Shown piece after piece: positions 1 to 64,000 of a stretch of 64,000 nucleotides of DNA; positions within the stretch are counted from its first letter, which is position 1; each line of letters starts with the position of its first letter. Origin of the DNA: Fibrobacteria bacterium (GTDB taxonomy: Bacteria > Fibrobacterota > Fibrobacteria > UBA11236). Under the pieces are notes generated by a model. It did not search any database. It was not told where the DNA came from and worked only from the letters and a program-made list of their open reading frames with translations. The position numbers and the translations under genes were made by a program. The stretch is from assembly GCA_043732185.1 (NCBI GenBank), contig JAYTHY010000074.1:32001-96000 (forward strand), in the 5' to 3' direction.

Positions 1-2727
1 CGGCCGAGCATCATTCGGACCAATATTTATATGCACAAAACTGTGGACACCGCCATCACACTTGGAAAACCGCAGGCCATCCCTCCCGGCGGCACTTTTC
101 CGGACACCATGGTCGTATCCATGTTTCCTCCGGCATCCACACCGGACGCCGTGCTATACTACACCTTTGGAACGGCAGGCCTACTCAAATATGCGACTCC
201 TATTACACTGCGTGCATCCGGTACGCTGAAAATTATCGCCATCAAAGGTTCCGTTTTCAGCGATACCATGTCCTATACTTTTACCCGTCAGTTAGAGGCA
301 CCCATGGCCAATCCCAAAGGAAAAATATTTCATGATAGTCTGCTGATCAATCTCACTTCAAATACCCCAGGGGCAACCATACACTATACCTGGAATGGCA
401 AAGACCCAATCTCAACTTCGCCCATTTATCCCGGCGTTCCAATTCTCCTTGATTCCAGCGCCAACCTGAAAGCCATCGCCATCAAGGATTCAAACGTCAG
501 TGCAGTAATGTCCGAGACTTATACCTTAATTGCGGATACAGTGAAGGCATCCTATGGCAGCGGCGACTACACCTCTAGAATTCAGATACAATTGCAAACC
601 TCCACGAAGCGCGCCCTCATCTACTATTCCTTGGACGGATCCACGCCCGGACCGGAAAGCGGAAGCCAACCGTATACCAGTCCATTCTGGATCGAGACCA
701 CCGCTACGTTAAAAGCGGTCGCCGTAACTGGACAAGGGAGCCGTATCCAGCGCAGTCCAATGCTGACGGTCAATTACAGCTTTATCACGCCTGGCCTACG
801 AGTCCTTGGACCAGGGCAAAAGATCGACCTCTCTAGCAATTACAGTTTAAACAGTATCCTTCCCGGGGCCTCATCCGTCAACGTAGAGGTGTTGCGTACT
901 GACAGCTTGACCAGCCTGAAAGGCTTTCGCGACATTCAGTTCGCGATTCGATTATCCCTACCGCTGGGATCAACCGCTTTTCCTAGCATTGGATTCACCG
1001 CCCCCACGGGCGAACCGCGTGCACTATATAGTCTGGTTGGAACATCAACCGTGAACTATATCACCGATGCCGATGCTTACACGATCGGAAATCCAGGCAC
1101 TTATTTTCTTGCCTTGGATACGTTGGCGCCACAAATTATTCTATCCGGAGAATCTTTTGGAACCGAAGACTCCACCAAGGCGCTTTTTACCATTCAGGAC
1201 AATGTGTCCAATTTGCTGCTTGATGTAAGCCGCAGCGACAATCCCGCTCGCAATCTGGTGGCCAAATCCATAACCAGTCCCAATATTATGTCCGTGTCTC
1301 TGCGGAATCCTGCTGGCTCCATTCTGCCTTTAACCATCAAGTTAATGGTCGACGACCATCATTTGAAAACCACCTATCCCGCTGAGCCGGGCTCCTCGCA
1401 CTTACTGGCTCAAAAAAATTCTGCACCAGTCCGGACCCCTGCTGTATTCAACTTGGGAAGCCAGGTTGACAATCCATGGGACCTAATAGCCCTGCCTTTA
1501 TCATTGGATCCGCCGCTTACCATGGCGCAAATACGAAAAAACAATGCGGCACCTGGATTGGAAGCCGCAACCTGGGACATTCCTACTGGAAAATACCGCT
1601 ATTTAAAAGACATGGAAGTCCTGGCACCAGGCACCTCAATTTGGATGGCTTCCACATCCAGTATGGCCTCACTGGTTTTCCCCACGCTGCAAACTCTTCC
1701 TTACCAGGAAAAGGGCGTCTTTAAATTAGTGCTGCATAAGGGTTGGAATCAGGTGGCCAACCCTACTCTATCCACTCTGTACTGGCCCGTAACACGCACG
1801 CTAATGGGCATTTATGATCAGTCCCCGCTTAAAGGCTTGAACGGATACAACGCGACCACACAATTGTACGTGCATTCGGATTCACTGCTCCCTTGGCGCG
1901 GTTACTTTGCCTTTTATTTGGGAGGCCGCGATACCACTATTAATTTGAGCTTCAGCCCCATACAGCCTGAAGCCAACAATTCCATTGCGGCAAAGCCCGC
2001 TGCCGTTGCGGGCTTTGCCTTTTCGCTTGGCCTGGCAAACGTTCCCGCCCTGCGGCTTGGAGCTATATCCCAGGCCCAAGACGGAATTGGAATTGAAGAT
2101 GAAATGCGACCACCGGCACAGGGTGAGCAATCTTCTTGGTTGTGGGCAGCGCGAGACAAAAGCCAATTGGAAACAGACCTCAGGCATTGGATTCCCGGTG
2201 CGCTATATTCATGGAGGGTAGTGGCGCGGACCCCTACCGAGAGCCATCTCGTTGGCAATCAAAATCCGGTTCTTCCCGATGGGTATGCCGCCTGGGCGGT
2301 ATCTCGGACTCGTGGTTTGAGGTTCCGGATCCAGGCTGGCCTTGACATCCCCATGTATCCGGGTTTGGTCGACAGCTTTGAAGTTTGGGCCGGGCCCGCT
2401 GCGGAACTCGAAGCACGGCTCGCTGGGGTGCCACTATCGGTTCAGGCTTTTCAGCTCCAAATATCGACTACTGCCGGTGGTTTTGACATTCACCTACAGC
2501 TGCCTGAGGCAGCATTAGTCCGCTGGACTTTATGGGGCCTGGATGGCCGCGCCTACAAAACCAGCCGAATGAGTCTACCTGAGGGCATTTACCATTTAGC
2601 ACCGGCTGCGATCAAATCCCGACTCACAACTGGAATGTATGTGCTCTCTATGGACTGGACGAGCCGAGCTGGTTCCATCCGGTCGGGCGCCAACGGCCAC
2701 ATAAGCCGAAAAATCATCATTCCTTAA
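1..2727 (+). CDS. Large secreted protein with chitobiase/beta-hexosaminidase C-terminal (Fn3-associated) repeats and a T9SS-like C-terminal tail; 5'-truncated by the window edge
   Basis: Three repeats of the type 'IxYTxxGxxP...Y..PI.L..S.TLKAIA'; C-terminal 'WTLWGLDGRAYK...GMYVL'; frame is open back to base 1, so the true start is upstream. Confidence 0.7.
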   Translation, partial: RPSIIRTNIYMHKTVDTAITLGKPQAIPPGGTFPDTMVVSMFPPASTPDAVLYYTFGTAGLLKYATPITLRASGTLKIIAIKGSVFSDTMSYTFTRQLEAPMANPKGKIFHDSLLINLTSNTPGATIHYTWNGKDPISTSPIYPGVPILLDSSANLKAIAIKDSNVSAVMSETYTLIADTVKASYGSGDYTSRIQIQLQTSTKRALIYYSLDGSTPGPESGSQPYTSPFWIETTATLKAVAVTGQGSRIQRSPMLTVNYSFITPGLRVLGPGQKIDLSSNYSLNSILPGASSVNVEVLRTDSLTSLKGFRDIQFAIRLSLPLGSTAFPSIGFTAPTGEPRALYSLVGTSTVNYITDADAYTIGNPGTYFLALDTLAPQIILSGESFGTEDSTKALFTIQDNVSNLLLDVSRSDNPARNLVAKSITSPNIMSVSLRNPAGSILPLTIKLMVDDHHLKTTYPAEPGSSHLLAQKNSAPVRTPAVFNLGSQVDNPWDLIALPLSLDPPLTMAQIRKNNAAPGLEAATWDIPTGKYRYLKDMEVLAPGTSIWMASTSSMASLVFPTLQTLPYQEKGVFKLVLHKGWNQVANPTLSTLYWPVTRTLMGIYDQSPLKGLNGYNATTQLYVHSDSLLPWRGYFAFYLGGRDTTINLSFSPIQPEANNSIAAKPAAVAGFAFSLGLANVPALRLGAISQAQDGIGIEDEMRPPAQGEQSSWLWAARDKSQLETDLRHWIPGALYSWRVVARTPTESHLVGNQNPVLPDGYAAWAVSRTRGLRFRIQAGLDIPMYPGLVDSFEVWAGPAAELEARLAGVPLSVQAFQLQISTTAGGFDIHLQLPEAALVRWTLWGLDGRAYKTSRMSLPEGIYHLAPAAIKSRLTTGMYVLSMDWTSRAGSIRSGANGHISRKIIIP

Positions 2728-2738
2728 AACTATTTAGC

Positions 2739-2756
2739 CTGTAACAGGATTGCAAC
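2739..2756 (+). promoter_or_regulatory. Pho-box-like direct repeat upstream of phoB
   Basis: CTGTAAC-AGGA-TTGCAAC, two 7-mers at 11-bp period resembling the CTGTCAT Pho box, about 50 nt before the phoB start. Confidence 0.5.
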
Positions 2757-2804
2757 ACCCAACTACTTGTTAATCATCAACTGATGGGTGTAGATTTGCT
2801 CTAG

Positions 2805-3497
2805 ATGAATGCAATGAACATCCTGGTTACCGAAGACGATTCAGATATTCTCGAATTGATAGTCTACAGTTTAGAATCCGCTGGCTTTCACGTCCATGCG
2901 GCCAAATCCGGACTGGAAGCGTTGTCCATTCTTGCCGATGAGACCGTTGACCTTGCCGTACTCGATATCATGCTTCCGGACCTATCCGGAATCGACCTAT
3001 GTCGAAAAATAAAATCCGAAGAGCGATTGGAAAATATCCCTGTTCTTTTCCTTACCGCCAAAGATGGAGAAACCGACAAATTAATTGGTTTCAAAGTAGG
3101 TGCCGACGATTACTTGTGCAAACCCTTTTCCCCCAAAGAGCTGGTGGCACGGGCACAGGCCTTGATCAAACGCTCCACGGGCGGAAAGGGCCGTTTCGCC
3201 TTCCAGGATTTGGAAATCTTTTTCGATCGACATATCGTGGAAGTCGCACAGCAACGGGTCAACCTCACCCCCAGGGAATTCATGGTGCTCAAAGTGCTGA
3301 TCGAAAGTCAGCAAAGGACCATTGCTCGCGCAACATTGCTGGAACGCGCTTGGGGCATGGAATCCAAAGCTGGCTTACGTAGCGTGGATGTTACTGTGAC
3401 CCGACTCCGTGAAAAAATAAAACCCTATGGAAAATGCATCAGGACGGTAACCGGATTCGGTTATCAATGGGACCCGGAAGGGTACCAATCTGCCTAA
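2805..3497 (+). CDS. phoB: OmpR/PhoB-family response regulator (PhoB-like)
   Basis: REC domain (VLDIMLP, GADDYLCKPFSPKEL) plus winged helix (RSVDVTVTRLREK, IRTVTGFGY); adjacent to a PhoR-like kinase and pit. Confidence 0.8.
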   Translation: MNAMNILVTEDDSDILELIVYSLESAGFHVHAAKSGLEALSILADETVDLAVLDIMLPDLSGIDLCRKIKSEERLENIPVLFLTAKDGETDKLIGFKVGADDYLCKPFSPKELVARAQALIKRSTGGKGRFAFQDLEIFFDRHIVEVAQQRVNLTPREFMVLKVLIESQQRTIARATLLERAWGMESKAGLRSVDVTVTRLREKIKPYGKCIRTVTGFGYQWDPEGYQSA

Positions 3498-3530
3498 CCT
3501 AAAGCGTGACCCAAGCATGATGCCTGAATA

Positions 3531-5369
3531 ATGCGTGATCTGAACCGCCCCTATCCATCCCTGCGAGCTCATCTCATCGCCATGTTGGGTGTATTTGCTG
3601 CTTTGTTTTTAGGCCTCACGCTTTACCTTTATCTCACTTCCCGCACCCTCTTTGCTGAAGCCCTAAAACGTGAACTTTCCGGGGACCTAGAATGGATGGC
3701 CTCTTTAATCTCAAGTGACCCAGACCTATTGACAGCTCCCGTCCGCGCCGACTCGCTGTGCCGGGCCATTGCACGGTTTAAAGGGTTTCGAGTGACTATC
3801 ATCGACTCCGACGGTCAAGTGCGGGCCGATTCCCATGTTCCCCTTCACGAAACAGGCGCATTGGAAAATCACCGCCATCGACCGGAAATTATGGAAGCGG
3901 ACGCCAAGCTTTGGGGTTATGCCTGGAGGTATTCCAGTACCATCGACATGGAAATGCTGTACGTCGCTCGACGCTTGCCAAACCAAAAAGGCTACCTACG
4001 CATTGCCGCGGGACCCACTGCTCTTTGGAGTTTCCAGAAAGCTTCTCTGCGTATTTTCGCCTTGTTTCTAGGCCTGTTTATGTCCGGTTCCCTGGCCGTT
4101 ACCTGGTGGATTAGTAGAAAAATCAGTTCACCCCTGTTGCATCTCATTGGAACAGACTCCCGAGGGCCCGGTTCCCCCACTCCAAGGTGGGAGGCGGAAT
4201 TCCGGGAAGCGGACGTTTTAAATCAAGCCTTTCAAGGTTATGTGGAAGAAATCCGAAAATTGGGCGGCGCTGTCGAAACAGAACGCGATAAGCTGGTCGC
4301 CATCATGAATCAATTGGAAGAAGGTATTATCATCCTTTCCGATAACGGTTTAGTGATAGCCGCCAATCCAGCATCCATCCGCCTGATTGGGGCGAATACG
4401 AATGTGGCAGACCAAAGTCGCTCGACATGGCTCAATCGACCAGCAACCGAGCTCCTCAAGCATAAGGCACTGAACGACTGGATAAGCCGCATCAAGGAGA
4501 GCGATCGCCCGCCATTTCTCCATGTGGATAAAGGCTCGGAGGCGGAATACGATTTGCTTTGCCACATAACGAAGTTGGACGCCACTTCCATACCACGCGA
4601 GTACTTGCTTACTTTAATCGACGTAACCGAATTGCGAAATCTAGATCGGATAAAATCTGAATTTGTTGCCAATGCTTCGCATGAATTGAAAACGCCGCTT
4701 TCTTCCATCAAGGGTTATACGGAAACCCTATTGGATGGTGCACTAGAGGATGCAAAGGTTCGCGAACTTTTCGTAAAAAAAATTCACAATAACGCGTTAA
4801 GGCTGGAGCTGTTGATCTTGGACCTTTTGAGTTTATCGCAATTAGAAGCTCATCTGGAGTTAAAAGAAACCGAGCCATTGTCCTTACGGGTCTATGTGAA
4901 TGCGGCTGCCAACCTGCACAGACATGAACTGGACAGCTCCGGAATTCGTCTGGAAAACCAAATTCCCGATACTGTCATGGTGGTCGTAGAGCCCCGCGAC
5001 CTTGAACACATACTCAATAATCTGGTTGGAAATGCTATACGGTACAACAAACCGGGAGGCAAGGTGAGGGTGTGGGTGGAAAACGGGGACAGCTTGCAGC
5101 TTTATGTAAAAGACACCGGAATCGGAATTCCAGAAGACATGTTGCCAAGGATATTCGAGCGTTTCTATCGGGCGGCAAAGTCGAGAGCATCCAAGGAAGG
5201 CACCGGTCTCGGCCTGGCAATAGTCAAACATGCAGCGCACAAATACGGTATGACCGTTACGGTAGAAAGCATTCTCGGTGAAGGCAGCCGATTTCAGGTG
5301 AACATTCCATTAGGCCTGGTTGCAGGCGGGGGCTTGAACCGCGCCTTGGATTCGAAGCAGAACACTTAG
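3531..5369 (+). CDS. phoR: Sensor histidine kinase, PhoR-like
   Basis: Two TM segments, 'LENHRHRPEI' periplasmic motif, PAS-like region, H-box ANASHELKTPL, N/G boxes (NLVGNAIRYN, GTGLGLAIVKH). Confidence 0.8.
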   Translation: MRDLNRPYPSLRAHLIAMLGVFAALFLGLTLYLYLTSRTLFAEALKRELSGDLEWMASLISSDPDLLTAPVRADSLCRAIARFKGFRVTIIDSDGQVRADSHVPLHETGALENHRHRPEIMEADAKLWGYAWRYSSTIDMEMLYVARRLPNQKGYLRIAAGPTALWSFQKASLRIFALFLGLFMSGSLAVTWWISRKISSPLLHLIGTDSRGPGSPTPRWEAEFREADVLNQAFQGYVEEIRKLGGAVETERDKLVAIMNQLEEGIIILSDNGLVIAANPASIRLIGANTNVADQSRSTWLNRPATELLKHKALNDWISRIKESDRPPFLHVDKGSEAEYDLLCHITKLDATSIPREYLLTLIDVTELRNLDRIKSEFVANASHELKTPLSSIKGYTETLLDGALEDAKVRELFVKKIHNNALRLELLILDLLSLSQLEAHLELKETEPLSLRVYVNAAANLHRHELDSSGIRLENQIPDTVMVVVEPRDLEHILNNLVGNAIRYNKPGGKVRVWVENGDSLQLYVKDTGIGIPEDMLPRIFERFYRAAKSRASKEGTGLGLAIVKHAAHKYGMTVTVESILGEGSRFQVNIPLGLVAGGGLNRALDSKQNT

Positions 5370-5381
5370 CCATCGATATCC

Positions 5382-6377
5382 CTAAGTTCCCAATAGACGC
5401 AATCCCATTCCAATTAAGTAGGCAACTATGGCGGAAGCGGGTATGGTCAAAATCCAGGCAATAGCCATTTGACCAGCAATTTCCCAGCGCACAGCCGAAA
5501 GACGTTTGGACGAACCCACTCCCATAATGGAACTGGATATCACATGTGTAGTGGAAACGGGAGAGCCAAAATGACTGGCCACTAGAATGGTAAGTGAGGC
5601 TGCGGTTTCGGCGGCAAAACCATTCACGGGTGTCAATTTGATCATGCGCACACCCATGGTCTTGATGATGCGCCAGCCACCGGCCGCAGTGCCCATGGCC
5701 ATGGCCGCGGCACAAAGCAAAATAACCCATTGCGGCACGGCAAAAGTGTGAATGAATCCCATTCCAAACAAAGCCATGGTGATAATACCCATGGACTTTT
5801 GCGCGTCATTGGACCCATGCGATAAAGCCATAAAAGCCGCGGAGACAAGTTGTAAATGTTTGAACCAACGGTTCACTTTCCCAGCGGGCCGTTTGTGGAA
5901 TATCCACATGATGGCAATCATGATGAGTAGCCCACCGACAAAACCCGCCAGCGGCGAAATAAGCAGGGCCTTGACGATTTTCCAAATGCCCTCGCCATTC
6001 AACTTGTGGAAGCCATGGTAGGCAATTGTGGAACCAATGATGCCGCCAATCAGAGCATGCGAAGAGCTGGACGGGATACCATAGAACCAGGTGAGAAGAT
6101 TCCAAAAGATGGCGGCCAATAGGGCAGCGGCCACAATACCATTAGTAACCAGAGCGGGATCCACAATTCCCTTGCCAATAGTCTTGGCAACAGCTGTGCT
6201 TAGGAAAGCACCCAAAAAGTTCAAGGAGGCGGCCATTAGAATCGCCTGCTTGGGCGAAAGCACACGGGTTGATACAACAGTGGCAATGGCATTGGCCGAA
6301 TCGTGCATGCCGTTGATGTAATCGAAAATCAAGGCTAGGACGACCAAGCCCAGTAGAATGGGAATCGACTCAGCCAT
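5382..6377 (-). CDS. pit: Inorganic phosphate transporter (PiT family)
   Basis: GMHDSANAIAT and HGSNDAQK signature motifs, PVSTTH, multiple TM segments. Confidence 0.92.
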   Translation of the reverse strand: MAESIPILLGLVVLALIFDYINGMHDSANAIATVVSTRVLSPKQAILMAASLNFLGAFLSTAVAKTIGKGIVDPALVTNGIVAAALLAAIFWNLLTWFYGIPSSSSHALIGGIIGSTIAYHGFHKLNGEGIWKIVKALLISPLAGFVGGLLIMIAIMWIFHKRPAGKVNRWFKHLQLVSAAFMALSHGSNDAQKSMGIITMALFGMGFIHTFAVPQWVILLCAAAMAMGTAAGGWRIIKTMGVRMIKLTPVNGFAAETAASLTILVASHFGSPVSTTHVISSSIMGVGSSKRLSAVRWEIAGQMAIAWILTIPASAIVAYLIGMGLRLLGT

Positions 6378-6996
6378 GCTTCAGCACAATCCCTTCGATA
6401 ATGCCGGCGACATGCTCACACATATCCGTGGCGGTCTCCAAATTGTCGTAAATATCGCGCCATTTCATGACATCCAAGGGATTTTTGTCTCCCTTAAATA
6501 GTTCCGCCACGGCCTCGCGAGCGATGCGGTCACCGAGGTTTTCCAGTCGGTTGATCTCGATACAGTGCGGGATTATTTTTTCGTATTTAAGCAGGGAAAT
6601 GACGGGCATGACCTTGTTAAGTTCAGCAACTTGCTTCACGAGTACATCCACCAAACCCTTCATGGGTGGTGTGATCTCCGTGAGGCCATAGAGGATCATT
6701 CTTTCCGTTACGGCTTCCATATAATCCATGCAATCGTCCAGGGCAACAGTCAACTGGTGGATATCTTCACGATCAATTGGGGTGATGAAACTCTTATCTA
6801 AAGCGATCAGAATCTCATGTGTCAGTACATCCGCATCATGCTCAAGCCGCTCTAGTCGCGCCGCTCCAGATTTAATGCTTTCCACTCCTCCCGCCATCAT
6901 TTCGCTCAGCACGTTGGCAGCTGCCTCTAAAATTTTGGCGCTTTGACCGAACATCTCAAAGAATTTGACGTTTTTGGGTATCAGATTTTTGAACAT
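6370..6996 (-). CDS. DUF47 family phosphate transport regulator (PhoU-like Pit accessory protein)
   Basis: 'LEHDAD...SFITPIDREDI...LDDCMD', 'LENLGD', 'LETATDMCE'; overlaps the pit start. Confidence 0.9.
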   Translation of the reverse strand: MFKNLIPKNVKFFEMFGQSAKILEAAANVLSEMMAGGVESIKSGAARLERLEHDADVLTHEILIALDKSFITPIDREDIHQLTVALDDCMDYMEAVTERMILYGLTEITPPMKGLVDVLVKQVAELNKVMPVISLLKYEKIIPHCIEINRLENLGDRIAREAVAELFKGDKNPLDVMKWRDIYDNLETATDMCEHVAGIIEGIVLKHG

Positions 6997-7093
6997 TGGA
7001 CTACCTCGAACTCTCCAGGAATGGACCTATAAAGCTAGAAAAAGACTGTTGTTTGGTTTTATAATCATGCGTTACACTTTGGGAAAAAAAGTC

Positions 7094-7438
7094 ATGCCTA
7101 ACCTCCCTTATAAGTTTTTGTTGTTTGTAGCGGTAGGCGGCTTTTTCTATTTGCACGGCCTTCCCAAAAAGGCAGCATTCATTGCCAACTTTTTAAGTCG
7201 AACGAAAGAAAAAAGCCAGGAAGAACAAATCGAGGCTTTGGCCGAAGAGAAAGTGCGCGGCGAAATCTGTAGCCTAGCTGATTTGTGCGAATACCGGCCT
7301 ATTGCTTGGAAGGAATTCCACGCATCGGACACTGTAAGTGCCTCCATCGTCCACGAATTCTACAAGGATGGAAAAAAGTGCGCTGTATTGTTTCGTATGC
7401 GCTACGGCGCAATCAGTGAAATCATCGACCTAAACTAG
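7094..7438 (+). CDS. Small hypothetical membrane-anchored protein
   Basis: ORF 6965-7438; likely ATG at 7094 followed by a hydrophobic segment ([13 protein letters not shown]). Confidence 0.5.
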
Positions 7439-9234
7439 GTGGAGGCTGGAGCATTCTGGGCTGCCAACACTTTTGGATCGATTTGAATATGCAATTCCCG
7501 GAGCTGTTTCAGTCCGACCTCGCCGGGGGCGTTCATCATCAAGTCCTGCGCTTTTTGATTCATGGGAAAGGCAATGATTTCGCGGATATTGCTCTCATCT
7601 GCCAATAGCATAACCATTCGGTCCACACCTGGGGCGATGCCTCCGTGCGGTGGGGCTCCCAATTTGAAGGCGTTGATCATGCCGCCAAATTTCTTATCCA
7701 CCACTTCCGGGCCATAACCGGCGATGGCGAAAGCCTTGTACATGATATCGGGGATGTGATTGCGAATAGCGCCGCTGGATAATTCCACGCCATTGCAAAC
7801 CAAATCGTATTGAAAGGCATTGATTTCCAGTGGGTTCTTGGTCAATAGGGCTTCCATCCCGCCCTGGGGCATGGAAAAGGGATTGTGTGAGAAGGCGATG
7901 CATTTGTTCTCTTCATCCCATTCGAACATGGGAAAATCGACAACCCAGCAGAAGCGGAACGCATCAGACTCAATGATATCGAGATCCTTGGCTACTTTAA
8001 CCCGCAACAAACCGGCAATTTTGGCAGCCAAATCAGCCTTATCACATACAAAGAAAATGGCGTCCCCCGGCCCCACTTCGCACTTTTGGCGCAGCGCTTC
8101 CAGTTGTTCCGGCTTCAGGAATTTGAACAGCGGTCCCTTTACGGTTTCGCCGTTCCAGACCAAATAAGCCAAACCTTTGGAGCCAACCGACTGGGCGTAT
8201 TCAACCAGCTTGTCAAAAAAGCTGCGCGGCTTATCCGCCACATTTTTAACAGGAATAGCGCGCACCACAGCACCAGCGGCCACGGCGGATTTGAAGGCAA
8301 CAAATTCCGATTCGGCAAACAAGGCACCCACATCCCTGATTTCAATTGGGATGCGCAAATCGGGCTTGTCATTACCGTATTTGAGCATGGAATCCGCATA
8401 GGTAATCCGCCGGAAGGGAGTAGTATCAACTTTCTTCTTGGCGAATTCGACGAAAAGCCCGCCAATCACGTGTTCCACCGCCGCAAAGACATCGTCCTGG
8501 GTCACGAAGGACATTTCAATATCAAGCTGGTAGAACTCACCTGGAGACCGATCGGCACGAGCATCTTCATCTCGAAAGCAAGGTGCGATTTGGAAATAAC
8601 GATCGAATCCGGCTACCATTAAAAGTTGTTTGAATTGCTGTGGAGCCTGAGGGAGTGCGTAGAATTTACCGGGATGGATACGACTCGGAACCAAATAGTC
8701 ACGGGCGCCTTCCGGTGAACTGCTGGTCAAGATGGGTGTTTGGAATTCCGCAAATCCAGCATCCGTCATACGGCGGCGCAGACTGGAAATAACTTGGGTG
8801 CGGAGCATGATGTTTTTGTGCAATTTGTCGCGGCGCAAATCCAAAAACCTGTATTTGAGGCGCAGGTCCTCGGCCGTGTCCTCTTTGCCGTCCACGAGCA
8901 TGGGCAGCGTCTCGGCCATGGATTGGATAATCAGTTCGTCCACCACGATTTCAATTTCGCCCGTATCCATGGAAGGATTAATGGTGCCTTCCGCCCTGGC
9001 AATAACCTTACCAGTGATAGTAATCACGCTTTCATATTTTAGATGCGTGGCCTTTTCAAAAAAGTCTCGCTCGGGATGGAAGACTACCTGGGCAATTCCG
9101 TAATGATCGCGCAAATCGATGAATAGGAAATGGCCGTGATCACGCCGGCGGAAGACCCAACCGGAAAGGCGAACGGTTTCGCCGACATGAGATTTTCTGA
9201 TTTCGCCGCAGGTATGAGTACGATATGGATGCAT
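7435..9234 (-). CDS. aspS: Aspartate--tRNA ligase (likely non-discriminating Asp/Asn type)
   Basis: [62 protein letters not shown]. Confidence 0.97.
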
Positions 9235-9351
9235 AAGGCCGGTAATTATAATAGAAAGACGGATTCAGGCCAATCCCTCTAGTCCGGGGATTGGGCCAGA
9301 GCCGCTTTTTACCTATTTTAAACGGTTCCCAATGCCCACGCCATACACAAC

Positions 9352-10680
9352 ATGAGAGACCTCGGATTCGAAGGACTCTTTATCCTCATCCTGATTCTGG
9401 GCAATGGCTTCTTCGCCATGACCGAAATCGCCGTCGTTTCCGCCCGTAAAGCCCGGCTGCAACAATGGGCCAACGAGGGCAATTTGCGCGCCAAAAACGC
9501 CCTGGCCCTTGCTAACGCGCCCAACCGGTTTCTCGCCACCATCCAGGTGGTCATCACGGGTGTTACCCTTTTAACAGGTGCATACGGCGGCAGCACCATC
9601 GCAGAAAAAATTTCCTCGCATATGGTGGGCTGGCCTATTATTGGCGAATACCGGGATCGCATTGGATTGACTCTGGTGGTGCTTGGCGTCACTTTTCTGC
9701 AGGTTATTTTGGGAGAACTGGTTCCCAAGACCATTGCCTTGCACAATGCCGAACGCATTGCCTCGCTAGTGGCCTGGCCCATGCAGGTTATCTCCAAAAT
9801 GGCCTATCCTGTCGTTTCATTTCTCGGGATTGTCACCGATTTCATTCTGCGCCTAGTAGGCAGTAAGCCTTCCGACGAACCTCCGGTAACCGGCGACGAA
9901 ATCAATGTCATGATCGCCCAAGGCACCGAGGCTGGAGTCTTCCAGGAATCCCAGCAGGATATGGTGGAAAGCGTTATCGAACTCAATGAACGCCGCATCA
10001 ACAGCATCATGACGCCTCGTCCGGAAATCTCCTGGATCAATGTGGAAGCCACGCCTGATGAATTACGCGAAATGATCCTCAGCAGCACGTATTCGCGCTT
10101 TCCGGTTTGCCAAGGCAATTTGGACCAGGTGCTAGGCATCATCCACACCAAGGATATGCTCGCGGATTGCATTTCCGGCCGGCCTATCGACCTTAAGGCG
10201 CGAACACGCAAAGCCTTGACCATTCCGGAAACTATTCCGGTGCTCAAATCCTTAGAGTCGTTTAAGGAAAGCGGCATCCATATAGCGCTCGTGATCGACG
10301 AATACGGAAGCCTGCAAGGCCTAGTAACCTTGAACGATATACTGGAAGCTATTGTCGGAGACATCGCCTCACATGACCAAAAGGACGGCAACCCTGGGGC
10401 CGTGCAGCGTGAAGACGGATCCTGGCTGGTGGACGGCATGCACACCATTGAGGACTTCAAGGATTTGATGTCGATTGAAAAGCTGCCGGAAGAGAACACG
10501 GATACGTACCAGACCTTGGGTGGATTTGTAATGATGCAGCTCGGCCGCATTCCCAAACCCGGCGATCACTTTCTGCAGGATTTTGTGCGCTATGAGGTGA
10601 TGGACATGGACGGGAACCGAGTAGACAAGGTTCTGGTCAAGAAGGAGGAGCCTCCGAAGCCGGATGCTCGCTCGACGTAA
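9352..10680 (+). CDS. HlyC/CorC (CNNM + CBS + CorC) family membrane protein
   Basis: NGFFAMTEIAVVSARKARL, GELVPKTIAL, IMTPR, YSRFPV, VIDEYG..GLVTL.DILEAIVG, MDGNRVDKV. Confidence 0.92.
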   Translation: MRDLGFEGLFILILILGNGFFAMTEIAVVSARKARLQQWANEGNLRAKNALALANAPNRFLATIQVVITGVTLLTGAYGGSTIAEKISSHMVGWPIIGEYRDRIGLTLVVLGVTFLQVILGELVPKTIALHNAERIASLVAWPMQVISKMAYPVVSFLGIVTDFILRLVGSKPSDEPPVTGDEINVMIAQGTEAGVFQESQQDMVESVIELNERRINSIMTPRPEISWINVEATPDELREMILSSTYSRFPVCQGNLDQVLGIIHTKDMLADCISGRPIDLKARTRKALTIPETIPVLKSLESFKESGIHIALVIDEYGSLQGLVTLNDILEAIVGDIASHDQKDGNPGAVQREDGSWLVDGMHTIEDFKDLMSIEKLPEENTDTYQTLGGFVMMQLGRIPKPGDHFLQDFVRYEVMDMDGNRVDKVLVKKEEPPKPDARST

Positions 10681-12217
10681 CAGAATTTGATTCCTCTTTT
10701 TTGCCGGCTTCTTCTTTTTTCGCGGGTACATCGGGCAGTATGGTTCTTCCGAGTAGCCCATCCGGAACCCAAACCCATTCCTGATTGGAATCTTCAGCTA
10801 GCAATTCGCGCGCATGGCCATACATATGCAGTTTTGCGCCCCAAATTATTTTTTCCGTCACCGTAAACGTGCCAATATGTTTGGGTGCTAGTTTAAGCAC
10901 CGCTTCGAATTTTTCCTTCTCCACCAGAATTACTTTTTCTTCGCCTTTTACAGCCATGTATTGATCCAGCACGGCCTTAAGATCCGCTTTGGACCTATCC
11001 GACATGGTGCCCCCGAACCGGGCGGCCATGATCTTCATGGCCTTCAAACGGGTTTCAATGGGAGCCACTTTAGCATGCATCGCTTCCATGGTTTTTTCAA
11101 TTTTCGCCAAGCCCGCTTTGGCGGCATCCGCATCCTTGTCCACGATAAAAATTTCGGTGTGGCAACCTTCCCCTCCCAAAGCCGCAATATGCACGTCGCC
11201 GAAAGCCTTGAAATCTCCGCCCACTACCGAGCAACCTGATGCGTCCGCCTTTACGGATTTGGCCAAAACGGAACAATTGCGCAAGGCTTTTTCCACCGTG
11301 AGCATTCCCGATTCGCATTCAATGCGTATGTCTTGGGCACCCATGATATTGATATTGCCCTTGGCAGCAATACGCCCGGTGCTGTGGCCAAAAACACCTG
11401 CTTTGATGGTCACGTCCCCTCCGTGTGACACAACCACACCAGCGTCTACGCTGCCCTCTATCAGAATGTTCCCCTGAGCTTCCACGGTAAACCCGGTGGT
11501 TACGTCGCCCAACACTTGAATGTCACCCTGGTAATGCAAGTTGCCGCTTTTAAAATCGACATCGCCCTTATGCACGTATATGACGCCAACGCAAATGGCT
11601 CCGGCAAGATGGTAAACATAGCCGCCGGTGCTAGCTATAAGGGTCAGGCCATCAGTCGAGACTTCTGTATTCACGCCCAGTTTAAACGAAACGTCTTTTC
11701 CCGGAGGCATGGGCTGGGATTTTCCGAAAATATCGCTGCCGCCATCGCCTTGCGTAGCGGGCGTTTTCACAGCCAATACATCACCCTTTTTAACTTGGTG
11801 GATATTGTCCACGTTTTTGTAATCGGCCTTGCCGTCTTTATCCAATACGGGCTTAACATCCGCATCAATTTTCAGTTTTTCCTGGATAAAGGCGTCTTTA
11901 CTGGGCTTAGGAGGTGATCCGCTGGCCACAACAATGCCGCGATCGTATTGCTTGCCGCTGATCATCCGATCCACAGCCGCCCAATCAATGCCAAAAGTGA
12001 CTCCAAGAGCGGTGAGTTTTTTGGCGATATCGTCCTGGGTCAGGGTTATACCGGCCAACACAATCGATCCCTTGATGGTCAACGTGGCTCGGATAGGCTC
12101 GGCTTTAAGTTCCAGATAGTCGGCGGCCGTGCCTACTTGTGGTGCAGGTTCGGGTTGGGCCCCCGAGGGTTGTGCCGTCTCAACTGGGGGCGATCCTTCT
12201 TTGGATGCCTCGGCCAT
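10637..12217 (-). CDS. FapA / DUF342 family (flagellar assembly protein A-like)
   Basis: 'GKADYKNVDNIHQVKKGDVLAVKTPATQG..G.DIFG', 'GDVDFKSGNL.Y.GDI.V.GDV..GF.VEA.GNI.I.G.V', C-terminal coiled coil. Confidence 0.85.
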   Translation of the reverse strand: MAEASKEGSPPVETAQPSGAQPEPAPQVGTAADYLELKAEPIRATLTIKGSIVLAGITLTQDDIAKKLTALGVTFGIDWAAVDRMISGKQYDRGIVVASGSPPKPSKDAFIQEKLKIDADVKPVLDKDGKADYKNVDNIHQVKKGDVLAVKTPATQGDGGSDIFGKSQPMPPGKDVSFKLGVNTEVSTDGLTLIASTGGYVYHLAGAICVGVIYVHKGDVDFKSGNLHYQGDIQVLGDVTTGFTVEAQGNILIEGSVDAGVVVSHGGDVTIKAGVFGHSTGRIAAKGNINIMGAQDIRIECESGMLTVEKALRNCSVLAKSVKADASGCSVVGGDFKAFGDVHIAALGGEGCHTEIFIVDKDADAAKAGLAKIEKTMEAMHAKVAPIETRLKAMKIMAARFGGTMSDRSKADLKAVLDQYMAVKGEEKVILVEKEKFEAVLKLAPKHIGTFTVTEKIIWGAKLHMYGHARELLAEDSNQEWVWVPDGLLGRTILPDVPAKKEEAGKKEESNSVTSSEHPASEAPPS

Positions 12218-12256
12218 AACTTATTATATGTCTAGGCGTCCAAAATTGACAAGACC

Positions 12257-13414
12257 TTAATGGGAGGCATCTACTAGCTGGGAAGCATTCACGAGGCGCA
12301 TACACTCTCCCGCTACAATTTCCGCCCCATTGCCAGTGCCTAATACTCTGCTAAGGCGCTCCTGGAGGGGTTCCCAAGCACGGTTCCAAGCCCAAAGATC
12401 TTGAAGAACTTTTTGAAATTTTACTTTTGTCAATTCTGCAGAAACACCCACCCATTCGGAAAATACCTCCTCTTCCAGGAGGAGATTGGGCAAGCCAAGC
12501 CGGGTGGAACGCAAAAGCCTTTTGCCAACAGCCAGCGTCAATGGATCCATTACGGCCAAAATTGCTGTAGGAACCTGACTTAAAGCGAGCTCTAGCGTCA
12601 AGGTACCTGGAAAGGCCAACGCCCAATCCGCATCCGCCAAGGCGGATTTTTTGTCGGTTTGAATTGTGACAAATGGAACAAACTTGCCTCCCTGAAACTT
12701 CCGTAGCCATTCCCGGGACATGGCTGCCAAATGAGCGGGCATAAGCACCTGAATCTCCGGCTGTGGAAATGCACAGTCAACTCCCAGCACATTCAGTTCC
12801 AGTAAACGCTCCAGCCAAACCGGTAGATTGCGACCCCACACCGGCACTCGGCTGCCAGGACAGAGAAGCAGAATGGGTCGCCTAGTCACGGGTGGCTTTG
12901 GCAATGCGGGGGCGGAGACCAGGAAGTGTCCAACCGTCACTTTTGATACAGACCCGGAAAAATATTTGGTTTCAAAGGGAAACAAAACATGCACGGAACA
13001 TCCCCGCAAGACCCGCACGGCGCGTTTGGTTCTTTGGCTTTGTGCCTGATAGGCCCAGGCTTGCGGTGGTGCTAGGTAACAGACGCGTTTACCCATGGCG
13101 TGAGCCTTGGCTGCAAGCCGCAGATTGAGGCCGGGATAATCCACCAATAATACCAGGTCAGGATGAAAATCCTTCAATACGGCCAGGGCGGTTCGATACA
13201 TGCGGAAAAGGAAAAACGCCCTACGCAAAACATCCCAGACTCCGCTTACTGCGGTTTTCTCCAATGGAAACAGGGGTGATAATCCATGCGACTCAGCTGC
13301 AGATCCACCCAATCCCCTAATCTGCAATTCGGGTAATGTTTCCCTCAGGCGTCCGAGCACGGCACCCAGCATTTCATCTCCGGAAACTTCACCAGCCGAA
13401 ACGAATATTTTCAT
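12257..13414 (-). CDS. lpxB: Lipid-A-disaccharide synthase
   Basis: MKIFVSAGEVSGD, VDYPGLNLRLA, YLAPPQAWA, LCPGSR, GTLTLELAL, GLPNLL; ATG at 13414 overlaps the stop of the upstream gene (ATGA). Confidence 0.88.
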   Translation of the reverse strand: MKIFVSAGEVSGDEMLGAVLGRLRETLPELQIRGLGGSAAESHGLSPLFPLEKTAVSGVWDVLRRAFFLFRMYRTALAVLKDFHPDLVLLVDYPGLNLRLAAKAHAMGKRVCYLAPPQAWAYQAQSQRTKRAVRVLRGCSVHVLFPFETKYFSGSVSKVTVGHFLVSAPALPKPPVTRRPILLLCPGSRVPVWGRNLPVWLERLLELNVLGVDCAFPQPEIQVLMPAHLAAMSREWLRKFQGGKFVPFVTIQTDKKSALADADWALAFPGTLTLELALSQVPTAILAVMDPLTLAVGKRLLRSTRLGLPNLLLEEEVFSEWVGVSAELTKVKFQKVLQDLWAWNRAWEPLQERLSRVLGTGNGAEIVAGECMRLVNASQLVDASH

Positions 13415-14124
13415 GCAGGGGAGGCTGGATGGACCGGCGCGGATCCCGGGAGGTTTGGATCGACTCCAATCAAAGCAGCCGACGTTTGACCCAGCAGTCC
13501 AGACGTTAAGGATGGTGCATTGTGAGGCGGAATCCAGATGGTGTTCCAATTGAATTGTTCAGCTGTTCGCAGATTGTCCAGTCGGTCATCGGCAAAATGG
13601 ATCTCTACATTTTGGCCATGGCGATTGCGTAAATAGGCATCTACTTTGACATACGACTCCGGATGCGGCTTGCCTTGCCAATCCATGAAGGCGATGTCGA
13701 AAATTCCTTGCAGTTTAGTTCCGCCTAACTGGTTTTCTGATCCAGGCAGAATGGATTCAAGCCCCATGGACTTGAGCCCGCGCACCACCCAGTCCATGCG
13801 GGCGTTGGTGAAGATGTAAATCGGATGAGGAATCCGCCCAAGCCAGGCAGTGAGATCCGAATCGACTGGAGGCAAGTGATGGTCCTCGATAGCGTGGATA
13901 AAATCACAATAATGATGCCTATCCATTCCGTGTTGTTCTTCCAACCCCTTCAAGGTAGTGCCGTATTTCTCCCACAACTGAAGCCGGGCTGCATCTGCCG
14001 CCTCAGGCGAATAGCCTAGAAAGGTTTGGATATACAAGTTGATGCGTTCATCGACGGCTTTGAGTGTCGTCAAAGTGGATGGGTACAAGGTGTAGTCGTA
14101 ATCAAGAAGTAGAATCTTGGACAC
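13411..14124 (-). CDS. HAD-superfamily hydrolase, pyrimidine 5'-nucleotidase-like
   Basis: DYDYTLY (DxD), KYGTTLKGL, IFTNA, KPHP, FADDRLDNL. Confidence 0.85.
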   Translation of the reverse strand: MSKILLLDYDYTLYPSTLTTLKAVDERINLYIQTFLGYSPEAADAARLQLWEKYGTTLKGLEEQHGMDRHHYCDFIHAIEDHHLPPVDSDLTAWLGRIPHPIYIFTNARMDWVVRGLKSMGLESILPGSENQLGGTKLQGIFDIAFMDWQGKPHPESYVKVDAYLRNRHGQNVEIHFADDRLDNLRTAEQFNWNTIWIPPHNAPSLTSGLLGQTSAALIGVDPNLPGSAPVHPASPA

Positions 14125-14125
14125 T

Positions 14126-14665
14126 TTAATTCAGTTCCAAAATGGAATTCAGCACGCCGTAGGTAAACCCCCAGATGGCTCCCGTACCCACACGTATGCA
14201 GGGAAACAGGACTTCCGGATGGTTGCCGCTCAAAGCCGCATTGCTGCGATTCACGGGGTCAAGAAGATAGCTGAGGGCCAGCCAATGGTACTCGGCGATT
14301 TCCTGATCTTGAAGAAAAAGTGGGGGCTTTTCTTCCACTTCAAATAGAAAAGGAGCAACCACCAATGGCCGCCCAAGCCAACCTCCGGCGATGGCCAATG
14401 GCAAAGGTTCAACCAGATGCCACGGTTTTAGAGCTATCCCGCACTCCTCAAAAGCCTCCCGGATGGCGGTGTCCAAGATAGCCTGGTCTTCGGTCTCACG
14501 CCGGCCTCCCGGAAGGGCAAAATGCCCGGACCAAGGGTCCTCAGGATGGACCGCACGCCTTAAAAGCAGGAATTCCGGGTCCGATCCAGACGTTCGGATC
14601 AATGCCACGGCAGCCTGGGGTTCATCCCCGGAACGGCCTTCGGATGTGATGGAGTCCTGCGACAT
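14126..14665 (-). CDS. NUDIX hydrolase (CoA pyrophosphatase-like)
   Basis: DPWSGHFALPGGRRE...TAIREAFEECGI Nudix box; IWGFT. Confidence 0.85.
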   Translation of the reverse strand: MSQDSITSEGRSGDEPQAAVALIRTSGSDPEFLLLRRAVHPEDPWSGHFALPGGRRETEDQAILDTAIREAFEECGIALKPWHLVEPLPLAIAGGWLGRPLVVAPFLFEVEEKPPLFLQDQEIAEYHWLALSYLLDPVNRSNAALSGNHPEVLFPCIRVGTGAIWGFTYGVLNSILELN

Positions 14666-14789
14666 ATTGAGATTATAAAGTATAAATTGGAGGTGTATTC
14701 GATATTAGGCAGGTTTTTAAAGGCTTCCGATGCATTCATCCGCCCCGAGCACTAAGCAAGGTGGGTAATTTTTGTTAAATTCTGCGCGC

Positions 14790-15839
14790 ATGACCAAGCT
14801 GAACATTCTAGGTATGAGCCTTCCGGACCTGGAAGCCTTGGTCGTTTCCATGGACCAGCCCGCCTTTAGGGCCAAGCAAATCCACAATTGGGTCTTTCAG
14901 AACCTGGAAACCGATTTCCGGAAAATGAGCAATTTACCCAAACCTCTAATCGAAAACTTGGACGCCACCGCAAATTGCAGCGTACTTGAGGTTAAAACCT
15001 CCCAGCTTTCCAAGGACGGCACCCTCAAATGGGTCTTTGCCACGCATGAAGGGCACTTTTTTGAAACTGTCCTCATCCCGACTGAGGACCGACGTTCCGT
15101 ATGTGTTTCATCGCAAATCGGATGTGCTATGGGATGCACCTTTTGCCGAACGGCAACCATGGGCTTTATCCGCAACCTAACTTTGGGAGAAATCCTGGAG
15201 CAGGTTCATTTTGTAACCCGCTACCTGAAAGAAAAAGAAGGTCCAACCGCGCGCGTCTCAAATGTCATATTCATGGGCATGGGTGAGCCGCTGCTTAACT
15301 TAGAGAATGTGGCTCAAGCGTGTGACACACTCAATTCTCCAGAGGGTTTTGGGATAGCGAAGGACAAAATTACCGTTTCCACCTCCGGCATCGCTCCAAA
15401 AATTCTGGAATGGGCCGTGCGCGCACCAGACTTTAAACTCGCCATCAGCCTCAACGGAAGCAATGATGCGGTGCGTTCCGAAATCATGCCAGTGAATCGC
15501 CGCTATCCCATCGAGACCTTGCTCAAAACCGCGGATGAATATATTCACATCACCGGCCAAAGGCTTACTTTTGAGTACATACTCATTAAGAACAAGACCT
15601 GCACACCGGAAGCCGCGCGCGAACTCAAACGCATCGCCGCTAACCGAAATTGCAAAATCAATTTGATTCCATTGAACCGGGGCAATCCTGAAATGGAACC
15701 GCCGTCTGATGAAGAAATTTTAGAGTTTGAAAGAATCCTGGCGCAAGGCGACTTCCAAGTCCTGCGTCGGCGACCCCGCGGGCCCGATATCTATGCGGCT
15801 TGCGGACAATTGGCCACAGAACAGAAGAAGGTAGCCTGA
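14790..15839 (+). CDS. rlmN: Radical-SAM rRNA/tRNA methyltransferase RlmN
   Basis: CVSSQIGCAMGCTFC, MGMGEPLLN, AACGQL. Confidence 0.96.
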   Translation: MTKLNILGMSLPDLEALVVSMDQPAFRAKQIHNWVFQNLETDFRKMSNLPKPLIENLDATANCSVLEVKTSQLSKDGTLKWVFATHEGHFFETVLIPTEDRRSVCVSSQIGCAMGCTFCRTATMGFIRNLTLGEILEQVHFVTRYLKEKEGPTARVSNVIFMGMGEPLLNLENVAQACDTLNSPEGFGIAKDKITVSTSGIAPKILEWAVRAPDFKLAISLNGSNDAVRSEIMPVNRRYPIETLLKTADEYIHITGQRLTFEYILIKNKTCTPEAARELKRIAANRNCKINLIPLNRGNPEMEPPSDEEILEFERILAQGDFQVLRRRPRGPDIYAACGQLATEQKKVA

Positions 15840-16447
15840 TGCTGACTCAAAACTTGCCGGAATATTGGGAAGACTTGTACAAAGCCAAAAAGGATGTGTG
15901 GGATCTGGGAAAGGTCAGTCCCATCCTGGAGGAATTTTTCAAGCATGACTCCTGCCCCAAGACGGGTCGGGTGCTGGTACCCGGCGCAGGTCGAGGCTAT
16001 GATGCCGCCGCTTGGGCGCAACGCGGACATGAAACCCTGGCCGTGGACTTTTCCCAGACCGCGTTCGCGGCGTTGAATACGCTCACAGAAAAACAGCGCA
16101 AGCTCACGGTATTGAACATCGACCTCTTTGAACTCACGCCCAAAAGCACTCAGCCCTTCGACATCATTTTTGAATACGGCTGTTTCAACTCCGTGCATCC
16201 TGGCCGTCGCGATGAATACTTCGAAGTCTGGGACAGAATGTTGCAACCAAACGGAATCGTGATCGCAGCATTCTTTCCTTTAATCCGAACCACCTCATTA
16301 GATGGTCCTCCCCATCCAACCTCCGAAGGCGAGCTCATGGCCCGTTTGGATGGAGTCTTCGACGTGCAGGAAAAGATCATCCCCAAGAAGAGCATCAAGG
16401 AACGCGTTGGCAAAGAAGAGATTTGGATACTGACCAAACCAAAATAA
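15839..16447 (+). CDS. Thiopurine/thiol-halide S-methyltransferase (TPMT family)
   Basis: WDLG..SP, VLVPGAGRGYDA, GPPH; ATG overlaps the rlmN stop. Confidence 0.8.
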   Translation: MLTQNLPEYWEDLYKAKKDVWDLGKVSPILEEFFKHDSCPKTGRVLVPGAGRGYDAAAWAQRGHETLAVDFSQTAFAALNTLTEKQRKLTVLNIDLFELTPKSTQPFDIIFEYGCFNSVHPGRRDEYFEVWDRMLQPNGIVIAAFFPLIRTTSLDGPPHPTSEGELMARLDGVFDVQEKIIPKKSIKERVGKEEIWILTKPK

Positions 16448-16459
16448 TACCGAAATCCT

Positions 16460-16492
16460 TTTAGCCCTTTGGGGTTTCCCCACAGGGCTAAA
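16460..16492. terminator. Strong hairpin after the rlmN-TPMT operon (terminator or stability stem)
   Basis: TTTAGCCCT-T-TGGGG-ttt-CCCCA-C-AGGGCTAAA inverted repeat; no clear U-tract. Confidence 0.45.
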
Positions 16493-16629
16493 CAATCGCA
16501 AACTTCCAAAACACCCTGCTAAAGCCATGGTTTCTAAGTAATTGGCCCGCAGCATCTGTACCTCCGCCACAAGTGGCGCTTGACCACAAGCCGTAGTATG
16601 CTCTAGGTCAAGGAGGCACAAGATACCCT

Positions 16630-17154
16630 ATGTCTTATTTCTCATCAAAATCCACCTGGCTGAGCCTTGTCGATTTCGCCGAACCGGAAATCAGCCCCGA
16701 TTTTCCGGCGTTGCACTACGGCACCACAACTCTGGAAAAACCCATTTCCATGACGGCGGAAGATTACGATTATATGCGCATTACGCGCGACCTTCGGCAT
16801 CGGCTGTTTTTCCATTTCAAGGAATGGGAATTTGGTCCGGCCCTGCTGGAAGACCATATCCAACTGGCGCAATCGGAATCCGAAATCGAAGAAATCCTCG
16901 CCCACTATTGTCATGCCCGTCACGTTGCTGTTACCCTCGTCACTCGCAACTGCCAGCCCTTCTATCTTATCGCATGGTTGGAAACCGATCAAAAAATTGC
17001 GGAGATGCATAAACATCTCGGCAATATCGACAGCTGCGCGCTCTATGCAAAAGAAGGGTTGAACACGATAAAGAAAAATAAATTCGCACCAGCTTTGGAC
17101 ATGCGCATCACAAAACTTGCCATTCAGTTTCGCGAAATGCTTGGACTTTCATAA
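16630..17154 (+). CDS. Hypothetical protein
   Basis: 174-aa ORF filling an intergenic gap, AGGAGG upstream; no recognised motif. Confidence 0.6.
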   Translation: MSYFSSKSTWLSLVDFAEPEISPDFPALHYGTTTLEKPISMTAEDYDYMRITRDLRHRLFFHFKEWEFGPALLEDHIQLAQSESEIEEILAHYCHARHVAVTLVTRNCQPFYLIAWLETDQKIAEMHKHLGNIDSCALYAKEGLNTIKKNKFAPALDMRITKLAIQFREMLGLS

Positions 17155-17232
17155 TTTCCACATGGCGGCAGCCATCTTTACCGGAATCCGACTTCGTAGA
17201 CAAATGAGAGGGGCCGAATTGTGGTATAATAA

Positions 17233-18315
17233 ATGCGTCTCATGCAATCACCACGCATTATCATCGCCGATGATTCAATAGTTGTTCGAATGATATTGAA
17301 TCGCCTGTTGACAGCCGACCTACACGCGGAAGTCATCATGGCAGCCAATGGCGAAATTGTTTTGGAAAAAACAGCTGCGATGCTGCCGGATCTGGTGATT
17401 TTAGACGTGGAAATGCCAAGGATGAATGGGCTGGACACGCTGCGAACTTTGCGCAAACTGCATCCCCGTCTGCCCATTATCATGTTGAGCGCCGTGACCG
17501 AAGTGGATGCCGGGGTCACTATTTAAGCACTGTCTCTTGGGGCCACCGACTTCCTAAGCAAAGAGGGACATTTTAAAACCGGCGATGTCCCCATAGCCTA
17601 TCTCCGAAAGGAATTGATTCCAAAAATAACCGGGCTTCTTGAATCAAACTACCACGGCAAATCTACCGCCCCTACCCGCCCTTTAAGCCCAGACTCCCAC
17701 GTCCACATTCACAAAACTTTGGCCTCCAGCCCGAAGGCGCTCCACTCTATTTCGATTTTAACCGTAGCAGTTTCTACGGGCGGTCCATTAACTTTAGAGC
17801 GCATATTGAGCGCCTTGCCGGCGAGTTTAAGTATCCCGATTGTCATTGTCCAGCATATCCCCGCCGAGTTTTCCGGTCAGCTTGCTTTGAGCCTCGCAAA
17901 AAAATGCAGCATTAAAATCATGCATTGCCAGGACGGAATGGAGTTGGAAAAGGGCTGCGCCTATGTAGCGCAGGGCGGTCTGCATATGGAGGTTCGCAAA
18001 GAACTGAATCGGTTTTATCTTAAAATGCATTCAGGACCGCCCGAGAACTCTTGCCGACCCTCCGGGGATGTGCTTTTTCGTTCGGTTGCCATGGCCTTCG
18101 GCCCAAAAGTATTGGCTTTGGTTCTAACCGGAATGGGGCAAGATGGCCTTAAAGGCTGCGAAGCCATTAAAGGTATCGGCGGCTATGTTTTAGTCCAGGA
18201 TGAAGCCAGCAGCGTTGTATGGGGCATGCCCGGCGCCGTTTTCAAGGCCGGCCTTGCAGATGAAATATTGCCTCTGGAAAAAATCGCTGGCCGAATCCTG
18301 GCCCTATTGGAGTAA
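17233..18315 (+). pseudogene. cheB: Chemotaxis methylesterase CheB interrupted by an in-frame TAA at 17524-17526
   Basis: REC (ADDS, LDVEMPRMNG) reads '...GVTI*ALSLGATDFLSK...' in one frame into the esterase domain (VSTGGP, VQHIP, RPSGD.LF, LTGMGQDG, SSVVWGMP). Confidence 0.88.
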
Positions 18316-18354
18316 CCCAAAAGGCCAGGCAAGCGCCAACAGCAATGCTTCAGC

Positions 18355-21051
18355 TTACTTCTTAATTGCCAGTGCAGCGGCCTTGGGCAGAGTAGCCGGA
18401 TGAATCCGGCGACGGTCCCACCAAACTACAAACGGGCAGGCCACGGCGATAGTGGAATAGGTGCCTACTACGACGCCGATAACCATCGCGATGCTGAAGT
18501 CACGAACCGACGAGGCGCCCATGATGGAGAGAACCAGCACGGTGAAGAGCACAGTTAAATGGGTGATTATACTTCGGCTCAAGCATTGGTTATTGGCATT
18601 GTTTACGCGGGTTGCAAAACTTTCCTTTGAGCTTGCCACGCCGGTCAGTTCCCGGATCCTATCGAAGATAACGATGGAATCATTCAAGGAATACCCGATA
18701 ATGGTCAAGATAGCGGCCACAAAGTCCAAGGAGATTTCCATCCCAAATAAGGCGAACAAACCGAGCGTGATTATACTGTCATGGATAAGTCCCAACACGC
18801 CGCCTACGCCAAAGCCGAGTCCATTTCGCCCAAAGCGGAACCAGATATACAGCACGATAAGAACCAACGCGGCCAGAATAGACATGATGGCGGAACGCCG
18901 CAAATCCTTGCCAACCGAGGGCCCAACAGTATCTTCGCCTTCAATAGTGGCGCCGATAACGGCTTTCTCAACCAGAGCTTTGGTTTTAGCATCTTCACCG
19001 GTTTTGGGTAGGAAGATAAGCAGGCGATTTTCGTTTTGACTTCCTAGAGTCTGAACGCGTGGATCTTCAAGGCCAGCAGCCTCGATTTCCTTACGCACTT
19101 TTTCGATATCTGGCAGTTGCTCGAATTTAACGCGATAGACATTTCCACCGGTAAAGTCGATGCCGAAGTGCAAGCCTCTAACCGCAACGGCACCCAAAGC
19201 CAAGGCGAACACGGCGATGGACAAGCCCACATAATACCGGGCCCAGGGAATAACTTTGATGTCTACAGTATGAAACCAGGTAATGCCTTTTCCGATGGAC
19301 AAAACCTTTATATCGCGACGAGCCAAGATGTAATCGAATACTAAGCGCGACACTCCGATTGCCGTATATAAGGAGGCGGAAATACCCACCATCAAGGTTA
19401 GCCCGAAGCCTTTAATAGGACCAATGCCGATGTAGTAGAGAATTGCCGCGGTACCCAAAGTGGTCACGTTGGAATCGAAAATGGCACTGAAGGCTTTCTT
19501 ATAGCCTGCATCAATGGCAGCCCGCACGCTGCGACCGTTGCGAAGTTCTTCACGAATACGCTCAAAGATCAGTACGTTAGAATCCACAGCCATACCAATG
19601 GTGAGCACTATACCGGCAATGCCAGGCAAGGTCAACGTGGCATGAAAGGCGCTTAAAACTGCAAAGAGCAGAATCATGTTTAAAAAGAGAGCCAAGTCCG
19701 CGATGAGACCCGCGCCCTTATAATAGAAGGCCATGAAAGCCGCAACGAGCGCCAAAGCCACGACGGCGGCCAAGAGTCCCTTTTTAATATTGTCTTCACC
19801 CAAGGTAGGGCCTACAGAACGCAATTCAGCGATTTGCATCGGGGCCGGCAAGGAACCGGCACGCAAGGTCACGGACAATTGCTTGGCTTCCTTCATGTCG
19901 CCAATTCCAGTGATGGATGCACGCCCATTGGGAATACGTCCTTGAATAACAGGGGCGGAATACACCACAGAGTCCAGGACAATGGCCAGCTGACGGCCGA
20001 TATTGGCTCCTGTCACTCGGCCAAACTCCTTAGGACCCAACCCTTTAAAAGTTAGGCTGACTTCGGTTTCTCCAGCGTTCATTCCGCCGGAAAGCCTTTG
20101 GGGACGGGCATCGGCAATGGTTGCACCGGTCATTTCCGGACGGCGCTTTAGCAAATACAAGCGCCGGGTTTTACCCCCGCCTTGCTGCACTTCAACATCG
20201 CGTCCCCAGAGGAATTGATAACGCGCGGGGATGAGTTGCTGCACTTCCGGATCTTCCAAAATACGCTTAGCCTTATCGACATTCTCGGCCTTGACCGCAA
20301 TATCGCGGCCCATGCTAACTAAGAGTGAGCCAAAGGGGCGGTTCTTAAAAAATTCGGAGGCGGTTTCGCTGGTATCAGCAGCGGAATCGGTTTTTTTCAA
20401 GCTGTCATTGGCAGCAACTTTCGTGGTGTCTTTGGCCCCTATAGCACTGACCGATTTTGTGGAATCCGTAGCCATAACACGGCCGAACATATCAGCAACG
20501 GCTCGGGATGTATCACTAGCCTGTTTCGTGCCTGCCATAGGCTTGCCACCGGAGCGGCGATTGAGGAATCCGTCGATTTTATCCAGAACGGGTTTGAACT
20601 CCGTCGCTTCAGGAACCAATTTGAATTCAAGCAGCGCTGTGGCACCGATGAGTCTACGCGCATCCTCTGCGCCCATACCTGCCAAATCTGCTACAATGCG
20701 GTTTTCACCGGAACGGGTGATCATGGGCTCGCTCAATCCGTATTGATCGACGCGATTTCGGAGAATCTCCAAAGAACGATCCATCACGTCCTTCTGGGCA
20801 TCCTTATCCAGTTTATCCTTCTGCACTTCTACAATAATATGCGTACCGCCCGCTAAGTCCAGGCCTAGGTTGATAGCCTTGGCGGCCATTTCCGGATGTT
20901 CACGCTTATAAATTTCCCGAGTGCGCTGTTCCAGGGGTAGGTTGGCGTCATTCTTCTTAGAAAAGACCATCAAGGTCGGGAAGAGACTAATGCCACACAA
21001 TACCAGAACAACGATCAGCAATACGGTACGAAAACCTGTTTCCCTTTTCAT
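18355..21051 (-). CDS. secDF: Fused protein translocase subunit SecDF
   Basis: LGLDLAGG, LAIVLD, LRAGSLPAP, TLPGIAGIVLTIGMAVDSNVLIFERIREE, GIDFTGG, GYSLNDSIVIFDRIRE. Confidence 0.97.
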   Translation of the reverse strand: MKRETGFRTVLLIVVLVLCGISLFPTLMVFSKKNDANLPLEQRTREIYKREHPEMAAKAINLGLDLAGGTHIIVEVQKDKLDKDAQKDVMDRSLEILRNRVDQYGLSEPMITRSGENRIVADLAGMGAEDARRLIGATALLEFKLVPEATEFKPVLDKIDGFLNRRSGGKPMAGTKQASDTSRAVADMFGRVMATDSTKSVSAIGAKDTTKVAANDSLKKTDSAADTSETASEFFKNRPFGSLLVSMGRDIAVKAENVDKAKRILEDPEVQQLIPARYQFLWGRDVEVQQGGGKTRRLYLLKRRPEMTGATIADARPQRLSGGMNAGETEVSLTFKGLGPKEFGRVTGANIGRQLAIVLDSVVYSAPVIQGRIPNGRASITGIGDMKEAKQLSVTLRAGSLPAPMQIAELRSVGPTLGEDNIKKGLLAAVVALALVAAFMAFYYKGAGLIADLALFLNMILLFAVLSAFHATLTLPGIAGIVLTIGMAVDSNVLIFERIREELRNGRSVRAAIDAGYKKAFSAIFDSNVTTLGTAAILYYIGIGPIKGFGLTLMVGISASLYTAIGVSRLVFDYILARRDIKVLSIGKGITWFHTVDIKVIPWARYYVGLSIAVFALALGAVAVRGLHFGIDFTGGNVYRVKFEQLPDIEKVRKEIEAAGLEDPRVQTLGSQNENRLLIFLPKTGEDAKTKALVEKAVIGATIEGEDTVGPSVGKDLRRSAIMSILAALVLIVLYIWFRFGRNGLGFGVGGVLGLIHDSIITLGLFALFGMEISLDFVAAILTIIGYSLNDSIVIFDRIRELTGVASSKESFATRVNNANNQCLSRSIITHLTVLFTVLVLSIMGASSVRDFSIAMVIGVVVGTYSTIAVACPFVVWWDRRRIHPATLPKAAALAIKK

Positions 21052-21225
21052 TAGGCTACTGATTCCTTCATCTCAAAACCGTTGAAAAAATCAACCATCC
21101 CGGGAAGATCTTCCTGGGCTAAGTGGTTGAAAAACCGGCAGGAATATAGAAAAGACATCCCTATTTGCCAGTCATCTTGAGCAATGGATTGGGGTTGGGC
21201 TGGAACAGAGCCTTTCGGCTTGTAC

Positions 21226-22068
21226 TCAGGTGAGCTTTTGTCGGTAGGACTGGAGCAGAAACTCAAATTCCGGATTTCGGCGTAAAAGATCCAGATCCGG
21301 ATCTTGGAGCAGCCAGTCAAAATCGGAGAATCCTTTGCACAACGCCATGGTTATGGCTGCTAAAGCCTGTTCCCGTTTGGATTGCAGAGAATAATAACAG
21401 GCGAGGTCGTAGTAGGCGGCCGTGCATTCTGGATCCAGTAAGATGGCCCGTTTACAGGCGACAACACTTTCTTCCATGTCACCGGGCTTTTTAAGGAGGG
21501 AACCAAGCAAAATAAAAGCCGGGGCAAACCGGGGATTCAGTGTCAAACTGCGGCGGCAATGAAATTCGGATTGAGAAAAATGCTGCAAACTTTTATACAC
21601 ACCGGCCAGACAGTAATGGGTTTCAAAGGTATCCAAACCGCTGTTCAACGCCAGCGACAGGCATTCCACAGCATCCTCATACAGATACGCATCCGCGAAT
21701 TCAAGTCCCCGATCAAATAACCACTTGGCTTCCGGGGCATCCGGGACGGGCGCACCCGCACTATTTGACGGAAGAAATTTTTCCAAAATGTTCATTGCCG
21801 CAGAAATCTTTCCCGCCTGGAAAAGAAGATCGGAAAGCTCCTGATAGAGCGCCCTATCCTCCCCGGAAGATTTGATTCTCTCCCTGAGAGCTCCGACTTG
21901 GTCCTTTAAGCAATCGTCCATAAACCCCGGCTTATGCCCTGTTTTCGGTTTGGGTCTAATCTCAAATAAAATATAGTGCGGGTAGGCGGGTACCGGGCGA
22001 CAAAAGTCGAAAAAGGCACTTTTTCTTAATTCAGCCCTAATTCCATTAGATTCACAAATAATTGACAA
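21226..22068 (-). CDS. TPR-repeat protein with C-terminal 'YNLAC/DPDL' TPR end motif; start uncertain
   Basis: Helical TPR repeats; 'AYYDLACYYSL...A...GF.D...L.QDPDLD.LR..PEF'. Confidence 0.75.
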   Translation of the reverse strand: MSIICESNGIRAELRKSAFFDFCRPVPAYPHYILFEIRPKPKTGHKPGFMDDCLKDQVGALRERIKSSGEDRALYQELSDLLFQAGKISAAMNILEKFLPSNSAGAPVPDAPEAKWLFDRGLEFADAYLYEDAVECLSLALNSGLDTFETHYCLAGVYKSLQHFSQSEFHCRRSLTLNPRFAPAFILLGSLLKKPGDMEESVVACKRAILLDPECTAAYYDLACYYSLQSKREQALAAITMALCKGFSDFDWLLQDPDLDLLRRNPEFEFLLQSYRQKLT

Positions 22069-22077
22069 AAAAAGAAT

Positions 22078-22104
22078 TAAAGTCGACTCGAAATATGCCG
22101 ATAT
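22078..22104 (+). promoter_or_regulatory. Sigma-28 (FliA) promoter
   Basis: TAAA-N15-GCCGATAT, matching the consensus, followed by an AGGAG RBS and ATG 22122. Confidence 0.8.
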
Positions 22105-22121
22105 ACTAAGCAGGAGTAGAC

Positions 22122-22502
22122 ATGAGTATGGTCGTCAACCCAGTCACCCGAAGCCTTAACCTCCCTCCTTCGCCAGTTGTGCCATCGGACACGGTGGGGG
22201 CAGATGAAGTCGCGGCAAAAGCAGTAGAAACCACCAAAGTGACCGCTGCACCTGAGTCTGGGAATCCAGCCCCTCACGGTGGCACTTCGGGTCAACCTGG
22301 CCTGGGTGATCATGTCGATGTATACGCTGCAGAGGCTGCAAAAATATCCGCGGAGAAAATCACACAAAGCCTGCTTGGAAAAGAGGGCGAGACCCCCAAA
22401 GGCATTGAACCCCCATCCAAGGAAGATTTTCCGTTCTTAACGCTTCTGGGTGATTCCACCCCACATAAAACTCCTGGCCACGTAATCGATACGACTGTTT
22501 AA
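22122..22502 (+). CDS. Small low-complexity protein with YjfB-like 'G..[IV]D' motifs; putative late flagellar gene
   Basis: RBS AGGAG; motifs PGLGDHVDVYA and PGHVIDTTV; sigma-28 promoter upstream. Confidence 0.65.
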   Translation: MSMVVNPVTRSLNLPPSPVVPSDTVGADEVAAKAVETTKVTAAPESGNPAPHGGTSGQPGLGDHVDVYAAEAAKISAEKITQSLLGKEGETPKGIEPPSKEDFPFLTLLGDSTPHKTPGHVIDTTV

Positions 22503-22546
22503 TATTTTGGTATCCTGAAGTCCACTCTATTGGTATCATCAGGGCT

Positions 22547-23371
22547 ATGCCATGGAAACGCCTGAAAAGGAGTCTTTTCCGTTTAATCGGTTCTAAAGGA
22601 TACCAGGCTGTTCATGCGGGTTACTTTTTTGCGCGCATGTTTCGGGCCTTGCGAATGCCCCAATATGCTCAAGGCTTTTTCGGAGCGGACTTGCTTGCGT
22701 TCGCCGCGCGCCTCAAACCCGGTGACCGCGTACTCGATATAGGTGCCTTTTTGGGCGCCTCGACCGTACTGTTTGCCAATGCTGTAGGGAAATCCGGCCT
22801 GGTTCTGGCTTTTGAGCCCGTTCACGGTAAGTTGTTAAAAAGGGTTTTGTTCCCCTTCCGACTTCGACAGGTTTCACTTCAACCCATTGGCGTCGGGGCG
22901 GAAAATATTTCCACCGATTTTTTGATACCCATTTATTTTGGTGTGCCGCTTTATTCGCAATCCGGATTTTCCAATTCCTACGCTGCCGAAAATATCGGTC
23001 CCGGATATTCCTTCCAAAAACGCAGGGTGGAAATTATCCGTCTCGATGATTTTTTAGCGCGCCAGAACCTGGCTCCCGAGTCCATAGCCGCAGTAAAAAT
23101 CGATGTGGAAGGATCGGAAATGTCCCTATTTGCCGGAGGGGAAAACTTCTTCCAACGATTCCAAGGATTGCTTCTATGCGAATTCTGGTTCAATCAAGTT
23201 CCGCCTCCGGGTTGGACCTGGCTTCGTGAACAAGGGTATCTTTGCCGTTACCTTGGTAAAAACGGACAATGGCTGCCTGCCAATACCTCAGATGAAATGC
23301 GGGAGATTTGCCACGGGGAAACGTATGGTAATTTCTTTTTTAGTTCAAGGCATGGGCATTTCTTCGCCTAA
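22547..23371 (+). CDS. FkbM family methyltransferase
   Basis: VLDIGAFLG, VLAFEP, RLDD, KIDVEGSE. Confidence 0.85.
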   Translation: MPWKRLKRSLFRLIGSKGYQAVHAGYFFARMFRALRMPQYAQGFFGADLLAFAARLKPGDRVLDIGAFLGASTVLFANAVGKSGLVLAFEPVHGKLLKRVLFPFRLRQVSLQPIGVGAENISTDFLIPIYFGVPLYSQSGFSNSYAAENIGPGYSFQKRRVEIIRLDDFLARQNLAPESIAAVKIDVEGSEMSLFAGGENFFQRFQGLLLCEFWFNQVPPPGWTWLREQGYLCRYLGKNGQWLPANTSDEMREICHGETYGNFFFSSRHGHFFA

Positions 23372-23854
23372 TCGGTAGAGCCACAGGGTGAGCTTGCCTA
23401 ATCGAGCCAAACTTTTGGCATCTTGAAGACCAATACCATCCGTGCAGGAAAAACAATTCTTGCAATCCAGCGACAAGGAATCGGTCTTAACTGAAAAAGC
23501 GTACCCATCGTTCTTGAGGCAAGTAAAATGCTGCACGCCCTTCCAACGCTGCGTGAGCGATAATAGGAGCTGAGCAGTATCTTTCTGCGTTGGAGAAAAG
23601 GCTTTTTTGTGTATGGCTCTTTCAAAGCCATTTTCTGTTTCCAGTTGGCTTTCGACCCCCATTCCGATCTTGCTGGATTCGATTTTCAAGACGCCAACGG
23701 AGTCCAAAGTGAATGCCATCAGGCGTTCCACGGTATCAGCTGAGCGCATCGCGTAGGCTACTTTAGCCTGTTCGGCGGCCAAAACCCGGCGAGCTGGGAA
23801 AGGCAAGGTCAAAAAACCTAACCCCAATAAAAAGAAAGCTCGTTTCAGGGGCAA
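23345..23854 (-). CDS. Hypothetical exported protein (Cys cluster C..DG...C..CFSC)
   Basis: Signal-like N-terminus; 169-aa ORF. Confidence 0.55.
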   Translation of the reverse strand: MPLKRAFFLLGLGFLTLPFPARRVLAAEQAKVAYAMRSADTVERLMAFTLDSVGVLKIESSKIGMGVESQLETENGFERAIHKKAFSPTQKDTAQLLLSLTQRWKGVQHFTCLKNDGYAFSVKTDSLSLDCKNCFSCTDGIGLQDAKSLARLGKLTLWLYRLGEEMPMP

Positions 23855-23924
23855 AGGGCCTCGCCTTGTTTAAACAAAAAGTTGAGAACAAGTTAGTTCA
23901 GTTGTCGGAAGGGCACTACCAGGA

Positions 23925-23940
23925 GGTGATAAGCATCACA
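23925..23940. promoter_or_regulatory. CRP/FNR-like palindromic site
   Basis: GGTGA-TAAGCA-TCACA (GTGAT-N4-ATCAC palindrome) upstream of a TTGACA at 23988-23993. Confidence 0.4.
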
Positions 23941-24047
23941 TGCTTTTTAGGGCGTAAAGAGGGATTGTATTGTTTCGATTTGCCGAGTTGACAGAAACGC
24001 TGGAAAATGGTGTATTTACGGGATATCTTCGCAAGGAATTTTTCAGC

Positions 24048-25091
24048 ATGACCTTTAGTATTCGCCTTTCAAATATCGCCTCCGTGACTGTTTTAACTTT
24101 ATCCGTTTTACCCCGCATGACCTCGGCAGGAAATCTGGATGGCATTATCAAAGCCTTTGAAAACAACCGAGAATATGTGAAACCATTCGCTACACTTTTT
24201 GGGTCCATGACCAACTCCGGTTGGTATCAAAGCTCTGCCGTACCCGCAGGTTTTGGATTCTATCTGGGATTGCCGATTAATGTGACGGGGCTGTCCGATC
24301 AGGACCGTTCCTTTTCCTGGACGGCCGAAGACCCAGGTTGCAAGCTCTATCATACCGACAATCCAACCGGTAAACAAACTTGTAAGGAAAGCTCCACCTA
24401 TGATGCGCCCACGATCTTTGGACGTAAAAATGGGCCAATAACTTATTCCTCTGACTACAGTCCCATCAGCAAAACCATTTTTGACTCCACCGAAACCCCC
24501 TTGAGCGACGGCAAGCAAGAGTTGTCCAGTTTCAACTGGTTGCCGTTTGTAGAACCGCAGTTAAGTTTTTCATTCAAATACACGGAAATCAAGTTGCGGT
24601 ATATCGGCTTGCCTTTGGACGCCTATGCCTTTTCCATGCCCGGCCTTGGCATTCAACATGACTTGGCTTCATTCTTGCCTCCGCTTCCTTATCCCCTCAC
24701 CTTTTCCGTGGCCGCCAATTTCACCTGGCTTTCGGCATCCTGGAAACCGGGCGGAAATATTTCCGGCACAATGGACTTGACCGGACAATCCCAATTCTTT
24801 GGCGTCTTAGCGGGCTATACCTATAAAAAATGGCTCGAGGTCTTTTTGGAAACGGGCTGGGAAAGCGCCAGTTTGAAAAGCGGTGGATCGCTGATTATTC
24901 ATGACAACAGCACCACCAACCCGCAGCCGGATGAATCCGTTAAACCGAATCTCAACCTGGACGGTCGTAATGGCTTCCGTCTCAATCTCAATGTGGCTTT
25001 TCACCTAGGCTATGATGCCGTATTCGGTCAAAATATGGGCGCTCAATTTGGAAATCAAATCGGCCTGCTCGCTTATCGTTATAAGAAATAG
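24048..25091 (+). CDS. Outer-membrane beta-barrel protein, DUF6588-like
   Basis: 'YVKPFATLFGS..NSGWYQS', 'APTIFG', 'TEIKLRY', 'GLGIQHD', amphipathic strands. Confidence 0.65.
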   Translation: MTFSIRLSNIASVTVLTLSVLPRMTSAGNLDGIIKAFENNREYVKPFATLFGSMTNSGWYQSSAVPAGFGFYLGLPINVTGLSDQDRSFSWTAEDPGCKLYHTDNPTGKQTCKESSTYDAPTIFGRKNGPITYSSDYSPISKTIFDSTETPLSDGKQELSSFNWLPFVEPQLSFSFKYTEIKLRYIGLPLDAYAFSMPGLGIQHDLASFLPPLPYPLTFSVAANFTWLSASWKPGGNISGTMDLTGQSQFFGVLAGYTYKKWLEVFLETGWESASLKSGGSLIIHDNSTTNPQPDESVKPNLNLDGRNGFRLNLNVAFHLGYDAVFGQNMGAQFGNQIGLLAYRYKK

Positions 25092-25124
25092 GACTATTGG
25101 TATACCCTAAACAAGGAAACGACT

Positions 25125-25766
25125 ATGACTGCACTGAACCGGAACAAAACAACTGCGCGACTTGCCCTATATGCCTTCACCGCCATTGCGATTTTAGGTC
25201 TGGGAGCCTGTGCGATTCAAGAAGGTACGGATCCCAACATTAGCGGCGGCCTAGTGGTGGCTGTTAGCGACACGTCTTCCATCAATTTGACATTCGACAA
25301 TCTCGCGATGCAAACGTATTCCGATTCCGGCGAATTCAATCTGGATGATATCCGTGCCCGGCTGAAGGACAAAGGCATCAACCCGGACTCGGTTACAATC
25401 ACTGGCCTCAAAGTGACCTATGACGCCACCACTTCTGAATTCCTTACAGCCAATAGCGGTGTGCGTTATTACTTGGAAATTTTTACTCGGGATGGAATTG
25501 CCGGCCAAAAATTGCTCACTCTTCAAACCGGTAAGGATAGTGTAGGCACCTTAAAAGCCTTGAGCTTCGATCCTAAAATGGTCTTATTCGAATTGGAGAA
25601 ACAGATTTTCCCGGCCGAAGCGGGTTACCCTGCAGTGAAGGCCGCCATTAAGGATGTCAATAAACACAGCCTCAAAGTTATTGCCGAATTGACCTTGTTG
25701 GAAACCCTTAAAACCAAGGGCATGCTTAAGCTTAATCTCGTTGTAACCGTGGCCGGTAAAGTTTAA
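25125..25766 (+). CDS. Lipoprotein of unknown function
   Basis: Lipobox LGLGAC; AAGGA RBS; directly follows the beta-barrel gene. Confidence 0.7.
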   Translation: MTALNRNKTTARLALYAFTAIAILGLGACAIQEGTDPNISGGLVVAVSDTSSINLTFDNLAMQTYSDSGEFNLDDIRARLKDKGINPDSVTITGLKVTYDATTSEFLTANSGVRYYLEIFTRDGIAGQKLLTLQTGKDSVGTLKALSFDPKMVLFELEKQIFPAEAGYPAVKAAIKDVNKHSLKVIAELTLLETLKTKGMLKLNLVVTVAGKV

Positions 25767-25794
25767 CCCACTTGGATTGGAATAAAGCTTTTAT

Positions 25795-26388
25795 TTAGCG
25801 ACGATTGAAGAGGTCTGCTTCGCTCTGGAATCTTCGCCAGTCCGACTCCAATAGGGCGTAGTGGTATTCATCGCACCATTCGCCTTTGACAAAACAATTG
25901 TGGACCATGTGGCCTTCGCGCCGCATGCCCAACCGTTCCATCAACTTCCATGACGCCTGATTGCGAATGTCAGAAACCGCCCAGATGCGGTAGGCTCCGA
26001 GCTTCCATAGGTATTCGATCAATCCCGTCACCGACTCTTGACCATAGCCTACGCCATGAAATGCGACATTGAAATGAAATCCGATTTCCGCTTGCCGCTG
26101 GACAGCATCATTGATCCTAAAGGAAATATTACCTATCACCTTGCCACTGGATTTTTCTCCTGGCTTCAGCACTACCGCAAACTCATTCCAAACCTCAAAA
26201 GTGCCGGGAAGCACCGCGGATTGGATTTCCAAATCGTCCCGAGTCTCTTCAAACGTAAACGCATTCCAGAATTCATATTTCGCAACTTCGGGTTCGGATA
26301 GGATTTCGAAGGCATCCTGCAAATCACTGGCCAAAAAACGGCGGATGAGAAGGCGAGGCGTTTCATACACTACTTCAATTTGGCTCAT
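25795..26388 (-). CDS. GNAT (RimJ/RimL-type) acetyltransferase
   Basis: ETPRLLIRRF, AEIGF, HGVGYGQE, NQASWKLMERLGMRREG, GEWCDEYHYALL. Confidence 0.88.
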   Translation of the reverse strand: MSQIEVVYETPRLLIRRFLASDLQDAFEILSEPEVAKYEFWNAFTFEETRDDLEIQSAVLPGTFEVWNEFAVVLKPGEKSSGKVIGNISFRINDAVQRQAEIGFHFNVAFHGVGYGQESVTGLIEYLWKLGAYRIWAVSDIRNQASWKLMERLGMRREGHMVHNCFVKGEWCDEYHYALLESDWRRFQSEADLFNRR

Positions 26389-26471
26389 GAGGTTAGTTTA
26401 AATAGAAAACAGAAAATCGGAAAGGGGCATGCCCTGCCTTTCCAATGACATAGCACCTCCTAGGAATCCAA

Positions 26472-27041
26472 ATGAAAATTACCGATAGTGGCATGCCCCC
26501 TGAAGACTTGTGGTCGAGTTTTTTTTCACCGCAAGAAATCCTCATAAAATTGGGCGCGGCCTCAAATATGGCTCGCTTTGTTGATTTAGGCTGCGGCTAC
26601 GGTACGTTTGCGATTCCGGCAGCCAAAATGTTTTCAGATTCTGAAATCATCGCGATGGATATCGAAAATGAAATGATTGAAACGGTGACACGAAAAGCGC
26701 AGATGGAAAATGTGTCGAACCTAGTGGCCGTGCGTCGTGATTTTATTGCCGTGGGCACTGGGTTGGAGGATCAAAGTGTGGATTATGTTATGCTTTTCAA
26801 TATTCTACATGCAGAAAATCCAATCAAGATTCTTGCCGAAGCCTTTCGCATTCTCAAAAAAGGGGCTAAAGCCGGAATCATCCATTGGATCCATGACAGC
26901 AGCACACCGCGCGGACCTGCACTGAAAATTAGGCCCAAGCCGGAACAATGCCAAACTTGGGCCATAGAGGCCGGATTTAAAATAATCGACGAGAATGTTT
27001 CTCTGCCGCCCTATCATTACGGCATGCAGATCGCTAGTTGA
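26472..27041 (+). CDS. Class I SAM-dependent methyltransferase
   Basis: VDLGCGYGTF, MLFNILHAE, PRGP. Confidence 0.85.
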   Translation: MKITDSGMPPEDLWSSFFSPQEILIKLGAASNMARFVDLGCGYGTFAIPAAKMFSDSEIIAMDIENEMIETVTRKAQMENVSNLVAVRRDFIAVGTGLEDQSVDYVMLFNILHAENPIKILAEAFRILKKGAKAGIIHWIHDSSTPRGPALKIRPKPEQCQTWAIEAGFKIIDENVSLPPYHYGMQIAS

Positions 27042-27062
27042 GCGGGATTTTCGTCAGCCAGA

Positions 27063-28022
27063 TTAAACGCCCACGCCTTCGAAAAGAATACTGGAAATAT
27101 AGCGCTCGCCGGAATCCGGAAGGATGACCACAATGGTCTTGCCGGCATACTTTGGCTGTTGAGCCAAACGCACGGCTACCGCTGCCGCCGCGCCACAGGA
27201 GATGCCCGATAGAATCCCTTCCTCCAAGGTCAGCCTTTTTGCGAATTGAATGGCTTCAGCACTATCCACCTGTTCAACGCGATCCACCATGGATAAATCC
27301 AAATTATCAGGAACAAAGCCAGCGCCAATACCCTGGATTTTATGAGGCCCCGGTTTTATTTCTTCCCCGGCAAGTTTTTGGGAAATCACGGGGCTTTCTT
27401 TGGGTTCAACGGCGATGGACTCGATGGCCCTTCCCTTGTTTTTTTTGATGAAGCGCGATATTCCCGATAGCGTTCCACCCGTTCCGACTCCCGAGACCAG
27501 TACATCGATTTTGCCTTCCGTATCGTTCCAAATTTCCGGACCTGTGGTGGCTTCATGAATGGCCGGATTTGCTGGATTTTTAAATTGCTGAGGCATGTAA
27601 TACTCGTGCGGAGCAGCGGCAGCCATTTCTTCAGCGCGTTTTATCGCGCCCTTCATGCCTTCTGCGCCCGGAGTCAGTACTAGAGTTGCTCCAAAAGCCG
27701 CAAGTACCCGGCGTCTTTCCAAGCTCATGGTTTCTGGCATGGTTAACGTCAACGCATATCCGCGGGCCGCGGCCACAAAGGCCAATGCAATCCCTGTATT
27801 GCCGCTGGTGGGTTCAAGTATTTTTGTTCCAGGTTTGATCAGCCCACGTTTTTCTGCATCATTGATCATGGCTACACCAATACGGCACTTTACGGAATAG
27901 GCTGGATTGCGTCCTTCAATTTTGGCCAGCACAATCGCCTGACTGTTTCCTACAATGCGATTGAGTTTGATAAGCGGCGTATGCCCAATTGACTCGGAGT
28001 TGTCTTTAAAAATGTTTGTCAT
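27063..28022 (-). CDS. cysK: Cysteine synthase A
   Basis: [10 protein letters not shown] (PLP Lys), [33 protein letters not shown]. Confidence 0.97.
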
Positions 28023-28204
28023 GGTGCGTCCTTATGAAAATTTTTGCGCGTGGTATCCTGTTAGGAATGTGCTTTTTTCCCCGATTTCTGGCAACACTTC
28101 AATATTCAAATGCGTCCGTCCACAAGCAAAACTTCGTTGCATATCGATGGCTGAGGAAGTAGGATAAGAATCAGTTGGCATTGGTATCAAGAATGGGGTT
28201 TCAA

Positions 28205-29650
28205 ATGTTAAAATATGCCTGCGCTTTGTCCCTTTTCATCTTGTTCTCCTTCTATGCCCTTTCAGCAAAACCGCTTTATGTTTCCGCTGCAGCAGCAGCC
28301 GGTGGCGATGGAAGTTTAAACAGGCCCTATGCAACATTGCAAAAAGCCGCGGATGTAACCCAGCCAGGCGATACGGTTTACGTTATGAACGGCACGTATT
28401 CCAATGGCGGAACGGATAATGTGGTTCTCCTTTCACATTCCGGAACGGCTTCACAATGGATTGTTTTTATCGCTTACCTTAATCACAAACCCCGCTTGTC
28501 GTTTACAGGCTGGGGCGGATTCAGGAGCCAAAGTGCGGCTTACATTGAAATCAATGGCTTCGAAATTGTCGGAAACCGAGACAACCTTACCTTAGATTTC
28601 GCCAAGTCTCATGGAGGGACGGCGGAGACGGGTGGATCGGGCATCGAGTTCGATGGGCGTGGACAACAAAATCATCCACATCATATCCGCATCCTTAACA
28701 ATTCCATTTTCAAATGTCCGGGAGCAGGCATCAGCATGATCCAAAGCGACTATATCACGGTGGATAACAATAAAATCTGGGGCAACGCCTGGTACTCGCA
28801 ATGGGCGCATAGCGGTTGTACGATATACCAAAGCTGGGGAATCGATACGAATACCACCACCAAAATTTTTGTGACACGCAATTTAGTTTATGATAATCGG
28901 TCCCTAGTCAATTGGGTTGTCACCAGCGCATTATCAGACGGCAACGGAATTATTTTCGACGATTCCAAACACACCCAGAATGGCTCCACCCACGGCGTGT
29001 ATGCGGGCAGAACCCTTATCGCGAATAATATTTCCTTCAATAACGGAGGCGCTGGCATCCATTCCTTTTCAAGCGCACATGTGGATATCGTGAATAACAC
29101 CGGCTATTACAATGGGCAGGTGGTCAATTATGCCAACATTTATGCGGTGGACAGCAAGGACGTACGGGTTTTGAATAATGTGATGGTTTCCGCGCCTGGC
29201 AAACCGTTGACATGGAATAGCGGTGACACAAATGTAACGTACGATTACAACGTCTATTACGGAGATCAGCAACCTATCGTCATGGGCCCGCATGACATTA
29301 AGGAAAATCCACTTTTTGTTAATGCCTCCATCGATCCATTGGTGGCGAACTTCCACATCTCTCAAGGAAGCCCCGCCATTGATAAGGGGACGTCTGCGCT
29401 GACTCTTGTTTCCGATTATGAAGGCAGGCCCAGGCCGCAAAACGGCCTTATGGATATCGGGGCTTATGAGTATACTGCGGCTTCCCTAGTACGCATGCCA
29501 CATGCTAATTTTGGTTCAACTAGGCGCGAAGAAGCGGGAGCGCAGGATGCATTCCGATTTAGTCATGGGAAATCGCAGGTGCTTTTTTTTGAAAATGGGA
29601 TGTGGTTTAATTTAATCGGCAACCTGAATGCCACGTTTAAGTCGCCATAG
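28205..29650 (+). CDS. Secreted right-handed parallel beta-helix protein (DUF1565/pectin-lyase-like) with choice-of-anchor-Q-type tail
   Basis: Signal peptide; 'GDGSLNRPYATLQKAA..TQPGDTVYV..GTY', 'DGNGII.D', 'NNGGAGI', 'GSPAIDKG...PR...DIGAYEY'. Confidence 0.8.
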   Translation: MLKYACALSLFILFSFYALSAKPLYVSAAAAAGGDGSLNRPYATLQKAADVTQPGDTVYVMNGTYSNGGTDNVVLLSHSGTASQWIVFIAYLNHKPRLSFTGWGGFRSQSAAYIEINGFEIVGNRDNLTLDFAKSHGGTAETGGSGIEFDGRGQQNHPHHIRILNNSIFKCPGAGISMIQSDYITVDNNKIWGNAWYSQWAHSGCTIYQSWGIDTNTTTKIFVTRNLVYDNRSLVNWVVTSALSDGNGIIFDDSKHTQNGSTHGVYAGRTLIANNISFNNGGAGIHSFSSAHVDIVNNTGYYNGQVVNYANIYAVDSKDVRVLNNVMVSAPGKPLTWNSGDTNVTYDYNVYYGDQQPIVMGPHDIKENPLFVNASIDPLVANFHISQGSPAIDKGTSALTLVSDYEGRPRPQNGLMDIGAYEYTAASLVRMPHANFGSTRREEAGAQDAFRFSHGKSQVLFFENGMWFNLIGNLNATFKSP

Positions 29651-29746
29651 GTGAGGTGGTTCAGAATTTTATTCACAATCAAAAAATAATGGGTACCTTT
29701 TCCAAAAAAAATGGTACGGTTAGCTAACCACTGGAATTGGGATTTT

Positions 29747-31342
29747 ATGAAAACACGAATGAATGCGTTTTTGGGAGTATTAGTAAGCATCGGATTTGCC
29801 AACAATATTAATACGGGTGGCCTTTCTGGGGTCAACACCACCTACTCTGCGTATAGCATTGGGCAGGGCAGTTATCAATTGGGTTTGTCGCTCAAAGGTG
29901 AGTATGGGAACAAGGCCTTGGAGGAATTTTTGCCCTCCGGCTCCCACAATATTGCAGACGTCAATTTATTTACCCAAGACCTGAGTATCGCCTTGGGTGT
30001 AACCAATTGGATGGATATCGGACTGGATGTCCCCTTTTTCGAAGACGTGATTCCCGGGTTTGAAAATGGCACCACCGGTTTGGGCGACATGGCAGTGGCC
30101 TTGAAGTTGATGCATCCGGGAATGGAACCGACAGCCTTGATTCGTTTGGCCTACATCATGCGAGTCAGCCTTCCCACGGGAGATCCAGCGGCGGGTTATT
30201 ATGCACGAGATCCCCAGTATTCGCATGTGAGCGTTTTCAATACGAGTGGCGCATTTACTTCCGATGGGTACAGCCTCAATCCTATGTTGGCATGGACTTT
30301 TGATTTTACTCGACTCAAAACACCAAAGCCCTTGCTTGTGCATGTCAACTTCGGTATGGATGCTTTGATTTGGACGAAAAAAGCTGCAAACATTCCAGAG
30401 GAGAACTCCGCCATGCTGGGTGGTCTCGCGTTGGAATGGTTGGCGCACAAAGACTGGAGTTTGTTCCTCGATTTCTATGGCAAGTCCCGTATCATCAATG
30501 TGACTGCCGGTCCATTTTTGGATATTTTCGCCAGAGACCAGCTCAACTTGGCCATCGGAACCAAAAAAGTGTACGCATCTGGATGGTCGACGGCGCTGTC
30601 CTTTGAAGGCAGCCTATCTACGCAGGAAAACCGAACCAAATGGTCCACCAATCATAGCGGGGATGGCGTTAAAAACTATATGCTTCAGCCCACTCCCATC
30701 CTTGCAGCCACGCTGAGCATTGGCTTTGGAGGTGTCGGTAAAAATGCGGATTCAGACTTTGATGAAAACCCCAATGCCACTGACAAGTGCCCGAATGATG
30801 CGGAAGACTACGACGGCTACCAAGATGAAGACGGTTGCCCCGATCCCATCCATATTCCCATTGCCCCAGTGGTAGTGCGGGACACCGTGGTGCAGACCAT
30901 TCGTGACACGGTTAGACTAGTCCGCAGTGATACAGTGCGTGTTGCCGTTGTCGACAGCTTAGCTTACAAAACGCAGCAGGATCCCAATGCCATTTTCGGA
31001 TTTGGAAAGACGACTTTTCCATCCATCACTTTCCGGACAGCATCGGATTCACTCAATCTAACGTCCTTTAAAACCTTGAACGATATTGCACAATCCATCA
31101 AAAACTTCCCGGATGTAACTCTTCAGGTTATCGGCTATACGGACAAAACCGGCAGCGAGGAGACCAACATGGCCTTATCCAAGGCTAGAGCAGAAACCGT
31201 GGTCCGCTACCTGGTCAGTCATGGGGCGGATGCAAATCACTTGCAACCCATTGGATTGGGGGCGACCAACCCCGTAGGCAGCAATACTTCGGCTGGAGGT
31301 CGATTCTTAAATCGCCGGGTGGAATTCAAGCGCATCAAGTGA
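29747..31342 (+). CDS. OmpA-family protein: N-terminal barrel, TSP3-type Ca-binding repeat, C-terminal peptidoglycan-binding domain
   Basis: DKCPNDAEDYDGYQDEDGCPD; GYTDKTG..ETNMALSKARAETV, NRRVEF. Confidence 0.88.
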   Translation: MKTRMNAFLGVLVSIGFANNINTGGLSGVNTTYSAYSIGQGSYQLGLSLKGEYGNKALEEFLPSGSHNIADVNLFTQDLSIALGVTNWMDIGLDVPFFEDVIPGFENGTTGLGDMAVALKLMHPGMEPTALIRLAYIMRVSLPTGDPAAGYYARDPQYSHVSVFNTSGAFTSDGYSLNPMLAWTFDFTRLKTPKPLLVHVNFGMDALIWTKKAANIPEENSAMLGGLALEWLAHKDWSLFLDFYGKSRIINVTAGPFLDIFARDQLNLAIGTKKVYASGWSTALSFEGSLSTQENRTKWSTNHSGDGVKNYMLQPTPILAATLSIGFGGVGKNADSDFDENPNATDKCPNDAEDYDGYQDEDGCPDPIHIPIAPVVVRDTVVQTIRDTVRLVRSDTVRVAVVDSLAYKTQQDPNAIFGFGKTTFPSITFRTASDSLNLTSFKTLNDIAQSIKNFPDVTLQVIGYTDKTGSEETNMALSKARAETVVRYLVSHGADANHLQPIGLGATNPVGSNTSAGGRFLNRRVEFKRIK

Positions 31343-31367
31343 TTCAAATTTTAGACGCGGCGGCCTT

Positions 31368-32111
31368 TCAACGGCCGCTCGTTTTCACGCTCCATGCATA
31401 GCCCAAATGCATGTGCATCGATTCCGCTGTAATGGAACCCCTTAAGCCCGACATTAAGGATTGTGGTTCCCGCTTGGTATCGAGCCCCATAAATACCTCC
31501 CCACCACCCAACTGATGCCCGTATTCTAATCCCAAGAGCCGTCCAGAATGCGTGGATCGATATTCGACATAGGGCCTGTTGTCATAGGGTTCACTATCTA
31601 CAGTCCACGCCACATCGCCACGATCAAGAGCCGCGCGGAATACACCAATTTGCACCTGAAAATGCTGAACTTGGCTGTACCAACCCATGCCGAGCAACAA
31701 TGGCCAAATTGTGTAACTCAATTCCGTATTGGATTTTAAAGTATGTGGAAAGGGATTGCCGGGAAAGCTTACGGTTTGTTCCTGGGTTTTTAAGCCATAC
31801 ACTTCTCTTCTGGGCGCAAGCGTCAAAGTAATACCATGCTTCCAACGCGCCGACACCATGGCTCCAAAACTGGATGAAATGTCCATATCTGCTTGCGCTG
31901 GAGCGGGCTTTATCAAAGCCTCGTAATCTGGTGAAGTAATGAATTTAGAGGCGGTAACCCCAATGTGCGGACCGAAAAGAAATTGCACCGGCAACCATCC
32001 TGAATGGTTATTTGAATCCACGTCTGCGCTATGTGCGGGCAGCGCATGCATCATGAGAGTAGCAAAAAGTACAGAGGTAAAGAAAGTGATAGAGGAAATT
32101 TGCGACTTCAT
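31368..32111 (-). CDS. Outer-membrane beta-barrel protein (PorT/OMP_b-brl-like)
   Basis: Signal peptide, 'FGPHIGVTAS', 'LSYTIWPLLLG', C-terminal aromatic strand; ATGA-coupled to the upstream gene. Confidence 0.55.
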   Translation of the reverse strand: MKSQISSITFFTSVLFATLMMHALPAHSADVDSNNHSGWLPVQFLFGPHIGVTASKFITSPDYEALIKPAPAQADMDISSSFGAMVSARWKHGITLTLAPRREVYGLKTQEQTVSFPGNPFPHTLKSNTELSYTIWPLLLGMGWYSQVQHFQVQIGVFRAALDRGDVAWTVDSEPYDNRPYVEYRSTHSGRLLGLEYGHQLGGGEVFMGLDTKREPQSLMSGLRGSITAESMHMHLGYAWSVKTSGR

Positions 32112-34339
32112 TTCCGGCTTCCTACGTTAAGCGTGAAACTTTGCATCCCGCGCGGTCCCCGTAGTACAAGGAAGAGTCGCACTTGTCCCAAGTTCTGAAG
32201 CCGTTCCAACGGAATGGCAAAGCCACCTCCACTTCGGAACTCAGCCAAGGAAAGGCTTAGGATGAGTCGCCCGCGAAGGTCGTACACTTCCAGGTTGGGC
32301 AATCTTCCCACGGTCCAAAGGAGTTTCCCCTGCCCCTCTATCCGCAAGAAATTTTTGTCGATGCGGAAAGTTCGCCCGCTCCAAACTTGGATTATTTTGG
32401 GAAGAATAGGCGTACCACTTGATCCCGGGATAAAGGCAGAAGCATCTTCTATGCCTGCGCCCAAATACGTGCCTTTGGTTAGAATGCCATATCGCATGCC
32501 CAAGTCCACTTCCGTCATCTCAGAGATGCGATCGGGATCGGCGGCCCATAAACGGGCCAAGCCGGAATCGGCCGTTGCATCCAACCGCCGCGGCTTGAGC
32601 GTCACGACTCGAGTTTTACGACCGAGGACGTCAATACCTTGAAGTTGCACTGTGTCCGCGAAGGGACCGGCTGCTTTAAAAATCGCTTCCCTTTCGGCAT
32701 TCGAATCGAATGGGAGCATTACAGCTTGGCTGCGCGTGGGAGTAAAGGCATTATATTCCACGGAGGTGGGTTGAAAGACCGGGAACAATAGTGGCGGCAG
32801 GCCGATAGCCAGTGGTGATTTTACGATTAAGGCGCGTAGATTATCATTGGCTTTTAATTTCAATGCTGCGTTAAAATCCACTCCTAACCAAGGAGCTAGG
32901 ACATTGGACAGGGTAACGCTATCGATAACAGATTCGATTAATTTTGGATCTTGCAAATCGATAAGGCTAGCCGGTGCGGTCCCAATACCAATCATTTCAA
33001 TGTGTCGCAAAGGTTCAGGCCCCGTACTGAATCCCTTTCGTATCCTATCCAAGGCGCTTAGAAAGCTGTTCCGGCTTTTCAGAATTTCTCCGGAATCCGC
33101 CCAGACAGTTGGAGCCCATTCCGGCTTGTCGTTTTTGAAATCCTTGAAATCGGTATAAATCTGCTGTTCGGTAAATTGATCCAAATAGGCCAACAACTTG
33201 AGGTAGTCGGCGCTGCCTTCCGCGGCTGGAGGGAAGAAAGTATCCGTAAAACCGGGAGCACTGCGCATCAAGCCAAAGCAATGGCCCTTTGGCGCATATT
33301 CCAGAATGATTTGCTTTAAGGTTTTCGCTTCCAATGCTGCCAGCTGACCCATGGCGGACAGCGTTTTCAAACCACCTTGTATTTCCACCAAATTGTAGGG
33401 TGGATTCCAGCGCCATAAAAAAGTAACCTCAAGCGGCCGAGACAAAAGATTCATTAATGAGTCATTGAGTCCGCCCTTGAAGAGCAAATAATTCCCCTTG
33501 GTTTTACCCGACTCGTGTGTGGTGGTTTGCAAAGTGACTACGGTTTTTATGTTTTCATCGCGGCGAAATAAAAATTCTTTTTGATACGCCACCGTATGCG
33601 ATCCGGAGTCATTCAAAGTGATATGGCCGCTGGCACTCAACCACTGAAGGGAGGGGACATTTTTTGTTTTCTCAAAAAAAGTGATGTGCGCCTGCTTGGG
33701 CACATTGCCGGAAGGATGAAACAAAACCGGAATCCGAAGCACGGCGCCAGGGCCTCCAGGAAAAGGAATATCGTAGGCAATGCGGACTTGCAAGGACGCG
33801 CCCAAAGTCAGTTTGGAAAAGGTGGCCTCAAAGCTTACATCGGACAATTGTTGTAAAAATGCGACGCGGCTATTGAGCGTGCTCTTCAGGGCGGTCGTAT
33901 CCATAAAGTAATCGTTGAGGCTGTAGGTCATTTTGTGCAGCTTCGCCGTGAAAATCGTGTCGCTGTGGATCGCTGACAGAGCGTGCACGGCAGCCAAGGG
34001 CGGGATGGGCAGGCTTCCCTGCAAAAGAAAGTCTCCTGTGATGTCATGTGGACGATTCTCGATATTGCCAGTCAAAACGGCTTCCTCAACTACCGTCAGG
34101 TAGCTCCCATGAGACGTTAAAGTGAGTGATAGATCCTCCAGAGAAGTAGAGCCGAGTCGCGTAAGTTCATAGGTGATGCGCGTGCTGTCCACAAGTTCGC
34201 CGCCCCCTTTAGGAGTGACCTGCACAATTTCTTTGACTATGCGATAGGTGTCGAAGTCGAGTGCCGCCACCACCGGGTTTTGGCAGCAGACAAGCGCTGC
34301 ACCGATTAGAAAAACCTGTCGAGTCGAAGCCAAAAACAT
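32108..34339 (-). CDS. Secreted protein with VIT-like N-terminal region and T9SS-like C-terminal tail
   Basis: GGAGG RBS with ATG 34339; 'SLPIPPLAAVHAL...FTAKL...VRIAY' (VIT-like), 'LARLWA...RYGILT..T', 'LEVYDLRGRLI'. Confidence 0.5.
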   Translation of the reverse strand: MFLASTRQVFLIGAALVCCQNPVVAALDFDTYRIVKEIVQVTPKGGGELVDSTRITYELTRLGSTSLEDLSLTLTSHGSYLTVVEEAVLTGNIENRPHDITGDFLLQGSLPIPPLAAVHALSAIHSDTIFTAKLHKMTYSLNDYFMDTTALKSTLNSRVAFLQQLSDVSFEATFSKLTLGASLQVRIAYDIPFPGGPGAVLRIPVLFHPSGNVPKQAHITFFEKTKNVPSLQWLSASGHITLNDSGSHTVAYQKEFLFRRDENIKTVVTLQTTTHESGKTKGNYLLFKGGLNDSLMNLLSRPLEVTFLWRWNPPYNLVEIQGGLKTLSAMGQLAALEAKTLKQIILEYAPKGHCFGLMRSAPGFTDTFFPPAAEGSADYLKLLAYLDQFTEQQIYTDFKDFKNDKPEWAPTVWADSGEILKSRNSFLSALDRIRKGFSTGPEPLRHIEMIGIGTAPASLIDLQDPKLIESVIDSVTLSNVLAPWLGVDFNAALKLKANDNLRALIVKSPLAIGLPPLLFPVFQPTSVEYNAFTPTRSQAVMLPFDSNAEREAIFKAAGPFADTVQLQGIDVLGRKTRVVTLKPRRLDATADSGLARLWAADPDRISEMTEVDLGMRYGILTKGTYLGAGIEDASAFIPGSSGTPILPKIIQVWSGRTFRIDKNFLRIEGQGKLLWTVGRLPNLEVYDLRGRLILSLSLAEFRSGGGFAIPLERLQNLGQVRLFLVLRGPRGMQSFTLNVGSRK

Positions 34340-34561
34340 AGAGCCTCCAAGAATTGAGAATCGGTCCAAACGCTCGGAAAGTAGTAAATGCAATTTTTAT
34401 GCCAGAGAAAAGAGAACCCAATCAGGCTGATAGAACGCACTAATCCTGCAAAGCCATAGGCATGCCGGTCAGTATTTGATCGGCACCTTCACTTTCTACA
34501 CTCCTTCCCATGGCAACCCGTGAAAAAGCTCTTATACTATACGGCACTTAAGGAGCAGTTG

Positions 34562-35044
34562 ATGCCATATTACGTCATGACCGTACCAACACCCATAGGT
34601 CCTTTAGTGCTAGCAGCCACGGAAAATTCCCTGGTGGCACTCGTATGGAACCGCACGGAGCTCAAACGCCTGGGAATACTGGCTTGGCAGGAGGATGCGG
34701 ATCTGCCCCTTTTTAAGGAGGCGACAAAACAGCTTGGCGAATACTTTCAGGGCGAGCGAAAAGTATTCGCACTTCCCTTGGAATTGACGGGAACGGCATT
34801 TCAAAAAAGTGTGTGGAATGAATTGCTCAATATTCCTTTTGGTCAAACCTGGAGCTATCAAGAAGTGGCCAGTCGAATCGGCAATCCAAAGGCGGTGCGG
34901 GCTGTTGGCACCGCCAATGCCAGGAATCCGGTGTGTATTTTAATCCCTTGTCACCGAGTAGTTCGCCATTCCGGCGAGCTGGGCGGCTATGCCGGCGGCG
35001 TTCGCAATAAAGCCTACCTGCTTGAAATGGAATCTGCCCATTAG
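34562..35044 (+). CDS. ogt: Methylated-DNA--protein-cysteine methyltransferase
   Basis: GTAFQKSVW, IPFGQTWSY, AVRAVG.ANARNP, IPCHRV, LGGYAGG. Confidence 0.95.
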   Translation: MPYYVMTVPTPIGPLVLAATENSLVALVWNRTELKRLGILAWQEDADLPLFKEATKQLGEYFQGERKVFALPLELTGTAFQKSVWNELLNIPFGQTWSYQEVASRIGNPKAVRAVGTANARNPVCILIPCHRVVRHSGELGGYAGGVRNKAYLLEMESAH

Positions 35045-36146
35045 CAATACCACTGAACCGGTTCCTGCAGAGATTGTGGCTGCGGGAGAAAATTACATTG
35101 GGCAAATACTCCGCTTGGCTTTTGAACATACGCCTTCTCGCGGGGCCGTTATTGTGTTTGATACCCAAAGCCCCTTGGCCAGGACTTTAACCGAAGGGTA
35201 TCGACGCTGCCTGCCCACCGCACAATTTATCGACTTCGAGGCCGAATCCCCAGAGGTGATTCGCGCAGCGATGGAAGCGTTGGAACCACTGGATTTGGTC
35301 ATACTCATCCAATCCGCAAATTTTCGACTGGAAGCCTTTCGCCTGCGCGTAGAACTTTTTAAACGATCCTTAAAAGTCATTGAGCACCCACATCTAGCCC
35401 GCATGCAAGGGCAGGAAATCGAGTGGTATATCGATTCTCTGGCCTATGACCCAGATTACTTTCGGAAAATAGGATGCGGACTTAAAGAACGCATCGATAA
35501 GGCCAGAACGGCACTAGTAGTGAGCGGCGACGGACGCGGTGAAGGACGCAGCGAAGGACGCGACGACGAATCGGGTGGCGAGGATTGGCTAGAAAAATTG
35601 GTGTTCTCTTCCGGTTTTGAATCCGCAAAATTGAATACCGGCGATTACCGGAATATGAAAAATATCGGAGGTCAATTTCCCATTGGCGAAGTGTTTACGG
35701 AAGCGAAGGATTTGCAATCCGTGAATGGACGCGTACGCATTTTTGTTTTTGCCGATATCACCTTCATGGTCAATCAACCTGCCAAACCCATCACGCTGGT
35801 CATTGAGAAAGGTCGGGTTGTGGAGGTTGTCGACACCACACCGGAATTTGAAAAGGTGTTGGCCAATATCCGAGCCGATGAAGGGGAAGTCTGGGTACGC
35901 GAATTCGGTTTCGGGCTCAATCGCGCATTTACTCCGCAGCGCATGGTCAGAGATATCGGCACTTTAGAGCGCATGTGCGGCATCCATCTTTCCCTTGGTG
36001 CCAAACACGCGGTGTATCAAAAGCCTGCATTTAAACGCAAGGACGGAAGACACCATGTGGATGTTTTTGTCGTTACCGATTCCGTTCTATTGGATGACGA
36101 AATCGTTTTTAAGGATGGAGCCTGGGTACTTCCCGCTGCGGTTTAA
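34989..36146 (+). CDS. Aminopeptidase-like (M29/thermophilic metalloprotease-related) protein; start uncertain
   Basis: 'FPIGEVFTE', 'VREFGFGLN', 'ER..GIHLSLG.KH', 'HVDVF', resembling the metal ligands of M29-like enzymes. Confidence 0.55.
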   Translation: MPAAFAIKPTCLKWNLPISNTTEPVPAEIVAAGENYIGQILRLAFEHTPSRGAVIVFDTQSPLARTLTEGYRRCLPTAQFIDFEAESPEVIRAAMEALEPLDLVILIQSANFRLEAFRLRVELFKRSLKVIEHPHLARMQGQEIEWYIDSLAYDPDYFRKIGCGLKERIDKARTALVVSGDGRGEGRSEGRDDESGGEDWLEKLVFSSGFESAKLNTGDYRNMKNIGGQFPIGEVFTEAKDLQSVNGRVRIFVFADITFMVNQPAKPITLVIEKGRVVEVVDTTPEFEKVLANIRADEGEVWVREFGFGLNRAFTPQRMVRDIGTLERMCGIHLSLGAKHAVYQKPAFKRKDGRHHVDVFVVTDSVLLDDEIVFKDGAWVLPAAV

Positions 36147-36151
36147 GACTT

Positions 36152-37246
36152 TTAGACAACACGGCTCTCGCATTCAGCTAAAAAATCCGGATCAATGTCC
36201 GCTGCAATACCGGGCTCATCACTAACCTCCAAATGGAATCCCCGATATTTTGCACCGCCTAAAACCGGGTCCACTTTCTGTCCCAAAAGACATGTGTCCA
36301 AATCATAAAAAACAAAACTATCATGCGCCATCGCCAAGTGCACTTTGGCCGTGAGCGCTAGCCTGCTTTCCAGCATCCCGCCCAGCATACAGGAAACGCC
36401 GTAACGTCTGGCCGTATCCGCGATGCGCATCGCTTCCAGGATGCCACCGGATTTAGCCAGCTTGACATTGATATAGTCGAGAGATTGGGACTCGATGAGC
36501 CGAATCGCGTCGTAATGATTGAAAACGCTTTCATCCGCCATAATTCGAATGGGTGATTGTTTGCGCAAATTGGGAAGCAAGGAATCAAAATGATGGTGGA
36601 TGGGCTGCTCGCAGAATTGAATGTCGAAACCAGCCATGGCCTGAAGGGATTTTACTGCCGTGTCAAAATCCCATCCTTGATTGGCATCAATCCTCAGGGC
36701 AATGCTGTTTCCCACTGCTTCGCGTATGAGGCGCACCCGCTCCACATCTTCTTCCCCAGATTTTCCCACTTTGATTTTGAGGGTTTTGACTCCTTGCTTG
36801 ACAAAATCCTTGGCGGACTCCACCATCTTGGATGGTGTATTCATCCCAATAGTCTAGTCCGTCTCAATGGGTTTTTTGCTCCCACCGAGAAAGCGGTACA
36901 GCGGCAGCCCAGCCTTTTTGGCAGCGATATCATGCAAGGCCATGTCGAAGGCACTTTTAATGGTGGCGTTGAAGGCAATATAGGCATGGATTTCTTTCAT
37001 GCGCGTTTGAATATCAAACGGGTCTTTTCCTTTAATGATCCTGGCTAAATCGCCGCCCACAGCAAAACAGGTGCTTTGGGTTTCTCCCACCAGCATCGGG
37101 AAAGCCGAACATTCTCCCATGCCAATCAATCCCTCGGTGGTATGGATTCTAATAAATGTGTTTTGGGCCACAGTGGCGACTTCCGTCGCGATAACGAACG
37201 GCTCCATCGGAAGCGCCAATTTGAAAATCTCGGTATGGGAAATCAT
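36152..37246 (-). pseudogene. Dipeptide (L-Ala-D/L-Glu) epimerase, enolase superfamily, interrupted by an in-frame TAG at 36854-36856
   Basis: Reads '...PIETD*TIGMNTP...' in one frame; GMGECS, SAFDMALHD, KIKVG, DANQGW, EQP, ADES, NVKLAKSGG and DLD all present; RBS GAAAGGA before ATG 37246. Confidence 0.85.
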
Positions 37247-37257
37247 GGTGTCCTTTC

Positions 37258-38010
37258 CTAAGCTCCGCACAGCATGTAACCGAGGAGCGGTTGGCATTTG
37301 TCCACGCAGGATGAATAGAAGCTTCCTTCTACTCGATCTCCGGACACGGTGGTCTTTCCCCAGAAGAACTCCGCAATACTAACCGGTTTCAAATTATTTC
37401 GAGCAGCATGGTTCAAGAGTTTGGGGGCGCAACAATCTCCGGTTCCCGTAGGCATTCCCTTGATGGGATGGAATGCGTCCGCTAAAGACCGTTTGGCATT
37501 TCTAAAATTGGGCACTTCATAGAGTGCCTGAAGCTTGCTCAAGATGACATGTGATACCGTTTTTCTTTCCGCCACGCGCAAGGCAAGGCTCCGCGAACCC
37601 TTTTCCAACGTTTTGATAATTTCGGTTAAGGGATGGATTTCGATATCGCCCTCCCTAATGCCCGCCGTCATTGCTTCCGCATCAAAAAGCGGTGCTACCC
37701 AACCGGAAACATTCCAAATGCCGTTATATTTGGAAGAAAACGCGCGGAGCACCACTTCTTTACCCATGGCGTCATCGCAAACCAAAACGCCCATCATTTT
37801 TCCACGCGAGGCACCGTATAAATATGCGGTCGACAGGCGCGGGTCCGCTTCCTCAATAGGAAGATCAAAATCCATGCGGCCATGGATGGCCAGTTGTTTC
37901 ATGAGCGTCGTGCAGTGGATGAGGGCCCGAGCCGAGGGCAATGCGTGGACGATATTGCAGTCCTTACAATAGCCGAAACAACCTTCTGGTTTTGAAACTG
38001 GCTTGGGCAT
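37258..38010 (-). CDS. Stand-alone protein resembling the N-terminal (cytidine deaminase) region of TrcP/long RluA-family RNA editing enzymes
   Basis: GKMMGVLVC...LRAFS, GWVAPLFD, ERK..S, PTGTGDCCAPKLL..A....LKPVSIAEFFWG, G.FYSSCVDKCQPLLGYMLCG; extra N-terminal CxxC...H. Confidence 0.65.
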   Translation of the reverse strand: MPKPVSKPEGCFGYCKDCNIVHALPSARALIHCTTLMKQLAIHGRMDFDLPIEEADPRLSTAYLYGASRGKMMGVLVCDDAMGKEVVLRAFSSKYNGIWNVSGWVAPLFDAEAMTAGIREGDIEIHPLTEIIKTLEKGSRSLALRVAERKTVSHVILSKLQALYEVPNFRNAKRSLADAFHPIKGMPTGTGDCCAPKLLNHAARNNLKPVSIAEFFWGKTTVSGDRVEGSFYSSCVDKCQPLLGYMLCGA

Positions 38011-38122
38011 CCTTGCAATTCTCTTTCTCGAAATCAATGGGATGGGACTTAATTCACGCAGAATAATTATACGCTAAATCCTACCAAATCAAACTTTTTT
38101 ACATAAATTGAGGTGAAATCCC

Positions 38123-38662
38123 GTGGCACAACCTTCCCTACTCTATCGATTCCACATCAATTTTTCCGACATCGATCTGGGTATTTACAAATCATTTGAT
38201 TTGCGATTGGCCATGCATCCTTCCGAATCGCATGCCTATTTACTGACGCGTCTCCTCGCCTTTGTTCTCAACGATCGGGAGTATTTGGAATTCGCGGCGG
38301 AAGGCTTGGGAGATCCGGATGCACCCGGTATTAATGCCACCACTCCAAATGGTGAAATTCTGTTATGGATCGAAATCGGAAATCCTAGCGCCAAAAAATT
38401 GCATAAAGCCGCCAAGGCAGCTAGACAGGTCAAGGTTTATACCTATAAGGATCCGGAGACATTGCTGAAGGAGATTCGGAATAATAAGGTCTATCATGCC
38501 GAGTCCATCGAGATATTTTCCATCGATCCCAAAGTCCTGGAAAGACTGGCAGGTCGCCTGGAAAGAAAAAATACCTGGGATATCCTCCTCAATGATGGCG
38601 GCCTAAATATCAGTATCGGGGATGCAACCGAGGCCACGGAGCTGGTCAAACACCAAGCCTAA
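38123..38662 (+). CDS. yaeQ: YaeQ family protein
   Basis: LAMHPSES, RLLAF, LWIEIG.P...LHKA.K, VYTY. Confidence 0.9.
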   Translation: MAQPSLLYRFHINFSDIDLGIYKSFDLRLAMHPSESHAYLLTRLLAFVLNDREYLEFAAEGLGDPDAPGINATTPNGEILLWIEIGNPSAKKLHKAAKAARQVKVYTYKDPETLLKEIRNNKVYHAESIEIFSIDPKVLERLAGRLERKNTWDILLNDGGLNISIGDATEATELVKHQA

Positions 38663-38681
38663 ACCGGGCAGCCCAAATGGG

Positions 38682-38782
38682 TGTAAAAATATCCGACAGA
38701 AATTGGGAATTTTTACATCAATCGTTTACTCCATGGATATTTTGAGCCATTTGACCCGCGATACATTGGCACAGTTCTTGAT
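38682..38782 (+). promoter_or_regulatory. PEP-CTERM-type enhancer (TGTAAA...TTTACA) plus sigma-54 promoter
   Basis: TGTAAAAATATCCGACA at 38682-38698, TTTTTACA at 38710-38717, TTGGCACAGTTCTTGAT at 38766-38782. Confidence 0.65.
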
Positions 38783-38817
38783 GTATTAGAAAGCTCACAC
38801 ATTCAGGAGAATTGATA

Positions 38818-39507
38818 ATGTTTACTTTGCGTTCCGTAGCTACCTCACTTGCAACCCTTACCCTGGTGGCTGCGGCCTCTTACGCCGACCCCGTTATCGG
38901 AACCAGCTCGGGCATTTTCCAAAACCCCACGGGTCCGGGCGGCATGGTGACCCATGGTACCGGCACCAACCACTTTGACTGGGGCACAGGCATCGGCACC
39001 GGCCCAAGCAGCTTGGACTTCTCCGGCACACCTTTCTCCACGGAAACGGGATCCATTTTTGCATTCGGCAACTTGGACTACTTCAATGGCACAATCGCAA
39101 GCACAAGCGGAGCGAATGGCGTTGATTTCTTGGTCACCTTGGCTCTCACCACTCCCGTTAATACGGAGTCTTTCGACTTTGCCTTCAATCTTCTCAATAC
39201 AGTAAACACCTCGGATCCTTTGGCTAGTGCTGATATCGTTGAGCTTAATGGAGCCTTCTCCACCAGCTCGTTCAACTACTTGGGAACCGATTACACCTTG
39301 GAATTCCTCGGATTCGGAACCATCGTAGGTTCCGGCTACACCACCGTGAACCAGTTCCACGTGCTTGAGAGCGGTTCCGCCAACGCCCAGCTTTTGGGTC
39401 GTATCACCGCTGCCCCTGCAACCGTACCAGAACCCGGCACCATTGCCTTGTTTGGAATCGGTCTCTTGGGAATGGGAATTCTGGCCGCTCGTCGTCGCCG
39501 CGCTTAA
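38818..39507 (+). CDS. PEP-CTERM surface protein (choice-of-anchor K-like domain)
   Basis: Signal peptide; 'FDWG...SSLDFSG', 'LDYFNGTI'; C-terminal VPEPGTIALFGIGLLGMGILAARRRRA. Confidence 0.92.
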   Translation: MFTLRSVATSLATLTLVAAASYADPVIGTSSGIFQNPTGPGGMVTHGTGTNHFDWGTGIGTGPSSLDFSGTPFSTETGSIFAFGNLDYFNGTIASTSGANGVDFLVTLALTTPVNTESFDFAFNLLNTVNTSDPLASADIVELNGAFSTSSFNYLGTDYTLEFLGFGTIVGSGYTTVNQFHVLESGSANAQLLGRITAAPATVPEPGTIALFGIGLLGMGILAARRRRA

Positions 39508-39530
39508 TTCAAAACTCCATAATCCTCATG

Positions 39531-39559
39531 AAAAGCACCGGGTAACCGGTGCTTTTTTT
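39531..39559 (+). terminator. Rho-independent terminator
   Basis: AAAAGCACCGG-GTAA-CCGGTGCTTTTTTT. Confidence 0.9.
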
Positions 39560-39661
39560 ATTTCAACCAGTTAGAGCCCTCTTATTAGATTTATGAATCA
39601 GAGGGGGATAATGATTAGCTTTTACCCCGATGTTTCCAATCCATTCTAACAGGAGGCTCCC

Positions 39662-40294
39662 ATGAAAATACTGAAAAACATTTTGTTCGGACTCATCGCA
39701 CTCATCGTCCTTGCATCCGCAATTGGTTTGATGGCGCTCCCCAGAATCACCAACGTGCAACGCTCCCTGGTCATGCAGGCTCCAGCCGAAGTCATCTTTG
39801 ATCAAGTAAACGACCTCAAAAAGAATGAAGCCTGGTCGCCGTGGAAGGACCCGACTATGGTGATTACCTATGGCTCTGTAACTGCGGGCAAAGGGGCCAG
39901 TTCCAGTTGGGTTTCGAAAAAAATGGGCACCGGCACCATGACGATTGCCGAAACGGTTCCTTCCACTGCCATAAACATAGACTTGAACTTTGGTGCCATG
40001 GGTACGGCTAAGGCCCTATGGACATTTACTGCGGAAGGTGACAACGTAAATGTAACAGAGACCATGACCAGCGATGCGGGCATGAATCCAGCCAAGCGTT
40101 GGATGAGTTTGTTGTCGGATAAGATGGTAGGGCCCGCTTTCGAAAAGGGTTTAGCCTCCTTGAAGCAGATTTCGGAATCTCGGGCAGCCGAAATCAAAGC
40201 CGAGCAAGCCACTGAGCAAGCAGCGCTGGTTCCAACTGATGAGACAGCCCCAGCCGCAGCAGCTGCAGCCGCACCTGCCGGTTCAGCGCACTAG
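39662..40294 (+). CDS. SRPBCC (START/polyketide cyclase) family protein with N-terminal TM and Ala-rich tail
   Basis: VQRSLVMQAPAEVIF..VNDL....AWSPW, G.GA...W, MVGP.FEKGL..LK. Confidence 0.85.
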   Translation: MKILKNILFGLIALIVLASAIGLMALPRITNVQRSLVMQAPAEVIFDQVNDLKKNEAWSPWKDPTMVITYGSVTAGKGASSSWVSKKMGTGTMTIAETVPSTAINIDLNFGAMGTAKALWTFTAEGDNVNVTETMTSDAGMNPAKRWMSLLSDKMVGPAFEKGLASLKQISESRAAEIKAEQATEQAALVPTDETAPAAAAAAAPAGSAH

Positions 40295-40481
40295 ACATCA
40301 AACCGGTATTTGGCGCGCCTTTCCCTATGGGGCAGGCACGCCTATATTGCCTTGTCGCGTTTGAGCAGCCAAGCCATGAAGAGGTGGAAGCTGATGACAA
40401 AAATCAGCAGGGGCGCATCGTTCATCCTCATCAAAAAGCCACGCATAAAGTGCAGGCTGTAAGTTGACTTCTATCAACCGG

Positions 40482-41921
40482 CTAAACCCGCAGCGCTTCC
40501 TGATCCAAGGTTTTCCAGTCCGATTGCTTAGCAAGCACCGGTTCCACTTCTTGCGTTAAAAACTCTTCGGTGATCTCCGCAGACCGTCCGGTGAATTGGG
40601 TCGGATCGAGCAAGGCCTTGATGGCTTGGGCATCCATGCCAAAGGCGGGATCGGCTGCAATACGCGTCATGAGGTCGTTGTCCAGTCCTTCCTGCTTCAC
40701 CTGTTTTGCCGCCGCTAGGGAATGCTTGCGAATCGACTCGTGTAAATCTTGCCGATTGCCTCCCGCTTTCACTCCAGCCATGAGAATATTCTCTGTCGCC
40801 ATAAAGGGCAGCTCGGCCAACACATGCCGGGCGATGATTTTGGGGTACACCACCAAACCTTGCGAAATATTTTCCGCTAGGATCAACATGGCATCAATGG
40901 CTAGAAAAGCCTGCGGGATAGAGAGGCGCTTATTGGCAGAATCATCCAATGTCCGTTCAAACCATTGCGTGGAAGCCGTGAAGGCCGTGCTGGAAACCTG
41001 GGCTTGCACAAATCTGGCCAGGGACCCGATGCGCTCGGCACGCATGGGATTGCGCTTGTAGGCCATGGCGGAGGAGCCGATTTGGTCGGCCTCAAAAGGC
41101 TCCTCGATTTCCTTGAGGCTTTGCAAGAGCCGCAGGTCGGTGGTGAACTTGGCCAAGGATTGGGAAATATTGGAAAGCACCGCCAGTACTTTGGAGTCGA
41201 GTTTGCGGGTGTAGGTTTGGCCCGAAACTCCCAAACTCCGTGCGAAACCGGCCTTGCGCGTGACGCTTTCATCCAAGGCTTTGACCTTGGCATGATCGCC
41301 GTCAAAGAGTTCCAGGAAGCTGGCTTGCGTGCCGGTAGTGCCTTTTACACCTAGGAAAGGCAATCCGTCTGAAACGAAATTAAGCTCTTCCAAATCCAGC
41401 AGCAGGTCCTGAATCCACAGACAAGCCCGTTTGCCAACAGTCGTCAATTGAGCGGGCTGAAAATGGGTGAAGCCCAAGGTAGGCATGGTTTTGTACTGCC
41501 GGGCAAAATCGGAAAGAGCGGCGATGACGCGCAGAATGCGGCGGCGCGTCAAGTCCAGGGCGGCGCGCGCCTGGATGAGATCGGTATTGTCGGTGACATA
41601 GGCGGAGGTGGCTCCTAAATGGATGATACCGGCGGCTTGCGGGCATTGAAGCCCGTAGGCGTGGACATGGGCCATGACATCGTGACGGACAATTTTTTCC
41701 CGTTTTTCCGCTTCCGCGAAATTGATGGTCTTTTCCGCAAGGCGCAGCTCTGCGATTTGGGCGGACGTGATGCCTAGTCCCAACTCCTTTTCAGCTTCGG
41801 CGAGCAGGATCCAAAGATGTCGCCAGGTTTGGAATTTGAACTGGGGGGAAAATAAAAATCCCATTTTGGCCGAGGCATAGCGCTTGATAAGCGGGTTTTC
41901 ATAGGTTTGATACTCTTGCAT
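40482..41921 (-). CDS. purB: Adenylosuccinate lyase
   Basis: [60 protein letters not shown]. Confidence 0.96.
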
Positions 41922-42025
41922 GTCTAATCGTCCATTCTGTCTTTTGTCCCCAAAATAGCTCATGATCCCATAAGCGGAAAGTCACTGGAGGCGATCGGGA
42001 ACGGGATGTTATTACTTTTTGAAAC

Positions 42026-42949
42026 ATGGACAGGTTTTCCCTCCGAATCCTCGGTTATTGCCTCCTTGCCTTGACCCTTTTCCGAGGTAATGCCAACGCT
42101 ACCCCACTCGGTTGTCAGGCCCCGCCCCCAAAGGCTCAACCTCTGCTTCCCGGTATCCATGTCTCTGCATGCACCGCGCTTGATTCCACAGCCTATCCGC
42201 CTACTTCCGGCAGGCATTTTGGAGCCTGGGCTGATTTCAAGATATACACACAGCCGGTGACGCCCGGCTATTGGCTGCATAGCGCCGAACACGGGGCCGT
42301 AGTTATACTCTACAATTGTCCTCAAGGCTGTCCCCAAGCTATCGAGGCGATTACGACCCTTATCCATTCGCTTCCGCAAGATCCCCTTTGCCTGTCGACT
42401 TCCTCTAACAAAACGGAACGCCGGGTAATTTTGGCGCCGGATAGACGGATGGATTCCACCTTTGCCATGGTCGCCTGGGGCTGGTCTTTGACTACGAACT
42501 GTTTGGATACCGCCGCCATGCGCGCCTTTTACACCGACCATTTTGGCAAAGCCACCGAAAACCTATGCTATAGCGGTGTCGACTCTTCCAGCTCACATTG
42601 GTGCAATGAACCAACGGTCGGCATTAAATCCAAGGCTCGCGGTTTGCACATGGACAGAGGCATGCACTTGGACAGGGGCGTGCTGCCTTCGGGTATTCTC
42701 TGGGAAGGATCGTTGTCCGAACGGGTGCAGCTCTCTCTGGAGATTTCTACGGCAACGGGCACGCGGCTCAAAACTGTTCCGCTTGGTCTGGCCGGACCAG
42801 GTCCAGCACAAGCTGTTTGGAAAAATTCCTTTTGTCAAAATGCCAGTACGAGCTGTGCCACAGGCGTCCTATGCAGAGTTGTATCCACTGGTTCTGGGTC
42901 TGGTTCCCATGTACTGGTTGAAAAATTCATTTTACCTTTTCGGCCCTGA
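42026..42949 (+). CDS. Secreted DUF3105-domain protein with putative C-terminal sorting tail
   Basis: YPPTSGRH...W, LHSAEHGAVVILYNCP, AMVAWGW. Confidence 0.75.
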   Translation: MDRFSLRILGYCLLALTLFRGNANATPLGCQAPPPKAQPLLPGIHVSACTALDSTAYPPTSGRHFGAWADFKIYTQPVTPGYWLHSAEHGAVVILYNCPQGCPQAIEAITTLIHSLPQDPLCLSTSSNKTERRVILAPDRRMDSTFAMVAWGWSLTTNCLDTAAMRAFYTDHFGKATENLCYSGVDSSSSHWCNEPTVGIKSKARGLHMDRGMHLDRGVLPSGILWEGSLSERVQLSLEISTATGTRLKTVPLGLAGPGPAQAVWKNSFCQNASTSCATGVLCRVVSTGSGSGSHVLVEKFILPFRP

Positions 42950-43038
42950 TCGCAATTAATTCGGTGTTTTAAAAGCTCGCAGCTAGGGCGTGCCACCGCC
43001 ATGTTTCAGGATGTATACTGTCTGCTTACGGAGGAATC

Positions 43039-46000
43039 ATGATCGCATCGCAAACGCGCAACCGCCTTGGGTTTGAAGGAGGCGCTTCGCTAGCGCCCAA
43101 TCCGGAGGAAATCGTTCCCGTCATTCATCTTAAAATGATGGCCACGGGTCTCGAACCCCCCACACACGGAGGCAAAGCGGAATTCACAGCGCTTACCGCC
43201 GATCTTATCCGCAAAATTCAGGCAAAGTTCCGCAGCTACCCACAGCCATTATGCCCGTTGGACAAACGCATTCAGGAATTCCTCGACCAGAATTTCCAAG
43301 ACGTAGGACTTCCCGGAAAATTGGAACTTCCTTTGCAAACCTTGCATCTGGATTTCCATGGTTTGGCCCGCGCCTTGTCCTTACCCGCCCAAGGCGATCG
43401 CTTTGATTCCGAATACGTAAAATCCTACCGGACCAGCCAAGGCGTGCTGCACAATCCCGCTACCGACCGACGTACCACCAAAGGTACCTTTCATGTCGGT
43501 GAAGGAGGACTGCCTATCTCCGCTGACAAACTAGCCGTGCCCAAACAAACTTTTGCGCGTTTGTTATGGCATGCGCTCCGTCCCACGGCCAACCTTATGG
43601 AACTTCCGTATACGCATGGTTCCAAAAAGCCGGCCCATGTATTCACTTCTCTTTTCATCCGACCCCTGGTCAGCCCGGAAGTGCCCGGCTTGCGGTCTTA
43701 CAAAGACATGGAAATCCGTCTCTTTGCCCCGGCCAGTTTGGTTTCAAACCTGGACTTTGTGGAATCCATTTTCGGCAATGCTGGGGATCCGTACCTGCCG
43801 GAAAATGATGCTGGACTGGACCCGGAGCATTTTTCCGGGATGACGGGATGCATCATATTGGCGCCACAGCTGAAGGGACTCCGCAAGAAGGAGCTGGGCC
43901 TGCCGCATATTTCTGAAGCCACGGCCGCCCACAAGCGCGACGGCATGTGCTGGACCGATCCGGATGAGCTCTATAACGGCGGCAAAGCTTTCAAAGCCAC
44001 CTTCCGCACCGCCGAAGGCGTGATCCTCACCTTGATCACGGACAACTATTTTGGGTATTGCAAAAAAGAAGTCAAGACCATGATGAGCTTTGCCTGCAAC
44101 CTCATGGGCGGGAGTGAAGAAGAACACGCCGGCGGCGCCCTTATTTTTCCGAGCTACACTCTGGGGGATTTTACCCAGCACAATGCCTCTTATATTCGGC
44201 AGCGCGGTCATTCCTTCAAGCAAGTCCGGCGCTTATTGGGTGACAGTATTTCCGTACATGCCGACGGTTACGCGCGCGACAAACTTTTTCCACGCGTCGT
44301 GTATTTACCTGAAGATGCAGAAATTTTCCTATTAGATCAGCGCATCATTTGGAAAAAGGATGGCAAAGCGCGTTCCTTGCGGTTGCTGCCCGACCACCAT
44401 TATGTTTATCCCAGCGGCTATAAGGTGCACATGGAGAAGCATCCCGACGCGCCAACGTGGCGTCTGATTGGAACGGTGGCTGAGGGTGTGCTCTGTCATA
44501 AACCCTGTACCGTTTCCGGTGGTGGAAAAAGTGAAATTTCCAAATCCATCTCCGACTCCATTCTCTATCGCACTTTCTATATCCACGATTTCAACAAGGA
44601 TTTCGACGCGGCGGAAAAGGTCCTGCATCATGATTTTACCAAACGATTTCAAAAAGCACCCAAGAGCAAAGCCAAAGCCACCAGAGAAATCTTGAATGCA
44701 AGCCGCTCTTTGGGATCCGTAGTCCGCTTGTTGACGCCTTCTCCAGAATACACGGCGGAATACAACCGCTGGCTTAAGAATATGCCTCCCTTAGTGCGAT
44801 CTCTCGTCTTCACTATCAAGCGTTTTTACCGGCCCGAATGGGGCGATGAAATCCGCTCCCATTTCAGTGTCGATATCGTCGACGGCAGACCGGGCCATGA
44901 ATTGAGCTACAACCATAAAAAACTGGTGTCCAGTTATCTCAAAGTCGGTATTGACGAAAACCGCAGTTGGCGGGTATTCCGCCTGCGCACCGATTTTGTT
45001 CCAGCCCAGAAACTCCAGGTTGAAGACGATATTACCGTATCAACGGTGTTACCTGTAGAAGACGGCTTGCCCGGCGAAGTTGAAATCGCTGCGGGCGAGG
45101 CTCCCTTGGCAGGAAAATCCCGAACCAGTGGCGCCTACTCCCGAAAATTTGTGCAAAACTGCGAATACCGTCTTTTTCAAAGACCGGATGATGCCGTGCA
45201 CCCAGGCCTCGATCGACAGGCAGAGAAAGATTTGTCCGCACCCCATAACTTCATGTCCAATTACGAACCCTTGACCAATGCGGATGTGCGCGAAATCCTG
45301 GAAGACGCCATTGTCCTCTCCCGGTTTACTCCACCGATGCGGCATGCCATTGAAAAAGCCGCGGACCAATCGTCCAGTTACTTTGTCTGTTCGGCACGAC
45401 CCCGCATGATCGATGGAAAACCCAGCGCTAATGTCCGTTACCTGCAAAACCGACCGGACTTGGTAAATCCCTTTGCCATGCATTTAGCCGACGTGGGCAT
45501 TAGGCTTAGGCGTAAGCTCACCGCCACCGAACCCGTTCTTAATCCAGTGAATGCTGTGCTGATTGGCAGACGCAATAATCCACCAGAACCGGAAGCCGGT
45601 ATCCGGCCTTTAGCGGTCTACAACCCGCTGCATTTTCAAGAATTGCCCGAGGCATTTATGGATTTCATTTCCAGCCCTACTGGCAAATCCCCTTCCACCA
45701 CCGGAGCGGGATCGGAAGGCGCACTGACCAAAGGTCCCTTCAATGCCCTTTGGCCTACGGCGGATCTCAATGCCGCCTTGGTTTCATTCATCTTGACGGG
45801 ACTTCAAGTATTCTCAACACCGGCCGGACATATCGGCGGAAACTACCGGGTGGATCATGATATGAGCTTGCTCATCCCGGAACTCTGGAGCCGCATGACG
45901 GCTGAAGAGCGGGATGCAGGAAAACTCATCAGCAATGGTTACCTATCCCGAATGAGCGATTTCCAATTCAAAGGCCGCCTCATTCCCGCTGGTAGACTTG

Positions 46001-46542
46001 GCTTTCGTATCAACGCCAGATTTGTGCATGCCTTCTTGGGCCGAATATTCTCGGATCCGTTGGCGGTCTTTCCGGAAGATATGTTGGAACCGGAAAAACA
46101 AAGCCAGGCCCACTTTGCGGACGGAGTGGAAAATATCGTCGCCACCCAACAGGCTTCGGCCCAATTTTATTTCGAAGACGGCAGTATCGAAGCCGCCTGC
46201 CCGCCGTTGCAGGCGCTACTGCACATCATGACTAAAGGTTCCTGGGAAGGCAAAACGCTCCGCAGTCCGGAGCTTCGAAAAATGTTCACCCGCGAAGAAA
46301 TGCTCAAGTCCGATTGGTACCACCAGCGACTGATTCGGCAAATGGAAAAGGATAAATCGCTATGGGAAAAACATAGGGCTTATCTCAAGGATTTCATCGG
46401 TAAGGATTCCAATCGAAAATCTGTCAGTCAATTGGGTCTTGCGCGGCGCCTTGCCTTGGTGGAAAAAAATATCCGTACAGTTAAGCAGTCGACCTATCTC
46501 AAATCTTTATCGGGAAGTTTGGGAGTGGATCCCATTCTCTAG
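43039..46542 (+). CDS. Pyrophosphate-dependent phosphoenolpyruvate carboxykinase (PEP carboxytransphosphorylase)
   Basis: 1167 aa; GVLHNP..DRRTTKG.FH, DNYFGYCKKEVKT, EEEHAGGA, CHKPCTVSGGGKSEISKS, NCEYRLFQRPDDA, TGKSPSTTGAGSEGALTKGPFN. Confidence 0.88.
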   Translation: MIASQTRNRLGFEGGASLAPNPEEIVPVIHLKMMATGLEPPTHGGKAEFTALTADLIRKIQAKFRSYPQPLCPLDKRIQEFLDQNFQDVGLPGKLELPLQTLHLDFHGLARALSLPAQGDRFDSEYVKSYRTSQGVLHNPATDRRTTKGTFHVGEGGLPISADKLAVPKQTFARLLWHALRPTANLMELPYTHGSKKPAHVFTSLFIRPLVSPEVPGLRSYKDMEIRLFAPASLVSNLDFVESIFGNAGDPYLPENDAGLDPEHFSGMTGCIILAPQLKGLRKKELGLPHISEATAAHKRDGMCWTDPDELYNGGKAFKATFRTAEGVILTLITDNYFGYCKKEVKTMMSFACNLMGGSEEEHAGGALIFPSYTLGDFTQHNASYIRQRGHSFKQVRRLLGDSISVHADGYARDKLFPRVVYLPEDAEIFLLDQRIIWKKDGKARSLRLLPDHHYVYPSGYKVHMEKHPDAPTWRLIGTVAEGVLCHKPCTVSGGGKSEISKSISDSILYRTFYIHDFNKDFDAAEKVLHHDFTKRFQKAPKSKAKATREILNASRSLGSVVRLLTPSPEYTAEYNRWLKNMPPLVRSLVFTIKRFYRPEWGDEIRSHFSVDIVDGRPGHELSYNHKKLVSSYLKVGIDENRSWRVFRLRTDFVPAQKLQVEDDITVSTVLPVEDGLPGEVEIAAGEAPLAGKSRTSGAYSRKFVQNCEYRLFQRPDDAVHPGLDRQAEKDLSAPHNFMSNYEPLTNADVREILEDAIVLSRFTPPMRHAIEKAADQSSSYFVCSARPRMIDGKPSANVRYLQNRPDLVNPFAMHLADVGIRLRRKLTATEPVLNPVNAVLIGRRNNPPEPEAGIRPLAVYNPLHFQELPEAFMDFISSPTGKSPSTTGAGSEGALTKGPFNALWPTADLNAALVSFILTGLQVFSTPAGHIGGNYRVDHDMSLLIPELWSRMTAEERDAGKLISNGYLSRMSDFQFKGRLIPAGRLGFRINARFVHAFLGRIFSDPLAVFPEDMLEPEKQSQAHFADGVENIVATQQASAQFYFEDGSIEAACPPLQALLHIMTKGSWEGKTLRSPELRKMFTREEMLKSDWYHQRLIRQMEKDKSLWEKHRAYLKDFIGKDSNRKSVSQLGLARRLALVEKNIRTVKQSTYLKSLSGSLGVDPIL

Positions 46543-46568
46543 ACATTATTTATAGACAGTATTTAAAT

Positions 46569-46604
46569 AAGCCGGGCCGCATAATTTTCGGGCCCGGCTT
46601 TTTT
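46569..46604 (+). terminator. Rho-independent terminator between convergent genes
   Basis: AAGCCGGGCC-loop-GGCCCGGCTT-TTTT. Confidence 0.85.
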
Positions 46605-46620
46605 GCTTCAGGCTGATTTT

Positions 46621-48396
46621 TTAGGGAGCATAAGTAGGATTTCCTGTCTTCCAGCTGATTGGATAACGAACACAGGCCTTATTGATCACGCCATCCACTG
46701 GCGCCGGATAAAAATCCGGGTAGGAATATATTCCATAAGGGTCGATAAAGTACCATTTGCTGTCTATCGGGTCCCGGTGGGCAAAGAAAATATGCAAATG
46801 GGTGTTGGGTCCTGTTCCGCCGCTCATGCAACCGCATCCACCAGGGCCGGTGCTTCCGCTATAAGCAATTGTCTGACCAGCAACCACGCTCGTTCCTAGA
46901 AGTGCCATGTCTATTTTTTTCGCGCTAACTCCCCACCAATCGGATTTCGGGTTACGGAAGGCGGCACTTTGCGAGCAGCCGGTATTGTTCAAATAGGTTG
47001 AATACGTGGCCTTATCCGTAGCGTTGAAATTCGGAATGGTTTTATTCCAAGCATTGTCGCAATCATTATAGGGATCGTTTTGCAGGTGCATGTAAATAGT
47101 GCGATAGACGTCTTTCTTGAGGCCTACATCATGGCTGATAACCATGGTATTTCCCGACCACCAATCCCAACCAATATGGATGACTTTGCCTGGCGCAGCA
47201 GCCACAATTTCAAAAGTCTTTTTGTCGTTCCGTTGATAATCAATGGCATGATGCCAGGATCCCGGACTATACAGCCACGCATTATGCCAAAGGTCCGTAG
47301 CAGGAATTTTAAAGGGTAAGGTGAAAATCGGATCTTTCGCGTCATAGAGAACCGAGTTTCGAGAATATACTTCGGACCCGATTTTTAAATTCGGCCAGCT
47401 ATAGATAACTGCATCACCGGGATTTGCAGCAGGACACGTGGAAGGATTGCCTTCGCAATGGATGGGGCCAGCGGTAATTCCATAATCATACCCATCACGC
47501 CCATTTGTGGCCGGATTATCTGGCATCAGAACATGGTTTAGGCAATTGGGGTCACAGCCACCCGCATAGGTTTCCAAATCTATTAAACGCAAGCCTGATG
47601 CAGCATTTTCAGCCCACTTTGAAGTAAAACTTTCCCAATCCACTCCACCCCAGAGGGAATAGCCATCAGCGCCTTCACGCCAAACACCGAGGTAAATTCT
47701 TTTACCGTTTTCCACAAAGGACTCCACGTCAATCAAGCGTTCATTCTGCGCGCCGAGATCTTTCCAATACGTGACGAATTGATTCCAATCCTTTCCGTAT
47801 GGGGATAAAACATATCCTCCAGTTCCACCGCGGAATACACCCAGAAAACATCGGGTGCTCCCATTCATATACGATTCAATATTTATGAGCCGCAATCCTT
47901 GACTGCTGGCCGTCCCCCAAAACGTGTTGAACGCAGACCAGTCCAGGTTAAGGGGCGTAAGCGCATATCCATCGTTACCCCCTCGGAAAACACCCATGAA
48001 ATAGGTGGTTCCATTATCGACGTATGTTTCAACTTGAATGAGCCGGAGCCCTTTCTTGCTATTGTCGCTCCAAAATGTGTTGAATGCCGACCAAGTTAGA
48101 TGCAGAGGCGTAAGCGCATACCCATCCGTTCCGCCTTCCCATACACCCGTCCATTTGCGCACCCCACCAACCGTATACGTTTTAATATTAATTAGGCGTA
48201 AATTTTTCCCACCTAAGTCGCTCCACTTGGTATTGAATTCCGACCAGCTCACGCCCGCCCACAAGTAATAACCACTGTTTCCGGATCGCCAAACTCCCGT
48301 GTAAACATCCTGCGCCGAAGGGAGCGCCGCGAACAACAATATCAGCCCCGCGAAAAATGAAAATGATTTTTGACTCAATAAATGAAGACTACGCAT
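46621..48396 (-). CDS. Secreted M23-family metallopeptidase with five N-terminal ~51-aa tandem repeats (BTRD1/polyglycine-hydrolase-like)
   Basis: Repeats 'GV[WF]..G..GY......W..F...W......GLRLI..E[ST]Y'; M23 motifs HHAIDY, AAAPGKV, YMHL, SGSTG, NTHLH, IDPY. Confidence 0.8.
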   Translation of the reverse strand: MRSLHLLSQKSFSFFAGLILLFAALPSAQDVYTGVWRSGNSGYYLWAGVSWSEFNTKWSDLGGKNLRLINIKTYTVGGVRKWTGVWEGGTDGYALTPLHLTWSAFNTFWSDNSKKGLRLIQVETYVDNGTTYFMGVFRGGNDGYALTPLNLDWSAFNTFWGTASSQGLRLINIESYMNGSTRCFLGVFRGGTGGYVLSPYGKDWNQFVTYWKDLGAQNERLIDVESFVENGKRIYLGVWREGADGYSLWGGVDWESFTSKWAENAASGLRLIDLETYAGGCDPNCLNHVLMPDNPATNGRDGYDYGITAGPIHCEGNPSTCPAANPGDAVIYSWPNLKIGSEVYSRNSVLYDAKDPIFTLPFKIPATDLWHNAWLYSPGSWHHAIDYQRNDKKTFEIVAAAPGKVIHIGWDWWSGNTMVISHDVGLKKDVYRTIYMHLQNDPYNDCDNAWNKTIPNFNATDKATYSTYLNNTGCSQSAAFRNPKSDWWGVSAKKIDMALLGTSVVAGQTIAYSGSTGPGGCGCMSGGTGPNTHLHIFFAHRDPIDSKWYFIDPYGIYSYPDFYPAPVDGVINKACVRYPISWKTGNPTYAP

Positions 48397-48519
48397 GATT
48401 GATTACTCCTGGAAAGGTTTAATGAACTTAGTTGATAGGACACTTGTAGGATTAGAGCGAGGCGAGGCTAAATGGGTAACACGAAAAGGGGATCCAAAAT
48501 GGAATTGAACTAGGAATTT

Positions 48520-49896
48520 TTATGGAGTAAAGAAATACCCGCGTCGCGAAATATTCGTGTGACGTTTTCCCGTCAAATCATAAATCCGATGTCCTTTGGA
48601 ACCATCACTGTGCTGGTTCGGCTGGATTTGGATCGGCATTCTGTTTATTGAAGCGGATCCTTGATATTCAAAAGCACCGGCATCCGGATGCGCACCGAAC
48701 AAAGCGGGCCGCCCCATATAATCCTTTGCGTAACCCAATTCCATTCCGATATTGATGGCGGGGCTTCCTACCAGAAGATCATAATTACCCCCGTCAAAAT
48801 TCACGAACATTGGGTTCCCGGTTTTTTCCGTGGCATGCTGAGTGAAGCCCAGTCCCCCACCAGTCAGAGAAAACAGGTTGTTGGTGTGGGTGATGTTGGG
48901 ATTGTCCGTTACGTACCAATTGTTCAAATGGAAAATGTTATTCCGAAGACTAACGGACATTGGAGTGGTATTGAAGAAATAAATCGATCGCGTTGCTCCC
49001 CAGCCCGCATGAGGTTGGGTTTGGATGATGGTATTGTGATCCACTGAAAAGTTATTAAAGGCTACCGCATATTGGCCGGTGGTATTGAACAAGCCAAACC
49101 ATCCATTGTTCACGGCCACGTTATATGCCACCCGGGAATTTGTAACGCCCCCGCCGGTACGCCCCCCGGACTCCATAAACCCCTCACAGCCTGTAGCAAA
49201 ATTGTGGTGCACGTAGCAGTCACTCAGGACAACGCCATCCGCCCACCATTCCACTGCACCCCCATCCAGCACATAGTCGTAACTGGGTCCTTTGCAATTC
49301 ACAAATGTGTTGTAGGAAATTTCCACACGCGAGGCCGCCATCCAAATTCCAACTGCCCCCGCGTCATTATCCGGGGCAGGATCGTTGGTCACCATGATGA
49401 GATCGTGGATATAGTTTTTCGTGATCAAATTATCGGTACCAGAAATCCACATTCCTCCACCACAAACCGTGATTTCGCAGCCGCGCACTTCATTGTGCAT
49501 CGCTCCCGCATTGATCACAATCCCCAGGTTTGCCACATTCGCGACTGTCAAGCTTTCCACCACCACCCAACTTGAGTTCATGCGGATCCCTTGGCCTGTA
49601 AAGCGCGGCTTTGCGCCTGCACCAATAGAACGGAATAGAATGGGATTCCCCTGCACGCCGCTTTGTTCAATGGCTAATACTTCCGTGAAGGTGGATCCCG
49701 CCACAAAATTTACGATGTCCCCGGCGACAAAGGTATGCGCGCGAATTGGGGCTAGACTTTTCCAAGCAGTGGTCAGCGAGAGTCCGGAAAAAGAATCCGT
49801 GCCATTTCGACTGTCCACAAAAAATTGGGTGGCAAAAGCCGGGAGGGCAAAAAAGCTCAGGACCAAGGACAGCAAACGGACTCGATATATTCGCAT
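48520..49896 (-). CDS. Secreted parallel beta-helix protein with choice-of-anchor-Q-type and T9SS-like tail
   Basis: 'FFVDS..G.D..SG.S..TAWKSL', 'SYDY..DGGAVE', 'GSPAIN.G...PDAGAFEY', 'RIYDLTGKR'. Confidence 0.8.
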   Translation of the reverse strand: MRIYRVRLLSLVLSFFALPAFATQFFVDSRNGTDSFSGLSLTTAWKSLAPIRAHTFVAGDIVNFVAGSTFTEVLAIEQSGVQGNPILFRSIGAGAKPRFTGQGIRMNSSWVVVESLTVANVANLGIVINAGAMHNEVRGCEITVCGGGMWISGTDNLITKNYIHDLIMVTNDPAPDNDAGAVGIWMAASRVEISYNTFVNCKGPSYDYVLDGGAVEWWADGVVLSDCYVHHNFATGCEGFMESGGRTGGGVTNSRVAYNVAVNNGWFGLFNTTGQYAVAFNNFSVDHNTIIQTQPHAGWGATRSIYFFNTTPMSVSLRNNIFHLNNWYVTDNPNITHTNNLFSLTGGGLGFTQHATEKTGNPMFVNFDGGNYDLLVGSPAINIGMELGYAKDYMGRPALFGAHPDAGAFEYQGSASINRMPIQIQPNQHSDGSKGHRIYDLTGKRHTNISRRGYFFTP

Positions 49897-49948
49897 TTCC
49901 AAAATGTAAGGCCTTTCCTCTTTTTAAGTTGAGTATCTTTCCTCAATC

Positions 49949-50833
49949 TTGAAGCAAATTCCACCTTCCAAGTCATTGTCTCACTCCGGCACGCTTTACG
50001 CCTTGGTGGCCTATACACTATGGGGCTTGCTGCCAATATACTGGAAGGCCCTACATGCCATTCCCCTAAGCCAAGTTCTGGCCCACCGGGTGCTCTGGTC
50101 CTTAGTCACTATAGTCCTTTTACTGGGAGCCACGGGTCGGTTCAGAGATTTTCGTTCAGCTCTAGCCAACCGCCGCCAACGCTACCTTTTAGGCTTGAGC
50201 TCCTTACTCATCGGCGCCAATTGGTCCATTTACATTCTTGCCGTTTACCGGGGTGAATTGGTGCAAGCCAGTTTAGGCTACTATATCAATCCCCTCCTGA
50301 GCATCGGGCTTGGTGTACTCGCCCTGGGAGAACGATTAAATCGAGTCCAAATCACGGCCGTAGTATTGGCCGGTTTGGGAGTTTTGGTATTGGGCTGGCA
50401 ACACCAGGGGCTTCCCTGGGTGGCTTTAGGATTGGCATTCACTTTTGCATTCTATGGCTTTGTAAAGAAAAAAATAGCCGTGGATTCTTTGGCAGGGCTT
50501 GGCGTGGAAACACTTTGGTTGGTTCCACTGGCGATTGGCTACCTGGTCTATCTCGCATCCGGACCTGAGCCACAAGCCTTTACCGAAGGCGGAAAAACCA
50601 CCTGTCTCCTTCTCGGTACAGGTATTATAACCCTTGCTCCACTTTTCTTTTTCAACGGGGCGGCAAAAAGATTGCCGTTATCCATACTGGGTTTTTTCCA
50701 GTACTTAAGTCCAAGTATTCAATTGGTAATCGCCGTTGTCTGGTTTCACGAGCCCTTCACCAGATGGCACGCTGCGGCTTTCGGTCTAATTTGGACGGGC
50801 CTACTTCTCTTTACCATGCGCCGCAAAGCGTAA
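49949..50833 (+). CDS. rarD: EamA-family transporter RarD
   Basis: WGLLPIYWK, LAHRVLWS, ASLGYYINPL, LGFFQYLSP. Confidence 0.92.
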   Translation: MKQIPPSKSLSHSGTLYALVAYTLWGLLPIYWKALHAIPLSQVLAHRVLWSLVTIVLLLGATGRFRDFRSALANRRQRYLLGLSSLLIGANWSIYILAVYRGELVQASLGYYINPLLSIGLGVLALGERLNRVQITAVVLAGLGVLVLGWQHQGLPWVALGLAFTFAFYGFVKKKIAVDSLAGLGVETLWLVPLAIGYLVYLASGPEPQAFTEGGKTTCLLLGTGIITLAPLFFFNGAAKRLPLSILGFFQYLSPSIQLVIAVVWFHEPFTRWHAAAFGLIWTGLLLFTMRRKA

Positions 50834-50902
50834 GCAACCCAAAATCAAAGTTCAGCTTTTTTTTCCAACTGATGGCAGTACTATGATCCTTTGGAGGTAG
50901 GT

Positions 50903-52624
50903 ATGCAGCGTTTGGCCAAACTAGTGTGTTTTGTGATCGTGCTCCTGGTTGTCTTCCCTCCCCATCTTTTGAAAGCCCAGTCCTGGACCTACCCTGGGTG
51001 CCCGGCCCCAATCACGGATGCGGATTTCCAATATACCGTCCTCATGCAGCATGGTAAGTCACCGGATCCTAGTCTTGCGGAGCCGGACAAAATGGATTTC
51101 GACATGGATGCGCAAGGAAATGTGGATATTTATTTTACGGAAATCCGGCCAGGAAATATCAAACGGTATTCTGCAGTCACAAAAACTGTTAAAACCTTGA
51201 TCAAACTACCTAATTGGGGTGGCAGCTCAACTGATTATTTGACTGTAAAGAATTCCAACCATGTCGAAGAAGGTGTGACTGGGATTGCCTTGGATCCCAA
51301 TTTTAAAATCAACCATTGGCTCTATGTGCATTGGTCCCCGTTGCCAGCCACTGCGCCCACCTTTAGGGTATCCCGGTTCACGGTAGTGGGCGATACCATA
51401 TTGATGAATAGTGAAAAGGTTTTGCTGTCCATTGACGCGCAGCGGGATGAATGTTGCCACACGGGCGGCTCCATGGCATTTGACGATTATGGAGATCTCT
51501 GGATAGCGCAAGGAGCCAATGGTGGCCGCGGATCCAATAGCCCTACTGGCACGCCTCCGGTGGGAATGGATGAAGTCCATAGATACGCGAGCGAAGAGTG
51601 GGGCGCAAGCAGCACCCATGGCATGCGGGGAGGCTTTTTGCGTATTCATCCAGATAATTCCGTGAAAGGCTATTCCATTCCCGCTGGAAACTTTGGGGAA
51701 TACTTTGCCAAGCAAACGGGCAACCAGGACTATTTGGACACGAGTAAAGTTTTGCCTGAAATTTATATCAAAGGGACGCGGAACAATTATAGCATGGCTC
51801 TGGACCCGGTGCGCCGGTGGGTGGCTTGGGGCGACGTTGGGCCCGATGTCATGCCTACAGCTGTTCGTGAAGAAGTGAACTTACGCAAAACTCCCGGGTT
51901 CGAAGGTTGGCCTTACTTTGTAGGCAACAACACCGTATTTTCTGGAAATAAAAATCCTTCCGCTCCAACCAATACCTCCAAATGGAATACTGGCCTAACT
52001 ACTCTTCCACCCGCGCGATCCGCGACCCGACTCCCAAACATTGGCCCTAACCCAATCTCTGGCCCCATTTACCGTTATGATGGAGACTCCAAATCAAAAG
52101 TAAAACTACCGCCCCACTTTACTCGAAAATGGTTTATCTGCGATTGGGCGACACGGGCCTTTCAAGTTCTGACGTTGGATTCGGCTGGAAACACGGTGAC
52201 GGCATCCCAACCCATTTTCACAAACTTTGATTTTTCTGGGCCAGTCGATTTTAGGGCTGGTCCGGATGGGGCCCTGTATGTTTCCGATTATGGTGGGACA
52301 TTGTTTGGCGTTGCCGATAATACCCAGATTGTGAAAATATCCTATGCGGGCACGTGCAGGCCCAATGAACCTAAATTGGAAAAAATAGAGGCATCTGGAA
52401 TTGGCGACCCGAATTCCGAAGCAGCGACCGACCGCCTTGGCTATCTGATCAATCTTCGCTCCGGACAATTCATTTCCGTTCCCGCAGGCATGGTCGGTTT
52501 TGAGCTTTATAATATGGCTGGAAAAAAGATTTGGGAGTCGGGTTCTTTAAAAGCAAAGGTATCCTTCCAGTTACCCACCCAGCTAGCTTATGGTGCGCTT
52601 AAATACAGGTGGAAAAGAAGTTAA
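50903..52624 (+). CDS. Secreted PQQ-dependent sugar dehydrogenase (GSDH) family beta-propeller
   Basis: EEGVTGIALDPNF..NHWLY, CCHTGGSMAFD, PEIYIKG.RN, GDVGPD, GWPYF.G.N, GPDGALYV.DYG. Confidence 0.82.
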   Translation: MQRLAKLVCFVIVLLVVFPPHLLKAQSWTYPGCPAPITDADFQYTVLMQHGKSPDPSLAEPDKMDFDMDAQGNVDIYFTEIRPGNIKRYSAVTKTVKTLIKLPNWGGSSTDYLTVKNSNHVEEGVTGIALDPNFKINHWLYVHWSPLPATAPTFRVSRFTVVGDTILMNSEKVLLSIDAQRDECCHTGGSMAFDDYGDLWIAQGANGGRGSNSPTGTPPVGMDEVHRYASEEWGASSTHGMRGGFLRIHPDNSVKGYSIPAGNFGEYFAKQTGNQDYLDTSKVLPEIYIKGTRNNYSMALDPVRRWVAWGDVGPDVMPTAVREEVNLRKTPGFEGWPYFVGNNTVFSGNKNPSAPTNTSKWNTGLTTLPPARSATRLPNIGPNPISGPIYRYDGDSKSKVKLPPHFTRKWFICDWATRAFQVLTLDSAGNTVTASQPIFTNFDFSGPVDFRAGPDGALYVSDYGGTLFGVADNTQIVKISYAGTCRPNEPKLEKIEASGIGDPNSEAATDRLGYLINLRSGQFISVPAGMVGFELYNMAGKKIWESGSLKAKVSFQLPTQLAYGALKYRWKRS

Positions 52625-53202
52625 CCATGTACCGCACTGCTGGTACCATAATTTGGAATGATACTGTCCTCAAATTTGAGCCATTCCTTCCAGCGGTTTT
52701 CCACTCCAATGGACGATTCGAATTTTCTGGCATGTTTTAGGAAAATGGTGAAATGGTTGGCTTCGGAAACCATCAGTTCCCGATAAAATTTTACCAGTTC
52801 CGGATCTTTCAAATGTTCCGACAAGACCCGGAATCGTTCGCAGCTTCTGGCTTCGATCATAGCGGCAAACAGCAATCGATCCACAAGGGCCGATAAACGA
52901 CTTCCGTCCTTTTTCATAAATCTAAGGAGAGCGTTCACATATTCATCTTTCCGTTCACGACCGAGTTTCACACCTCTCGCCTTTAACATGTCATGCACCA
53001 ATTGGAAATGGGACATCTCCTCTTGAGCGATGATTGAAAGCTCCGCCACCAATTCGGTGCGTTCTGGGTTTTGGGTAATAATGCTGATGGCGTTAGTCGC
53101 CGCTTTCAGTTCGCACCAGGCGTGATCGATTAAAACATCCGCAATGCTGCCTTCAACCAAGACGGCCCAGCTGGGATCGGTTCTGAGTTTTAATCCCAAC
53201 AT
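52621..53202 (-). CDS. miaE: tRNA ms2i6A37 hydroxylase (diiron)
   Basis: LIDHAWCELKAA, EEMSHF, DRLL.AAMIEARSCERF, FY.ELM.SEA.H. Confidence 0.92.
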   Translation of the reverse strand: MLGLKLRTDPSWAVLVEGSIADVLIDHAWCELKAATNAISIITQNPERTELVAELSIIAQEEMSHFQLVHDMLKARGVKLGRERKDEYVNALLRFMKKDGSRLSALVDRLLFAAMIEARSCERFRVLSEHLKDPELVKFYRELMVSEANHFTIFLKHARKFESSIGVENRWKEWLKFEDSIIPNYGTSSAVHG

Positions 53203-53206
53203 ACTG

Positions 53207-54538
53207 TCATGCCAAAAACTCGCGCACTTCCGGATCCAACCACAAATCCCTTTCGCTTAAGGGTTTCCGCAACGTAATGCCTTCCAACGTGGTGCAGCGG
53301 CTTAAAGCCACATAGGATTGGCCATGCGCAAAAGCCCCTGAACCCAGGTCAATGATGATCCGGTCAAACGTCTTTCCCTGACTTTTGTGTATAGTCATGG
53401 CCCAGGCAAGCTTAAGCGGAAATTGTTTAAACCATCCCACCGTTTTAGGTGTCGGCCGACCGGTTACCGGATCAAGTGCATAGCGCACGCTTTCCCAACT
53501 CACCTTTTCAACACGCACGGAACCCAATGCACCGGGTACGGGCAAGCGGCCGGGGATATCCACCCAAATCGATTCCGCTTCCATCGCCACCACCACTCCG
53601 AGTGTTCCATTGACCCAATGGCCTTGGGCATGGTTTTTCAAGAACATCACTTGTGCGCCCGCTTTAAGGCTTAGCTGCGCATCGGTAGGAAAAGCGCGGT
53701 TGTCGAACTCGCCTTCCACCTGGGCCTGATAATAAGCCAGAGGCGACGTCAAGGTGGCCAACCTTTGCGCGTTTACGCGATCAGCGGTGAGATTTGTGGC
53801 GGTCAATGTGATGCAGGGATCGGCCAAATCGGGCTGGAAGGCGCTATCCAAACGGACGTTTAGGGCTTCGAGATCTTCGGCTTCCGCTTCACCACCGCGC
53901 ACCGCATTGAGAAGGGACAGGAAGTTTTTCTCCTTCTGTCGATACACTTTTTTCAGTTCTACCCTGTCGAAGGGTAACTGGGAGAATACCTGGGCTTTGA
54001 AGAACCAGGGGCTCTCGTACAATGAGCGGAAGGCTTCGGATTCATGCGGGGAAACAACCGGGGGAAGCTGATGCAGATCTCCGAAGAATACCATCTGTAC
54101 ACCCCCAAAGGGCAGGCCGGGCTCAGGTCCATGGCTGCGCAGGAATATATCCATGGCATCGATAATATCCGCTCGTACCATGGACACTTCATCGATTATA
54201 AGCGTGCTTAATTTCCGATACATGGCGCCGCCGCCTTGTTTTGCCACCGCTTCTGGAAACAACACCTGGGGTGGAAATCGAAAAAAGGAATGGATGGTTT
54301 GTCCACCCACGTGCACGGCAGCCACGCCAGTTGGCGCTAAAACCACGGCCTTGGAAATGACCCGCTGCTTTAAATGTTGCAGCAATGTGGATTTCCCCGT
54401 ACCGGCTTTGCCGGTTACAAATACGCAGCGACGGCCTTCCTGGATGCATGCCTGCACGTCCTGGAAACCATTATTCCATTCCAGCGCGTCCTGAAAGGAA
54501 TCCAATGTATTTGGAAAATTATTATCCCGCAAGGGCAT
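53207..54538 (-). CDS. PIF1-like ATP-dependent DNA helicase
   Basis: TGKAGTGKST, LAPTGVAA, IIDEVSMV, FGG.Q..FFGDL.QLPPV, QFPLKLAWAMTIHKSQG, YVALSR. Confidence 0.9.
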   Translation of the reverse strand: MPLRDNNFPNTLDSFQDALEWNNGFQDVQACIQEGRRCVFVTGKAGTGKSTLLQHLKQRVISKAVVLAPTGVAAVHVGGQTIHSFFRFPPQVLFPEAVAKQGGGAMYRKLSTLIIDEVSMVRADIIDAMDIFLRSHGPEPGLPFGGVQMVFFGDLHQLPPVVSPHESEAFRSLYESPWFFKAQVFSQLPFDRVELKKVYRQKEKNFLSLLNAVRGGEAEAEDLEALNVRLDSAFQPDLADPCITLTATNLTADRVNAQRLATLTSPLAYYQAQVEGEFDNRAFPTDAQLSLKAGAQVMFLKNHAQGHWVNGTLGVVVAMEAESIWVDIPGRLPVPGALGSVRVEKVSWESVRYALDPVTGRPTPKTVGWFKQFPLKLAWAMTIHKSQGKTFDRIIIDLGSGAFAHGQSYVALSRCTTLEGITLRKPLSERDLWLDPEVREFLA

Positions 54539-54977
54539 GAGGCGCCGGAGAGGACGCCGGACCAGCCTTGACTTTTCGACGTAAACGCCCTGTAGTACCC
54601 GGCTCACTTTCAATTTTGGAACGGACCTCGCCCACTTCCTGAATCAGATCCAAGTCAAGCAATGGCTCTGGGGAGACGATATGACCCCAGGTCTCATTGA
54701 CAAAGCGGCGGATTTCCAAAGTCAACGCATCGGTCGCCTGCATATTGATTTCGTTGGCACGCAAAAGGCTTTTTGCCTTCACGTAATAGTACAGATAATC
54801 GCCCGTGGTTTGTCGTTCCAGAAAAATACTTTCCGCGACAATCCCTTCGCAGCGCATCGCATCCAGACTTTTTTCCTCACGCTGCCTTAAAGATCGAACG
54901 AACTCAACCACCTGTTCTGTTTTTCCCGGACGAATTTTGATTTTTAACAGTTGGGTTTCAAACATCTGAGTATCCAT
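54522..54977 (-). CDS. Small alpha/beta protein (DUF6176-like)
   Basis: 'IKIRPGK', 'EG...ESIFLE....DYLYYY'. Confidence 0.55.
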   Translation of the reverse strand: MDTQMFETQLLKIKIRPGKTEQVVEFVRSLRQREEKSLDAMRCEGIVAESIFLERQTTGDYLYYYVKAKSLLRANEINMQATDALTLEIRRFVNETWGHIVSPEPLLDLDLIQEVGEVRSKIESEPGTTGRLRRKVKAGPASSPAPHALAG

Positions 54978-55102
54978 GTTATCTTAAATTTTAATCTAGT
55001 CTGGAAAAGTCCATTTTGCCGAGCATCAGCAAAAAACCTAGACGCAAATATAAATGAAGGACGACGGGTTGTGAACCCCGCATCCCTAGGCCGATTATAC
55101 CA

Positions 55103-55777
55103 CTAGATCTTGGCCTTGCGCTTCCTTAAAATCCAAGTGGTCATGCACCTGAGGTTCTGGACATTCACGGACCTTAAGGGCTCCACCATCTCGCCACCCA
55201 GTCTCTGTGTGGCCAACAGCAATTTCGCCTCAGTCGCCAGGAACCATTCCCCACCCGTTGGCATCCGATACTTCCCATTTTCCAGCCGCTGTAACCGGTC
55301 TTCTATCCCTATGGAAGACGCCATGCGAATAAATAGCATTCCACCCGGCTCAGTCACCCGCCAAAGCCCGTCCAGCATGGCTTGGAAGTGTGTCTCGTCC
55401 TCGGCGAAATGCAGGACGGCATTGCAAATCACCAGGCCAAAATGCCCGTCAGGATAGGTCATAGCCTCAATTTTCTCAACCCGGAATTTCTCCGGCCGGA
55501 ATTTGTCCGCCCGGAACTTGTCCGCTTGGACTTGGAATTGAGGCAGAGGTACAAGTTCTGTGGCCATCTCCCTGACATGGTTGAGCGCGTCCTCATCCGC
55601 ATCGGCGGCGTGTACATCAAACCCGGCCCGGAAAAAATAGGTGAGATTGCGCCCTGTCCCGGACCCGGCGTCCAAGATACGCATCGGTGGGGCTAGACGG
55701 CCTTTTAAAAGCTGATCAAATAGATAAAGATCTATGCCTCCAAACCAAGCGCGGAGGTCCAGAATTTTAGAATCCAT
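55103..55777 (-). CDS. Class I SAM-dependent methyltransferase
   Basis: FGGIDLYLFDQLLKGR, ILDAGSGTGRNL, NAVLHFA, RCMTTW. Confidence 0.85.
   Translation of the reverse strand: MDSKILDLRAWFGGIDLYLFDQLLKGRLAPPMRILDAGSGTGRNLTYFFRAGFDVHAADADEDALNHVREMATELVPLPQFQVQADKFRADKFRPEKFRVEKIEAMTYPDGHFGLVICNAVLHFAEDETHFQAMLDGLWRVTEPGGMLFIRMASSIGIEDRLQRLENGKYRMPTGGEWFLATEAKLLLATQRLGGEMVEPLRSVNVQNLRCMTTWILRKRKAKI
55481..55525. repeat. In-frame 15-nt tandem repeat x3 (ADKFR/PEKFR)
   Basis: ccggaatttctccgg ccggaatttgtccgc ccggaacttgtccgc. Confidence 0.85.
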
Positions 55778-55800
55778 CTTTATATCGTCTCCCGAGTAGC

Positions 55801-57543
55801 TTAAACCACCACTACTGGCCAATGTGCGGTTAAAGTTTTGCGTAATGTCTCTAATTTTACCGGCTTGGTCAGGTATTCGTCCATCCCGGCATCTAAACAT
55901 CGCTGACGATCTTCTTCCATGGCATGCGCGGTAAGGGCAATAATTGGAATCCTGATGCTATGCATACTAGCCTTTTCCAAAGACCGAATGATACGCGTGG
56001 CTTCATTTCCAACTTTAGCGACATCGGACTTAACCTTTAGCCTATCCAGCATGGCCATAGCAACAATTCGATTGGTGATATTGTCTTCGACCAGAAGCAC
56101 ATGCTTAATCTTAATTTCCTGATCCACGGAATGGATCGGTAAGGCACGCGTTGCCCTATCGGACACATGCACTTCGCGTAAAGGGATTTGTAACCAGAAA
56201 CACGATCCTTTTCCAATTTCACTTTCTACCGCTATGCTGCCGCCCAGCAGCTCAACTAATCGATGGCATATTGCCAGCCCTAATCCCGTTCCGCCATATT
56301 TTCTAGAAAAAGATGAGTCTGCCTGGGTATACGGTTTGAATAAATTGGCCAAGGTCGTTTTGGACATGCCTATTCCCGAATCTAGTACCGCAAACTTTAC
56401 GTAACCGGGGCATTCCAACACTGTAGTAATATTCATGGCAATCGTTCCAGTTTCGGTAAACTTTATTGCGTTTCCCAATAGATTGATTAAAATCTGCCGG
56501 ATGCGTTGTGAATCTCCAGAGACCCGCGCAGGCAGGCTTGCTTGAAAATGCAATTGGATATCAATTCCTTTGCTTTTGGCCGTATCAGAGAATAAGGCGA
56601 GACAGTCTTCGCACAAAACCGCCAAATCAAAATTATCGTTATGAACTTCCAATTTTCCGGATTCGATTTTAGAAAAATCCAAAATATCATTTAGGATTGA
56701 AAGCAAACCCTCAGCCGACAATTGTAATGTTTGCAAATATTTTTTCTGTAAAGGATTCAGATCAGTCTCATTAATAAGCTGTGCAAGACCCATTATGCCA
56801 TTCATGGGTGTACGTATTTCATGACTGACGATGGCGATAAATTCTCCCCTAGAACGGGTTGCAGCCTCAGCAATTTCTTTGGCCTTGTTTAATTCTTGAG
56901 CCTGGGCCCCTAAACTCTTTGATTTAAGATTAAGGCTTTCGATGGCACGATGATAAGCTTGGAAAAAGCCATTAAGCATCGCGACGGTTGCGAAAAGTGA
57001 AGCAGGTATGGCTATCAACCACGTTATGGGTTTTGTAGCTGGATTTTGAAAATCTGGAATTGCAACGCCATGACGGGGAAGCCAATATAAAAGCAATGCA
57101 TCCAATGTCACGATTGCAATCCAAATAAAGGCTAAGCGAAGTCCTTGAGTCACCAAGATAAAAATGATTACTGGACCGTACCAAATTCCTGAACTGGCTT
57201 GCAATCCTCCGCTAAAAGCTCCGAGACAAACCGTTAAGAAAGTCGCCAATACAATCAGCCATAACGAAACCATTTTCAACGAACCGAACAGGCGATGGAT
57301 CAGGGGAGATAGGCCCACCAAAAACGCCGCACTAACAATGGCTATTCCCATTCCCCTATCGCCACGCAAATACCTTGATGTACCGACTAGACAGGCAGCA
57401 AGAAAAGCCACCAGCATAAAGACGTAGACGATCCTTTTTTGGCGTAAATCATCTTCCTTTTCCGGAAGATGGGATTTAGGGGCAAGCCTATCAACAATTC
57501 GGAATAGCAAAGCCAATTGAGCCATGGCAAATTGTTTCATCAA
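55801..57543 (-). CDS. Membrane hybrid histidine kinase whose receiver domain lacks the phospho-Asp segment
   Basis: About 6 TM, SHEIRTPMNG, NLLGNAIKFT, YGGTGLGL; REC reads VAKVGNEA|TRIIR, with DLIFMDCQMP missing. Confidence 0.85.
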   Translation of the reverse strand: MMKQFAMAQLALLFRIVDRLAPKSHLPEKEDDLRQKRIVYVFMLVAFLAACLVGTSRYLRGDRGMGIAIVSAAFLVGLSPLIHRLFGSLKMVSLWLIVLATFLTVCLGAFSGGLQASSGIWYGPVIIFILVTQGLRLAFIWIAIVTLDALLLYWLPRHGVAIPDFQNPATKPITWLIAIPASLFATVAMLNGFFQAYHRAIESLNLKSKSLGAQAQELNKAKEIAEAATRSRGEFIAIVSHEIRTPMNGIMGLAQLINETDLNPLQKKYLQTLQLSAEGLLSILNDILDFSKIESGKLEVHNDNFDLAVLCEDCLALFSDTAKSKGIDIQLHFQASLPARVSGDSQRIRQILINLLGNAIKFTETGTIAMNITTVLECPGYVKFAVLDSGIGMSKTTLANLFKPYTQADSSFSRKYGGTGLGLAICHRLVELLGGSIAVESEIGKGSCFWLQIPLREVHVSDRATRALPIHSVDQEIKIKHVLLVEDNITNRIVAMAMLDRLKVKSDVAKVGNEATRIIRSLEKASMHSIRIPIIALTAHAMEEDRQRCLDAGMDEYLTKPVKLETLRKTLTAHWPVVVV

Positions 57544-57570
57544 ACCGTTTATAATTCAATGCAAGATTGG

Positions 57571-59415
57571 CTAAGCCGCTTTTTCAAAAGCCTTTTTTAG
57601 CGCAAAGCTTAGGCTTGATTTATCATGCACCCAAGCGGCTAAAGCTTCTCCTAATGATGACGACTTAACGGGTTTGGTCAAATATGCATCCATTCCTGCA
57701 GCCAGGCAGCGAATCCTATCTTCCTCCATAGCATGTGCGGTAAGTGCAACTATCGGTATTCGCAATCCGGTTTTCGAAGCATTCTCCTTGGCTCGAATGG
57801 TTTGGGAAGCCAAATAACCATCCATTTCCGGCATCTGGCAATCCATAAAAATCAAATCAAAGCTGCCTTTTTCCCAATGCTCCACCGCCTCAATTCCGTT
57901 GTGGGCGACCTCGATGGAAACATTAAGCTTTTCCAACATTTTTACTACAACCATCAAGTTGACGGCATTGTCCTCCGCCACCAGTACGTGTGCTTTTGGC
58001 AACGCCATGTTTTTCACCTCTGGCACAGGAACCACACTCGATTTTACCGGCAATTTTGTTTCTAATAACGCCAACTCAAAACTAAAACAGGAGCCTTGAC
58101 CTAATTGGCTGTCCACGGAAATCTTTCCGCCCATCAAGGCTATTAAACGATTACAAATAGCCAAGCCCAATCCTGTTCCTCCAAATTTTCGCGATGACGA
58201 TGCATCTGCTTGAGTATAAGGCTGAAACAAAATTTTCAATGTGGCCTCGCTCATCCCAATTCCCTGGTCTTTAACCGTACATTTAACCCAGTCCTTGCGG
58301 CCTTCCAGAGGAAAAACGTTCACCTCAATAACGCCTTTTTCCGTAAACTTGACGGCATTCCCAATCAGGTTAAGTAAAACCTGACGAATGCGAACGGGAT
58401 CTCCAATCACATGATTGGGTAGGCCATTGTGATACTGAAAGTTTATTTTCAGGTTCTTTGTTTCTGAAATGCCCGCAAAAACGGAAAGGCTTTCCTCGCA
58501 CACAGCTTTTAAGGAAAAAGGTTCAGTCAAAACCTCCAATTTTCCCGCTTCAATTTTTGAGAAGTCTAATATATCTCCCAAGATTGAAAGCAGTCCTTCG
58601 GCGGAAATTCGTAATGCATGCATGAATTTCTGCTGTTCTTGAGACAGCACAGTTCCATTCATAAGTTGAGTCACTCCCAGTATTCCATTCATGGGAGTAC
58701 GAATTTCATGACTAACCGTTGCGATAAATTCGCTGCGAGATTTTGAGGCCGCCTCCGCTTCAAATTTGGCCTGGCCCAACTCTTTCGTTTGTATCAGCAA
58801 AGTTTTGGTTTGCCGATCTAAATTTCGAATGGCATGTCTATGGGTTTCAAAAAATCCATGGAGAATGCAGACAACAAGAAAGAGACTGGCGGAAAATGAA
58901 AGGCTCCATGAAATCGCTTTGTCTACCGGGTTTTCATAATCCGGAAACACAACCCCATGAGCAGATAACCACCATACCGTTAACGTTTCCAAACCAATCA
59001 CTCCGGTCAAAATCAATGCCGGCTTGCTTCCCTGAGTTACCATTACAAAAACAATCAAGGCACCGAACCAAACTTGCGATGAAGAATGCATTCCACCGGA
59101 AAGCAGACTGGTAGATAAGAGCATGGCCGTACACACACCGGAAATCCATAATCCGGCTGCGTTTAAAGATCCATAATATTTATGGTAAAGTGGTGTAAGC
59201 CCCATCAAGATGCCACAGATCAAAACTATCCAAGGGAGAACCCTATCGTGTTGTATAAACCCAAGCGTGCAGAAGAGAATATCGTTTACGAAAATCAAAA
59301 GGAATGCACCGTACACTATCCGGGCATTCCGGATATTTTCCTCTGAGCCGTTCCATTCTTTTTTTGGAATAAAGCGGTCCACCAACTTAAATAAAAAGGC
59401 AATAATCGATTCCAT
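57571..59415 (-). CDS. Membrane hybrid histidine kinase (HisKA-HATPase-REC)
   Basis: About 6 TM, SHEIRTPMNG, NLIGNAVKFT, FGGTGLGL, DLIFMDCQMPEMDG, LTKPV. Confidence 0.92.
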   Translation of the reverse strand: MESIIAFLFKLVDRFIPKKEWNGSEENIRNARIVYGAFLLIFVNDILFCTLGFIQHDRVLPWIVLICGILMGLTPLYHKYYGSLNAAGLWISGVCTAMLLSTSLLSGGMHSSSQVWFGALIVFVMVTQGSKPALILTGVIGLETLTVWWLSAHGVVFPDYENPVDKAISWSLSFSASLFLVVCILHGFFETHRHAIRNLDRQTKTLLIQTKELGQAKFEAEAASKSRSEFIATVSHEIRTPMNGILGVTQLMNGTVLSQEQQKFMHALRISAEGLLSILGDILDFSKIEAGKLEVLTEPFSLKAVCEESLSVFAGISETKNLKINFQYHNGLPNHVIGDPVRIRQVLLNLIGNAVKFTEKGVIEVNVFPLEGRKDWVKCTVKDQGIGMSEATLKILFQPYTQADASSSRKFGGTGLGLAICNRLIALMGGKISVDSQLGQGSCFSFELALLETKLPVKSSVVPVPEVKNMALPKAHVLVAEDNAVNLMVVVKMLEKLNVSIEVAHNGIEAVEHWEKGSFDLIFMDCQMPEMDGYLASQTIRAKENASKTGLRIPIVALTAHAMEEDRIRCLAAGMDAYLTKPVKSSSLGEALAAWVHDKSSLSFALKKAFEKAA

Positions 59416-59795
59416 CTGAATAGGATTATAGGGGTAGGCTAATCATTGACCCTTAATTATTCGATCTCAAAAACTTCAAATAACTCTGATTTTTAAAGAT
59501 TGCTTAGTGACGACCGACTTGCGTAAACAGGTAAGTTCCCCAGGGTGTAGTCCTTATGTCGAGGCCAACCCAATGTGGGAGAGAACTCCAGTATCGAAGC
59601 CAATCGCTTTGCTACGAGTGACAAGTTATTCAAAACGCTACCGATCGTATTCCGCTCGTTCGTCGCCGCCTTAAAGCACCAGGATAATTTCGCGGCAAGA
59701 ATGCGGTCAACCAGTTTTGTGAGTCCGTTGGCTTCCTTTGTAAATAAAAATATCAGCAAGCCAGGTAATACAAATCGAATTGTTCTTTTGTTAAC

Positions 59796-61046
59796 TCATT
59801 TCCCGTAAATGAACATGCGCCTCCGGATTGATTCCCGGGATCGGAGCATCAATACATATGCTCCTGCTGCCATTCCGGAACCGGTGAAGACGACTTCGTG
59901 CTCTCCTGCAGACAAATTTGCATGGACCAAAGTTGTGATTTTACGTCCACGACTGTCTTCAAAATCTAGATCAACCCTGCCGGGGCGGCCGATTGAGAAT
60001 TTTATTCTTGCGCCCGGCCTAAGCATGCTCGAAAGACCTGATGAGAATCCCAACTCCCGTTTTGACCCGGCTCCCGGGAGGAGTGCTGCTGGCAATTGGG
60101 AAAGTGGGCGGCGCCAAAGTCCACTCATGCTCCCAAGGTAAACATTAGTTCCATGGACCAACACAGTGCGAACATCTAAATTTACCAGGCCTGTATTGAA
60201 TGGCTCCCAACTCACCCCATCATTTCCTGAAAAATAAACCCCATGATCAGTGGCTGCAAAGAGGGTTGCACCATTCACTGTCAACCGATAAATCTCGCTC
60301 GACAGTCCAGAGGAGGCTGAGTTCCAAGTCGTGCCAGAATTAATAGAGAGGTAGACGGCCTGGGCAAACACGACGAAAAGCTTGTTTCCGCTCACGACCA
60401 AGTCATGGACTGAATTGAGGGATAATCTTGCTCCCACGGATTTCCAATCCAAGCCTTTATTTTCTGACAAGAAAATTTCACCTTTCATAGTCCCAATAAA
60501 GATTCGGCTTCCTAAAGTGGCCAAGGCTGACACACTTGTTTTTGGGGGCAAGCCGTTATTTACGGCAGTCCAATTCGCACCGGTTGTATCGGATCGGTAC
60601 ACACCGGTAGGGGTTCCTGCGAAAATATCATTACCGTCCACAAGGATCCCCATTACAGCGGAATCTGGGGTCAAGCCACTACTGATGGACTTCCAATTCG
60701 CCCCTGTGTCTGTGGAAAGAAAAACTCCAGTGCGCGTGCCCGCGAAAATATTGCTCCCACTGACGGTTAAGGCGAGGACGGGCTGTCCCTCCAACCCTTT
60801 ACGTGGATAAATCCAGGTCTTCCCGCTATCACTCGATTGGGCAGCGCCATTGTCTGAGCCAACCAGTAGGTGGCCTCCGATTTTGCTCAGCGTGTGAATG
60901 GAACTGAGCCCGCACCATACCCATTGGGCCTGGATGGTTCCGGTGCTAAAGATTAAGAGTAGTAAGCCCAATCGAAGACTATGGAAAAATGGGTTTTGAA
61001 TTTTGATGTTCATAATGCTTGAAGAGGGTAGGAAAAACAAAGTCAT
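59796..61046 (-). CDS. Secreted BNR/Asp-box beta-propeller protein with T9SS/FlgD-like tail
   Basis: Repeats 'IFAGT..GV[FY].S.D.G.[NT]W...N.GL'; 'DSRGRKI.TLV...LSAGEH.V.F......G.Y'. Confidence 0.8.
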   Translation of the reverse strand: MTLFFLPSSSIMNIKIQNPFFHSLRLGLLLLIFSTGTIQAQWVWCGLSSIHTLSKIGGHLLVGSDNGAAQSSDSGKTWIYPRKGLEGQPVLALTVSGSNIFAGTRTGVFLSTDTGANWKSISSGLTPDSAVMGILVDGNDIFAGTPTGVYRSDTTGANWTAVNNGLPPKTSVSALATLGSRIFIGTMKGEIFLSENKGLDWKSVGARLSLNSVHDLVVSGNKLFVVFAQAVYLSINSGTTWNSASSGLSSEIYRLTVNGATLFAATDHGVYFSGNDGVSWEPFNTGLVNLDVRTVLVHGTNVYLGSMSGLWRRPLSQLPAALLPGAGSKRELGFSSGLSSMLRPGARIKFSIGRPGRVDLDFEDSRGRKITTLVHANLSAGEHEVVFTGSGMAAGAYVLMLRSRESIRRRMFIYGK

Positions 61047-61161
61047 TTTCCAATATCAAACTCCGGACATTAAGGAATACGCCACCCGCCAAATATCATC
61101 CAAATCAAACTAAATAAGATGGATATGGACAATATATAGCCAATATTGTTAATATTTTGGC

Positions 61162-62349
61162 ATGTCCTACCGCCACTTGACCCCAATCCTTAAAAGTAGA
61201 GTCGCAAGCTTTCGGTCCGTTTACCTACACGGCCCCAGGCAAGTGGGCAAGACCACATTGTGTCGGAAAACATTTCCGGACTGGCCTTATGCCTCATTGG
61301 AAAACCCGGATCAACGGGCTTATGCTCTTGAGGACCCAAGAGGATTTCTGGCTCAATATCCCAAGGGAGCGATTCTCGATGAAGTTCAAAAGGTACCTAG
61401 CCTGCTTTCGTACTTGCAGGAAATTATTGATTCAGGCGGCTGCAAATTCATATTGACCGGTTCGCAAAACCTGCTCTTGATGGAAGGGGTCTCGCAAACA
61501 CTGGCGGGCCGTATGGCAATTCTACAACTGCTCCCAATGAGCCGTGCTGAATATCAGGAACGCGAAGCGTCCGATCCCGAAAAGGACCAGTACACGGGTT
61601 TGGAGCCCGTTTCCAAGTCCACCAATTTATGGGAAGAAATTTATCTTGGCGGTTTTCCTGAACCGCGGAACAAACCGGAAATTTTTCGTCCTTGGGCGGA
61701 TAGTTATATCGCTACTTATCTTGAGAGGGATGTTCGCAGTCTTCTCAAAGTACATGACCTTGGACTCTTTCAACGTTTTTTGATCCTTTGCGCAGTTCGA
61801 AGTGGACAACTGCTGAACCTTGCGTCCTTATCCTCGGATTCCGGCGTGAGCGAGGCCCAGTGTCGGCGCTGGCTGACTGTGTTGCAAGCATCAGAGTTGA
61901 TTTTTTTGTTACAGCCCTATCATGAAAATCTCGGCAAGCGAATCACCAAGTCCCCGAAACTTTTTTTTACGGATACCGGAATTCTCGGTCGCCTGCTCGG
62001 CATCGAATCTGCGGCCTCCATACCCACGCATCCTGCCATGGGCGCCTTATTCGAAACCTTTATCGTAAATGAAATCAGGAAATGTATGCTTAACCGGGGA
62101 GACCTTCCCGCTGAATTCTTCTGGCGTGATAAAACTGGCCATGAAATCGATTACCTGCTGCAATCGGGAACTCGCGTATCGGCGTTTGAATGCAAGGCGA
62201 CGCAAACTTTGGCGGGAGACCATTTTAAGAATTTAACCGGCTATATTGAACGACGGGGAAAGGAAAATACTACCGGTCGCCTGGTTTATGCCGGAAACTC
62301 TGAATTGGAACGGCGGGGCGTGAAAACGCTTCCCTGGTGGCGGATCTGA
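61162..62349 (+). CDS. AAA_14 + DUF4143 family ATPase with C-terminal nuclease-like motif
   Basis: GPRQVGKTTL, LDEVQ, LTGSQ, LAGR, GGFPE, TYLERDVR, KSPKLFF.DTG, EIDYL...ECK. Confidence 0.9.
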   Translation: MSYRHLTPILKSRVASFRSVYLHGPRQVGKTTLCRKTFPDWPYASLENPDQRAYALEDPRGFLAQYPKGAILDEVQKVPSLLSYLQEIIDSGGCKFILTGSQNLLLMEGVSQTLAGRMAILQLLPMSRAEYQEREASDPEKDQYTGLEPVSKSTNLWEEIYLGGFPEPRNKPEIFRPWADSYIATYLERDVRSLLKVHDLGLFQRFLILCAVRSGQLLNLASLSSDSGVSEAQCRRWLTVLQASELIFLLQPYHENLGKRITKSPKLFFTDTGILGRLLGIESAASIPTHPAMGALFETFIVNEIRKCMLNRGDLPAEFFWRDKTGHEIDYLLQSGTRVSAFECKATQTLAGDHFKNLTGYIERRGKENTTGRLVYAGNSELERRGVKTLPWWRI

Positions 62350-62564
62350 AGCACCATCCCGTCAATATCGCTTGCCTACCTTGTTTTAATTATCGCCAGA
62401 TAAGTTCCATTGAATAGCAAACCATTTTCTTCGACTGCGGTCATTTCGATATCGGCGTCGACGGATAATGCCAAGCTTAAAAGTACCACTTATTGACGCT
62501 TTTGACTGAATTCCATTTTTTAATTGGCAATTTTTAAACCGTATGCTCCTTCGATTTACTTCGA

Positions 62565-62608
62565 TTTACCTATAGTATTCTCAGTCTTTACCTATGCTCT
62601 CCTCAGTC
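62565..62608 (+). repeat. 22-bp imperfect direct repeat (putative regulator binding site)
   Basis: TTTACCTAT-agtatt-CTCAGTC / TTTACCTAT-gctctc-CTCAGTC; preceded by a TTCGATTTAC x2 10-mer. Confidence 0.7.
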
Positions 62609-62640
62609 AAATTATTGAATAGGCCATTTGGAGGACTATT

Positions 62641-64000
62641 ATGACAAGACGGAATGTCTTTACACCAAGATCAATTGGATGAGTGCGTCAGCGACAATTT
62701 TGCTCATGATTGGCTTTTCATATGGACTTGATATCCATGTTTCTGCTGTGGCGCCCTCTGATGGAGATGGGTCCTCCGCCAACCCGTACCGGACGATTCA
62801 GGCGGCAGCGACTAACGCCAGCGCCGGCGATAATGTTCTCATCCATGCAGGAATTTACCGCGAAACCGTGACGCCTGCACATTCAGGATCTAGTGAATCA
62901 TCCCGCATTACATTTATGCCTTATCAGAAAGATATTGTAATAGTGGACGGAGCCGACCCCTTAACTGGGTGGACTGTATCAACCGGGGCTATTTTCAAAG
63001 CACCTCTCGGTTGGGACCTGGGTGCTCAAAATCAGATTTTTGTCAACGATACCATGGCTCACCTGGCACGCTGGCCCAATGTCCGTGATGGTGTAGATCC
63101 CTTCTTCAACTTTGAAAGTTATGCCACTTGCGACGCAGGTAGCGCAGATGCCCATATCATCGATAATGCACTACCAGCAAAGCCGGACAACTTCTTCCAA
63201 GGGAGTACGTTGTGGGCGCTATTCGGAGTAAAATGGACATCTTTTGGTACCCGAGTGACAAGCTCACAAGGAAACAACCTCTATTATCCTTCCCATGGAG
63301 ACGCACCCTTTGTTAAACCGTATGGTCCCATGATGTCTTCTGACCGCGAGCTCTACTTCCTGGCAGGTAAACTCAATCTCTTAGATACCATCAACGAATG
63401 GTATTATGATAATAGTGCCAAACAACTTTATTTGCAGGTAGCGGGGGGCGGTAATCCAGGTACCTCTGTGAAAGCAAAACATCGGCAGTTTGCTTTTAAT
63501 CTCTCAGACAAATCGTATATCACTATTAAGAATATCCGCGTCTTTGCCTCAACCATTACCATGCTTAATTCGAACCACTGTGTTCTGGATGGGATTAACG
63601 CTCGCTATATCAGTCATCATTCCATGGACAATATTGACCCTTATGCCGGAACCGGGGCCTTTGGCACCGGCGGCAGCGGAATCACTCTTTCGGGTAATGC
63701 GGACACGGTCAAGAATTGTATTATCAAATACAGTGCCGGATCCGGTGTTTCACTTATGGGTTCCAACCATGTAATTGACAATAACGATATCCAGTATACA
63801 AATTACATCGGTTCATATTGCGAAGGTATCCACAACAATGGGGATGAAGTTCAAGGAACTAACATCCGCATCACCCGCAACAAAGTCTGGTATGCAGGTG
63901 GACCACTGATTGACAATACTCGAATGAAGGGAACCAATGATAATTACACCTTTGTTTTTTATAATGACTGTGCTTATGGGGAACAATTAGGCGACGATCG
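62641..64000 (+). CDS. Secreted parallel beta-helix protein (DUF1565-like), running off the window end; signal peptide split by a 1-nt frameshift (main frame from ATG 62679)
   Basis: Not in the ORF track; my translation from 62679 is open to 64000: GDGSSANPYRTIQAAA..A.AGD.V.IHAGIYRETV, LARWPN, EWYYD, SAGSGV, beta-helix repeats; GGAGG RBS precedes ATG 62641 in another frame. Confidence 0.8.

Follow-up and report, generated by a model that had tools for sequence, protein, structure and literature searches.

The window, i.e. the whole stretch of 64,000 nucleotides analysed here, contains at 37258..38010 on the minus strand an open reading frame without internal stops that encodes a protein of 250 aa (P0001), assigned by family match as a compact stand-alone TrcP-type cytidine deaminase. 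An alternative TTG start at 38037, upstream of this frame, would add 9 aa. The translation contains, in order, CKDCNIVH, GKMMGVLV..LRAFS, GWVAPLFD, ERKTVS, PTGTGDCCAPKLL, IAEFFWG and FYSSCVDKCQPLLGYMLCGA, and the stop falls two codons past the last Cys (C248), so that all of the motifs listed in the first-pass annotation are present and the 250-aa chain ends where it had said. Searches with the protein found no family at the cut-off in Pfam and NCBIfam, no relative among PDB sequences and only unnamed clusters in the ESM Atlas. The family is invisible to current annotation, since it has no Pfam or NCBIfam entry and source records name it 'hypothetical protein'. It nevertheless stands far above chance, since among 1093 candidate proteins with lengths of 137-438 aa there are 591 that match at E≤0.001, and its profile recovers 1632 clusters at 50% identity. 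The best match among titled records in the genome scan was a Fibrobacterota record with 63% identity. The AlphaFold2 model of the protein has a mean pLDDT of 94.1, and the completeness and contamination of the host genome (G000) are 100% and 1.2%.

An enolase-superfamily (dipeptide-epimerase-like) gene, assigned by domain match, follows 11 nt downstream of the stop on the same strand (36152..37246). It carries an in-frame TAG at 36854-36856, which is either a nonsense change of recent origin or an artefact of the assembly, since the near-identical locus of G008 reads through. Neither G002 nor G007 has the gene at this position, and it probably lies outside the system. Upstream, and divergent from the deaminase gene, is yaeQ (38123..38662, plus strand; PF07152, E 7e-46), which is also the neighbour in G002 and G008 and reflects local synteny only. 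The names yaeQ, TapT and epimerase, where they go beyond the Pfam labels, are presumptive. G008 lacks, between yaeQ and the gene that follows, the PEP-CTERM gene found at 38812-39507 of the window, and its deaminase gene (L002) differs from that of the window by only 7 substitutions (dS 0.03), though the two genomes represent different species. A large ORF of 1167 aa occupies 43039-46542. As the first-pass annotation had noted, miaE (about 52624-53208) and rlmN (14784-15827) are in the window but unlinked, at 15 kb and 21 kb respectively. A promoter scan returned 0 sites against 2.7 expected. Across the family, neighbourhoods are not conserved. Genes related to RNA do turn up repeatedly beside the deaminase gene in separate lineages, with DTW and DEAD genes in one congener and MiaE in four Bacteroidia; the neighbours in the window and those of the Pedobacter genes of the same type are unrelated to RNA.

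The C-terminal part of the protein aligns with WP_166015519.1 of Vibrio sp. HDW18 at 39% identity over 104 aa (E 5e-24). This orthologue stood in for V. cholerae TrcP in the alignment and has 11/11 of the numbered TrcP residues at the same positions. V. cholerae TrcP (VCA0104) edits C to pseudouridine at position 32 of tRNA-Tyr; its N-terminal half by itself turns C32 of that tRNA into U, and C282, C324, C328 and E303 are essential (PMC9553926). A second report describes pseudouridine 32 in tRNA-Tyr and in no other tRNA for TrcP, and calls the enzyme Vibrio-specific so far (PMC12588516). In the alignment, and with the roles given in PMC9553926, C193 (the first Cys of CCAPK; 37432..37434, minus strand) corresponds to the Zn ligand C282, E214 in IAEFFWG (37369..37371, minus strand) to the catalytic E303, and C235-x3-C239 (37294..37308, minus strand) to the Zn ligands C324 and C328. 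These four residues are invariant in 108/108 rows of the close alignment (A1) and in 77/77 diverse rows. The homology to the deaminase half of TrcP that had been claimed for the locus is thereby upheld. Of the Zn site sought in the CCAPK and SCxxKC motifs, the cysteines C193, C235 and C239 fit, whereas no Lys figures among the catalytic residues of TrcP as published (PMC9553926). Judged by sequence, the protein is a homologue of the TrcP deaminase half with a complete Cys3/Glu active site.

The RluA-type synthase that follows the deaminase in TrcP is not on this chain, as had been observed at first pass. Close relatives all end at the same place, so a recent truncation or frameshift is ruled out. 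The genome scan yielded at least 598 stretches, 80 of which were kept; adding four own-genus loci and removing the window's own locus and one duplicate gave 82 loci. In 51 of them an RluA-like gene adjoins the deaminase gene in a two-gene operon, 6 are fusions, and the other 25 have no synthase nearby (3/25 at a contig edge). PF00849 is present in 64 of the 68 longer matches and a GDSL domain in 2; in P0122 and P0124 a compact deaminase is fused behind a GDSL/SGNH hydrolase domain in place of the pseudouridine synthase. One split deaminase and RluA operon (L087) is located at 32813-34153 of a 72-kb Desulfobaculum plasmid record (NZ_CP090010.1).

A profile built from 16 split synthases (alignment A2) gave 330-366 bits for cognate genes and at least 144 bits for 109 of the 113 matched long proteins. 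The best score in the complete genome G000 was 114 bits, and with a second profile 125 bits against 274-368. No cognate synthase was found in any of 22 query-type genomes (10 clade genomes and 12 further Pedobacter-genus genomes, several of them incomplete drafts), where nothing exceeded 115 bits. L013 was left out of this partnerless count because a cognate synthase, unlinked to the deaminase, is encoded in its closest relative, L226 (G305). Outside the clade of P0001, 10 of 15 genomes in which the deaminase stands alone encode the cognate synthase at another place, in four cases next to a second copy of the deaminase. It lies 8-17 kb from the deaminase in G069, G075, G076, G079, G286 and G290, and on another contig (337 bits) in G305, the sister lineage of the clade. 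Quick trees fit a path from an adjacent to an unlinked and then to a lost partner. G070, G073, G078 and G080 each hold two deaminase copies, one compact and alone (or by a synthase remnant) and the other by a cognate synthase.

The first-pass annotation had also offered a separate RluA acting in trans, which is true of relatives (51/82 loci), but a dedicated partner was found in none of the 22 query-type genomes. A variant of this idea is that the full C-to-pseudouridine pathway persists, with the deaminase binding the tRNA and passing it to an ordinary RluA/C/D-like paralogue of the host. G000 does have 8 PF00849 genes, the relatives above encode their synthase separately, and a fusion of the TrcP N-terminal domain to RluA is functional (PMC9553926). 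However, the same 3-4 generic paralogues are present in 46/46 Pedobacter-genus genomes irrespective of which deaminase type they carry, or whether they carry one, so no partner co-varies with the deaminase gene. Moreover, the separated Vibrio halves failed to cooperate and free RluA was inactive on U32 of tRNA-Tyr (PMC9553926). Such an adopted partner is quite improbable.

The globular domain of BSD/CDA fold that defines TrcP is present in the family. A fold search with the protein's own model returned helical-hairpin matches only, which does not count against the fold, as the TrcP paper met the same masking (PMC9553926), and Foldseek with the model of a homologue gave 0 matches at E≤0.001, with BSD entries among the weak rows. 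The second defining element, a long helical domain with a basic tRNA-tethering patch, is absent. In its place the model has a two-helix hairpin of 51 residues (helices 111-134 and 140-161; residues 111-161, 37528..37680, minus strand), a stump that keeps the RKxxS base (R149, S153). An alignment gap of about 90 residues relative to TrcP takes in 6/6 of the tethering residues R168, R171, K172, R175, K201 and K208; the insert is indeed much shorter, as had been remarked. Editing by TrcP requires these six basic residues (PMC9553926). Other combinations occur in the family: P0179, a fused TrcP-like protein of 440 aa, has almost no helical insert and is a natural minimal version, and P0232, P0235, P0265, P0291, P0310, P0316 and others have a long insert with no synthase on the chain.

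Loss of the patch raises the question of the substrate. Having shed clamp and synthase, the enzyme could have been re-targeted to mRNA or rRNA stem-loops, to ssDNA, or, as in the case of blasticidin-S deaminase, to some free or modified cytidine compound. Small nucleosides or DNA are the substrates of the nearest solved folds, and about 20 alignment columns differ consistently between the clade and its split and fused relatives (e.g. K126H, G129T, H161x, H228E). However, split and short fused relatives without the same patch keep a tRNA pseudouridine synthase, so patch loss does not imply a new substrate. Moreover, the charge of the active-site loop is the same as in long fused forms, from which surface-charge comparisons do not separate the clade. 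The patchy spread of the gene over two phyla (4/61 relatives; 14/201 Pedobacter-genus genomes) speaks for re-targeting. Against it, the gene has no conserved metabolic, defence or immunity neighbourhood, and a search of 50,697 phage records gave only one partial match. Overall, we regard re-targeting as possible but rather unlikely.

The N-terminal knuckle C15-x2-C18-x3-H22 (37945..37968, minus strand), invariant in 108/108 rows, is likely to form a second Zn site with C248 of the terminal MLCG motif (37267..37269, minus strand). C248 is a candidate fourth ligand, invariant in A1 and replaced by Q337 in the Vibrio orthologue; C194 is also invariant in A1. Among 328 distinct sequences in which both ends could be read by motif, and which as relatives are not independent, all of those with CxxC..H have a Cys at the position of C248 (257/257), and 62/71 of those without the knuckle lack that Cys. 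This pattern suggests a CCHC metal site joining both ends of the protein. The added CxxC...H (CKDCNIVH) reported at first pass is thus present; it is not, however, a mark of the stand-alone form, because the knuckle and C248 are common to split and short fused relatives.

In quick deaminase trees, with SH-aLRT support only, P0001 belongs to a clade of 10 rows, all alone (SH-aLRT 97), from its own genus, two Pedobacter and four Bacteroidia. The gene is rare among kin, being missing from 11 of 15 own-genus genomes as sampled, and any TrcP-type domain was found in 10/251 genomes of the phylum, among the best 150 rows. One unpublished genome (G011) counts as a single no-match in the denominators of 61 relatives and 251 phylum genomes, and of the 32 family genomes considered below. 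This rarity, together with the broken co-transcribed downstream gene in G000, could mark the gene as the surviving half of a split system, now without activity or catalytic role and heading for loss. However, the catalytic residues are invariant as above, and dN/dS is 0.05-0.25 in 8 pairs at both shallow and deep divergence (2 further pairs were saturated), i.e. the gene is under purifying selection. It is also retained across two phyla at about 60% identity and in all 14 members of one Pedobacter clade, and synthase-less forms arose twice. A relic is therefore very improbable.

The second origin is seen in the Pedobacter genus (that of G062), in which 57/201 genomes match, 14 with the type of P0001 (type I) and 43 more weakly. 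The 16 of these 43 that were read (type II) have 248-276 aa, a short hairpin and GECA(A/G)PK, and lack both the knuckle and a synthase within 1.5 kb; 0/22 type II genomes tested contain a TrcP-type synthase. Type II groups with the long proteins of Vibrio and Bacteroides-like taxa, across a branch with support 99 from the clade of P0001; clamp and synthase were therefore lost twice. These independently derived stand-alone deaminases without a Zn knuckle (L102-L117) often lie immediately before a DEAD-box helicase gene, which is beside 5/5 type II loci whose neighbours were inspected, with TruA at one. No genome has both types (0/57, p 0.04). All 14 type I genomes fall into a single clade, in which every member is a carrier, next to a type II clade. 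The exclusivity amounts to a single replacement, one event in the marker-gene tree (FastTree on one gene), and is suggestive only; it was rejected as support.

A TrcP-type host context exists in G000. Its tRNA-Tyr has the loop CT GTA AA, C32 is also found in the Phe, Cys, Trp, both UUR Leu and two Ser tRNAs, and the ms2i6A37 pathway is represented by two IPPT genes and MiaB over the cut-off. This context is permissive only, since it is common in bacteria. These two IPPT/MiaA-like genes (C47 and C81) are accompanied in the genome by two RlmN-like genes (C74 and C45). C32 is also present in tRNA-Tyr of 4/5 further type I genomes searched and of G203. The G203 tRNA-Tyr (L119:1408-1491) has C38 in place of A38, as does its tRNA-Leu(CAA) (L164); MiaA requires A36-A37-A38. 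In the Pedobacter genus, T32 in tRNA-Phe occurs in 18/144 gene-less and 0/57 gene-bearing genomes (Fisher p 0.002). However, in a marker-gene tree covering 79 of these 201 genomes, the T32 genomes sampled, 17 in number, all belong to a single clade and reflect one event, and this apparent compensation was rejected as support. By eye, the 32 genomes of the host's own family contain no genuine T32 in Tyr, Phe, Trp, Leu or Ser tRNAs, and one Cys-like row in G009.

Because the chain has only the deaminase half and the genome no matching second half, the protein is predicted to convert a tRNA C to plain U, probably by itself. The reading that we consider moderately probable is a Zn-dependent TrcP-family tRNA cytidine deaminase without a dedicated pseudouridine synthase, which would change C32 to U and either end there or leave completion to a housekeeping enzyme. 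Zn held by C193, C235 and C239, together with E214, would activate water, and in one or more tRNAs reading UNN codons C32 of the anticodon loop would be deaminated. Tyr may be the ancestral target, with the other C32-bearing tRNAs as further candidates. The resulting U32 would be the end product, or be isomerised independently by an RluA-family enzyme. With the long helical clamp gone, the anticodon stem-loop would probably serve for recognition together with the hairpin stump and the extra Zn knuckle, and the range of tRNAs may therefore differ from that in Vibrio. The strongest argument against C32-to-U editing is that residues TrcP needs for editing are lost; the strongest reply is that compact split and fused relatives also lack them yet retain the tRNA synthase. 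A bolder proposal, which we hold to be improbable, is that TrcP has twice become a free-standing 250-aa C-to-U RNA editor in interchangeable versions, which without the clamp would edit any anticodon-like loop, in several tRNAs and possibly mRNA stem-loops, and leave U. If true, this would amount to bacterial C-to-U-only RNA editing with recoding potential, and to a new compact deaminase scaffold.

TrcP has been described as an obligate three-part channeling enzyme, and the text of that paper states that every homologue found had both halves (PMC9553926). Here a TrcP-type deaminase persists under selection without clamp or matching synthase in two independent lineages, including cultured Pedobacter. 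Searches of the openly accessible full-text literature brought up only the TrcP paper, reviews and unrelated work, and no synthase-less or compact TrcP is described among the matches listed. E. coli is not known to encode TrcP. One small gene thus bears on whether U32 alone is a useful product, on specificity without the long helical domain, and on other RNA or nucleoside substrates.

Compared with known systems, P0001 shares with TrcP (VCA0104) the set C282/E303/C324/C328 (here C193/E214/C235/C239) at identical spacing (21/21/4), a CDA domain interrupted by a helical insert, and the motifs GxMxG, AFS, G(W/F)VxP and RKxxS. It differs in that the chain carries no RluA domain and the genome yielded no TrcP-type synthase, in a helical domain about 90 aa shorter that lacks the six basic residues, and in the extra CxxC..H, C248 and C194. 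The protein resembles the first step of TrcP but is not a canonical TrcP, because two defining domains, the long helical domain and the RluA synthase, were tested for and are missing. Blasticidin-S deaminase, cytidine deaminase and the wider CDA fold have no sequence match to it in Pfam or PDB, and neither do the classical CDA, dCMP deaminase, TadA and APOBEC families in Pfam, NCBIfam or PDB sequences; the catalytic Glu of TrcP comes from a different position than in the blasticidin-S deaminase/CDA fold (PMC9553926). Archaeal CDAT8 and trypanosome ADAT2/3, named in the same paper, are tRNA C-to-U editors without an attached synthase, and are comparable in working only. The closest systems are the split two-gene TrcP-like operons, mainly of Desulfobacterota, which pair a compact deaminase with an RluA-like gene of about 210 aa. 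Their synthase (330-366 bits) was not found in 22/22 query-type genomes (best 115 bits), but their deaminases have the same compact architecture, 42-50% identity and the same knuckle and C248, and the clade of P0001 is nested among them.
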